From NCBI GenBank assembly GCA_964106915.2, contig OZ066924.1: DNA of 64,000 nt. One strand, 5' to 3'. The notes below the pieces were generated by a model. It searched no databases, was not told the DNA's origin, and saw only the letters and a list, made by a program, of their open reading frames with translations. The DNA comes from Podarcis gaigeae. Taxonomy: Eukaryota. Position numbers and translations under genes: made by a program. Below, one piece after another: positions 1-64,000 of the stretch. The first letter of the stretch is position 1, and the number at the start of each line of letters is the position of its first letter.

Positions 1-54
1 AACAAGAAATCAACACCAAACTGCTTAAAATAATTTATAGACTTCCCCAGGACT

Positions 55-141
55 GCATGAATTCTGTGTGCACTTATCTGGGAGTAAGCCTTTTGCACTC
101 AATGGGACCTTGAAATTCTGATTAAACATGCATAGGATTGC
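55..141. mobile_element. Short palindromic MITE-like repeat (cttacctgggagtaag / cataggattgca type)
   Basis: The motif cacttatctgggagtaagcc...catgcataggattgc recurs in degraded form at about 22801-22890, 48545-48631 and 59315-59500. Confidence 0.55.
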
Positions 142-609
142 TTTACTGATGAGTTCACCTGTTCACTTTCAAGAGTTAACAAGTCCTGTTTGTTTTGACT
201 CAGTTAAACTGATTTCCAGAAAAAGCTTAGCTTCGTTAAAGAAGGTAACAACATATAGTCAACTGAAAATTCATTGAGGGCAAATAAATATAACAGATTC
301 AGCTGGGGCAACCCAGTGCAATAGGCTTCTTGTGGATCAAAACTAAGCTCCATGGAGCATATCACCAGTGGGGATAAGCTCACCAATCCTATCACCATTG
401 TCCATGGCAATGCACATGATTTACATACTCAGAACTACCCAGGATTTCAGAGTAAAATGCCTAGGTTGATGAAACCCATCTGGAAGGTTGTTCACTGGAA
501 ACAGAAGGGTAGAACGGGCATAATTTATGTCAGAGCTATTTGGGAACAAGTCCAAAAACATCTTCTGAGAGAGGAAATAGCTTGTTACTCAAAAAGGAGA
601 GCAGAGAGA

Positions 610-932
610 GGCCACGTTCACACTGTAGATTTTAGGCACTGTGAAACCACTTTAAACAGTCTTGGTTTCCCCCAAATAATTCTGGGAGTTGTAGGGTGCT
701 GAGAGTTAGGAGACTCCAATTCCTCTCACAGTGCTACACAGTGGTTTAAAAATGAATCCCTCTTCACAGGGTACTGTGGGAATTGTTGCTCTGTGAGAGG
801 AATTTGAGGTGTGTGTCTCCAAACAACTCTAAGCACCCTTAGCCAACTACAACTCTTAGAATTATTTGAGGGGAAGCCATGGTTCTTTATAGTGGTAGCA
901 TATTACTTTAAAGATATGGTATAAATGTAGTG
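610..932. mobile_element. Fold-back (palindromic) non-autonomous DNA transposon, about 320 bp
   Basis: Nested inverted arms: 664-694 pairs with 847-878, and aattcctctcacag (718-731) pairs exactly with ctgtgagaggaatt (791-804). No coding capacity. Confidence 0.7.
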
Positions 933-1421
933 AGAGAGAGGGAGAGAGAGAAGTGAGCTGTGAAGGTGAGGATATGGCTGACGAGAGGCTAATGTTCCTA
1001 CACAGCATTTGGGGAGGAAGAGAGTTGTTGGAACAGGAAATATCAATAAGCCAATGAAGATAAGAAGGAGAGAGGCCTTTTTGGAAGGTAAACATTTCAA
1101 GATGGAAAGTGCAGCCTTGCCAAAAACAACAATGTACGGATAATTAAAGGAAAAAGCTAGCAGACATGCAAGGAAAAACTACAAGGCCTACAGAACAGAT
1201 GAAAAACCCATAAGTACATGACTCAGCATATTATTAATGACAACGGACAGGAAAAGGAAAAGAAAAGAAAATCCTCCACACATTTTTGCAGTGAGCAAAT
1301 CAGTCTTGATTTGTTAAATTTAAGGAAACAGCATGTTAACCATGCTCTAAGTAGATATTTTACTTCAGCACAGGGCACAGAGCATGTAGTGCATTTAAAA
1401 GCTTAACAACAACAGCTATAC

Positions 1422-1530
1422 CAGCAGCGACAGGACTACTGCTGCCCGTGTTGCTAGCAGTACTACCAAATGTGCTCCACAGAGAGTTTGTCTTATCAAA
1501 GTTTGATCTTGATGCAGGAAATTGAGCATC
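1422..1530 (-). CDS. Candidate 109-nt internal exon of an unidentified host gene
   Basis: Minus-strand acceptor cttctgttattccag| and a weak donor G|gtatag in non-repetitive sequence. Two frames are open: DAQFPASRSNFDKTNSLWSTFGSTASNTGSSSPVAA or MLNFLHQDQTLIRQTLCGAHLVVLLATRAAVVLSLL. No homology recognised; it could be untranslated. Confidence 0.4.
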
Positions 1531-3790
1531 CTGGAATAACAGAAGTATCACTCAAAACTGGCTAAGGTTGCGAGGAAGAAGGGGGTTGACTGTATTTACT
1601 AGAGATAGCTTCCAGATTTTGTTCCACTTCAGTCTTTTACAGCTTGATCAACATGTATTTCAGATCCTCTTTGAGGGTTTGTTTGTTTGTTTTACAATCA
1701 AATGGTGTATAAATTTTATGAAATAAATAAATTATAAAATACCCTCCACCTGGAAACACGAAGTACCTGCTTTCTCCTTGTGTGTTTGTGAAGAGTGGCT
1801 ACGTCCTAAATACGCGTGTTATATTGTGCTATTCAATGCTGGTATCAAATGTGCCAATTTTACTATTACAATGTGACCAGTCTAGCTTTAGTAACTCTTA
1901 CTGCACAGCTTTGAACTTATGGCTCTTTTGCTGCGCCCAAAAGGAGTTACATAATGACAAAGATTGTGCAGATTTGTGATACTGGTCTGTGAGGGCATTG
2001 GGTACCTTCATAATGTATGGTCTGGCTTGAAGGAAAAGATTCTGAAGGTAATATTTTATTGAGTGAGTCACCAGTGGCTCACATTGGGTTTGCTCAGAAA
2101 TAAGCAAAGCCATTTCCTCTAAAACTGGGAAATGGCTTGGCTAATTAATTTTTGAGCGAATCGGAATTCCACCTCCACCCCATATTTGACAGGCAGGAAT
2201 CACTTGTAAGTCCCAGTCCCTGGCTATTAACTGACAGCTTCTGTGGCCAGGAGAGATACTTCTTGGACATTCCAAGGAAGTTTGGAATGGACTGAGAAGC
2301 CTTATTCCATCCTACTTCAGTTTCACTTCTGTTCAATCATAGTTCCATCCTATTTTGTGTGCATTTTTTTTTAAGAACACATCCAAACCCTGCCTTTTAA
2401 TTGCATGCACCTTTAATGCAAAGCACACATTTTTCAATACTTTATGCTACATGTTTTATGTTACACCTTACCCTGTTTATGCACACTCAACTGCTTTGAT
2501 CAGTGGAACTGATTTCCCTTGTTGTTGTATCTGTTTAGAAAAGGACTGTTTTTCATCTTTAAATAGTGATCTATAAGTTGCTCTGGAAGCCATGATGGAA
2601 ATCATTCAAATAAATAATAAATAAATAAATGGGCAAGCACATATTTAAAAGCACAGACAGAACTTTTGCATCTCTGCCACAGTGCTTTTCAATGAAGTCC
2701 ATTCACACATTCAGCCTTTATCTGTGTTTTCTGCCTTCTACATGCTAACCTAGCTACTCCTCTGGTGTTTGACACTTCTACAAAGTGGAACGAAGGATAA
2801 TAAAGGAGGCTGAAAGAATATTGGCAGTATTCCTGCTGTTCAGAATCAGCAGATAAATATACGTTAGGGCTTTATTCTGTTTGGCCTGATTTCTCACCCT
2901 TTCACACAGGCACCATTGCTCGTGATATATGGCGGAGAAATGTATTCGATTTCACAAAACAGGGATTTCATTAAAACAATTTGAAAGATGCTGAAAGGAA
3001 AGGGTGCAGCATGTGTACGTTGAACTCGCTTTATATGCCTCTTCTTGGCTATACTGGAGGGGAGGGATGCTGTTACTTTAGCAACTGCAATAAAATATGG
3101 TACTTGTGCTCACAGCTGCCTCTGCATCATTGCCCGGTGCCCAATCCCCTTCTATTCACATCTAGAATGTCTCCCAGAAGAAATAAATATTATCATGCAG
3201 AATTCCTTTAGGACAACCTGACAGAAGTTAAATAGAATCCTTTGCCTTTCCAGAAGCAGAATCTTCATGTTGCCATCATTTCGTTGTTCACTAAAATATC
3301 AAGAGAATGAGCAATCTTACAGCATTTTAACAGGAAATACCCAGAAAGGCAATTTCTTTTAGAATTTCAATGAGCTTCAGGCTAACATAATCTGCAGAGG
3401 TTGGGGGGCTGAATATAAACGGAATATATCGGTATTTTAAAAAACACAATTTCTCAAAGAGAAAATAGAAAATATACTATCTGTAACACCCCCATCCTCA
3501 CCCACAATACTAGATTTTGCTGCTGCTTAAAGCAAATTCTAATTCTTTTCTCTGTGGGGGCTATATTAAAAATACAGTCAGATAATGGTACAGTGTCTTG
3601 ACGAGACAGGCAGATACTTTTATTAATATGCCTCACAGCTCTATTCAGGTGAACTTGAACAGATATATATTATTTGGCACAGAATAGGAATTTCAGGTAC
3701 CAGAGACTATAATTACGAGGTTTCCCCTTATAACTCTGCCAAATCTGCCTCATTTGGGGCCCATCAGTTACATGGCCTGCATACACAAAC

Positions 3791-3930
3791 CTAGGGAGCT
3801 GCCATATAAGCCATCAGGCAATTGGTCTATCTAGCTTAGTGTTGTCTGTGCTGATTGGTTCATCCTGGAGTTTTTAGGGGCTGAATCTGTGACCTTCCAA
3901 ATGCAAAGCAATCGTTCCAATACAATGCAG
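3791..3930 (-). mobile_element. Degenerate tRNA-derived squamate SINE (Squam3-like)
   Basis: Reverse-orientation match to the taggaagctgcc...ggtccatctagctcagt tail and the gaacctgggaccttc...tgcaaagca head motifs. Confidence 0.5.
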
Positions 3931-4430
3931 TAGGGTGGGAGAAGCCAATTTGCGTGCTTCTTAAACAAACATTCTCATATACTGCAGTCATAGACTCAAT
4001 ACCACTACTCTGTGATTAGAATTATCAAAATCACCAGGAAGATCTAACATTATCAGGATGATGCAATTACTATCTAAGTGAAGATTTTTACTGTAATACT
4101 GTATGTGCAGCCTGAGTGACAAATCTAACTTGAAAGTCAGGATAGCATATGTTCAATGTGAAAATAGTAGGATCTAGATGCTAAATGACACAGAATGACC
4201 AGCCATTCCAGAAACTTTTCCAGAAAGAAAAAGGGATGCTAGCTGATCAGGGAGACAAGTGGAGTTTCCCCCCTAAAAGCCTTCGTGTTTGTTGAAACAG
4301 TTGATTCTGCTTTGATGACTAACTATGGTTTGGCTGTAATAACAAAGAACAGTATATGCTGATAGGAAGGACTGTGTAGGTGCAGAGCTAATTCACAGCA
4401 TCAAAAGTGGGCTCTGTCCTTGGTGTTAAA

Positions 4431-4576
4431 CAGTGGTGTAGCGTGGGTTGTCAGCACCCGGGGCAAGGCAAGTAATTTGTGCCCCCTAACCCATGGATTT
4501 GCGCCCCCTAACCCTAACCCCCAGGTGTTGCGCCCGGTGCGGCCAGCCCCCCTGCACCCCCCACGCTATGCCACTG
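4431..4576. mobile_element. hAT-type MITE with internal telomere-like hexamers
   Basis: TIRs cagtggtgtagcgtggg / cccacgctatgccactg. 8-bp TSD gtgttaaa (4423-4430) / gtgttaga (4577-4584). CCCTAA at 4484, 4506 and 4512. Confidence 0.8.
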
Positions 4577-5399
4577 GTGTTAGAAGCAGGCCTAATTGTC
4601 TGCTTCCTATTTTGCTCCTTTGTAAACTAGGCAGAGCTGTGCTTCTGAATCAGAGGAAGAAAAATCTTGCTTCAAGGGGAGTAAAGTGAGCCTGCTGTTC
4701 CATGTTTCAGCAATGCTATTGACAGATCAACCATCAAGGTCAGTGGCTATACTCTAGAAGATGAACAATCCACAAGAGTTTGGGGTCTGCACCTCGATGA
4801 TCAGTCCACCTCCTCTGTTTGTCCAAATAAAGGCTGCATTTATTTGATGCTCTGTGCTAATTTTGAATATCATTTCTTCCAGGAAAGGGCAAAACTCTCA
4901 AATTTATGATGGGCACAGCTATTTAATAGAACACATGGAGGACAACCAAAAAGAAAAGGAATTAAATTGCTGTACTGATTTTCATATTATGTGGAAGTCT
5001 TCCTGAACAATGGGACTAGTGGCATCAGCATGATGCTGGAGTACAGCTAATCAAAATCCAGGAGTCTGTTGTACAGTACAGTGTAGCAATAAGCTATCTA
5101 ACTGAATCCCATTTCATTCCCAAGTATCATTGGCAACATTTGTGCTACTCTCTTGTCAACATACAGAGTAGAAAGTCTGGATAGAAGCAAAGTAAATAAG
5201 TGTGGCAAATGTTTGAATAAATGTTGATTTCTCACATTCCTCTCTGATCCTGAATCAGAATGATATGAAGTCCTAAGAATACTTTATTGAGAATAGGGCA
5301 GCTTTTCATCTCCCCAATACTAGGAGCATAGAAACAAACAAACAAAAAATGCCTCCTGGCTCCATCCTTAAGTTCATTTAGGTACTCAATACTACTAGG

Positions 5400-5972
5400 C
5401 AGTGCTTTTTTTCCTCGGGGGACGCAGGGGTACGCATACCCCAAAGCATTTTGTGAAGCTAACGGGAGAAGAAACTTTTTTTTTAAAAAAAATAGTTTCT
5501 TCTCTAGCACAGTGAATCGTCAGTTCCGTTGCTACCCCTGATGGCAACCTCATTTGCTGTCACAGTGTTTCCTGAGTCTCAGATGGAAGCAAGTGATTAA
5601 TGTGTCAAGTAGGAGTTGCAATCTAGCATGGTGATTGGTCAGTTTCGTTGTTACCACCTACGATGGCAGCTTCATTTCCTTTCCCGGTGATTTTCTTGAG
5701 TCAAAATGAGAGTACAGTGGTACCTCAGTTTATGAACTTAATCCGTTCCTGAAGTCCGTTCTTAAACCAAGGCACGCTTTCCCTAATGAGGCCTCCTGCC
5801 GCCAGTGCCCTTCCACCGTTCAGCTTCCATTTGTAGACTGAGGTAAAGTTTGCAAACCGGAACACTACTTCCGGTTTTGTAGAGTTCGTAAACCGAATTG
5901 TTCGTAAACAGGACTGTTCTTAAACTGAGGCACCACTGTACCCCTAAACATTTTTAAAGAAAAAAAGCACTG
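5400..5972. mobile_element. hAT-type MITE hosting a nested Tc1/mariner MITE
   Basis: TIRs cagtgcttttt / aaaaaagcactg with a perfect 8-bp TSD ctactagg (5392-5399 and 5973-5980). Confidence 0.85.
5715..5938. mobile_element. Tc1/mariner (pogo/Tigger-like) MITE nested in a hAT MITE
   Basis: TIRs cagtggtacctcagttta / taaactgaggcaccactg, flanked by TA on both sides. Confidence 0.85.
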
Positions 5973-6683
5973 CTACTAGGCATTCAATACTACTGTAAGG
6001 TTGCTGAAAGGCTGGTAGTATACAAATAATCCAGAGTTTTGTCTGATAAAAGTTCAAATGTTAGCCTCTCTCTTGCCCAGAGAATGAATAAATTACATTA
6101 GGGATCTTTTGGAGAGGAATTTGATTTGCAAAGGGTATGTTTCTTCTATGAATTAATTACTTCTAAAAGTTTTTAACCCCTGTGGGGTTTTGTAGCAGCA
6201 TTTTAACATATGTCGCCAAAAGAGTTCTTTCACTAAGGAGCTTTCTCCACACTAATCTGCTTAGTCAAAATCTCAGGGTTCTGCATATGTATGTTAAGTT
6301 TGTAATTTCATCTTTAAACATGCAAAAATGTATTCCAGAGCTGCTATCATTGTATTCCTCTTGATTTGTCAATGGAGTGACTACTGTAGGTGACTACTGC
6401 TGGGGCAAACAGTGATAAGAGCAACTGCTGCTGAGCTTCTCCTGCAGAAAGCATCTGTGAGACTTAGTATCATTGAACAGCTGCTCACATGGACCAAGAC
6501 TGCTGACTCAAACAACCAAACTTGGAACATGATAATGAGGCTAGACTGTCTGGGAGCTGACAGCACCGTATTTGCAAATCTGTGACAGAATACACTGGAC
6601 TGGGTTTTTCCCTCCACAGCAAACTTCTTTAATTCTAGAATTCCAATACCATTGCTAAGATATTGTAACACATTATTTAAATT

Positions 6684-6821
6684 GGGCTAGCCAGTGGTTG
6701 TGCCCTCCAAATGTTGTTGGACTCCCATTTCCATCCCTGACTTTTTTCTGGCAATGCTGGCTGGGGCTGATGGGAGCTGGAGTTTAACAACATCTGGAAG
6801 GCACCAAGGTAGCTACTCCTG
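6684..6821. mobile_element. Small hairpin MITE (ggactacaactcccatc family)
   Basis: Internal palindrome atgttgttggactccc...gggagctggagtttaacaacat. Related copies at about 16100-16190, 50185-50323 and 58443-58565. Confidence 0.6.
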
Positions 6822-7889
6822 ACTTAAGTAAACATCACTTTCAAGACTGCTACTCTTCAACATGGCAAAATTTCTTTTTGACCAATTTGAACACTTGTCA
6901 AATGCCCCAATGTAGGAGGAATGCTGGTAGGTAGTTTTCAGTTTGTTTTACGATGATTTCCATGCATACCCAATAATGATCTATCACAGTGCTTTAAGGA
7001 GAAGAACCAGGACACACAATTCATAAGCAGCAAAAGGCCTCAGGATATGCCAATGACTTGCTAGCCATACAATCTGGAAACTCCAAGAGGATTCAGTTGA
7101 TAGAAACTGAACTGCCTTTGAGTATTAAGAATTTGCTCAACAGCAACAGGAAAACAGAAGTTTCATCAGTGGTGACAATGCAGCCCAGATCTTGATGCCT
7201 TTTAAAAAATGAAATGATTAAAAAAGAAAAACCTTAAGAAGAAAGAGTATCCAGCTCTACTTGCTTACAACCCAAAAATCACTATGTAATCTCTATCCCA
7301 TCTTTTTCTTTTCCACATTTTTTTACTTGTTGCTAGTTTAAGTTATTATGTATATAGAACAACTGACATTACCAAACAATATTCATATTTAGAAAATAAA
7401 ACTAGTCTGATTTCTGTAAGTGTTTGTGAAAATAACTCCTCTTTATTTATGAACACATTATTCAGAACTTCTGGGAAATTCATCTGCAGAAATGCCATTG
7501 AAATTAATAGGTGGTGTCTCTATGCTAAGGGAAGAGGATTCAGTTGCCCTCACGTACACACTTTTCTTGTTATTAAAATCACTACACATATATTTTGTAT
7601 GTGGTTAGGAGAGGCCTTGGTTTCAACAAATGGGTCTACCACCCTCACATGTGGCTTCAGCAAGCTTTATAATAATTTTACCTATCCTTTCTACTTCTAA
7701 CTTTCCCTCAGAAGGAGATTCCTTTATGAGCTTTCCAACTGTTATTCAGTACGGAGGGGAATAGCATCTTCCTTTCAATCACCAACTGGGCCCACATAAA
7801 ATGCACTAAGAAGTCTTTATACATACATGGCACGCACACACACACAATTTAGTTACATTCCACAAGGTCAAAAATCAACATCAAAAGCA

Positions 7890-8030
7890 CAAACACTTAC
7901 TGGATTCACGCCTTACTTATCGGAAATCACCACACACAGTCAAATAGGGGGTGACTCATACCTGCTGTTTCTTGACTCTGGGTTAAGCCAGGAACATAAA
8001 TAATGTCAATCCGCTCAAGTAAATTTTACA
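7890..8030 (-). promoter_or_regulatory. Candidate alternative first exon or enhancer with clustered splice donors
   Basis: Minus-strand donors CAG|gtatga (exon end 7962), TAA|gtaagg and CCA|gtaagt (exon end 7901). AP-1 TGACTCA at 7952-7958, GATA and RUNX-like motifs, and several retained CpGs. Confidence 0.3.
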
Positions 8031-8613
8031 CAGATTACATCTGAATTGAGTTATATGGCATGCTTTATTTTACCCAACAACTGAAATCAAGTCATTGGTC
8101 AGAAAGATTTTTTTAAGGGTGAAGAGTAAAATAAGGAAACAGACAATGTCTTCATGGTTATAGTGTGTCTTCTCTTTTTTGGTTTTGCCTTAAAGGCCAC
8201 ATGATTATTAAATATGAATGATAACTTAATTCATATAATGCCACCACTCTGCTGGAGTAAAGGAATCAGCTTCTTCAAGGCAGCATTTATAGCCTTGGCA
8301 CCTTCCTTTAATGTTCCTTATTTCTAACATTTATTTCCTCCTCAGAACCAGTGTATTGCAAAATATCTGACCATAATGCTGGAGTTCCTTAATCTACAGA
8401 CTGATAGGATCCGGCAAGAAGCAGCAGCATGAAGATAGTTGAGTTAACCATGACTGCTTCTTCTGTTTCCCATAGTGCGCTTGCAAAAAGTTGCATGAAC
8501 AGGTTTATCTAGTTTTGGTGTGTTGGATCCACTTCATCCCGACTGATACACATGGGACAATGCACTTCATTCCATATGATGTAAACGATGACTAACTTGT
8601 ACTATTGATTTTA

Positions 8614-8973
8614 AAAGGTAAAGGTACCCCTGACTGTTAGGTCCAGTCGCGGACGACTCTGGGGTTGCGGCACTCATCTCACTCTATAGGCCGAGGGAGC
8701 CAGCGTTTGTCCACAGACAGCTTCCAGGTCATGTGGCCAGCATGACTAAGCCGCTTCTGGTGAACCAAAGCAGCACACGGAAACGCCGTTTACCTTCCCG
8801 CTGGAGCGGTACCTATTTATTTACTTGCACTTTGACATGCTGTCGAACTGCTAGGTTGGCAGGAGCAGGGACCGAGGAACGGGAGCTCACACCGTCGTGG
8901 GGATTCGAACTGCCGACCTTCCGATTGGCAAGCCTTGGCTCAGTGGTTTACACCACAGTGCCACCCACCTCCC
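8614..8973 (-). mobile_element. Sauria/Squam1-type SINE, full length
   Basis: tRNA-like head, conserved core and (ACCTTT)n tail on the minus strand. 14-bp TSD tactattgatttta (8600-8613 and 8974-8987). Confidence 0.93.
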
Positions 8974-10821
8974 TACTATTGATTTTAGTGAGACCTAAAT
9001 TCAACAAACTTTGTTGGGATCCAACCCAATGAATTTATGTGTGTTGCTGGTCTTCAGTGATGCAGATATTTAGTGTTAATTAACAGGATTCACTTGTGTC
9101 TCTTGCTTCAGCACATGCCTAGGCATGTTTCATCCTTGCAGCCAGCACATTACCCTTGGGTAATGCTTAACTTGAGAAGAAACAGCTCATATAATTTATA
9201 GCAGCAGCTTCTCATTGGGGTTTTCTTTAGTTTTTCCCCTACCTATTCTTTGAATGATCAGCATCACTTTGAATCCTACGGATAGCTCTCATATATGTGT
9301 GCATGTGTGCATGTGTGCATGCACTGATAGGCTTCAGTCAGTTACTAATATGCTGTTTGAATGTCTACACTGCATCTTTGCCAATAAAGTATTAAAACCA
9401 CGGCACCTAGCAGATCATCTACAGCCAAGTTCAAAATGCAGATCGAAAGCTAAATGCTCCCACATTGTGCACGATGTGTATTATTTACTGGTATTCTCTG
9501 GACTAAGAATTAGCCTAGGTGTTAGCCTGTGCAAAATGCTTTTCTGATGTTAGATTTTCATTTGTTCATTTTCCAATGATTTTTTACAATGCACAGGCCA
9601 TACGAATCTCAGATAATGGCCGAAAACTTAAATCTGTGCCTACAACACCTGAAAAAGAAATCTAATTCTGATTTGTGAGTGTGGTTCAGGTAACTGACAT
9701 TCAGAAATGGGTTCATACAAGAGCGCTGGCATATTTTTTTTATTATTCTCTGTTCCAGAGTTCCTTTTAATGCTTTTGAAAATAAAGTTTAAATACAATC
9801 AATTGACATGCAGAGATGTTTGTTCCCATTTTTGAAGATAAAGAGCTCCTTCTCTTAAAAGAAATTGTAGCAACCAAATACAAAATGCTATTTTTATTTC
9901 ACAAAATGAAATGTAATTATTTAGAGCTCCCCCCCTTACAAGAGCACTTTGTAACCAAAGGGAAGAAATATAGTGCAATCTGCTATGTTTAATGATGACA
10001 AAATATCTTTAGATTGTATCTGGTTTTGAGCATTGCCACCTCCACTGAATATCATGTCCCATAGATGCAGCCTCCAGACAGGTGAGATTCACATTCCCGT
10101 AATGTGCTGTCCTGTGGCTGTGGGTAGATTGTGTGCCTCCCCCGATAGAATGGTCAAGCTAATTCTAGGAGACATGACAATGAGTCCATGGGAAAGAGCC
10201 TTGCAATTGGCCCCACCCATGTGGATGCATCATTGACACATAGCTTCCATCCATGTGGGAAGGCATCAAAGATGATTGACTCTCAGATGGTTGGCTGCTG
10301 CATCAGTAGAGTACTGAATGCTAAGGAGTAATGGGGAGCTCACTCCCTTGGACCACCAAAGGTTTCGAAGTATGCGAGAAGCAAGATACCTCGCTCAATT
10401 CTCTCTCCTTTATGCCAGTTTCAGATACAAATGAAAGCAACGAGGGCAATGAAATCTCATTGGGGTAAATGCCATTTTAGATACCAGAGACTGAACAAAA
10501 TTGACCAAATATAATATTAGTGGGATCCCTCCACTGCATCCAAAATTGAGTTCCAAATCCCCTTTTTTTGGTAGCAGTTCTAAACATGTGGCAGTAAATT
10601 ACAGTGTTTGTGTTTCAGCTTATTACTTTTCAATGTTTCTGCCAAGTGCATAAAAGTAAGTATCTGAGGGACATCTGAGGGACACCACGAGTCCCTGCAT
10701 GAAGTGCACATTGATCCTCTGTGCTAAAAAGCTGCATTTTCATACAGAACTAATGAAGAAGTTTCTAACTTAGCCACTTTCTGATATGCTCTTTTTTGTG
10801 AGCATGGAGGAGGTGTTTTTA

Positions 10822-10869
10822 AAACAAACAAACAAACAAACAAACAAACAAACAAACAAACAAACAAAC
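10822..10869. repeat. (AAAC)n microsatellite
   Basis: Read directly from the sequence. Confidence 0.95.
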
Positions 10870-10890
10870 ACAAACATGAGGTCAGGAGTG

Positions 10891-11719
10891 CAGACAGGCC
10901 TGTAGTTTGAGAAGCAACTCCTCAAATATCTTCCTATTATGAACTTCAAGTGTGGGGCACTCCCATACCTTTCAACATTTCTCTGATGAAAATAGCGACA
11001 CCCTAAACAACAACAGCAAAAACAACAACATCCCACCCATCTGACTGGGTTGCCCCAGTCACTCTGAGTGGCTTCCAACATACATAAAAAATAATAAAAC
11101 ATTAAACATTTTAAAAAACTTCCCTATACCTTCAGATGTCTTCTAAAGGTTGTATAGTTATTTATCTCCTTGGCTCGGATGTTGCATAACCTGCAACGTT
11201 TCTCCAATGAAAATAAGGACGTCCTACCATACCCAGGAAACAGGTGGCACTGTGATCTAAACCACAGAGCCTAGGGCTTGCTGATCAGAAGGTCTGTGGT
11301 TCGAATCCCGCAACGGGGTGAGCTCCCATTCTTCGGTCTCAGTTCCTGCCAACCTAGCAATTCAAAAGCACATCAAAGTGCAAGTAGATAAATAGGTACC
11401 GCTCTGGCGGGAAGGTAAAATGGCGTTTCCGTGTGCTGCTCTGGTTCGCCAAAAGTGGCTTAGTCATGACCTGGAAGCTGTATGCTGGCTCCCTCGGCTA
11501 ATAAAGCGAGATGAGCGCCCCAACCCCAGAGTCGTTCGCGACTGGACCTAATGGTCTAGGGTCCCTTTACGTTTACCTTACCGTACCCTCCAGCATTTAT
11601 CTGATGAAAATAGGGATGTCTTAAGGAAAAGCAGGATATTTCATGATCAAATCAGAAACTGGGATGGCTTCTGTAAATCCGGGACTGTCCCTGGAAGATA
11701 GGGACACTTGGAGGGTCTG
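10891..11719. mobile_element. Composite MITE-like element containing an L2 3' tail and a SINE insertion
   Basis: Three copies of a caacatttctctgatgaaaatagggac-like unit (about 10974, 11195, 11591). The end reads gggacacttggagggtctg. An L2 3' end at about 11006-11190 resembles 52830-52980. The left boundary is approximate. Confidence 0.55.
11235..11578 (+). mobile_element. Sauria/Squam1-type SINE
   Basis: A/B-box head (gtggcactgtgatctaaacc...ggttcgaatccc), core and ccctttacgtttacct tail. TSD taccataccc (11225-11234) / taccgtaccc (11579-11588). Confidence 0.92.
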
Positions 11720-13261
11720 CCCTCCACCCCACATTTAGTTTGGGACTGTGCTGGGAGCAAAGGGTTAAAGCTCCCCCTCCATGGCCTTGATCTGGCTTAA
11801 GCTCCTATTTGTTAAATAAAATCATGCTAGCTGCCATAGTGCAAAGCTAAATGACGAGAATAATGTCATGTCTAGTTTGGTCCCAAGAGAAGATCTGCAC
11901 TGGCTTTGTAAAATGTATTTTACACCTACACTTCCCATCTTCCTTTAAGTATGTTAGAAAATGTTTTATTTGCAGAATTGGGAACATCAGTCGTTCATAT
12001 TGAGATTTTTCTCCACCTCTGCCTAAGTTCAGTCCTTCTATTTACTTTCTGTGTTTCACAGCACATGCTGTTGTTTCAACATTTCATTTGCGGAATCGAA
12101 ATGGAGGAACAAATAAAGGTACAAATTGTGAAGTATAGCCAGAAGGCTTTGACAGAAAGAACAGCAGGACTACTTCATCTTTATAGCATTTGATTCAGTG
12201 ACACTGCAACTGACAAGGTTTCTGCTCTGAGCATTTAATTCTGCAATTTAAAGTACTATTCAACAAAACATAAAAGGAAGTATGTCTGATTCAGTGGTCA
12301 TACACATTCTTTGCAAAATATAATGTGACATAAACCCTATTGAATCTGATTTTACTGTTAATGTTGCTATTTTGCTACCTGTCCAACTGCTATGCATATG
12401 TATGAAATACAGCTATTATTGCAGTTTGCAGGTGCTGGGGCCTCAATCTTTATCAGTGAGCAATTAACAATCCATTATCTGCAATAGGAAATGAGCTCCG
12501 GGGTTTTAAATTCACCACACAGTTGTCCATAAACTGTGTTTATGTTGCGCAAATGAAACAAAAAGTAACAGCACAAGGAGTAGATTATTCTGAAACCAAC
12601 CAATATTGTTTGGTCATCACATTCTTTTCCCATTCCATTATATTCTGCTAACTACCTCTTGCCTCATCAGGTTGGGAGAGAATGAAAAGCTTTTGTAGAC
12701 CGATATGAATCCATAGAAAAGCTGCCGAGACTTTGAATGAGGACCGTTATAGCTTTCATAATGGCTTTTGTAATTGTGTTTTAATATTTTGTCCTACTCA
12801 ACCTTTTTAGATAAGGTAAAGAAAGGTAAATGCGTATGCCAAAATCAAACAGCAGGCCACCCATTTATTTGTATTTAAGAAGGTTTCTGGGTTATTATAT
12901 AAAGATTTACACTGCACTGCTTTTATAATTTTGGAGTAAATAATGGGAGAGAAACTACACAGCAACAGTTAAAGAGGAAGAAATGGCTTAGGTTGCAATC
13001 ATGTGAGTGCTTATGGGGAAAAGCTCCAATAAATGATCAATCAACTACACGTCACTTCCAAAAAATCAGCTCCCATGGTTGGACTTGCTTCTGTGTAATT
13101 ATGGATAGGATAGGGGGAAATAAAAGTCATGGCATCTATTATCTTGGTAATCATAAGATTCCTAAAAACATGCCAGAATCAACCAAAAAGTTGGTCATAC
13201 AGGAGCAACTTCATTGCACTTTTGCATGAACACTAACTCATAGAGTAATTATGTGTCTCTG

Positions 13262-13480
13262 CGTGCAGGGAAGTCCCTAAATCACAGGAGGTTTGAGACC
13301 CATCAACTACCCTCATCTGGATTAGGCAAGCTGTTAAAGCCATTCCAAGGGTGTGGCCGCTGTCACATGCTGACAGCTTCTAGGAGCAACAGGTGGGAGC
13401 TGAATGGAGGGAGGGGACCAGATGTGGACAAACAGCCCCAGAAGGAGCACAATGTGTCCCCCACCAGAGGGGGGGCGGGC
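13262..13480 (-). mobile_element. Repeat homologous to the RTE-like 5' module at 52660-52800 plus 54404-54480
   Basis: Reverse-complement similarity, for example ggtttgagacccatcaactacc and gggtgtggc(a/c)gctgtc(a/g)catgctgacag. The peptide RFETHQLPS appears in both ORF-track translations. Confidence 0.65.
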
Positions 13481-13861
13481 ACTACTCCTCCCCTAACACC
13501 CCAATCCCCACAAACATGCCCATTCATTGTTTTTAATGGAGCTACAGATTTAGGTTATTGACTGAGGCCAGCAGAGGCAACGGGTGTCTGGAGAGGCAAC
13601 CAGGAAGAGGACTACTCCAATGAGACTGTCTGTGGACACACAATACCCTGATTAGTCCATATTATGAGATTGGCTGGCCTCCCTGCCATTCTCTTAGGCT
13701 GGTCCACCAGAGCACCCAGACAACTTTTCCCCATGCACCACCATCAGTCACCACTGAAGTGTTCCCTCTTAAGACCAGCTCTTTTCTTGCAGCAGCACAG
13801 CACCTATTTGCTGTTTTCAACATCTGGGTATACATGATAGTTTCTGAGGTGTAAGGCAATA

Positions 13862-14087
13862 CAGTGGTACCTCGGGTTAAGTACTTAATTTGTTCCAGAG
13901 GTCCGTTCTTAACCTGAAACTGTTCTTAACCTGAAGCACCACTTTAGCTAATGGGGCCTCCTCCTGCTGCTGCACCGCCGGAGCACGATTTCTGTTCTTA
14001 TCCTGAAGCAAAGTTCTTAACCCGAGGTAATATTTCTGTGTTAGCGGAGTCTGTAACCTGAAGCGTATGTAACCTGAGGTACCACTG
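13862..14087. mobile_element. Tc1/mariner (pogo/Tigger-like) MITE
   Basis: TIRs cagtggtacctcgggtta / taacctgaggtaccactg with a TA TSD. Same family as the copies at 42064 and 46810. Confidence 0.9.
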
Positions 14088-14094
14088 TACATGT

Positions 14095-14515
14095 GTTTCA
14101 TTATTTATCTGTTCGAAACATTTATATCTTACCTGCCCAAGGCTCAAGTCAGCTTTCAACAGTTCATAAACATTAAAAGTAACATTAATAGCAATAATAA
14201 ATAAATACCATAGAATCAACAGTGGCAGAAACACAGGGCCTCAAATAATGCCCACATAGCAGCCCCAGGCCTTTCAGAGGATGTACATTGTGCATTGTCT
14301 CTGAAAAGCTGAACAAACAGACCTGTTTCAAGCTCCACCAACGGAGTCATTCCACAGCCTGTGAGCAGCTATGGTAAAGATCCTTACCACAGACAGCATT
14401 TCTAGCAGTCTGGACGCATGGAGCAAGATGTAAAGAGTATCTGGGCTCATATAAGGAGAGGTGGTATCTGAGGAAATGGGGGTCTCAGGCCATAAAGAGC
14501 TTTAACAGTAAGCGC
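14095..14515 (-). mobile_element. Degraded L2 LINE 3' fragment
   Basis: AT-rich tail plus the cattccacagcctg and ggagaggtggtatctgag...ggccataaagagcttta motifs typical of reversed L2 ORF ends (compare 52990-53180). Confidence 0.45.
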
Positions 14516-14599
14516 CATGTGGAAATGTCACCTAGCCTGTCCTACTCTTCCTAAACTAGCCTTCAGCCTTGAGGTGAGGTGGGAAATGCTGTCCCATTA

Positions 14600-15077
14600 C
14601 CAGTGTTGAAGTAAGATTCAATTGTCAGCCTAGCTGGCCTTTGTATAAGTCCACTTACCCCCTTTTAGGGGTGCGCCGACTTTGCAGAATGGCCAGCGCC
14701 TCTCCTCCATGATGCTAGGCTATGTGTCAGGGTCTGACACAGGGTCGTGCTAGAGCACGGGCTTCGGCTCTTGTTCTCGGCTTGAAATCCTGCTCTGTGA
14801 CAGCCTGCTGAATTGGCAAATGGCAGGCTGGCTTGGAGGGCTGGGCTATCGGGGGGTGGACTTGAGGTCCTTCAGGTCCACTCCTGGGGGGATTTAAAAC
14901 AGCCCGCTTCAGCCCCCGACACCCAGCTCTTGTTTGTCAGATCAAGATTGCTGGACTTTGTTGGATCACGTTCAGCGCAAGACCAGGGGATTTTTCTGGA
15001 TAGCAAGCGTGGGATCTACGAGTGCGGCCAGTGTTGAAGTAAAATTCAACTGTCAGGCTGGTTGGCCTTTGTACAAG
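14600..15077. repeat. 50-bp imperfect direct repeats flanking a GC-rich structured cassette
   Basis: 14600-14649 and 15028-15077 match at 44 of 50 positions. The 378-bp interior is CpG-rich with multiple hairpins. Confidence 0.8.
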
Positions 15078-15603
15078 AATTTGGGGAAAGGTGCTTTCTT
15101 TTCCATTGCCTCAGGTGGCAAAATGTCTTGGGCTGGTCCTGCACTTTACAAAACATGAATAGAATTAATTTCATGTACTACATATATCTTGTCTTCTTCT
15201 TTCTAGATAAGATTAGCATTAAGTGTCTAATAATCACAAGAGAGACTGTACAACAAACACACAAATTGCTTGGATACAAAATAACTAGCAGATGCGAGCT
15301 GAAACAAGCTGAGGCCAAATGTGTACAATTGACTCTGTGTTAGTCCTTGATCCACCTACACAGCCACAACACCTCCTGCCAATTATTTGACTTAAGGTTT
15401 TAATCATCTCTTCTCCTCTTTGCTGTCCTTCATATTGACATGAATAGCTTTCACAGATGCCTGTGCAGTGGGCATTATTAACATTCAACAGTGTATTATC
15501 AACATCACTGCTGCATCTTTGAATTTTTTGGGCATTCACACATATGCGTGGGATTGCCAGCATTTGCATGCTTGACAGCCACCAAATCTGAGACATTAAT
15601 AGT

Positions 15604-15631
15604 CACACACACACACACACACACACACACA
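15604..15631. repeat. (CA)n microsatellite
   Basis: Read directly from the sequence. Confidence 0.95.
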
Positions 15632-17067
15632 TCCCAGGTTCTGAATTTTTTCTACAAACAAGATAGAAAAGGTAATTTAAGTAACTTCAAAGCTACCTAG
15701 GCCAATTTGTGTGTGGTACATGCTCCCTCCAGCCCCCCAGTAAAGATTGCTTATTACTTGTACAATCTCCATTTAATTTTTGGTTGTTTTGGCATCCTGT
15801 TGCAATCTGTGCTCAGCTTCCAGACTGTGTTGTAGGAAAATGGGTGTTTTGCCAACCTCACCACTATGTTCCTTAGCACTAGCACTAAATGCTTTGTGGG
15901 GATCATGAATAATTTTGGAAATCCCCATCTGAGTTGTTGACACAATCAGCACCTTTCAGTTCCATCTGATATTTTTTTTAAAAAACCCGTATATCTGAAG
16001 TTGTACATTGTTCAGGTATTTAGCCATTTCTGAGAACACCCTGCATTATACTGCAGAATAAATAAATAAATCACACATTTTCCTCACTTGAATAAAAAGA
16101 AAGTGGGTGACTACAACTCCCATCAGCCAAAGCCATCATGGATTATGCAATGTTAGAAGTTCAAAGTTGAAGACATGTTGAAAGCATGAGAGAATACACT
16201 GAAACACTGGGCGTATTCCAGCCAAAGTTAATAACTTTTAAATCTCATTTATTTCATGGGAGACATTTGGGAACACGCTGAACTGACTTTCTGAGATGAA
16301 TGGGACTTTGTGCTGCTTAACATTGGCTGGATTGAGCCCACAATATCAGGAAATGAAAACTGAAAATAATTATAAGAAAGATATGCCAGCACAGATGTAG
16401 TCTTTAAAGGAGGTCTTTTCATGTTTTGACTTATGCTGCTCCATACACCCACTCACCCCAGCTGATTTTTGTCACACTTTTCAAGAGGGTTTCTAAACCA
16501 GAACTTAATTAATGTTTAATAAGACCACCATTTTTACTTATACTCTGCCATTAGCTATCTAAACTGACTGTACCTCATTAGGCTGAAATCTTGTGGATAG
16601 AAACCAGCTTTAAAATTGTAAAAAAAGTAAATCTCAAATAAAACATGCACCATTAATAATCAGTAGATCACATTCAACCAACAAAATTATTATAATATTT
16701 TATTTTAAAAAGCCAAGTTTGGTTGCAGTTGTAAGTTAAATCTCAAAGTGTACCTCTGGTGTATAGTTAATGGGACTGTAAAAATAGTGTTTTAATGGGA
16801 CTGACAGACATACATTCTTCCAACTGCAAAGAATAGACATGCTGCTTACCCTAGATCCAATAATACCCTAAGCCAGCTTCGGATGAATCATACATTCAAT
16901 TTAAACAGAGACACCATTTTACAAATGTGAAAGAATTCAGTGCCCTGATTTCCTACTGATCAAAACTTCACTGCTTTTTGTCAGAGGAAGACAGGGGATC
17001 CAAATAAAAGAAACACACATAAAAGTAAATCAGGCAGAGAGAATACATAAAACAACCGGTATTTTAC

Positions 17068-17185
17068 CTGAGCATGGTTTCTCAAAATGGATTAAGGGAT
17101 CAGGTCACCCATTGCCTGAAGACAATTTCTTAAAACTGAATTACTCTGGAACTTCTGTTGGTAAATGTCCTCCTGGTGGAGCTTT
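17068..17185 (-). other. Candidate 5'-UTR exon ending ...ACCATGCTCAG|gtaaaa
   Basis: Donor CAG|gtaaaa with possible acceptors at 17186-17187 or 17116-17117. Stops occur in all frames, so it is non-coding apart from a terminal ATG. Confidence 0.25.
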
Positions 17186-18401
17186 CTTAAAAATGGGAAG
17201 CCTATCTGATTATGCCCTCTGGACAGCTGCATAAAAGTCACTGAAAGTTTAAAATACTGCTACCCTACTACTAGAAGAATAGGCTATTTACAAGTCAGTC
17301 TTTGACCAAAGGCCAAATCCCCATCTACCACTGCAGTGTACGGTAGTTCTTTAAACCTTAGGCTGGCATGTTGCTGTGTTCCCAGGCTTAAAATATCTTG
17401 CTTTGAACTGAAGAGCTAAAGTATGCAATGCACAGCCTTCCTGGAGAAATCCAAATGTGAGTTGCTTCTCCTACAAAGTCTTGCATTCTGCACCTGGGGC
17501 ATAGTGCACATGAATAAAAAAAAAATCCTCCACATGGCTCCCCCCTGCCCAACCTCATATATTTTTAAATCGTTCCACTTAGCAAGAACAGAAAGATTGC
17601 TTGTGAAGATCTTCAGTAAAATAGATTTTAAAAAAAATAAAAAATTGGCATTTTATTGCTTTAGGAGTAAACAAGATACGGAGTCGTGCCTGATTGTTTA
17701 TCTGAAATATTACGCCAGCTCTGCCTTGGGCTAATTCACAGATTAGACCCCACCAGAGAGCCTCTGTTTCTGCAAGCATTATGTCTCTTAAGTGGTCCTT
17801 AGGATTGCCTGTCAACGACAGAGTCCCAGCATTCATAAGCACTGGCAGATTGCATAGGAAAGAAGATAAAAAGAAGCACCATTAGATGGTGAGAGACAAG
17901 ACATCAGGAGGTGCAATCGTTTCAATAAGCAGGTCATTTTTCATAAAATTCACAGTGTGAGAAGCTTAACAACGCTTAAATGAAAAAAACCCTACAAAAT
18001 GAACGCACATTACTGTAGAACTGTTCATATATCTACTGTACAGATTGAAAGTAAACTTCAGAGGCATTGCTATGGAAGATGGGAATTTTCAGAGGCTTTG
18101 AGAGGCTGGGTCTCTTCAGATAAATACCCCCTCCCCCGTTGCCCCAAACAGTTCCTTGTGCTGGGCAATCACTTGCAGTCTGTTAAGTACTGCAAGCAAA
18201 TAGGCTCCATCTCCAGGCCATTCTTCTTCAGTGATGTGTGAAGATGTTAGCTAGAGAAGAAATTTGGGCACTGGGGTGAAGGATCAGGGAAGAGAAGAGT
18301 CATCGGACAATCTGCTGCTGCACTTTTAATGTCAGCACTACATGGGGATCATCTATCTTGGGTGTGGTCCTTTACTAATGGGGAGGAACTGATTGGCGAA
18401 G

Positions 18402-18972
18402 TGAACATGAGCCAACAGTGTGATGAAGCAGCAAAAATGCTACTTTAGGTTGCATCAACCGAAGTATACTGTCCAAATTAAGGGAAGCAATTGTACCACT
18501 CTATTTTTGCTTGGTTAGACCTCAGCTGGAGTACTGTATCCAGATCTGTGCACCACAATTTAAGAAGGATATTGATGAGCTGGAAAGTGTGCAGAGGAGG
18601 GCAACCAAGATTATCAAAGTTTTGGAAACCAAGCCTTATAAGGAACTGTTGAGGGAGTTGGGAATGTTTAGCCTGGGAAAGAGGAAACTGAGATGAGATA
18701 GAAGATGGAGTAAGCTTGTTTTCTCTGGCTTCAGAGGGCAGGACCCAAACCAATGGATTCAATTTACAAGAATGGAGATTCCGACTAATCAGGAAGAACT
18801 TCCTGACAGCAAGAGCTATATGACAGTGGAGTGGTGGTAGATTCTCCATCTTTGAAGGTTTTTAAGCAGAGGTTGGGTGGCCACCTGTCATGTATGATCT
18901 AGTAGGGGGTTAGACTATATGACTATATGACTCTCAGCGTCTCTTCCAACTCTACAATTCTATGATTCTATG
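18402..18972 (+). mobile_element. CR1 LINE 3' fragment (ORF2 C-terminus plus 3' UTR)
   Basis: VRPQLEYCIQICAPQFKKDIDELESVQRRATKII is a canonical CR1 RT C-terminus. The fragment ends in cttccaactctacaattctatgattctatg. Confidence 0.92.
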
Positions 18973-20209
18973 GTAAAAATGTAAATAAAAATAAAGATAT
19001 TTGTGAAAATAACATAGAAATGCACTTACATTAGGAGAAATTGCTTGAAAAATGCATACGTTAATCAAAATTGCATACCAAAATTGTTCCTGTTAGGAGA
19101 AATTCATAGTAAAATGCTGAAGAATTTTATTGAGCATTTTTTAAAAAAACCTTTTTGCAAATTGTTGCAGAAATGTGAAAAACTGCAGAGCCACTGTGGG
19201 CAGAGTGGGTGAAAAGGGAGGGACACATCTGCCACCCTGCACTCATTGGAAGGAGGGTGGGATGAAAAGGCAGCTACACAAATAAATCCTTAAGTGGCTT
19301 TACCACAACAAAGAAATACTGATTTTCGGGAGTGGCTGGTGTGGTAGCAACACAGAATTGACCTCTCGTACCAGTGTCATTGCCTCTTATGAGGACAGTG
19401 TAGGGGATGGGGCAGGGCGATGGTGAGGTTAAACAAGGGTAGTGGAGAGGTTAGGATGGTGCAGGCTCCTGCTGCTATGACTCCCCCCCCCAATTGCTTC
19501 TGCTTTGTCCTGCTCCCATACTACCCTCCTAAACAGCTGTGATACCACTGTTGGGAGGCTGGCTCTGTGGCACCACCCCAGGGGCTGCTTTTGCTTTTTA
19601 AACCTTGACTGTGCAGTTAGCATTTACACTACACAAGCATGCTCTCTCTCTCTCTCTTATTATTTATTTAGTGTACAGAGCATGCATATTCACTTGGTGT
19701 TGCTTGCAAACATGGTACAAATGACTGCACCAACATATGCCTCTATTTAAACATGTGTATTTACAATGATATTGTACCCTGAAATAATCTTATATTTATG
19801 TGTTATGCTGTTGTACTGTATGCTGCCTCTGAATCAGAAATATGCACACATGGCGGTAGGCTGCCAGAGTGCCGCTGCATGCGTCTATATCTATATCATC
19901 TATATCTATATTTCTGCTGCCTGAGTATAAGCATAGCTGCCCAAGAGGTGGCTGGCACTCTTAATTTGGAGGGGCCTGGCCAGCTGTTTATAGAGGAATG
20001 GCCAAAATCCACCCAAACCAATGAGTAGTTCAGTCAAAGCTAAATCCAGAAATCCAGCGTTAAGACTCATATGCACAGCACCTTGCGCATCCATTGTCTT
20101 CACTCTGGTAGGGGGACAGATAGATCAAGACCAATGTGTTTCTAAAACTCACTACTCCTGCTGCGCCCACATGGAAATGATAGATTATACTTAAATCAAC
20201 CAATTAAGG

Positions 20210-21336
20210 AAATGATTGATGGAAATAATTGGAAATTGCAGAGTTTGGAGAAAATGAAGGATAAAGTGCGAGACTGGTTACATTACGCTCAGATTAAAGA
20301 AGTGTTTAAAAATGATAAAAAGTTAGGGTTCCAGGTGGAGAAATCGAAGTTGGAAACAGAGCTGTTAGAACCTAAGGCTAAGGTACTTTCAAGAATGTAT
20401 AACTTGCTGCTGAAATGGAATACACAAGACGAAATGGTTAAATCGGCTATGATAAAATGGGCACAGGACATTGGGCATAACATTATGTTTGAGGACTGGG
20501 AAAGGTTGTGGACCACTGGGCTGAACTTTACTGCATGTAATGCTTTGAAGGAAAATGTAATGAAAATGATATACAGATGGTACATGACCCCAGTTAAACT
20601 TGCCAAAATATACCATTTGTCTGATAATAAATGTTGGAAATGTAAAGAAAATGAAGGAACATTCTTTCACCTCTGGTGGACCTGCCCTAAAGTGAAGGTC
20701 TTCTGGGAAATTATATATAATGAGCTGAAAAAGGTATTTAAGTATACTTTTACTAAGAAACCAGAGGCCTTCCTTCTGGGTATTGTCGGCCAGAAGGTGT
20801 TAAAGAAGGATAGAACATTCTTTATGTATGCAACAACGGCGGCAAGGATACTTATCGCTAAGAACTGGAAAACTCAAGATCCACCCACACTGGAAGAATG
20901 GCAGATGCAGCTGATGGACTATATGCAACTGGCGGAGATGACTGGCAGAATTCGAGACTTGGGAGAAGAAAGGATTGAAGAAGATTGGAAGAAATTTAAG
21001 ATTTATCTACAAAAATATTGTGACTTAGTGGAATGTTAATGAGGATGCTTGGTTATAAATAATTGGCCACCACTAAATTGGACTGAAAATTGACGACAAA
21101 TAAGATTAAGAGAAACAAAATTTGTTGGAGAATTGTTATACTATATCGAATTGAGTGGTTATAAATTTGCAAATAAGATGAGAATTTGCTTGAAAAAAAC
21201 TTATTAACGATGTAAGTGGGAGCGGGAGACGTGAGGAAGTCCAAAGAAGTTATGAAATTTTGTCAAAACAAAGTAATGTTGTTTATTATTTTTGTATTTC
21301 TTTTATAAAAAACCCTAATAAATATCTTATAAAAAA
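20210..21336 (+). mobile_element. 5'-truncated L1-clade LINE, young insertion
   Basis: Intact ORF2 C-terminus, AT-rich 3' UTR, AATAAA at 21317-21322 and an A-tail at 21331-21336. Flanked by an 84-bp perfect direct repeat. Confidence 0.9.
20212..21039 (+). CDS. L1-clade ORF2 C-terminal region with zinc-knuckle (zf-RVT-like) motif; a fragment lacking endonuclease and RT domains
   Basis: 275 codons without a stop, containing CWKCKENEGTFFHLWWTC (CxxC...HxxxxC) and a Trp-rich C-terminus typical of fish and reptile L1. Confidence 0.85.
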   Translation: MIDGNNWKLQSLEKMKDKVRDWLHYAQIKEVFKNDKKLGFQVEKSKLETELLEPKAKVLSRMYNLLLKWNTQDEMVKSAMIKWAQDIGHNIMFEDWERLWTTGLNFTACNALKENVMKMIYRWYMTPVKLAKIYHLSDNKCWKCKENEGTFFHLWWTCPKVKVFWEIIYNELKKVFKYTFTKKPEAFLLGIVGQKVLKKDRTFFMYATTAARILIAKNWKTQDPPTLEEWQMQLMDYMQLAEMTGRIRDLGEERIEEDWKKFKIYLQKYCDLVEC

Positions 21337-22971
21337 CAAGACCAATGTGTTTCTAAAACTCACTACTCCTGCTGCGCCCACATGGAAATGATAGATTATA
21401 CTTAAATCAACCAATTAAGGTTATGTACACATTGTTGGCTTAAAATGCAGCTAGCTTGTTCGTTTTCTCAATTCAGATTGAACCTGGTTTGTGGGGAAAT
21501 GCCTCAAAATACAGTATTCTATAAGAAATGACAGGATACATATGGGATACAGATTGTGGCTAATGTCATGCATATACTGCTTCCCAAACCAGTTCTGGGA
21601 GCCCACTGGATGCAGAGTAAATGGGAGTGTGTACACAGCCTAAAATGTGCTGCAGTGGGATTTAAGCATGTATCTGAGATTCTTTGTAAATGAGGGTTTG
21701 GTTTAGAAATGAGAACAGTGTCTTTTATTAGAGCACTTTTCTTTTGTTGAGCTAAAGAATGTCTTTATAAACAGATGCAATTTCAGCTTGAAGATTCCAT
21801 AAAATGAAAAAATGTCCCAAGATTCTTCTATCTGCCTCAATAGTTAATTAAATTTGACATGGAAGCATGTGGATTTTAATCATTTGAACTTGGCCCTTAT
21901 AGAGTGAGTCGTTAACTTGTTGGCAATCATGGTTTTGTCACACAACTAAGAAAATTCAAGCAGTTTTCTTTGAAGAAATATGTAGGAGGGAATAGCAATC
22001 TTTTGGGTGTTGCCATATAATATCTTTCAGTGAATTAATAATACTTTGAACTTGTACAGCCTCTGCTACTGGTGGTTCTGAAATAAGGAAAAGAATGACA
22101 GATTCAAGATTTTAACTGAGATACCCATGAGAATTCAACAGGCGCCATAAAAAAGAGACAAGAAAGTGAGAAGATATTTTTCAGGGTTTTTTTTTTTTTG
22201 CATCTCAGTGAAAATAGAAGTTCTCTAGGGGACTTCTCTGCAACTTGCCAAGGAGCTGAGATTTAGTCATCCTAACCTAATGACAGCCATCAATGGAACT
22301 TGGTATCTTTCAGCTGTCAGCTTGAAGAAAGAGCCAAAAGTGAAAATGGAAAGAGAGTCTTTTTTATGTTATTTTATTTTTAGGTTGTTGAGTTATCGTT
22401 ATCTGACAATTATCATTTTACAGAAAATAACAACTTGATGCCAAAACAAAATTGCCACAGTGATGTACTGCTGCCATGTTCATTCCTAAGGGGGGGGGGA
22501 TATGTATAATGGCATAAAAGCAAAATAGTAAGAATTTAGATGTCATTTCCAAAGATGCATGGGGGGGGGGACTTAAATCCCTGGGTGTTGTCCAATTATA
22601 GCATTTTTAACCTCTAAAACTGTGATTTTAATTTAGCTCATGTGTTAATATGCAGATATCTGGGGCTGCCCTTGATTTCTGTGTGAAATGACAGTTCCTT
22701 GAGAACGCAGCAATATAACAGAGGTTTCCTGTGGAGTGGGGTGCATATTATTTTCATCCTAAAGCTGCACACAATTCAACGTGCTGATTTAAATCCCCGT
22801 CTGCAATCCTAAACATACTCATGTGGGAGAAATCAGCATTGAACTCAGTGCGACTTACTTCTGAGCAAACCTGGAGAGGATTACGCTGCAAATGGCCTGA
22901 AGCCTAGCCCCAGTCCTATACTCAAATGTCATACCATTGGTGCTGAAACAAGGAAAAGGAACCTCCAAGTC

Positions 22972-23275
22972 ACAGGTGGGGGAACCTCAGGCCCAGGAAC
23001 TAAATTGGGTCTTCCTGGCCTCTCCAATCCTTTGGACTCTCTCCAGGATTTCCCCCTCGCTGGCTCAGCTTCAGCACCCTGCTGGAGTGCTTCTAACTGG
23101 TTAGAATGTGTCACTTCCTCTTCAGCTGTGATGATGTTTCTCTACCACTTGTAGTCTGCTGTACAAAGGAGGGAGTCACATTTGTTCCTCTGCCCACATT
23201 TTGTCTCTAGCCATGCTCCTGGAAGGTTGCTCACAAGAGAGTGTTATCCTCAGGTTGAAAAAGTTCCCCCACCGC
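22972..23275. mobile_element. hAT-type MITE, degraded
   Basis: Ends caggtgggggaacctcaggccc / gaaaaagttcccccacc. A related copy lies at about 44696-45010. Confidence 0.55.
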
Positions 23276-23544
23276 TAAGCTCTAAGTATCATATATGCTT
23301 CTTTTGCTAAGAGTATCTAGAAAACACAGACCATAGTGCTTTGTTTGAGACTGCCTATCCTCCTTTTCTTCTTTCCTGCTATGTGAGTACCCCCAGTATC
23401 CGAAGTATGGTAGGCACAGGATCTAGAGCCTTCTCAGATGTGTTGCTCCATCCATAAAAAATCATTAAGCAAGAACCACCTGGCCATCTTTTCCTTCTTC
23501 TTTTGCAACATGATGACGCTCTTCTAAATCTTCAGTCCCAGGCT

Positions 23545-23990
23545 ATATTTCCTCATACTTTGCCTGGGCTCTGAAATCTTCGAAGGAGGCCCTTCTCTCA
23601 GTCCCGTCACCCTCATAGGCACAGTTGGTGGGGACACAGGAGAGCATCTTCTCAGTAGCTTCTCATGGAATCTGGAACTCCCTAGAGAAGCTAGACTGGT
23701 TCCCTCCTTGTTGTCCTTCTGCCTGCAAACAGGTGACGACTGTTTTAGTATAACAGATTTTTGTGAACTTTTTTAAAAAAGGAAAAAGCTTTTAATGGTG
23801 CTGTGCTGTTTTTACTATCTATATTTTAATAGATTCATTTTTATATTTTAATTCTATTATAGCTTAATTACTTTTTGACTATTACCTTTTATATGTTTTT
23901 TATCTTTTTGTGTTTTATGTGTGTTGCTTTAATTTATGCAAGCCACCTTGAGTCCCGGTCTGGGAAAATGGTGGGATATAAATAAATATA
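23545..23990 (+). mobile_element. L2 LINE 3' fragment
   Basis: ORF-end motifs gaaggaggcccttctctcagtccc...ggaactccct, a T-rich UTR, and an agccaccttgagtcc...gggatataaataaat terminus, followed by (ATG)n at 23990-24025. Confidence 0.6.
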
Positions 23991-24679
23991 ATGATAATGA
24001 TGATGATGATGATGATGATGATGATGCCCTTCCAAAGTTAAGTTGATCAGGTTTTGCTTTTGCAGGTTATTGTTTGTGTGTTATGGTTGTTATGGGTTGG
24101 ATTTTAGATGTGTTTTTATTATTTGATTTTTTTGCATGCTGATTATATATTATAAACTACATTAGATATAAGGGCAATGAAAAGCAACTCTTTATTTATT
24201 GACTTTTTAGTCCACCCTATTCATCTCTTAATGTTCAGTGAGTGTAATATTTAGACAAATATAATTACACATGGGGAGGAACCCAAGTGAAATACATAGA
24301 GCAACCCAACCCTCTACAAGTGAAATATGAGGACATACCAAAATCCATCCATGGGCTTGGCAGCTTCTCAAGTGTACTCAGACTACAGAAATGTGTAAAC
24401 TCCTCTGGTGTACTGATGTAGCTTGATGACAGCTTCATGCAGTGATGTAGCCTGATGACAGCATCAACGTCTGTGAGCTGCATGCACAGAGAAACTTAAC
24501 GCAGCTTAAGATGTAATAATGCAACCTGGGTGCTTTAAAAGCGGGGAGTCATACAAATTCATATTTTAATTATTGTCATTTATTATTATTTATTAAAAGT
24601 CTAAAAGTCCAAGGATCACAGGGTAGTTTACAATATAAAAACACAAAATACATAATAACAAAGAAAAACAACAGGTGAT

Positions 24680-24850
24680 GATGGCTGTGTACCACCTCTG
24701 AGTACTAGTTGCTGTGGCTTTTAAAAGGAGAAGGTTATTGCACTCATTCCCCTTTCATGGGCTTCCCATAGGCATCTGATTCATCGCGATGAGTATAGAA
24801 TGCTGGACTAGAAAGGCCTTCGGTCTGATCCCCCAGGGCTCTGACATTCT
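24680..24850 (+). mobile_element. CR1-type 3' UTR fragment
   Basis: gggcttcccataggcatctg...atgctggactag motif shared with 32370-32525 (+) and 37191-37280 (-). Confidence 0.55.
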
Positions 24851-24954
24851 TTGGCTTCTGCACCTATGTAAGTAAAAACAACAGCCCTTTTAACAGCCCC
24901 TTCAGGTTTTGAGAGTCTCAAAATAGCCATTTAGAAATCTAGTGTGGACATAAC

Positions 24955-25556
24955 CAGTGGTGGACCTACATTTTGGAGGCCCTAAAGCTTGAACTGTTAC
25001 GGGGGCTCCTTCACAACCAGCAATGAGGTCTGGGGAACCACTGTTATCTTCCTCAGTAGGGTCATCCATGACAGATCATGACAAATTTTCCGGGACTTTA
25101 TATTTTTGGTATCTACTTAAGTACTTTTTTGAACTCCTCTAGGGTCTTGACCTCTAGCAAAAAGGGAGAAAAATACATTTGCCACATAACGGCTAACTTA
25201 TCATGGCACTCCACCTTTATAACACCCATGGGCGTAGCCAAGAGGGGGTGTGGTAGATAGCTGCCCCACTTAGCTCAAGTAAAGCAATAGAAATACTTAA
25301 CTAATTGACCAATCATGTCAGCTTGGCCCCCCGCAGCAAAAATCCTGGCTACACTCATGACTGTGTTACCGACTCTCAGACTTTAGGGTTATTGAAACAT
25401 ATACAACAAAAAATTAATCAGTTTGAGTTGTGCAACTCAAAGTGGGTCTACAAGAACCAAAAATTTTAAGCAATGAAAACTAAAGTCACTTCTGGGGCCC
25501 CACAGGGATTAGGGGCCCTCAAGCTAAGCTTTAGTTTCATAGTAGATCTGCCCCTG
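24955..25556. mobile_element. hAT-type non-autonomous element with an internal TIR-bounded module
   Basis: TIRs cagtggtggacctac / gtagatctgcccctg and a perfect 8-bp TSD gacataac (24947-24954 and 25557-25564). The inner module at about 25227-25359 is bounded by catgggcgtagcca / tggctacactcatg. Confidence 0.8.
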
Positions 25557-26633
25557 GACATAACAGTGGAATCTGAACCTAGATATATGGCTTTCAAACC
25601 TTTCTGAGGCACAACCAAGCAGCATTCTGTTCATCTCAATGTTCAAACTATTTCCACATCCCACAATATTTTCCAAAACAGTAGCATTTCTAAATATAAG
25701 TTTAATGTATTTGTATTTAGAGTAGGAAAATGCAAATCATATTCATATAACAGAGGAAGCCCCCTTTTCTTCCAAAAACATTGAATAGCTTATAGGCAAA
25801 GAAAAACACTTAATCCATTTTAATATTGAGGCATGTTGGAAAAACAAAATAGATAAGAGTATTCTTACAGGTCTCTAATTAAAATTTATGCTACTCCTAA
25901 TTTCTTTGTTTATAATTTATTTAATGTCACTGCTTTTTAACAGATGTCATAATTCAGACAATTTCTATAAACAGGAATAATCAACCATTTAAAATTGGTC
26001 CATATTCTGGACCAGCTGGCTTTATGTACACATGTGTTTTACTGGAAATTACAGCACACATTCTGTGGTATGTAGAAACAAATGATCAGTTTGAGCTTAT
26101 GAGTCACCATTTCCATTTTTCAAGTTAAAATATTTTATTTCCCTGTAATAATTGGGCTGTGCCCAAATACAAAAGCTAGATAAATGGTTATCAAAATGTG
26201 CACCAAAGGCAGAGATGCAAAAATGAGGCTACATTTTCCTGGTAATAGATTCTAAAGTTTGCTGACACACAGAAATAAATATTTATTGTTACGTACTAGT
26301 TTTCAGCATTTTTTTAAAAAATATTTCTATGCTGCCTCCCCAGCTTTAATACCTGCTCTAGAAGAGTAGTGAAAATTATAAACAAATTAAATAAGCACCT
26401 AAGGACATTGGGACATGCCAACCTATAGGCAGCAAAAATAAGCAAAGGCATATAAGAGCATGTGTTATATTTTGCTCTGTTTTTATCCACTACCTTCTAC
26501 CCCCAAAACCTCAATATATTCTTACTTCAGAGTTTACTGGGTGGGCTCATTGGCACAAGAGCTCAGACTCCAACTTGAATAAAATGGGGGTGGGAGTGGG
26601 CGGCAAGACTTGCAGAATCAATCACAAGATCAA

Positions 26634-27018
26634 AGGTAAAGGTAAAAGGTAAAGGACCCCTGGAAGCTTAAGGCTAGTCAAAGGTGACTATGGGGTTGTG
26701 GTGCTCATCTCTCTTGAGGCCAAGGGAGCCAGCGTTTGTCCACAGACAGCTTTCTGGGTCATGTGGCCAGCATGACTAAACCGTTTCTGGCACAATTGAA
26801 CACTGTGACAGAAACTAGAGCACATGGAAACAACGTTTACCCTCGTGCCACAGCGGTACCTATTTATCTACTTGCACTGGTGTGCTTTCGAACTGCTAGG
26901 TTGGCAGGAGCTGGGACAGAGCAATGGGAGCTGACCCGTCAGGAGGATTCGAACCGCCGACAGTCTGATCAGCAAGCACAAGAGACTCAGTGGTTTAGAC
27001 CACAGTGCCGCCCCCATC
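26634..27018 (-). mobile_element. Sauria/Squam1-type SINE (longer subfamily)
   Basis: (ACCTTT)n tail, core and tRNA-like head. 25-bp TSD with one mismatch (26609-26633 and 27019-27043). Confidence 0.92.
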
Positions 27019-27499
27019 CTTGCATAATCAATCACAAGATCAATCACATAATCAATCACAAGGCACACACATCATTTGAATGGCAAATGAGCACCAGCAA
27101 TTTTGGGGCAGCAGCTCCCTCATATTTTTTACTGGTTCTATGGTTCCCACACCTCTGTGACAATTTATTTTAGATAAAATATGTATGCAAAGTGGCTTAC
27201 AGTGGAAAACCTACAAAAACAACAATAAAAATTGAATTAATAATAATAATAATAATAATACCAACTATAAATATTATCAACCAATGCCCCTTTATAGCAG
27301 CCCCTTTATAGCAGAAGTGGACAACCTTTTTCAAGCCAAGAGCCACATTGACCCACTGTTGACCCTCTGGGGGTGTGATCAAAGTGTAAGCATGGGTATG
27401 GCCAAAGTAGCAGTGGGTATGGGGGTCTAGGAAATAATTTCAATGATGAGATGATATAGGAATTTTTGAAGCCCACCTGCAAGCAAAGAGTACCGACTT

Positions 27500-28010
27500 A
27501 CTAATTCCAAGGTGTTGGTGGGAAGGAAGCCATCCCATGGCCTCAGGGTCACAAATGTAACAGCTCTGCTTCTAGTGGTAGACATTCATCTTGCCCAAAT
27601 AGATAATGAATGAAACAGGTCTGATTTGGTGAATGAAGACGGCAGGAAGGTTGTGAATAGGGAGAGATCATCTTTAAGGTAGAGCTTTAGAGATTTAAAC
27701 TAACACCTTGGATTGGGCCTGGAAGCATACCAACAGCCAAGAAACTCCTCACCTCCTACTGTTGTGCCTGAAATTTTGCACCAGGTTGAAGCTTCTGTAT
27801 CATAACAAGGGCAGCCCCATGTAAAGCGCATGGCAACAGTCAATTTTGGAAGTGGAAAAATAATAATCCTGGATTAGCTTGGCCTGTCCTCCAAGACAGG
27901 ATGGAGACTGTGCAGCAGATGGAATTGACAGAAGGGTGCTCTAGAGACCCCAGCAACCTACTTATCAAAAAGCAAGGCAGAGTTCAGGATGTTACCATGG
28001 CAGCAAACCT
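27500..28010 (-). mobile_element. Highly degraded L2 ORF fragment
   Basis: Motifs such as aacaccttggattgggcctggaag and aagggcagccccatgtaaagcgcatggcaacagtccaatt parallel 53170-53350. Confidence 0.5.
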
Positions 28011-30567
28011 GCATTGATGGGGTAACAATTGCCCATCAATTGTTGGAATATTTAACCCTCCAGGACACAGGAATTTCGTGCTAGCATAAACAGGCCTTTT
28101 ATGTATATATCTGTAGGGTAGCCGTTCTGTTAAGCCTTCTGTTGTATTTCAGAGCATGATGTGATGGCATCATAGGTTTCACAGTATGGAAATAAATTAA
28201 GACTGTACTTAACAAAATGTAGACTTAACTTCCTGCAATCCTGAAGCTATTTAAACTGCATTCCTGTTATGGGGTACTCTAAATTTAAGAAGAGACCATC
28301 ACTGAATAGCTTCAAATATCACATTCTTTATTAGTTTGTCCTTTTGCTCCTAGGAGCCTTCTATTCAAATATTTGTTAAGTATATCTTACTGTTTGTTTG
28401 CAGGTTCCCTTTTCTTTTCCTGAGCTTTCCAAACTCTTTAGTAACCTTCACTATTTAAATATTGGACTTAGGCCAGCCCAAGGTCACAGAGGTCAAAACA
28501 GGGTTATAGATAATTTCCACCCTTGTTTCTACCAGCCAGCGTGTGGGAACTCAATTCAAAAGAATGATCTCAGTTACTATGCCATGGTTGCTCCCAGTGA
28601 CTAGAGGCCTCCTTCCACCCAGCCATTTCAGAAACTGAATACTTACGCATCTAACAATCAGCCCCACTTCCAGAATGCAGGAAACTTCAGAGATGAATGT
28701 GAACTGCATCTGAACCAATCTTTCCACCTTATATTTACTTATTCTCCTCGACTCCTCCCCCCAACTTGTATAAGTGCTTTTATATTTCATCATACTTTTG
28801 CATAGCTATTATGTACACTTTTGTCAAATAAAAATATGTATTTATAATTAATATATCAATGGTATCTCTCTGCTGCCTCATAAGCAAGGCACTTTGGGAG
28901 AAACACATAATGATAACAAATTCACTTTCTTTGCTTACCTGGGAGAGTAACTCATCAAACTGCAGCAGACATCAAGTAGTGTGATAGCCCCGCTTTTATG
29001 GGATGGATTTATTCTAAACTCTACATTTTCCTACCACTTAGAAATCACAGGTTTTTACCACTAGATGCCATCCCTCTGTATATTTTCCAGTGGGTTGCAC
29101 AGATCTAGCTACTCAGTTCTACACAACTCCATCTACTAAAGGAGATCCACACACAGAATGAGGTGGGGTGTTTTTTTTTTTTTGCCATGTATCCAGTGAG
29201 GATACAGATCTACATTGAACTGGCTGGAAGGGTCTTCAGATGTGCATAGACAGACATAAGGGTTGCCACTTGTTACATGAAACTACTTATCCACAACTAG
29301 AGGTGAACTGGAACCATGGCTTTTGGATTCTGACCATTCTTGATATAATGGAAGAGATTAATATGATCACTTCCAAAGCTGGTATTTTGCCAACCTCTCA
29401 GGTACCACTGAAGGACATGTTCCAGTATTAAGTACACATCCGCAACTGGGACTCATAGGAAAATTGCAACTCTACTGATTAAATAGGTACAGATGGCGAA
29501 TATGTAATTGGATTAAAATTAACCAAGAGATAGTTTAATTTTCACTGAAGCTCTTTCCTCTGCCAGCTTATTAAAGAATAGCGATGTTAGGTGAGGGCTT
29601 GCTTGAGACGCCGTGATTCAGCCTGCATATTAACACAATCGAAGCCACTTAAATACTCAAAAAGATAAAAGATCTTTTTGAGAGTGTGTTTCCCAGACAC
29701 CAAAGTAAACAGAGGAAAATATTGAAATGGCTATCTATAATAACACAACCCTGTTAATTAAATAAATAGTCTATGAATCTGCAGAGGAAAAGAACCTCGC
29801 ACCCAATGAAGCTATTTTCTGTTTTAAAAAACAGAGAACTTTCAAAAATAAAACTCTACAAATAAAAAACCCTGCTGCCATGATTTTTAAACGTTTCAGA
29901 GGAATTCTGCTGCACTCAACAGCTATATTCTCTGATACCTAGCTGGACAGTTATATTACTTATTGGTTTAAATTACACATAAGAGAGCACTCATTTATGA
30001 GTGCCACAGGACTGCTGATTGAGTCACAGCTCCCTATTTCTAGAAGTTATCCTGAGAAAGACCTACTGAAATGATTTAAATGCTCTTGCGCAACTCCCAT
30101 TCATTGTACCAGGGCTTTCTCAGGAGAACTTCCCAGAGGGTTATTCCTCAGGTAGCTATTGTTCACTGTCAATATATATTTTGGAACAGATCTCTTTTTG
30201 CCCCCACTTTTTTTTAAAAAAGGCAATTCCTCAAAGTTAACAAGTGGCCCTCCTGCATTCTTCTCTAGCCTTGTAATTCCGTGTCTTTTGACCACGACAC
30301 TTTTAATATAGTAGCCTGTAATTACAACCGCTGTCAAAAGGAGTTTCTGCAGGACGCCTTCCTCTCTGCCCATAGGGAGAACTCTGAAATGCACAGGTTT
30401 CTATCACATTTCCCCTCTTATTCTTTTCCTTTTTTAAAAAAGCAGGAATTTCTATGACATTCAGGTCAGCGCCGAGGAGATTCTGAATGGCGAATGAACA
30501 AGCCAGCCTGGTTCCATGGCTATAAAGAATAGCTGACACCTGGTGAGGTGTTTTTTTAAAAATAGCA

Positions 30568-30568
<1 letters not shown>

Positions 30569-30621
<53 letters not shown>
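30569..30621. repeat. (AAT)n microsatellite
   Basis: Read directly; it explains the poly-Ile run in ORF 30303-30782. Confidence 0.95.
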
Positions 30622-30622
<1 letters not shown>

Positions 30623-31190
30623 AGCAGTTATGTAGAAGCTGCAGCAATCTACAAATTACTACAAGGTGCTGCATCATTTGTGGTCTTGATACCTCTCCAT
30701 TTAGTCCCCCATTTCCCCCCCCCCAGTGGCGGTTTCTCCAGATGACAGCGGTCACAATCCAGCCAGCACAGCTGCTGCACAATCTCTATTCATTCAGTGG
30801 GGCTGCCGCGTAAGCCCGATTGAAGTGGCCTGGGGTAGCAAGGCTTGGTGGACTTCACCCTATGTGAACATTTTCCCTACCAGAGAATAAATGTTTTCTT
30901 TTTCTTCTCCTCAGGGTGACTATTGTCTCTGGTTGCTTCTATAGATAGTGAGTCATTAATTAAAGGCAGATTCTTTGTACAGGGCCTGTTTCAAGGCTGA
31001 CGCTTATTCCTCCTTGTTCTCCTTTACCAAATGATTTTCCCCCTCCTCTCCAGGATTCCAGCCTTTCAAGGATTTTCTCTCTCCTTTTTTTTTTTTAAAA
31101 AAAAGCATTTTTCGTCAATCTCCATTCTGCCACAAGTATTCATCTTAAGAGACAGGAAAGTGAAAGGCTAGGTTAAGAAAAACACAACCA

Positions 31191-31409
31191 NNNNNNNNNN
31201 NNNNNNNNNNNNNNNNNNNNNNNNNNNNNNNNNNNNNNNNNNNNNNNNNNNNNNNNNNNNNNNNNNNNNNNNNNNNNNNNNNNNNNNNNNNNNNNNNNNN
31301 NNNNNNNNNNNNNNNNNNNNNNNNNNNNNNNNNNNNNNNNNNNNNNNNNNNNNNNNNNNNNNNNNNNNNNNNNNNNNNNNNNNNNNNNNNNNNNNNNNNN
31401 NNNNNNNNN
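31191..31409. other. Assembly gap
   Basis: Run of N. Confidence 1.
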
Positions 31410-32639
31410 TCAAGACTAATTATGGGCCTAAGCAGCACCTTTTGGTTTTCTTTCTCCCTCCGCCTCTTATTCTCTTCTTTGGGCTACTTTAAAGCACACT
31501 CCACTGGAAAGAAAGGCTGCCCAGTCCCAGTTGGGGGTGAAGTAAAGAGAGAAAAAACAAAAAGCAACTCAGTTCAATTCAGTAAGCTTCAATGAGGCTA
31601 GTATATTTAATGTGAGCTCTGGGTTAGCCTACAGAATGCAATATTCTCAACAAAAAAAGATGTGTTTAAGGTCGGGCCAGGCCCCATAAGGCTGTTGTTG
31701 GTGTTTAAGCAGTACACCAAGGTATTTAGCTCTAAGGGTTTCTAAACATTCCAGCTGAGAAGAAAACCACAGCTTTACAGTAGCTGCTTAAAGGTTTGGG
31801 GGGCTGGGAACGTTCCCTCCCCCTTGTATTGAAAGGTCAATAAACAGTAGGAAAGATCATGTCATAACAAAGATGAAGCCACTTATTATGGAGTATAGTG
31901 ATAGCTAATGGCACTATTAGGGTAACTAATCCCATGTATTAAATGGCATATTTGTTTAAATAATATTATGATTCTTAGAACATCCAAGTGAGAGACATTT
32001 TTCATTTTGTGCAAGATAAAAAAATCTATTTGTGACAGATGTGTACTAAAAATATAGAAATATTAGCTCATTACTCCCAATAAGTGGTCATCTCTATGTT
32101 GTATCCTGAATGCATTTTTCCCCTGCATGGATGTTATTCATTTATTTTATTAAAATGCTCAAATCTCTTCTTCCTAGTGTAAAAACACTACACAGGGCAG
32201 GTTAAGTTGTATAATGTTACAGTTTCCCGAAAGTATATAAAACCATTTCAAAAAGGATACAGCATCAGCAGTTAAAAACAAGAACATGGAAACCTTGAAG
32301 AATAACAAAGTGTTCAGAAACAGATGAAAAGCAGCAGGAGAGGGAACCAACTGTACTTTGTGGGTGTGGCAAGGTGTGGGAGGCAGTACGCCTCTGAATG
32401 CCAGGTGCTGGGAACTGCAAGTGGGAGAGTGCTGTTGAACTTGTGGGCTTCCCATAGGCAGCTGGATGGCTACTGTGAGAACAAGATGCTGGACTAAATG
32501 AGCCTGTGGCCTGATGTTCTTATGGGTCCAGCCATTGTGAAGGCCCTCTCTCCCTGCCCACCCTCCATCCTTCCACCCTAGGCAGGACACAGAGAAGGAT
32601 CTCTCCTTCTCATCATATGGAGCAGGTAAGATGGTCTGG

Positions 32640-33070
32640 TAGTGATGAATGGATGTGAGAGCTGGACCATAAAGAAGGCTGATCGCCAAAGAATTGATGC
32701 TTTTGAATGGTGCTGGAGGAGACTCTTGAGAGTCCCATGGACTGCAAGAAGATCAAACCTATCCATTCTGAAGGAAATCAGCCCTGAGTGCTCACTGGAA
32801 AGACAGATCCTGAAGCTGAGACTCCAATACTTTGGCCACCTCATGAGAAGCGAAGACTCCCTGGAAAAAAACCCTGATGTTGGGAAAGATGGAGGGCACA
32901 AGGAGAAGGGGCGACAGAGGACGAGATGGTTGGACAGTGTTCTCAAAGCTACAAACATGAGTCTGACCAAACTGTGGGAGGCAGTGGAAGACAGGAGTGC
33001 CTGGCGTGCTCTGGTCCATGGGGTCACGAAGAGTCGGACACGACTAAACGACTAAACAACAACAACAACA
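32640..33070 (+). mobile_element. Bov-B (RTE clade) LINE 3' fragment
   Basis: ESWTIKKADRQRIDAFE..WRRLLRVPWTARRSNLSILKEI...WRALVHGVTKSRTRLND is the Bov-B C-terminus. (CAA)n tail. TSD aagatg(g/c)tctgg at 32628-32639 and 33071-33082. Confidence 0.95.
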
Positions 33071-33082
33071 AAGATGCTCTGG

Positions 33083-33350
33083 AAATATGTGATCCCTAAA
33101 GTTTCTTGGACCAAAGCCCTTTAGCACTTTAAAGAGTACTCACCAACATTTTGAATTGTGCTTGGAAGTAAATTGGTAACCAGTGCCACTGTTGCAGGAT
33201 CCATTTAATGGTATTCCATGGGCAAGCAGCCACCAACATCTTTGCAGCTGTATTCTGGAACAATTGAAGCTTCTTCAGATTGCCCTATGTAGATTGCACT
33301 GCAGAATTCCAACCAGGATATAACTAAGGCACCCCTGTGGGTGCCAGTTA
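33083..33350 (-). mobile_element. Degraded L2 fragment interrupted by Bov-B
   Basis: ttgaattgtgcttggaag...aaccagtgc and gccctatgtagattgcactgcagaattccaacc parallel the L2 copy at 53170-53360. Confidence 0.5.
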
Positions 33351-36300
33351 TGTCACCCTTTGCCTGCAGAACTGGCAACTCCTCACACTTTTTCAAATAC
33401 CCTTCCTTGTGGAGTGTTCCCTCAGCCTCCTCTCCCCTCTTCTTGGAAGTCCTCCAGACAGTTGCTGCTGCCGCCCTTGGTCTCTGAGCTGCCCCCCCAC
33501 CCCAAAGAGAGGTGCCTCCTCACACTGCCCCACAGGGGTCTGGGACTTGTCTGTTCATTCCCAACAGCAAGGGCTGGTGGACCGGCTGGCTGGGCTCCCC
33601 TGCTTGCTTGCTTTCTTACTCCAAGGTCGCCTCACCTCTGGGCAACCAGCACCCCCTGGCCATTCACCCTGGGGAGCTTGAAGGCAGGGTTGCTGCAACA
33701 AACAGCCATGGAAGCCTTTGGGGGGCAGAGACACAAGAGGGCATCAGAGGAGGCCAGGAAAGAGGGACAGAGGCCAGTGTTGTTCACGGCACCCCTGACC
33801 ATCATTCAAGGCACCCCAGGGTGCCACAGCACACTGGTTGAAAACCAATGATCTAAGCAATAGGGCACAGCTGGTAGCCCAGGCACTGCTGACCAAAGCT
33901 ACAGCTGCCACCTGGTCATACAAGTGTAAGTAGAATCCAGGAGCACTCCACAGAATGTGCACCCCAAACAGTCTGAATCCCTATTCCAGAGTCTTCACTC
34001 CTTCCTGAACAGGAGTACCAGTGACTTGTCTGGATTTGTTTGTTAGCTATTCCCGAACTCATTTTTTACAGGATCTAGCTCACAATAGCTCCCTTGGTAT
34101 TAGATGAAAATAAGAAGCAGAGTTAGTTACCACCTTTATAATGATGATAGCATGCCCCAAATCCTCCAGTGGCATGTGGCAGGGTTGGGTAAAGTTGCAG
34201 CAACCCCCTCTCAGCAGTGCTGTTCTTACCAGGGTGGGGATGGAGTAGGGCATGGTACTGGCAAGGTCAGGGGAGCACCTGCGGGTGTGCACTTGTGGGG
34301 CCACCACTGCTGCCTTGGAGCTCCCCTGACACCACCACCACCTCACCCTGTCCCATCACCATCTCGGAAAATGACAATGCTGCAAAGAGAACACTCCTGC
34401 CTGTCTGCCCTGCTTATGTGGCACTGCTGTCCAAATCCCGGATGACCTCTCCGCAAAACTACTTTGGATTATTAAGTTTCCCTGGAGTTCTGCTCTTAAA
34501 AGGCTTTCATTCGCACACAATTATAGCTGTGAAATGTGCGTGACTATTTTTGCCTCTGAGAAGTCCTTTTTGCTCCACAAATATAATATAATAAAATAAA
34601 AGGGTTCTATAACTAGTTCTATAAAACTAGTTCTATAGGAAAATGGCACACAGGGTATGGAAGGATGAGGACTCGGTTTGAATTCTTGCGGTCTTCCTCG
34701 GATTGGATCCAATTAGCCTAATTTGGACATGAGTTTTTCAAACTTGTGCAGTGCTAGCCTCAAGCTTTAATGGGATCTGGGGTCATCTTGATGAGCTAAC
34801 AGCCATCAGCCATATTCTGATTTTACTTTCTGTAGTAAATTTAGAGGGACTTCAAATGTTATGCCCACATGGGACTGTGATAGGTGTGATTTGCCACTGG
34901 AAAGTCAGAAAAGATACATTTATTTCAGACTTTCTGTCACACAGACACAGTATTGATTTATGCACCGAGAAAGAGAGATGTAAATGTCCCAGCAAAATTG
35001 GGGAAAAGATGGGGGTGGGAAGAGATTGTAGCTTGCAACTTCTACTAAGAGTTAAAACAATAACGTATCCTACATGGTAATATGGTGGTTTAAAAATAAT
35101 AAGGGAGTTAGCATGGAGCATGCACATTGGCCTGCAACTACCAATTAAATCTCCTTGTTAGACAGGTAATTTATTCCACTCAGCGGCATCAAATATCACA
35201 CAAAAAGGGGGCAAAACAGTAATTATCTTCATGGAATTCAAAGGCTTGAAAGCCAATAATTCCAAAGAAATAAAAACAGAGTGCTTTTCATAGAATATGC
35301 TTCATCTTAAGGACTGTAATACAAGCCAGGCCCTAGCTGTGACCCTTTACACTTCAAGGTGAAAAAGTAGGTTAAAGAAAGTGAAGGCAATAATCATGGG
35401 GCTTTTCTACATAAAACAGTCTGTGAGTTGAGGTCAAAGATCAAACACGCAGGGCACTACCTGAGTCACACAAAGATCTGATGCACAATAGAAATGAAGG
35501 GCTCGATTGACAAGAAAGGCCATTAAGGCTAATCAGTTAGAAAACCATTGGGTAAATAAGGCACCAAAATACATTTTAACTCTGATTTCAAAACTCTGGT
35601 CAAGCTAAAATAAAGTTCTCCTTTACATAAACAGTCATTGTGAATAAGAAACTTTCATCAAAGTCAGTTTAAACATTTTCATCTCATCTTTGCCTGCACA
35701 CCAGCCAGTTATATCTTTCACACCATGTGAAAGAAGCTTTAAGCAGAACATTTTTTTGAAGTGGCTACTTTTACATATGCTTGCAAAGATGTCCTTATCT
35801 GAGGGTTGCATTCTGTTCCCTCTTTTTTTTTAAACATCTTTGTCTCATTCCATTTTTGGAGCTGTAGCAACTTAGATCCTCGTCTTGAGCATATGTGAAT
35901 TACGGGGGCTGATTTCAAGGAAAATTACATATTCCTTTTTAGCTACAGGTTTGTATGTATTTGAACCATCACAACTTGTCTGCAGCGGACAAGCTGAGCA
36001 TCTTGATCATGTGAGCTGAGAACATGCAACATTTCATCTCAAAAGGTCAAGGCCTTGGTTCACAGATCCAGCATTTATATTTATTACCTCTTTATTTCAT
36101 TAATTGTTTTAATCTCACAGGGCAGGGATGCAGTGGCATGCATTTTCCCATTTAATTTAAAAATAAAATATATAGAGAGGTATGTAAACCATGCTGGTAG
36201 GATGCTTTCTGGCATCTTGGTGAAACTTCATGACTGGGTCTCCTCAAGGAATCTTGCTCTTGAACCTTGTATGCAGACTACAAAAATCATGATATACTTG

Positions 36301-36627
36301 CCCATATATATTTGCCCATAGTGTCCAGAGCAGAGATGGTGCCCAGAGGGCTGGAGAGTGGCATCTCACCCTGATGCCAATTAAAGGGAATTAACTATGT
36401 CAACACCGGGGCTGGCATATTACAGGGCCTTTTGTGGTGGGGAGTCATGTACTGGAAACAAGAGGGCTTAGGATTTTGTGGATCCACAGCCTTATCTGAC
36501 ATACTCCATTTTGGGACTTGCCACTGGCAGAGCATGGCTAGTGGAAAAACAGCAGCAGGGAAGCTTTCATCCACCATAACAAAGATATCTTATTTGGTAG
36601 AACATCTTCTCTGCCTTCAGAGAGGTA

Positions 36628-36774
36628 GGACTGGATAGCTCAGTTGGTTAGAGTGTGGTGCTGAAAATGCCAAGGTTGCAAATTCAGTCACTGTAAGGGA
36701 TAGCTGCATATTCCTGTATTGCAGGTGCTGGATGAGAAGATTCTCAGGGTCTCTTCCAACCCTATAATTCTATA
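36628..36774 (+). mobile_element. tRNA-derived SINE with a CR1-type 3' tail (Squam2-like)
   Basis: A-box tagctcagttggttagag and a degenerate B-box, then cagggtctcttccaaccctataattctat matching the CR1 end at 18935-18972. Confidence 0.8.
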
Positions 36775-38318
36775 CCTCTCTACCCAACTGCCCTTCAGCT
36801 GCCCTCCCCAGAAGCTTCAGTTTGCTCTCTAAAATAGACATGCATGGACCCTAGACTCTAGCTTGATGCTTGCTTGCAAAATCCATCACTGAGTTCATTG
36901 CCACTTACAGGGGCAACGGAGCCAAAGTCTGCACACTTCTGCACACAGTTGACACGGGGGTCAGGAAACTGGCATGTCAAATCGCCCCTTGCTTTGCTTC
37001 AATCACTTGATTTTGGTGGCCTGCAATACAGGTTTCAAGCTGTACAAGCAATTCTACTTGGCCTCTGACCAGCATATTGCAAGCTGGATCTAAGCCTGCG
37101 AAAACACACACATAGAAAAGGCTTCACGGTAAGAGCTCGCTCTGTTTATTTTTCCAATCCAAAGCATTTCAGTGATCCATAGTGAAATCAGAAGAACATA
37201 ACAGGAGCCTGCTGGATCAAGCCAATGGCCCATCTAGTCCAGCATCCTGTTCCCATTCCCAGATGTCTGTGGGAAACTCTTAATTAGAGCAATGACTGGC
37301 TGCACAGGATGCTTTTGTCTTTCCTGCTAGTACATAGGGATGCTGGGCATGGGTGCCCGTAGGGGTGGGGGAAAGGGGTGCATTTACCCCTCCCAGATTC
37401 CTAAATGTATTTCTTTATTTACACACCCACCCTTCCCCAGTTAGTCAACAAGATGTTTAGAGCAATCAATGAGGCCACTCCTACTGTCAGACATGGACTC
37501 TCTGCACTCTTCTGGAGGTGAGCAGCACAGAGGAATGCTGCCTTATCTGATCTGCTAATGCTGCTTCTGAACATATTACAAGATTTGGAAAACCCAGAAA
37601 TATAATGTCCATTGTTGTTGGTATTAACACTAACACTGTATTAATACAAACAAAGAGACTGTGGTGCCTTTATGAGATAAGGTGAGAAGCTTTGGGGTCC
37701 TGCTGGACCCAGTCCTACTTGTTGAAGAGCAGTTGGGGCCAATGTTTGCTTATTCATTCCATGTCCAGAATGGAAATTGACTCAGTGAATACAATCAGTA
37801 TTTGTTGCTCTTGCCTTCAGTCCACAAATGATACATAATTTATTACACCCCTCCCCCAATTGTTCTGTGTTTACTTTGCACTGAAATGAATGTGGTAGAG
37901 TAGCATCATGATGATGTATGTTATGTAAATTATGTAAGTTAGGTAATTTAGGTTGCCATATTTCTAAAATGGAAAATCTGGTGTTGTTGAGCTTTTTGGG
38001 GAAAGTTATTGAGGTTTTTCTTTGTGTGTGTGTGTGTGAAAAATGACACTTCTGACAGGGCTTGCCATACGCCCAGGTTTTCCCAGATGTATTTTTTGAA
38101 GGACAAAATTCTGGACAGATGGAAGCCCTAGGTAATTTCACTACAGCAGTAGATGAACTGCAGTGGATCAAAAACAGTGCTGTATGCAACCAAAACAGGA
38201 AAAAATAGAAACTGATGTCATCTTACATCCCTGCTATTACAGAAAGCAGGAAGGCAACTGAGGAAGAGAGAGTAGCAGTGACAACAGCAGCACAGCCAAT
38301 GAGTAGATCCATACTTAC

Positions 38319-38351
38319 CTTTGGTGCATTGCTGGAGACATTCACAGGATT
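38319..38351 (-). CDS. Candidate 33-nt microexon, or the end of an alternative first exon
   Basis: Near-consensus donor AAG|gtaagt, an upstream pyrimidine tract and a weak aag acceptor. Frame-preserving; reads NPVNVSSNAPK, or MSPAMHQ- in another frame. Confidence 0.35.
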
Positions 38352-39868
38352 CTTAAGTGACACCACGAAAGAAAAATTATTTGGGCCAGTGACAAGTCAG
38401 AAAATAGCAATCATCTTCAGAACCACATATAGTGAATAGCATTTCTGGGGTGGGGGTGGGGGGAGAGGATGAAAGGTGTGTATAAGTATGAATATGAGAA
38501 TCTAATGATGAGCAGAATCTCAGCCTAACTTAGGTCCAAGGGACTCACCTTGCCTCCTACCCAGCAAGAGGAAGAATGACAGTGAAGGGTCCTTTGAAGC
38601 TTTGTCAGCCCCTTCATTACTTTCTTTCTGCCCCCAAAGAGAGCGACAATAATAAATGCAGCAGCAACTTCTGATTTCCCAGCATGTAGGGGTAGGTGCG
38701 TTTTCTGCTTCTATACTTTTACCAAATACCAGAAAAGCTAGGAAACCCACACAAGGATGCTTGAGCTGACTGTATTTTAAACAAAAGGAGAGTGTGGAAA
38801 ATGCAGAAATAGGGATTCATTGATTCATATTTTTAAATGTTGAGTTTTCTCAATTAAGCCCACCTTGCAATAAACATGGCCATTTACAGGATCTCTTCTG
38901 TAGCTCCTGTATCAAGTGTGTAAGCTTGAGGGCTCCTTGTGAGGTAATTATCACGCTGTGATGAACTAATCTAGCACACGCTACTACACCTGCTTCATTC
39001 TGCTAACAAATAGGCACCTGACTCCTAAAGACTGCCTGACCCGACTTACTGTATCTTCCCCATCAGCAGAAAGACTCATATCATCACTGGGCCAAAGGTG
39101 AATTGCCTAGAGACAAAGTTGGAATGAATTTTTTGCAGACCCATTTTGCTAGATATTCAAACCACTTCATTCCGAAGAGTGGAGACTTTTAACGATGTCA
39201 CATTTATATATGTTTAGAAGACTGAGGAAGGTGCTCTCTGCTGATCTGCTTGAGATGAATGCATCAAAATAGACAATCCAGAATAAAAGAATTTTGGGTG
39301 AGTGTCCCCCCCCCCCATCTCCTCTCAGATGTTTTCCTCAACAAGATTATTACTTCAAGAGGAAAAAAATTATGGAAGTTGACACTTGTGGTGACACCCT
39401 TTAGCTTTGCTAGCACTTCTGAAGTTGAATATACCAGCTGTATGCTGATGCTTACATACACACATGGTTATCTACAAATTCAAAAGTTCACCTTCATATC
39501 CAGGGATCAGCTAAAGGGGAAGCTCAAAAAAATACAGTCAAATACACAGATTGGGTTTCTCATTCCTGAAACAGCCAAGATGTTTCCAGTGGTTTCCAGT
39601 TTTCCCATTTGAAATGTTGCTTCATATTTATAGTTTTCTTAATCCCTACAGCAAAACAGGCTAATATTCATTCAAAACCCAATAACAATTAAAACCCCCA
39701 ATAACAATTAAAACCTGCAATGAGCAACTGCTCCAGCTTTGTTTATTGCAGACATAAATAATCATACTCCAATGAACATGTTAGCATCTATGATCTCTTC
39801 CCTGAATTAAGGTTGCCTGGAGACTGCTTGCTTTGGCTACTGTAAATATGACATGAATTATGTCCAGG

Positions 39869-40201
39869 NNNNNNNNNNNNNNNNNNNNNNNNNNNNNNNN
39901 NNNNNNNNNNNNNNNNNNNNNNNNNNNNNNNNNNNNNNNNNNNNNNNNNNNNNNNNNNNNNNNNNNNNNNNNNNNNNNNNNNNNNNNNNNNNNNNNNNNN
40001 NNNNNNNNNNNNNNNNNNNNNNNNNNNNNNNNNNNNNNNNNNNNNNNNNNNNNNNNNNNNNNNNNNNNNNNNNNNNNNNNNNNNNNNNNNNNNNNNNNNN
40101 NNNNNNNNNNNNNNNNNNNNNNNNNNNNNNNNNNNNNNNNNNNNNNNNNNNNNNNNNNNNNNNNNNNNNNNNNNNNNNNNNNNNNNNNNNNNNNNNNNNN
40201 N
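39869..40201. other. Assembly gap
   Basis: Run of N. Confidence 1.
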
Positions 40202-41585
40202 GCTGTGATTTTGCTTGATTTCTTTTAAGGAGTTTCTCTGGAACGGTTACTGAGCAGCTGATAGGAGCCTGCTTTAATATGTCAAACATATATATTGTGC
40301 AGCCTGTAAACATTTCAAATATTTTTAGCCACATGGCATAAAGTGAGTTATCTGTGAAATAGTTTCAGCTGAATTGAGCCACATATCTCTCCCCCTCCCT
40401 TCTTCTGCACACTCATCTTTCCATCCCTCCTTTTGTCTGTAACTCTACCTCTGCCATAGGTTCAGGGTATTAAATTTATCTGTTAAAATGGGAAAAACAT
40501 AAAAACCAGTGTTTCAACAGATAAGATAAATCATGCAAGCTGTGTAAAAATTTACAGTAAGAGCAAACCCATAATCGTACATTCTGAAAATTTTATAAAC
40601 TGACAATTCAAGTTATGTGTTTTATGCTAATACACAGAATAGCAGGATCTAATAAACTCTGATATACTCATAAATAGTGAAAAACCGGAATAGTTGGAAA
40701 CACACACACACACAGATGCGCTGGGCCTATGCAAAAGGAAATAGATTCCAAGACTTTCTTAGCAAATTTAAATCAATACAACAGCATTCCATTTTCAGTA
40801 TTTAAATTAAATTTTTTGCTGCAAGGCATGGTCAGGAACAAAGCAAAGTACCTTAAAAGAAAGTGTTTCCCTAGTAATTTCACCTCATTTCACACCTATT
40901 TGGCAGCTTCTCTTAGCCAATTGGTTTCATTGAATATGCTGACAACAGTGCACCTACCAGAGCTGTCCCCCTACATAAGGTGTATTTCGCCTAGATTTAT
41001 TCTGTTAACTATTAAACACAGAAAATAACTGCCCCTCCACATTCCCAATCTATATCTGCACTCTCCTTTTTGCCACTGCGTGTTCAACTTAGAAAAAACC
41101 CTTTTCTGAACAATAAACAGCATAAATTATTCAGCCAATTTCAGTCCAGTGGCATAAATCATATTCCAGCCAACATGCTACTTATGACAAATGCTTTGTC
41201 TAAGAGAAACATACCACTGAAGGTTTAATCAGAAGCCCTAAACATTTCAGTTTCATTCTTGGCAAGGAGCAGTAAGTATTTTTGTGCTACATCTTCCAAG
41301 AGTTTGGTGAAAATGTTCATCTTTCCCATGAGAATATTGAGGCCATTTTTATTCACTCTTGGATAGATGACATTAATAAAAGAATGTTCTAAAGAAAAAT
41401 TCAAACTGGCCAATCTTTTCAGTTCCTGAAATCTAGTTTTCAGATCTCCTCAGGATATTGGATATGGTACACTCAGAATTTCAATCTGAAAAAATAAGCT
41501 GGCCATTCCCCTACTGTAGTTTCCTTGGTGGTATAACGTATTCCAGATATTTTTACTGATCACGTCCAAGCAGTTTTGTAACAAC

Positions 41586-41588
<3 letters not shown>

Positions 41589-41649
<61 letters not shown>
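41589..41649. repeat. Compound (CT)n(GT)n microsatellite
   Basis: Read directly from the sequence. Confidence 0.95.
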
Positions 41650-42063
41650 CTGTGTCCATTAAAATCAAGAAAACATAATAGAATCAAAAGCATATTTCCT
41701 TAGATAATGAGGGTATTTTGCCTGTTTAGCTGCTGCTGTTTCTCTTCCTCACAGGGTATCTTGTTCTGATGGTCCCTGCAAAGGTGGGGAAGGGTGCAGC
41801 TCAATTTGTTAGGCTACATCAGATGCAGATGGTGATGATGGTGGTGGTGGTCAAGGAGACACTTAGCAACACACACAATATCAGAAACTAATAACAACCC
41901 TAGATGAAGGCGCACAACTCTCTTTGTCAGGATGCCCTGAAACACCACCATGGAAAGAGCACCGTGTCCTGATCTGTCACCATTTACTGCACTCGCCTGG
42001 AAGCATTAAATGTCTGGAATGGCAATCATGCTGTTTGCATCACTACAAAACCAAAAGTAACTA

Positions 42064-42178
42064 CAGTGGTACCTCGGGTTACATACACTTCAGGTTACAT
42101 ATGCTTCAGGTTACAGACTCTGCTAACCCATAAATATTACCTCAGGTTAAGTACTTTGCTTCAGGATGAGAACAGAAA
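42064..42178. mobile_element. Tc1/mariner MITE running into an assembly gap
   Basis: TA followed by the cagtggtacctcgggttaca TIR; same family as 13862-14087. Confidence 0.85.
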
Positions 42179-43116
42179 NNNNNNNNNNNNNNNNNNNNNN
42201 NNNNNNNNNNNNNNNNNNNNNNNNNNNNNNNNNNNNNNNNNNNNNNNNNNNNNNNNNNNNNNNNNNNNNNNNNNNNNNNNNNNNNNNNNNNNNNNNNNNN
42301 NNNNNNNNNNNNNNNNNNNNNNNNNNNNNNNNNNNNNNNNNNNNNNNNNNNNNNNNNNNNNNNNNNNNNNNNNNNNNNNNNNNNNNNNNNNNNNNNNNNN
42401 NNNNNNNNNNNNNNNNNNNNNNNNNNNNNNNNNNNNNNNNNNNNNNNNNNNNNNNNNNNNNNNNNNNNNNNNNNNNNNNNNNNNNNNNNNNNNNNNNNNN
42501 NNNNNNNNNNNNNNNNNNNNNNNNNNNNNNNNNNNNNNNNNNNNNNNNNNNNNNNNNNNNNNNNNNNNNNNNNNNNNNNNNNNNNNNNNNNNNNNNNNNN
42601 NNNNNNNNNNNNNNNNNNNNNNNNNNNNNNNNNNNNNNNNNNNNNNNNNNNNNNNNNNNNNNNNNNNNNNNNNNNNNNNNNNNNNNNNNNNNNNNNNNNN
42701 NNNNNNNNNNNNNNNNNNNNNNNNNNNNNNNNNNNNNNNNNNNNNNNNNNNNNNNNNNNNNNNNNNNNNNNNNNNNNNNNNNNNNNNNNNNNNNNNNNNN
42801 NNNNNNNNNNNNNNNNNNNNNNNNNNNNNNNNNNNNNNNNNNNNNNNNNNNNNNNNNNNNNNNNNNNNNNNNNNNNNNNNNNNNNNNNNNNNNNNNNNNN
42901 NNNNNNNNNNNNNNNNNNNNNNNNNNNNNNNNNNNNNNNNNNNNNNNNNNNNNNNNNNNNNNNNNNNNNNNNNNNNNNNNNNNNNNNNNNNNNNNNNNNN
43001 NNNNNNNNNNNNNNNNNNNNNNNNNNNNNNNNNNNNNNNNNNNNNNNNNNNNNNNNNNNNNNNNNNNNNNNNNNNNNNNNNNNNNNNNNNNNNNNNNNNN
43101 NNNNNNNNNNNNNNNN
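42179..43116. other. Assembly gap
   Basis: Run of N. Confidence 1.
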
Positions 43117-46100
43117 CTTTGAAACAAAACCTCAAAATGTGGAATGCTTTCATAACTTTATATATTAATTATTTAATGAAATACCAAAATATTTCAGAGA
43201 GTGGACTATTTGTAAGATATTCAAAGAAATATTGAAATTCTTTTGAAATAAATGTGAGCTGAGCCTAGTTTACTTTGAGTATTAGGCTAGGAATCAGTAT
43301 GGCTAAGGTATTATTATTATTTTTACATGTGTACATGACCTGGGAAGTATGCAAGATATGCAGCAATATATAAATGCCTTAAAATAAGTTAATCCTTAAT
43401 TTGAAGCTGCTGCTTTTGCATATGTATGTGCTTTAAAAAATAATAGCTTAGAATGCAACTAGAGAAAGAAGAATGCAAGCCATCATTCAGTCTGTGAACT
43501 TATGAGAAGCCAAAACCTAAGACAAATATACTGTGGAAACCAATGTTAGCTTTGCAGAAAAAGAGAAGGCAACTTTCTGAAATGGAAGATTGAACTGTTG
43601 CTAAAGCTACAATTGAAATCCATCTTCCTTTTATTGAGGTGAAATGCTGTGTCTTTTAAAATTTCAGCCTAGCACAAACACCAGAAATATTTAATCACTT
43701 GCCAAAGTGTCAAAGAGACAGAAGATCTGATCCATCAATGGCAAGTTCTCAGGAAAAGAAAAACATACCCTTCCAGGGCTTCACAACAGATTACAGAAAT
43801 AAGAAATATATGTATTCTGGTTAAATTATGGATTTGTATATGTCATAGAATTCAAGAAGGATGCTATAGTGAATGTAGACGAATCTGAGAATTTCAGACA
43901 CAAATCCCCCCTTCCAAATAATTTGCACAAGCTAAGTGACTGACAGCTTATAAATAGTCAGAATTTTGATGGGCATGATAATTTATACTTTTTTGGGGGG
44001 GAGGGAAGAAGACTCTATAATTTGTGAAAGTAAGTCAACAGACTTAACCAAAAGCAACTTATGTTGTGGTAACAATTGTGGTAATTTACACCTGGCAACT
44101 ATTTTAGTTCCTTGGGCAGAAATCCAAAGAGTCTCTCTCCCACTAATTAATAGCAATTAGAGTATAGGAAGGATGCTTTTGCACAGTTCCTATTCATTTC
44201 AGTCAAGCTGGTGCTGCAGCATTTCCTAATAGGCAGTGTCCCATGGGCCAAATTTGCCCATATCTCTCTTTAGTGCCTTCAAAGGCACCCAGAATGCACT
44301 GCCTGAAGTGAGCTTTCACGGCACAGCCACTTCTCTATAAGACCATTTGAAGCTCCAGGAAAGCCACTGTTCCTTATTTTGATGTGCAACCAAGGTGAGT
44401 CAACATTAAAGTTGTCCTACTTACAACAATAAGCACTTTCATTTCTCAATTATTAATGACAGTATTGCTTAGCATTTATATATCACTGTAGAATGTCGCA
44501 AGGTTTATTACACATCATCTCAGCAAATTTACCACACTTTAGTGAGGGTGGGGTGCATAGTATAATTAAGTCCATTTTTAATGGCGGCCGGGGGGGGGCA
44601 GATTTGAAGTAGTTGAATGCATGGTGGCTTGCATATGGAAAAAGGGTGAGTTGTGACTGGGCAACATCTGAACTTCCAACTCACAGCTCATACCCACAGG
44701 TGGGGAACATTTTTTTTTCTGGGCAGCTTTCTGAGGATCACAAGCCAGTGGTGGGTGGGCCAAAGGGGAAAGTGAGTCCCGCAACTAATGTAAATTTTAC
44801 CTTTGTACACACACACAGCCCTCTCTAACCTCCATATTGAAAAGCAAGAGGCCTTAAGAGTTGAAGGAGACATTTCTGCCAGGCAAAAACACTCACCATG
44901 TGAAGCAGGGCCAGTGAGGGTGGATGTGTTTGGCTGGGGAGAATTCTGAGGGCCATACAGAGAGGTCTTGAGGGGCATATTTGGCCCCTGGGCTTGAGGT
45001 TACATACCCTTACACTACACTATGCCAGCTCTGATTGAACTGTGAGCCCTTTTTTGTATTCTTTGAGAGTCAAGGAAGACACACCAAAACTTGTTAGTTA
45101 AGTAATTTCATATGAATGTCAGGCAAGTAGCAGGTTTCTTTTCCTATTAAAAGTGTATAGGGAGTCTCATACACAAATAAAAATACTGCATTTGTGATTC
45201 CACGTTCAAGCTGCATATAAAAGAAGAAGCTATCTTTGTGTTTATCAGCTGTGGAGAACTAAGACTAGCAAGCTGGATTTTGTCTCCCTGAATCTCCTCA
45301 TTCTGCCAAACACGATTGTGGTTTATTTGACAGAACAATGCACACACAGCCCTGCTATGATGGCTATGTGTACTTACTCACAGTTGCAGCCTTTAATTGT
45401 AACAATAGTTAAACTTATAGTTAGTAATGAGGATTTCAGTATGTTAGAGGGTTTTCCTAATAAAAACCTGGAGTTTGTTAAACTGTACTTACTTCAGTAA
45501 AAGTGGTTTGGCATGTACTCTGCACTGTAATACTCATGCACTTTGAGGATGATATGCTCTTTCCTGATGAAACTTGGAAGTTTTTCCTTTGAAAAATGAT
45601 GTGTCTTATAGATTGTATGGACTAAGCAATTTTAGCTATGGCAGAGCAATAAAAAACATTCGTGCCATGGATTCATTCAAGGTGCAAGGACAGGTATTAA
45701 CCTTGGTAGGTCTATTAGAGCATTTATTTTTGAAGCAAGAGAGAGAGGGGGGGAATGAAAGACATCAGTATTTAAATTTCTCTATCTTTCATCTGTGGAA
45801 GAAAAAAAATCTAAATCTCGGAGTGGATAAACTGCTTGCAGGGTTAGTCATCAGTTGCTATTTTAAACAACAATATTTGAATTGTGAAATAAATATTGGC
45901 TTTATTCAGTCTACCAAAACCAATATTAATTAGGGAAGTCTTATTTCACTTGCAAAAGATGCCCAGGCTTGATTTTTTTTTGGAGGGGGGGAAGGGGTGT
46001 TGTCTAGGCAATGGGAATGTCCTCCCTTTATGTGCCCTTCATAGTTAGACCTAGGGTGTGCATGGCTCACCTAAAGGATGTACTCAGTGAATGTCAACTC

Positions 46101-46809
46101 ACTGTAATATAGGGAAGGACTTACCTTAGACTACCACATGGTACCAATGAATAAGGGAATGTTTATACAAGCATGTCACTATGGTGAAACTTTACTTCTA
46201 CAATTCTTCCCTGATTACTTTTCAGAAACCCCCAGGTGGTAAAACCAAGGGCACAATGAAAATAAATGCAATGTTATTATTTTAAGAGGAATTTTCGAGG
46301 GTTGTATTTCTCTGGTATCATTTTCCTGTACAAATTGCCCATATAATGTACCCATTCTAAGGCTGAGATCCTACATATACTTACTAGTGAGAAAAGGCCA
46401 TTGAATGCAGTGAAATTGAGGACCATGCTGCGAGCATTTACAGCATGTTGTTGGGCTCAAACAATTTGAGCTTGGCAGATCAAAACTAATCCTTTAAACT
46501 GTAGTGGAAGGATATGGAAGGCAGCCCAAACTCTCCTGATTAAATGTAACATGTTTCCTTCAGCCTTTCACTATCGGAGGATGAGCCACAGAATCCTATG
46601 GTGGATTTCTTTTGAAGCATAGTGCACTGTAGTTAAACCTATCTATGGGTAGAAATGGACCCGTCAGTTTCAGTTCTCACAGTTTTTAATTTTTCCAATC
46701 TTAAAATCAGGTCTATTTCTGCAGCAAGTTGTGATTTTAAAAGAAAGTCCTCATAAGAATTAATCTGCAGTTATGTGCAAATTTCTTCTTTAAGCAATTT
46801 TAACTAATA

Positions 46810-47060
46810 CAGTGCTACCTCGGGTTACAGACGCTTCAGGTTACAAGACACTTAAGGTTATAGACTCCACTAACCCAGAAATAGTAGGTTAAGAGGTTTG
46901 CTTAAGAGCTTTGCTTCAGGATGAGAACAGAAATTGCGCAGTGGCAGCATGGCGGCAGCGGGAGGCCCCATTAGCTAAAGTGGTACTTCAGGTTAAGAAC
47001 AATTTCAGGTTAAGAACGGACCGCCAGAACGAATTAAGTTCTTAACCCGAGGTACCACTG
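46810..47060. mobile_element. Tc1/mariner (pogo/Tigger-like) MITE
   Basis: TIRs cagtgctacctcgggtta / taacccgaggtaccactg with a TA TSD. Inverted relative to the 13862 copy. Confidence 0.9.
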
Positions 47061-47110
47061 TATATACATATTTTTTTTTGGCATAGAAATTAGTGCATAT
47101 TTGTATGCTA

Positions 47111-47435
47111 AAAAGGTAAAGGACCCCTGTCAGTTAAGTCCAGTTGCGACTCTGGGGTTGCGGAGCTCATCTCACTTTACTGGCCGAGGGAGTCGACATT
47201 TGTCCGCAGACAGTTTTTCTGGGTCATGTGGCCAGCATGACTAAGCCGCTTCTGGCAAAACCAGAGCAGCGCATGGAAATACCGTTTACCTTCTCGCTGC
47301 TTTTGAACTGCTAGGTTGGTATGAGCTGGGACTGAACAACAGGAGCTCACCCCATCGTGGGGATTCGAACCACCAACCTTCCAATTGGCAAGCCCAAGGC
47401 TCAGTGGTTTACACCACAGCGCCACCCGAGCCCCT
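47111..47435 (-). mobile_element. Sauria/Squam1-type SINE with an internal deletion
   Basis: Head, core and tail are present, but the ggtacctatttatctacttgcac segment is missing. 13-bp TSD tatttgtatgcta (47098-47110 and 47436-47448). Confidence 0.92.
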
Positions 47436-49162
47436 TATTTGTATGCTACTTTCACTAATATATGCATTTTTGTACACATGCCAAGCAAAATTCAGGAAAG
47501 TGCAAATTTCAGAGGACAGCTAAGCTTCAGTTTGCATATTGTTTCAATTACAGCTACGTTTTGAGGAATTCAACACAGTGATAAGTGGGCTATACATGTG
47601 GGGAGTGAGGTCCAACAGTACAACAATAGTTTCTACCCTCTCCTCCCCCAGCACAACACCTAAACCTTTTCTGGGGCTTCCACCCCCCCCAGCCTCCAAA
47701 ACAGGTTTAGGGGTGGGGAGAAAATTCACTCCACAAGTGTATCTTGTTCTGTACACACATCAACTTAGTTGAACCTCACCTATACACAGAGACCTAATTA
47801 CAGCCCTAGCAAATCACATTAAACTTTGCCTGTTGATGTTGATTCAAGGAGCATCTTCAGAAACAGAGCATTTTGGAGACAGCTGGAAATCCTTTCAATT
47901 TTCCAGTTTGTATATTTCAAATACATATCTTCTCACTTTCCTTCTTGCAATGCGAGGTTGCTAACAGCAGTGCAGAGAAGAAAGGGGTCTGCACTGCATC
48001 CATCCATGGCATGAAGGACTCAAGAGGGAAGGATGATAACATGCAATTATAATTTCAAGAGTAATTGCCAACATTTTCAACTGTCTTTATCAGGTATGTC
48101 TATTATGCAGTTGGCCAGGGACACAAGTGCCTCTCCTTCCAATATACCATGTGTAAATGAGGTATGTCTCCAAAAGTGTTGGGAACTACTTATTTTGTTA
48201 TCAACCTGGCCTTTTGCATCTTCCTGGCTAACCCCAATGGGTGTAATATTTGGAATCAAAAGATGTTCTCAGACAATGGTGGGGAGGTTTCTGAGATATT
48301 CAGGGCCTTTGCCATGATGGACTTTAGAAGCTTAATGAAATGCCTCTGGAAGATAACCGGCAGTCAGCGCCTCATGTCAGCACCTCACCTAAACTGAGCA
48401 GCCCACTAGTTTATAAACTACTCCAGAGGGTTCTGTACCCTCGATAAACATAAAGCCTATTGCAAAAGGCAGGATTGGGGCAATTAAATTTTAGTCTGTC
48501 ATTGGCAATCCCCTAAAACAATCACCTTTTACTTTCACTGACAACATGATCTTAAACAGATTTACCTGGGAGTAAGTGTAATGGATTGTGGTAGAACATA
48601 CTTCCAAACAGGAGTTTCTCAGGACTGCACTCTAAAAATGCATATTTTCCCCATTTCGGAAATCCCATAAAATCTGACTATATTAATGAAAGATTAGAAA
48701 GAAACATCTCCTTTTTAAAGATAATTTAATTTTTATTCTCCTGCTTCTTGCTTCTGAAAATCCCATGTTGAACATTTGTGTGTGCATATGAGCAGGAGCA
48801 TTCATGAAAGAGATGTAATGGGGCAGTTTACAGCTATACCTAAGGACGTCTGAGGCTGCATTGAATTATTGGTTTATGAAGGAGATAATATTATCAGGTC
48901 ACCATAATGCTAAGCGGTATTACGTTTTTAGCTGATAATTTCTGGGGAAAGTGCTTACGTTTGAAATGAAAAGTAAAAGAACAAAATATATCTGGCCACA
49001 CTGCTGACTGAAAAAAATATTTATATTTATATTAAACCCCCTCAGCTAGATTTTCAGACACATCACTGCTTAAAAAGCAGTCACCTGACAAAAACAGTTC
49101 TAATTATTACCCCCTTGGGCTAACATTTTTCAGAGTGACTGGCTAAAATGCACTCCAGCTCA

Positions 49163-49310
49163 NNNNNNNNNNNNNNNNNNNNNNNNNNNNNNNNNNNNNN
49201 NNNNNNNNNNNNNNNNNNNNNNNNNNNNNNNNNNNNNNNNNNNNNNNNNNNNNNNNNNNNNNNNNNNNNNNNNNNNNNNNNNNNNNNNNNNNNNNNNNNN
49301 NNNNNNNNNN
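49163..49310. other. Assembly gap
   Basis: Run of N. Confidence 1.
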
Positions 49311-50391
49311 TGTACCATTCTCATATATTTTCCTCAGGTTTAAATGTCTTGTTTTATTTTATACTAAATTACATCCTAGCTAAAACCTGGATATATATTT
49401 CAGATATTTTACACTGTAATAATAAAGGCTTTCTTAGTTTAATGTCACTTATAAATGCACGTTTTTGCAATTTACCTATAAAAACAGTTCGCAGGACTGA
49501 GCTGTATGGATTTTGTTGTTGTTGTTTACTGAAATTGAACATATGCATAATAAACCTGATTTGTAAATTCCATTTAATGTCACGGTGACATTGATGAGTA
49601 AAGCATTGGCAAATTTTGACCCCGTTTGAAGAGCACACATAAAATTATTGTTATTAACATGATTCAATCATAGCAATTCAAAATTTTATCTGTGCCTGAT
49701 ATCAAGGTAGTGGCAGCTGGTAAACCCTGGGGAAAGTAGGATATAGAAAAATAAAATAAAACTTGGATGACTTTAAGAGTTCCAGCAGGAAACAGAAAAA
49801 GATCTGCTTATTGGACCCTGCTTGGCTCCAGCAGAAATCAATAGAGGCTCTTTCTGCACCTTGGTGAATATGACAAATGGCAAACCACTTGAATTCTGTC
49901 TCATTTCACACACAGAAATCATTATATCCCAAGACTTCCTTCAAACGCTGCCATTTGTCTTATTATAAGCAATTGTCAATGGTGTGCAGGCTTTTGCCAG
50001 TCATAATGAAGAGTATAAGAACTTTCCCTGACCTGAGAAGCAGGTATGCACAATATCTTATATGAAGGCATGGTTGGTTGGTTGGGAGGGAGGTTACATA
50101 TGATCAGCCTCCCTGGCTGCTAAACAGAGTTTGAAAAAAGGCACCTACAACTATATCTGTGCAGCTGGGATTACTGAGCACCAGAAGTCCAGTGGTAGCT
50201 ACTGCAATGCTCTCCAATGTGTTGGACTACAATTCCCATCATCCCAGAAAAAAGTCATACTGGCTAGGGAAGTGGGAGCGATAGTCCAACAACTTCTGAA
50301 TGGCACCACTTTGCTGACCCATGCTATACACACATACCACTGTCTATGTGTGCGTGAATGTCTTTTTAGACCTTCTTATGAGCCCAAAGTG

Positions 50392-50415
50392 TTCAGGGGT
50401 CCCTTTACCTTTACC
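50392..50415 (+). mobile_element. 24-nt Sauria SINE 3' stub
   Basis: ttcaggggtccctttacctttacc lies between perfect 17-bp repeats cttatgagcccaaagtg (50375-50391 and 50416-50432). Confidence 0.85.
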
Positions 50416-50599
50416 CTTATGAGCCCAAAGTGGTCATTTGTTGCACACAATTCTGTTTAAATCCTCCATGTGCTAGCGTAATGTCTGAAAGCAGCTTATT
50501 TTCATTCCTCTAGGAAACTTCAGAGAGTTGCATAATATCCTGTCTACATATGAAAAACACTTTTATATCACTAGAAAAATATTGATGCATAATCATAAG

Positions 50600-50735
50600 C
50601 AGTGCTTTTTTTCTGGGGGTACTCAAGCATACACAATATCTTTCCCCCCCAGAAGAAAAGCACTGGTTAAAAGTGTGGCACTGACTGTAACAACTTCATG
50701 GTGAGTACCAGCGCCTTTTCTCTGGAAGAGAATTA
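50600..50735. mobile_element. Short derivative of the cagtgcttttt hAT MITE family
   Basis: cagtgcttttttttctggggg...ccccccagaagaaaagcactg shares its termini with 5400-5972. Confidence 0.6.
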
Positions 50736-52659
50736 TGAACATGTGACGTGTTCCTGGGCAGCCATAGGTGGGTCAAGAGGAGAAATTTGAGAATGGAGAA
50801 GCTGAATGGGGTGGTGGTGGAGCAAAAGGATATAAGTTAGGTATAGGAAAACTAGAATGTTCATAGCTATGACAACACAAGGGAAGGTTTCATACTTTCA
50901 CTGGGTTTCTTTGGGTTACCTTCTCTGATGTCACAGCAAGTCTGTTCAACGTAGCATTGGCAACTGAGTGATAAGGATTTGAAGGAACTGAGAATAGATA
51001 AGTTTTGCCAAATTAAACCATATGCCTACAGACCATGGGGCTTTTGAACAACACTTTGTTGCTCAGAGTAGTTGATCAGTTTTGGAGTCTTTCAGCAAAA
51101 GCAGACACATGACACTTGCTGGTTATGAATGTGATACTACCCTGGTCATAAGATGGACAGGTATTAAAAGGCATTTTTGTTATCAAACACAGAGAAAGCT
51201 TGCAAATTTTGAATGCTGCATTCTGCATGTATAGCCTTTACTTTGTCTCAGCCAGCCAGTCAATTTATTTGTTTCAACGACGGGCCATCACAAAAGCATC
51301 AGTACAAACCAAACATAAGCAGAGGTGGGGGTGGGGGTGAGGAAGACTAAATGCACAAACAAATACATAAACCCAGGGGGGAAAGGATTTATAATAAGAG
51401 TGTCTCCACTACAGGATATCACAATGGTTTGCAGAAGCTGACCCCTAATTTTTCTAGCTGGCATGCAAATAGCATTACACTATAGGTAACAAATGTGTTC
51501 ACGTCAGCTAGCAGGTAGCAATTCATTTAAAGGTCTGCCAACCTCAATAGACTAGTACAAAACCTAGACAGGAAATGATCTCTGAGGGCATTATGCTATA
51601 AGCAGTGCAACACATAATGGGTAATAGCCGCAATTACATTTTGGTGGTATATATGAAAAGGTAAATATGCTGGCAGTCCAGTATAACTGCCATCCCAGAC
51701 AGCTAAAGGCATCATCTAGACCGGCAGTCTTGTACATGCTTTTCTTAAAAGCACGATATGTAAGCTCTTGAAAATATCTTTGCTGAGAATGACCCACCTT
51801 GAAAGAGTGGTATCACTGTGAACAGCAAGCATTCGGAGTGATTCCCATATGTGATAGGGAGTTCTTATCAAATCATATATTTAATTACTTTTTGACAGGC
51901 TCTAACTCTATTTCATCCATCATTTTCAGAAAGCAGCATTTCACATTGCCTTGCCCAGCTACTTTAAACTGGTTGTTTCATGAGGTATCTCTTAAAGAAC
52001 TGATGTCCTGGTGACTTGAGCCTACATGAGAATACCATGAAATGTACCCTGGCCTTCACTGAAAGAGCTCCAACCTCTGGATGCATTGTAGCACCAGAAG
52101 GGTCTTGACGTAGACAAAGAAGATACGGTAACTTAAAAATTGAGACTGGGTTATCTCTGAGCCTTAGAATTCCTATTCATTAGAATAGCGTCTATAGAAT
52201 TCCTAGCATCCAGACCTCCAGAATTATGTCCTATATATCAACTGAGCAACAGTTTTGTCAACTAAAGCTTTAATCGTAGGAACTATCAGATTTACTTCTC
52301 TGGTTGCTGGGGGTGGGGGGAAAGCAAGATTTTTGCACTGCTCAGGAGGTTAGCAATTTTGTGGCAGATTTATGTCCTTGCAAGGATAAGCATTCAGTAA
52401 ATAGAACTCTTAGATATTTATTGACCCACTCCATATAGAAGCCATTCATGTACTACTCTTCCCAACAGTTCCACCTTGGTTTTCCTGTAGTGGATTGCTA
52501 ACTGTTCCTCTTGCCAGAAAACATTTCCTTAACAAACATCGTTGCCTGATTTGGGTTAAAGGCCACATCATTTGCAAAGAACAAGAACAGACAGTCAGTT
52601 TATAATTAGAATAATAGAATTGCAGAGTTGAAAGGAATGTATGGGGTGTTAGGGTAGGG

Positions 52660-54740
52660 GTAGGGGTGGGGAACATGCCTTCTAGGGTAGTTTGTCCACC
52701 TTTGGTCCCCACCCTTCACCCAGCTCTCACCTGTGGCTCCTAGAAACTGTCAGCATGCGACAGCTGCCACACCCTGGAAGACAGCTTCAAACTGGCAAGC
52801 AATAATAATAATAATAATAATAATTTATTATTTATACTCTACCCATCTGGCTGGGTTTCCCCAGCCACTCTGGCAACAAAATATTAAAATACAGTAGTCC
52901 ATCAAACATTAAAAGCTTCCCTAAACAGGGCTGCCTTCAGATGTCTTCTAAAAGTCTAGTAGTTGTTGTTCTCTTTGACATCTGGTGGGAGGGCGTTCCA
53001 CAGGGCGGGTGCCACTACTGAGAAGGCCCTCTGCCTCGTTCCCTGTAACTTGGCTTCTCACAGTGAGGGAACTGCCAGAAGGCCCTTGGCGCTGGACCTC
53101 AGTGTCGGGGCAGAATGATGTGGGTGGAGACATTCCTTCAGGTATACTGGACCGAATCCATTTAGGGCTTTAAACACTTTGAATTGTGCTCGGAAATGTA
53201 CTGGGAGCCAATGTAGGTCTTTCAAGACCGGTGTTATGTGGTCTCGGCGGCTACTCCCAGTCACCAGTCTAGCTGCCGCATTCTGGATTAGCTGTAGTTT
53301 CCAGGTCACCTTCAAAGGTAGCTCCACATAGAGTGCATTGCAGTAGTCCGATCGAGAGATAACCAGAGCATGCACCACTCTGGCAAGACGGTCTGTGGGC
53401 AGATAGGGTTTCAGCCTGTGTACCAGATGGAGCTGGTAAACAGCTGCCCTGGACACCGAATTGACCTGTGCCTCCATGGACAGCTGTGAGTCCAAAATAA
53501 CTCCCAGGCTGCGCACCTGGTCTTTCAGGTTACCCCATTCAGGACCAGGGAGTCCTCCACACCTGCCCGTCTCCTGTCCCCCCAAAACAGTACTTCTGTC
53601 TTGTCAGTATTCAACCTCAATCTGTTAGCTGCCATCCATTCTCCAACCGCCTCCAGACACTCACACAGGACCTTCATCACCTTCATTGGTTCTGATTTGA
53701 AAGAGTGGTAGAGCTGGGTATCATCCCCATATTGATGAACACCCAGCCCAAACCCCCTGATGATCTCTCCCAGCGGCTCCATGTAGATGTTTAAAAGCAT
53801 GGGGGAGAGGACAGAACCCTGAGGCACACCACAAGTGAGAGCCCAGGGGTCTGAACACTCACCCCCCCCACTTTCTGAACACGGCCCAGGAGGAAGGAGC
53901 GGAACCACTGTATAACAGTGCCCCCAGCTCCCAGCCCCTCAAGATGGTCCAGAAGGATGTTATGGTCAATGGTATGAAAAGCCGCTGAGAGATCCAGCAG
54001 AACTAGGAAACAGCTTTCACCATTGTCCCTAGCCCTCAGGAGATCATCGACCAGTGCGACCAGTGTGACCAAGGCAGTTTCAGTCCCATGTTGAGGCCTG
54101 AATCCTGACTGGAAGGGATCCAAATGGTCCACTTCTTCCAGGCATGCCTGGAGTTGTTCAGCAACCACTCGCTCAATCACCTTGCCCAAGAATGGAAGAT
54201 CTGAGACTTGGCGATAGATATTGGCAACATCTAAAGATGGTTTTTTAAGAAGCGGTTTGATAACTGCCTCTTTCAGCGGGTCTGGGAAGGCTCCCTCACA
54301 GAGAAAAGCATTCACCGCCCTGCGAAGCCCAGCCCTTCCCAGCTAGCTTTTATAAGTCAGGATGGGCAAGGATCAAGGATCAAGGTGGTTGGTTTCACTT
54401 GTCCAAGCTAAGCCAGGAGAAGGTAGTTGATGGGTCTCAAACCGCTTATGAGTTAGGGACTGTGAAGACATGCCCCGGCAGATTGAACTGATGAGACCAA
54501 TAGTGGATCCAGTGGTCAAGAAGGTGATTTCTGCAAGTGCTGTAGAGGGCAGATGGGGCTTGTCAACCTGGAAACGTAGCCCATCTAGGAGAAAGAAGAC
54601 TTTCCTAAACCTCCACTGCCTTGCAGGATATCTTTGGGAGAAGAAAAGACTGAGGAATAAACACTCCACAAATCCAGAGTGGAGTCCCTAAGACAGTTGG
54701 ATGGTGCCTTGTCTGCCTCCTTTCGGCAACTTCTTCAGCA
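52660..54740 (+). mobile_element. RTE-clade 5'-UTR-like element (52660-52800 plus 54404-54740) split by an L2 insertion
   Basis: The two flanks join into one sequence colinear with 13262-13480. The motifs gcccatctaggagaaag...aaacctccactgccttgc...aaatccagagtggagtccctaag resemble vertebrate RTE 5' regions (from recall, not a database search). Confidence 0.5.
52801..54403 (-). pseudogene. L2-clade LINE, 5'-truncated, with a frameshifted reverse transcriptase
   Basis: Three overlapping minus-strand ORFs give PLLKKPSLD, LDPFQSGFRPQHGTETAL, LLDLSAAF, GVPQGSVLSP, YGDDTQLY (YADD mutated) and LQLIQNAAARLV...LHWLPV. The AAT-rich tail is at 52801-52830. Confidence 0.95.
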
Positions 54741-56905
54741 CATGAACAAAGCATGGAATAATTATGAATGAAATGTACTGATCAATAGCATTTACTTTGA
54801 ATGCTGAATATGAATTTTGTCAGTGTAGATGAAGAACAGTTCTTAACTTGCTAAAAATAGACCATGAATCAAGCAGATAAACGGGCAACCCCCTCAGATT
54901 TTAATTATTTACAGATTCAACAAATACAGTGCCAGTTTTCTGACTTCTAGGCCATGTAAACTAGAGATAGGAATAATCCCTGGGCTTGGAATATTGAATA
55001 TTCCCAGGGACCTCCTCAGGTTTTAGCAATGGTTCTTTAAACAAAAATGGCTTATCTCTGGCAGCAGTCTGACAAAACTTGTGTGGCTTCTTCAAACTGA
55101 AAAATAAAATACAGGTACTTATAGAAAGGAAACAGAAAAATGCTTTTCACTGGAGCTGAAGTCTAAGTTTATAAGCCCAGTGATGATCCTTCATCATGCA
55201 TAACCCTGCGATATAAGGATTTGTCTTTATTTTATATTAAGGGCCATTATTAACACATGTAAAGCTGACATTAGGAAACGTTCATCACAGTTAACATCCC
55301 TCTGAACTGTTATAAAAACCTTACTCTGGTTGCTGATGTGACAAAATGTTTTTTTTCTTCCCAGTCTTAGGATTTAAAACAGGAAAATTTGACAATGAGA
55401 ACCTTGAATAAAATTAATCCACATTTGGAAACAAGATTCAGCTAAATAACTTTTCTTAAGGGGAAGTAGAGAGATATTTTCTGTTTACTTGCAATGATGG
55501 AGCTATGCTAAAGCCAAGATGCTTGAATAATTTTGTCTTTCTGAGTTCCAAATGCAAACTAACTCAGAACTTAGTTATTCACCAGCTTTCCTACTCCCTG
55601 ATGTTCTGATGCAACTTTCAGTTTTAAAAAAGTTTTAAAACGGCTATTTTCAGCTAAAATACACTGAGAAATAAATATTTTGAGTGAATAATAGTGTTGA
55701 AATGCCTGTTTTTATTTTTATTTTTTTAAGATCACAGATTGATGCAGAAACAAGAGGGAATGAACATGAGTGAACACCTGTGAAAGCAATATAGCCTTGT
55801 TCATCCATCTGTAGTTGAAGTCCAGAACATTTTCTTAATATACCCAATCTCCATGCTGGCCTTAGGTATGTAGTATATGATGGGTACAATTGCACTTTAG
55901 TAGCTACGAAAGGTGTATGCGCCTTGGTTTCAGTCATTCATCTATAACTACATAATATTTAGGCTGGTTGTCTGGCTATAACTCAAAGCTTGAACAGAAA
56001 GCAAAAGTTCATGAGTCATTATGAGCCAATCACAAATCTAAGAAGGCCTGTCAACATACTGGGGTGGTCAAAGATGTAACTGTAAATAAAGAACTCCTAA
56101 ACAGCATTTTGTGGGATCTGGGTAAATTAGATTTTGAATAGGTCTCTGAACACAGATATATCTGCATAGACATACAAGAATTATATTTTTAAATAAAGAA
56201 GTAAACCCAATGTAAAAAGCCTATCAGAAAACTTGTTTAATAAAGTACTAAATCAACAGAAAGATGCAGGTAAAACCGGTTTTCTGTTAATGTCTGGGTA
56301 AGTGTTATGAGGGACAGAAAGAAGTTTTTAAAATTCTGCTTTGTTGATGGTAAAAACTGTCCAGGAGTAAAGTATCCACTTTTAACATGAATTTAAAATG
56401 AATTGTTTATTTCTATGGACAACACTATTTGTCATCAAAACAATAACCGAAGCCTTCCAAATCTACTAGAGAAGTTAGAAATATATTCAGATTGAGAAAG
56501 AAACTACACTACTAAAACTTTATGAATTCTCTATTTCAGCTGTGCCGTATATGAACTATAGCCCTAGCTGGTAATTTTCCAGCTGCCATTTTATAAAATT
56601 CACAGTTATGAGTTTTTGTATTCAAGAGCAGGGTTCTTTAAGATAGTGGGAAACGAGCTCAGTAACTGCTCATAGACACAGTATTGTAAAATTATCATAT
56701 TTCTGCAATAATCTCTTTGATTTGACTATCCTCCCTGCAACCACTTATCTACCTTATTTGAAAGTGATTCATGCGCATGTAACCCAGGACACTTTGTATA
56801 TAAATCTATTTTTAGATTACTTATCATAAAAATCAAACAACCCAAAACATGTCAGCTAACAGGGAAAAAGAAAGCCCCTCCTTCAACTGAGGAAGCCTTA
56901 CTCAC

Positions 56906-57160
56906 TAGGGTAATACAAAACATTCCATGGTGTTGCCTCAGCTCGTTATTTATACTTCGTTATTTATGTCTCTTCTTTTCCCATTCTTTTCTCCGTAGTT
57001 CACATAAGTTTTTGAAATGCTTGTACGTTGCAGCCGTGTATCCCACAATTTCTGCGTAGGCCAAACATCCCCATCACAAACAAAACGGAATGAAACAAAA
57101 TCCAGAAAGTACAGAATTCCAACACGTTCCCAAACGATCAGAGTCCTGCTTCACATTCTT
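56906..57160 (-). promoter_or_regulatory. Candidate alternative first exon with start codons and a strong donor
   Basis: Repeat-free and CpG-retaining. The minus strand ends ...caacaccATGGAATGTTTTGTATTACCCTA|gtgagt. A TATA-like tatttaaa lies at about 57165-57175 and a FOX motif TGTAAACA at about 57272. The 5' boundary is a guess. Confidence 0.4.
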
Positions 57161-58027
57161 GTTCAATTTAAATAAACTAAACTCCACTTAGTATACTCTC
57201 CCCTAATGGGCACCCCCACTGGGGACTTTGTGAGATTACCACTACGGACAAGGCCTCGCTGCAGCTGGATATGTAAACAAGTCCATAATCCATTTGAAAG
57301 AACTCTCACAGTTTGGCAGAGCTCGCCGTGTTGTTAACATACTGTGCCAAAGCAATAACAAAGGCATCATTTTAAGTTTATTCATGGACTCGTATTAATC
57401 AAGAAATTTTCCAGAAATCACTTGTAAACGAGGGACCTTCCAGAAATTGACCATTTGAAAAAGAATGTTTCCAGATGACTGTTTGCTTATCTGCAACATG
57501 TTCCTCAAAATAAATCACCGTTTTATCCAAGTTGAATGGAGACAGAAAACACATTGCTGCTGTATAGCATAAGGGAGGTTCTTGTTTGATCTCCACCCGC
57601 TACTTGGGCTCTCAGTGGCTACTTCCACTCCCAGTTAGAATTTAGGTCAGAGTTCTCATTGCACAGGAGGTGGCCAGAGATATTTCTGGCAATACATTTA
57701 AAGGATACAAAGTGATGGATGCCAAACTGTAATCCTATGTACAATAGATTTGTATCGTTCAGCAGACACGGCCCAAATTCTTTTTGCCTTTATATTTTCA
57801 TTGCTGATTTTAGCCTCATTAAAATTAGAATCTTGCTCAGGCAGTTTGCCTTCCGTAGCACATATGGTGATCACAGTATAATCGTTCTCTAATAGTTAGA
57901 GTGGAATATCGGAATACTTAAATGCCTACTATTATGCAATAAGGAGGCTATGCAACTTTTTCCTTATCCTGGAGCAAGTCAATGACTCTAGCCTCCCCAT
58001 GTCTTAGAGCCTCCCCATGTCTTAGAG

Positions 58028-58345
58028 CAGGGGTAGGCAACCTAAGGCCTGGGGGCTGGATGTAGCCCAGTCACTTTCTCAATCTGGCTGGCAGACGGTC
58101 CAAGAATCAGCGTGTTTTTACAGGAATAGAATGTGTCCTTTTATTTAAAACGCATCTCTGAGTTATTTGTGGGGCCTGCCTGGTGTTTTTACATGAGTAG
58201 AATGTGTGCTTTTATTTAAAATGCATCTCTGGGTTATTTGTGTGGCATTTCGTTCATTCCCCCCCCCCACCAATACAGTCCGGCCCACCATATGGTCTGA
58301 GGGACAGTGGACCGGCCCACGGCTGAAAAAGGTTGCTGACCCCTT
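58028..58345. mobile_element. hAT/Charlie-type MITE with an internal tandem duplication of about 70 bp
   Basis: Ends caggggtaggcaacc / ggttgctgacccct with a perfect TSD tcttagag (58020-58027 and 58346-58353). Confidence 0.88.
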
Positions 58346-59912
58346 TCTTAGAGCTCCCGTTTGGAGACTACTGAAAGCTGCTTCCATGTAACGGTGCTCC
58401 CAGTTGGAGCTGTAAAATGTGCATTGGCTCAGAAGCCTAAAACAGTGGTGGGGAACTTATGATGCTAGACTACAACTTCCATGTGCTCAAGAGAGAATGG
58501 CCAATGGTCAAGTATGATAGGATTTGTAGTCCAGCATCATCTGGCAAGCCAAAGGTTGCCTGCCTGGGATATTAATCAATATCCCCACTAATGCCAGTAG
58601 CAATCAGGCACATGCAAGTAGCAAGAGGCTTACTAATAGACCTGGCCATGCAGAAGCAGTTATTTAATTATAAATCAGCCCATCTCTGCCCCAGTATTTG
58701 ACATGGACCATCAGTTTATACCACATATTCATAAGTTTCATTCAATATGTAAAACCTTCTTTATCTCAATTGTGCTATTTTCTTTAGAAGTGTGACATAC
58801 CTAAGGAATAGTCCTCATTCACTGACATGTTGAACACCCTCCTCCTACAAGTCAAGTATTAATTCAACTTTGGCCTTTGAGACAATGACTTAAATCTTTA
58901 AATAGTACTTATATATTGCTTGATGGAAACTGACAAGTCTTATCTGTTCCATTTAGTGAAGTATTTTGTTTATCACAAAGACTAAAGGGGAGCTATGCAG
59001 CTATGTTCTAAAATAACTTTGCTCTTGGTCAACGCAGCCAAGAAAGAACAAGATTATTTTGGCACATTAAAGCGGTCACATTTACAGAACAGAATAAAGA
59101 GAACTTAAACCAAGTTCTTTCCTCTTTCATGTCACCTGTTCTTTATGTTTTTCAGAATCCTTGACTTCCTTACCCTGCTAAACAATCTGCATTTGTAGTG
59201 AGGTGGAATACATATATATTAGTAACAATACAGCAGTACTGTGATATTTTATTCAACTTTCATACATGCACAGACATAAAATCAGATTGTGGGCATCAGT
59301 CATTACATTGTCACTAACAGTATAATTCCATAGATTTCTACTCAGATGTCAGTCCCACTGGGTTTAATGGTACTGACTTCCAGGTAAGTGTATATAGTAC
59401 TGCAACCTAAGGCTGCAATCTTCTACTACATATTTTGAAGGAAACAACACTCAACTCAGTGGGCCTTAACGTCTGAAAATCCACATATTAGATTGCACTG
59501 CAAAATTCTCTCTTAATGAATCCACATGGATTTATATGTTGCATTCCAAATGCCTCTTACAGGTTAGTTAGCCTTAACTTTCCCTGTACTGATTTCATGG
59601 TAAATCAATAAATAGTTAAACTGGAAAAAATGTTTCATTGCAACTTGAGGTAGGGGAGGATGAGAAAGAATTAGGTGCTTCACTGCTTTTTACATTTTTG
59701 TGTCACCCACTGCTCCCAAGTATTTTTGTGAATCTATGAAGTTACTGGAACTCTCAGAATGCAAACCTTTTATGATGTGGTAACAAGCAAATTTCTACTT
59801 GACATCCTATTAAAAGTGTTTTAGCTTGAAATCTACTGTAGTGTATACTAATTTGGAAGTAAGGTTTTGTGAAATCAGTGGAAGTAAACCTGTTGAGGAT
59901 TAGAAAACTCAC

Positions 59913-60096
59913 CAGTATTTAGTTTCTGCAGATGATACTCATGTTTTAACTGCAGACTATACAAAGTGGAAAAAAGTGTTGTTTTTCTTAAAATTACTGA
60001 AACTGTTACAAGAGATGCTTTTACTGGCTGTAACATAATTTCAACCAGAATTACAACGTACCTTTGTCTCACAACGCGAAGAAATGGAACATATTC
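59913..60096 (-). other. Candidate pair of small exons (60062-60096 and 59913-59956)
   Basis: ccttacttttttag|...AAG|gtacgt, then a 105-nt intron, then ttttccactttgtatag|...CTG|gtgagt. Confidence 0.35.
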
Positions 60097-60752
60097 CTAA
60101 AAAAGTAAGGAATTTGGGAGAAATTACCATTTGAAATATTTTGGCCCTTTTGCAAGGAAGAGGTTAAATCATATTGATTTCTTCTTTGACAATATGGAAG
60201 CTGTTGGCCATGATGCATAGCTTTTGTGCATATAATTTAAACATAAAGTGATTTATCCAACTGATTTCTTGTAGAATCCTGTGGTATACATTTCTGAAAG
60301 GGGGTTTATGCATTTATGATGCACGGTAAATGGTAGTTTAAAAGGTAACATGTGCAATATATTGTATGCCCCTGTCACTGGTATGCATATTCAAGCACAG
60401 TCAATAAATTTCAGAAATTACTATCTCTTCTAGTGTTACTTTTTAGACACTTGGCATGATATCCATAACACTTTTATTGTTACAAAAATGGGGCTTAACC
60501 CACTTTCCCATACATTAGATAGGTCCAGGAGTTGTCTCTGTTTTCTTGTAATGAGAGGGCATTAAGTTTTCATGTTCTTTTTAATGCCTGTTCATTTACA
60601 CAAGCAAAGCATATTGGAAATCAGTAGACCCTGCAGCAGGCAACACAACTGCTCATCCTCCAATGTTAACTTGCCCTTTCATGGATCGCCCCCTTGATAG
60701 CTCCCAGTGCTATCTCCTATGTTGTTCTGGAAGGTCCCTTGACCCTCTAGAG

Positions 60753-61199
60753 CAGGGGTCAGCAAACTTTTTCAGCAGGGGGCTGGTCCACTGTCCCTCA
60801 GACCTTGTGGGGGGGTCAGACTATATTTTGGAGGGAAAAAATGACGCAAGAGCACCATGAGCCCTGGTGGCTGCTTACCTGTGTCTTGTGAGCAGCAGGG
60901 GCTGGTGGCAGTGGAGGGAGAGGAACTATGAGTGGCGCGCGAAAGGGCTCCGGAGAGTGGCTGCTTAAAATGGTGGCCGCTCGAGTGCTGCTGCTGCTGC
61001 TGTTGGCACCAACAAAGGCCAGCCCCCTTCCTCCTCTAGGCAGGGTGGGGAGAAGCCAGGAGGGAAAAGGTGTCGCCACCGTGGTGGGATGGAGAGGGAT
61101 GGAGAGGGAAAGAACGCACACACTGGCGATCCATGTGGCAATTCCTGGACTGTCAATTGGGCCTAATCCAGCCCGTGGACCTTAGTTTCTCTACGCATG
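60753..61199. mobile_element. hAT/Charlie-type MITE with a GC-rich interior
   Basis: Ends caggggtcagcaaact / agtttctctacgcatg with a perfect TSD ctctagag (60745-60752 and 61200-61207). Confidence 0.88.
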
Positions 61200-62059
61200 C
61201 TCTAGAGCAGCTTTTCAGGGGAAACCTGGATGAGAAAATTGGAGAAAACTCACAGATAGTCAGGACCCAACTCCTTTTCAAGCAAATGTTGCAGTCCTAC
61301 ACTGTTTGCTAGTTTTAACTTGCTCAGTGTGCGCCAGTTTTGGCAAACTCTCACTGAATTCTGAGCTCTCTTACTCTCTGTTCAAATTCAAACTCCTTCA
61401 AGTTGACTCCCAGCTCCTGCCCCATGTTCTGCTGGGCATGTCATTCCAAAGGCTGTGGCCCGTGATTCCCATGAATTAAACTCCTTTTTTATGCCATCAG
61501 ATGGAAGATAATGCAGAACTGTAGCAATAGGCAGCTTTACAATAAACAAGAGGCCAAACTGTAGTTGATTCGAAATTTCTCAGAAGACGTTTTTCTGAGA
61601 AAGTTTCTGATTTCCCCACAGCTCCCCAGGAAAAGAGGCATTTTTGCAGATTTGCTCTAAAGGTGGCCCTTCACTATGCACTGGAACAAACCCAGGTCTG
61701 GGTCATTGTGGAGGATGCAAAGTGGCAGCTAGGCTGCTGCCACAATTGTTGATGCTGTTGTCACTTACAGGAGTAGCAAAAATGAAAAAGAAAAGAAAAG
61801 AGAAAAAGAAGGTTTAGGGAAAAAGAAACTGTGCTGTTGCCGGTGGAAATAGTGAAGCCTGCCCCCCCCCCAAGAGATTGTTGGGGGAAATTCCTTCTTC
61901 CACTGGAGAAATTTGGTGATGTGGTTCCCCAAATTTCTCTGTCCAAGAAGTAAGGCAAAGTATTTTGAGAGGCTGCAGTCCAAGCTCACCTAGCTTCAAG
62001 ACAAATTTCTAAGACAGAATTGGTTTATCTTTGGCTCTTCAGATGCCCCATCTTCTCTG

Positions 62060-62530
62060 ATCATTGGCCATGCTGCAACGGCACTGACTTGGACCCCAGA
62101 CTGTGGATGCCCAGTGCACGTGTGCCATGGTGTGACATTATGGCATGTTGCAATGTCATGACTTTGTGGCACAGTGCGTGCGTGCTCTGGTGTGGCAGCG
62201 ACTGGGCCATGGCCAATGCTTCTGCCATGGGGCCTCTACTGGTGCCCAATGAGGCTGCCAGCACATCCCGGAAGCACGTCCACAGCCACAGCAGGACCCA
62301 GTAGAGGCCCCACGGCAGAGGCACAGACCCTGGTCCAGTCACCGCAGCAGTGCTGGAGTTCCAGAGGTAAGGCAGCAACAGCAGCGAGCAGATTTTTGGG
62401 GGGAGCCTGGGCCCCCAGGACCCCCTGGAGATGGCACCAGTGTCATGCTGACTAGGGCTGTTGGGACTTGGAGTCCAACCAAATCTGGAGTCAGCTGGGT
62501 AGGGGCAGCAGGGGGCCCTGCCAGGAGCCA
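62060..62530. repeat. GC-rich repeat with an internal inverted repeat
   Basis: tctgccatggggcctctactgg (about 62221-62242) pairs with ccagtagaggccccacggcaga (about 62298-62319). Confidence 0.5.
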
Positions 62531-62549
62531 TCTTTTTTTGTTTGAGTTT

Positions 62550-62952
62550 GTTGTTGCTTAGTCATTTAGTCGTGTCTGATTCTTCATGACCCCATGGACC
62601 AGAGCACGCCAAACACTCCTGTCTTCCACTGCCTCCCGCTGTTTGGTCAAACTCATGTTGGTAGCTTCAAGAACACTGTCCAACCATCTCGTCCTCTGTC
62701 GTCCCCTTCTCCTTGTGCCCTCAATCTTTCCCAACATCAAGGTCTTTTCCAGGGACTCTTGTCTTCTCATGAAGTGGCCAAAGTATTGGAGCCTCAGGCT
62801 CTGTCCTTCCAATGAGCTCTCAGGGCTGATTTCCTTCAGAATGGATAGGTTTGATCTTCTTGCAGTCCATGGGACTCTCAAGAGTCTCCTCCAGCACCAT
62901 AATTCAAAAGCATCAATTCTTCGGTGATCAGCCTTCTTTATGGTCCAGCTCT
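62550..62952 (-). mobile_element. Bov-B (RTE clade) LINE 3' fragment
   Basis: RVPWTARRSNLSILKEISPE...WRALVHGVMKNQTRLND with a (CAA)n tail. Possible gagttt TSD. Confidence 0.95.
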
Positions 62953-64000
62953 AGAGTTTATAACTTTATTCTAACAAGACTCCTGCCCTGTGCCTCAGAC
63001 AAGCTCTGCATGGATATGTCTGGAGGGCCACAGATTAGCCATTGCTAGTCTAAGACCTATGGTGTAAATGAGCCATGGGTGAGAACTAATCCCCATATTT
63101 ATTTCTGATGCAGTAAGGCATTCACTAGAAGATTTCTTTCACCAATGTTTCATGGTGAATATTTCTTTAGAACCATATCCCCACCACAGCATGTTGACAG
63201 CTGGTGTTTAGCAGCCTATTAATTCTCAAGCTTTTTCCCCTGATGTGGCTAATACTAGCTTTAACTAGATGTCGGCACATTCATAATTAATATTCTTCAC
63301 CATGTGAAATTGACATGACGACTTTACTTCATAAAAAATGAACTTGGGGAATGAGCCTAATTTTGTCCATGTGAAAGTTTCTAGAACTTCTCAATGCCAG
63401 ATATGTAAAATATCTGAATCCTTGTTCCTCCTGCATCTAGTTTTTAGCTCTGTGATGCCTATCTCCTGCTATATCTGTATAGGGTAGGTATATCTTTGGT
63501 AGTGCTAAAGTTGTGAATTTATATGCTGAGATTACTGTGCTGTCCACCTGGCAACAGCTAAATGGGTGTGACTGAATGGGGTAAAGGTAGACAACATACT
63601 TCCTTCAACTCAGGGCTTGGCTAGGCTTGCTGTAAGATAATGCAAGGATAGGAGCACAGATGGCTCCTTCATTTGCACAATATCCCCAAAATTCACAAGA
63701 TTCAGTCTTATGTTCAAAGTTAATCCAATTTTGCGTTAGTTCACCCAATGCCAATTGTTCTCTCTCTTTCCCCTGCCTAACCCTCATCTCCTTTTGATGG
63801 AGAATGGGAATAAAAAGATGGCTATTTTTGGATCACCGTTTTGACATTTATTCTACCACTGCAAGTCTGGTGATGTGAATGTTTATTTACAAGTAATTTC
63901 CATTTAATCCAGTGGGGTGGTTTACATAGAATTGAAGCCCAAAGTTTTAGAAATTATTACAATGGCCTGAAACAAGATAGATGAGATCAAGGCACACTTT

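Follow-up and report, generated by a model that had tools for sequence, protein, structure and literature searches.

A one-off 84-bp duplication around a young L1 fragment in Podarcis gaigeae

The window, i.e., the whole 64,000-bp stretch of Podarcis gaigeae DNA analysed here, contains a direct repeat whose left copy (20126-20209) and right copy (21337-21420) agree at all 84 bases, with no further matching base at either end, and form the longest exact direct repeat of the window, as determined by exact-repeat comparison. The original prediction of a perfect 84-bp repeat pair around an L1 fragment was thus confirmed. A search of the animal's own genome (1.51 Gb, 211 contigs) returned two places for the 84-mer, both at this locus, which identifies it as host DNA outside the L1 family; the left copy is ancestral host DNA. 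The same search rules out the 84-mer being part of the L1 family or a transduction, and disposes of the objection, foreseen from the start, that it might belong to the family consensus, its occurrence elsewhere in the genome being 0. The two copies enclose 1,127 bp, comprising 8 bases foreign to the family (20210-20217) and the 3'-terminal 1,119 bp of a young L1 family (20218-21336), with 99.4% identity to the nearest sibling copy, all features being on the plus strand. The L1 3' fragment expected here is therefore real, but amounts to only 1,119 bp and not to the 1127 bp claimed for it. No base separates the A tail from the right copy, and 8 lie between the left copy and the L1, so that the repeat adjoins both ends of the insert, as a target-site duplication does, with 8 extra bases at the 5' end.

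The L1 part opens with the 3' portion of ORF2 (20218-21039), which covers the C-terminal region with its Cys/His motif, without the endonuclease or reverse transcriptase (RT) domain, is 99.4% identical to the sibling L002/L132 and remains open to the stop codon. It is followed by a 3' UTR common to the siblings (21040-21330), with the predicted polyA signal AATAAA indeed present at 21317-21322, and by a tail of six A (21331-21336). The first 8 bases of the insert were matched by 0 of the 39 other genomic copies listed, and are therefore not considered as L1; the 29 siblings inspected differ there. The 275-codon frame noted earlier does exist (20212-21039), but its opening ATG lies inside these 8 bases, so that it is merely a C-terminal piece of the 1,246-aa ORF2, and an open frame is ordinary for this family. 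Pfam returned no significant match for the window frame alone, and the fragment is incapable of moving by itself. The tail, previously singled out as being only six A long, has that length; the final uninterrupted run of A ahead of the duplication nevertheless varies from 0 to 17 bases in 105 copies (mostly 8-13), and the short tail was dropped as a special sign. With 3 private substitutions in 1,114 columns, against a range of 1-9 when compared with 20 subfamily members, the window copy is young but not the youngest. The idea of a very recent, possibly polymorphic event stands as regards youth, while its substitutions are typical of the subfamily and signs of the insertion were found in two samples of the same organism (organism A, see below).

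Full-length relatives of the fragment are about 6.1 kb long and carry two non-overlapping frames of 355 and 1,246 aa, intact in copies L194 and L206. In L194, ORF2 matches Exo_endo_phos (E 2.6e-11) and RVT_1 (E 3.3e-37) in Pfam and aligns with human L1 ORF2p over residues 4-1206 (E 1.2e-171). This sibling thus has an N-terminal APE endonuclease and an RT homologous to those of L1 ORF2p, and the family shows an A-rich 3' tail, 5' truncation and short target duplications, all of which agree with a place in the L1 clade. We take its dispersed insertion without a fixed target and its poly(A) end to favour L1 over the sister clade Tx1. ORF1 gave only weak coiled-coil matches below the Pfam cut-offs, and no L1-specific Pfam match. 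Elsewhere in the window, decayed LINE fragments that presumably resemble CR1, BovB/RTE and L2 lie at 18427-18696, 32630-33055, 53058-54342 and 62558-62950, and a SINE that we take to be of the Sauria type was recognised in this genome. No recognisable host gene was seen by eye near the insertion among the window ORFs of at least 120 aa, where masked stretches may hide exons.

The background of chance repeats was evaluated in 1.32 Mb of this genome, 0.97 Mb of which was non-family DNA. Perfect repeats of at least 35 bp were mostly dispersed repeats, tandem arrays and LTR-like pairs; in the approximately 0.97 Mb of non-family DNA, two others were unique and non-extendable (35 and 47 bp), neither of them bracketing a young insertion. 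A chance origin of a repeat fitting both ends of a young L1 is excluded. The 47-bp pair (L167:234-280 and 1445-1491) surrounds 1,164 bp consisting of old repeat and further DNA, with no young element, and its start-to-start spacing of 1,211 equals that of the 84-bp pair, probably by coincidence. The 35-bp pair (L119:4734-4768 and 5381-5415) lies 612 bp apart, with a SINE-like insert between its copies that has its own short duplication.

The state of the locus in other animals was examined in 7 of 23 listed public runs, all as contigs (k=31), from organisms A, B, E, G and H. Organism A is the best match and probably the host species, with X15 and X16 from one sample and X1 from another, and one of these samples may be the assembled animal. 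In organism B (X2), a contig joins 20125 to 21337 and skips 1,211 bases, the 84 bases fitting both sides, while in organism G (X17) a contig consists of the left flank, one 84-mer (with one substitution, at 20164) and the right flank. An empty orthologous site with one 84-mer is thus present in the contigs of both relatives, to be read with the reserve that k=31 imposes, in agreement with the single copy predicted for the empty allele; a double-copy empty site was not seen there. The organism G contig also carries 38 additional bases at window 20119-20120, 5 bp before the insertion site and with a 2-base overlap, which are lacking in organism B and in the window; this difference is an older small indel.

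In organism A, by contrast with the two relatives, the contigs break inside the 84-mer, at 20155 in X1 and X16 and at 20152 in X15, and restart at 21337, as expected at k=31 if the 84-mer is entered by a second path. Run X15 links the L1 tail to base 20126, the first of the 84-mer, and contigs lead from the 84-mer into the right flank in X1, X15 and X16. With a repeat longer than k (84 against 31), graph cleaning might produce a false empty allele; that the contigs break in every one of the organism A runs and in neither organism B nor G argues against this, although it is no proof. The 5' junction (20210-20217) has no contig cover in any of the three organism A runs, so that the assembly is the sole source for a full 84-bp left copy beside the L1. 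Public contigs derive from graph simplification, as stated in the accessible portion of PMC12424806, and a 68-base link into a very high-copy repeat would easily be lost in this process. The flank was without contig cover in organisms H (X18) and E (X5), which proves nothing, the shares of organisms E and F, at about 0.35, were not interpretable, and the estimation of zygosity from contig depth was abandoned, the X15 flank depths being unequal (100.5 left, 59.4 right).

The length of the duplication was then compared with that of sister copies. About 10 kb was fetched around 127 sister 3' ends, i.e., 99 from the best 100 of 125 matches (less this locus) and 28 further copies, a small sample biased to young copies in a genome with 8,079 first-look candidates. 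A duplication of 9-25 bp was called in 104 of the 127 (mean 16.8, SD 2.8, median 17), these lengths counting any A that could equally belong to the tail, and chance matches being possible among the 8 calls of 9-11 bp. No long duplication was found in the 127 copies, the largest being 25 bp (95% upper bound about 2.3%), and the plot of family lengths called for at the outset yielded, for these copies, a single short range, with the long class absent. The 23 copies without a called duplication include one at a contig end, two with a masked 5' end, two with a 17-18-bp match further upstream and two sharing one 3' flank. A boundary-independent scan, together with a BLAST comparison of all upstream DNA with 1 kb of 3' flank at the sister loci, revealed no junction matches above 27 bp except for two tandem arrays: long matches near L122 and L158 were rejected as such arrays, and those at L136, L168 and L212 as lying away from the junction. 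The closest subfamily members are also normal, with, for example, 15-20 bp in L100, L112, L119, L120, L127, L132 and L194. The 84-bp case lies about 24 SD from the family mean and is five times the usual length of about 17 bases; it is a one-off and not a family property. On the side of genome structure, L199 and L200, 120 kb apart on one contig, have a common 3' flank and unequal lengths, which corresponds to a segmental duplication.

Both junctions were then considered in detail. Among 96 siblings with a duplication of at least 12 bp, the context of the first nick is loosely a pyrimidine followed by N-A-A-A (-1 C/T 90%, +1 A 74%, +2 A 54%), position -1 being unable to be A by construction. 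The window context, T|CAAG, is compatible with this preference, with C at 0 and G at +3 as minority states (11% each). No sequence preference was observed at the distal end in the same 96 siblings, so a distal cut cannot be tested by motif. The 8 extra bases at the 5' junction have a likely template inside the duplicated stretch, at 20173-20185, which matches 20208-20220 at 12 of 13 bases, 9 of them in an exact run; in a random control, 58 of 3,000 random 8-base fillers reached at least 9 (p ~0.02). The template is ambiguous, since the L1 itself also matches the 8 bases, at 20221-20231 (10 of 11). Judging from these matches, a template switch likely made the extra bases. At least 2 extra 5'-junction bases were found in 16 of 104 siblings, all of them without a long duplication, and the extras appear to be templated in four: those of L154 and L167 are exact repeats of the L1 5' end next to them, and those of L146 and L216 resemble their own target by eye.

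Several sister loci showed further features. The full-length copies L106, L125, L127, L140, L184, L205 and L216 often have 2-3 extra G/A-rich bases before their start, which we presume to be possibly cap-templated or untemplated additions. L100 and L207, from different subfamilies, are independent insertions that hit a single dispersed repeat at an identical position and have almost the same duplication of 15-16 bp, possibly a preferred site. The 5' junctions of L114 and L215 are directly preceded by what appears to be another L1 3' end with an A tail, and L114 has an 18-bp match to its own 3' flank 7.8 kb upstream, a pattern that suggests tandem or nested copies.

From a mechanistic point of view, we consider, with a probability of about 0.78, that a normal target-primed insertion took place, in which the 5' end was attached to host DNA at 84 bp from the first nick, versus about 17 in sister copies, and in which a probable template switch left 8 copied bases. 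ORF2p would have nicked the bottom strand at 20125/20126, at a site that fits the loose preference of the family, and reverse transcription would have begun at the short A tail. The insertion took in no more than the final 1,119 L1 bases. The usual second nick, about 17 bp away, would have remained unused and a free top-strand end would have been provided at 20209, most likely by a distant host-made nick. Alternatively, a nearer end may have been extended by repair synthesis; the product would be the same and the sequence cannot separate the two, the distal nick being favoured on the basis of the available part of PMC5223499. The original prediction of an event completed by repair synthesis fits the data in the same way, without being distinguished from a distal nick, which is expected to give the same product. 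A polymerase slip or template switch likely copied 8 bases, probably from 35 bp back in the duplicated stretch, and then joined the L1 cDNA, after which fill-in of both 84-base single strands would have given two perfect copies. Anatomy and parsimony together indicate that the duplication was likely formed during the insertion itself, and a rare repair accident is likely because its 84 bases are five times the scar of about 17 bases left by sister copies.

A first alternative, which we regard as unlikely, separates the duplication from the insertion: a normal insertion with a duplication of about 17 bp would have been followed by a break at the 5' junction, repaired with the empty homologue or the sister as template, so that the left copy grew to 84 bp and a templated patch remained. 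The final sequence would be identical, and the 8 extra bases do resemble an end-joining patch. However, a second rare event would be needed at the exact junction within the short time allowed by the few private substitutions, and extra 5' bases are common in siblings that have no long duplication. We find it still less probable that the assembly merged filled and empty haplotypes and that the true duplication is short. The absence of the 5' junction from the contigs of all three organism A runs speaks for such an artefact, and, if the samples were heterozygous, the link from the left flank to the 84-mer could be that of the empty allele. Against it, those contigs are simplified graphs, and the hole at the 5' junction favours no position because no junction to this L1 was seen elsewhere in the left flank either. 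Moreover, 8 new junction bases would be unexpected from a haplotype merge, the 3' junction is real (X15), the window lies in a 65-Mb contig, and 104 sibling loci were assembled with normal junctions.

An 84-bp tandem duplication that preceded the L1, the latter then landing precisely on the junction and making no duplication itself, is very improbable: such insertions may occur, given the 23 of 127 siblings without a called duplication, but an exact hit on one bond would be required and relatives B and G hold one copy. The proposal that the ORF2p of this lineage routinely cuts with a wide stagger, as originally suggested, has this one locus in its favour and can practically be discarded in view of siblings that are never long (0/127) and mostly within 9-25 bp. 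A broader reading, which we advance as speculative, is that the length was set by the host, the germline rescuing stalled insertions of any class through repair in which about 80 bp of target DNA are copied. If this were true, the long tail of the length distribution would serve as a natural record of how the germline repairs DNA.

The 84-bp case is therefore real but is a rare outcome of a known process, long duplications having already been described in cultured cells, for L1 as for other LINEs, at least in the portions of the literature cited here. Second-strand cutting and 5' joining are the least understood step of L1 insertion, and the case adds an example and not a mechanism, because a distal nick and repair synthesis are indistinguishable from a single locus. 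Detection pipelines that require a 5-25-bp duplication (PMC12016303) would not score such events as duplications. No paper on long L1 duplications in lizards was found among the titles and abstract beginnings listed, a weak negative; supplementary tables of target-site duplications may include long inherited cases.

Compared with L1 families of other non-mammalian vertebrates, the window family is alike in its length of about 6.1 kb, its two ORFs (355 and 1,246 aa), its APE endonuclease and RT and its mostly 5'-truncated copies; it differs by very short A tails, a loose target preference and the lack of any 5' inversion detected in 128 family copies, a count in which sampling by the 3' end and chaining could have missed some. 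In human L1, 5' inversions reach 18-22% (PMC12016303). As regards duplications beyond the usual range, the L-TSD class, defined as more than 20 bp among LINE target-site alterations (PMC4245944, in the part available), is similar in that long duplications are rare and extra 5'-junction bases are ascribed there to template jumps and host factors. ZfL2-2 indeed gave a 1,228-bp duplication in 1 of 25 wild-type events in DT40 cells, with 5' extra bases attributed to template jumps (PMC2666801, in the text accessible). That class was described in these excerpts for ZfL2-2, of the L2 clade, and for human L1 reporters, whereas the present case concerns an endogenous L1 family. Small tandem duplications of 1-10 kb associated with L1 in cancer genomes and cell models are regarded as large target-site duplications, with repair synthesis proposed (bioRxiv 10.1101/2024.12.14.628481, available portion); they are somatic, whereas ours is 84 bp long and inherited. 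Long somatic duplications are also mentioned in the accessible part of PMC4398972.

The closest comparison is with de novo human L1 insertions in HeLa and nucleotide excision repair (NER)-deficient cells (Servant et al., PMC5223499). According to the available part of that report, which cites Gilbert 2002/2005 and Symer 2002, L1 duplications usually measure 5-30 bp, and those above 100 bp account for no more than 10% of the events in HeLa and for the majority in NER-deficient cells; its authors propose a distal, unrelated nick for the large ones, and its tables include duplications of 40, 47 and 54 bp and others in the kilobase range. Both systems are of the L1 clade and share an A tail, a plausible endonuclease first nick and a rare outsized duplication. 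Theirs, as far as this portion of the report goes, are engineered inserts in cultured human cells, whereas the present insertion arose naturally and is inherited in a non-mammalian vertebrate, its empty sites are seen in relatives, and the distribution of lengths in its family has been measured. As an inherited outlier with empty alleles, it indicates that the route to long duplications observed in cultured cells is also taken, at a low rate (0/127; upper bound about 2%), in the germline of a non-mammalian vertebrate.
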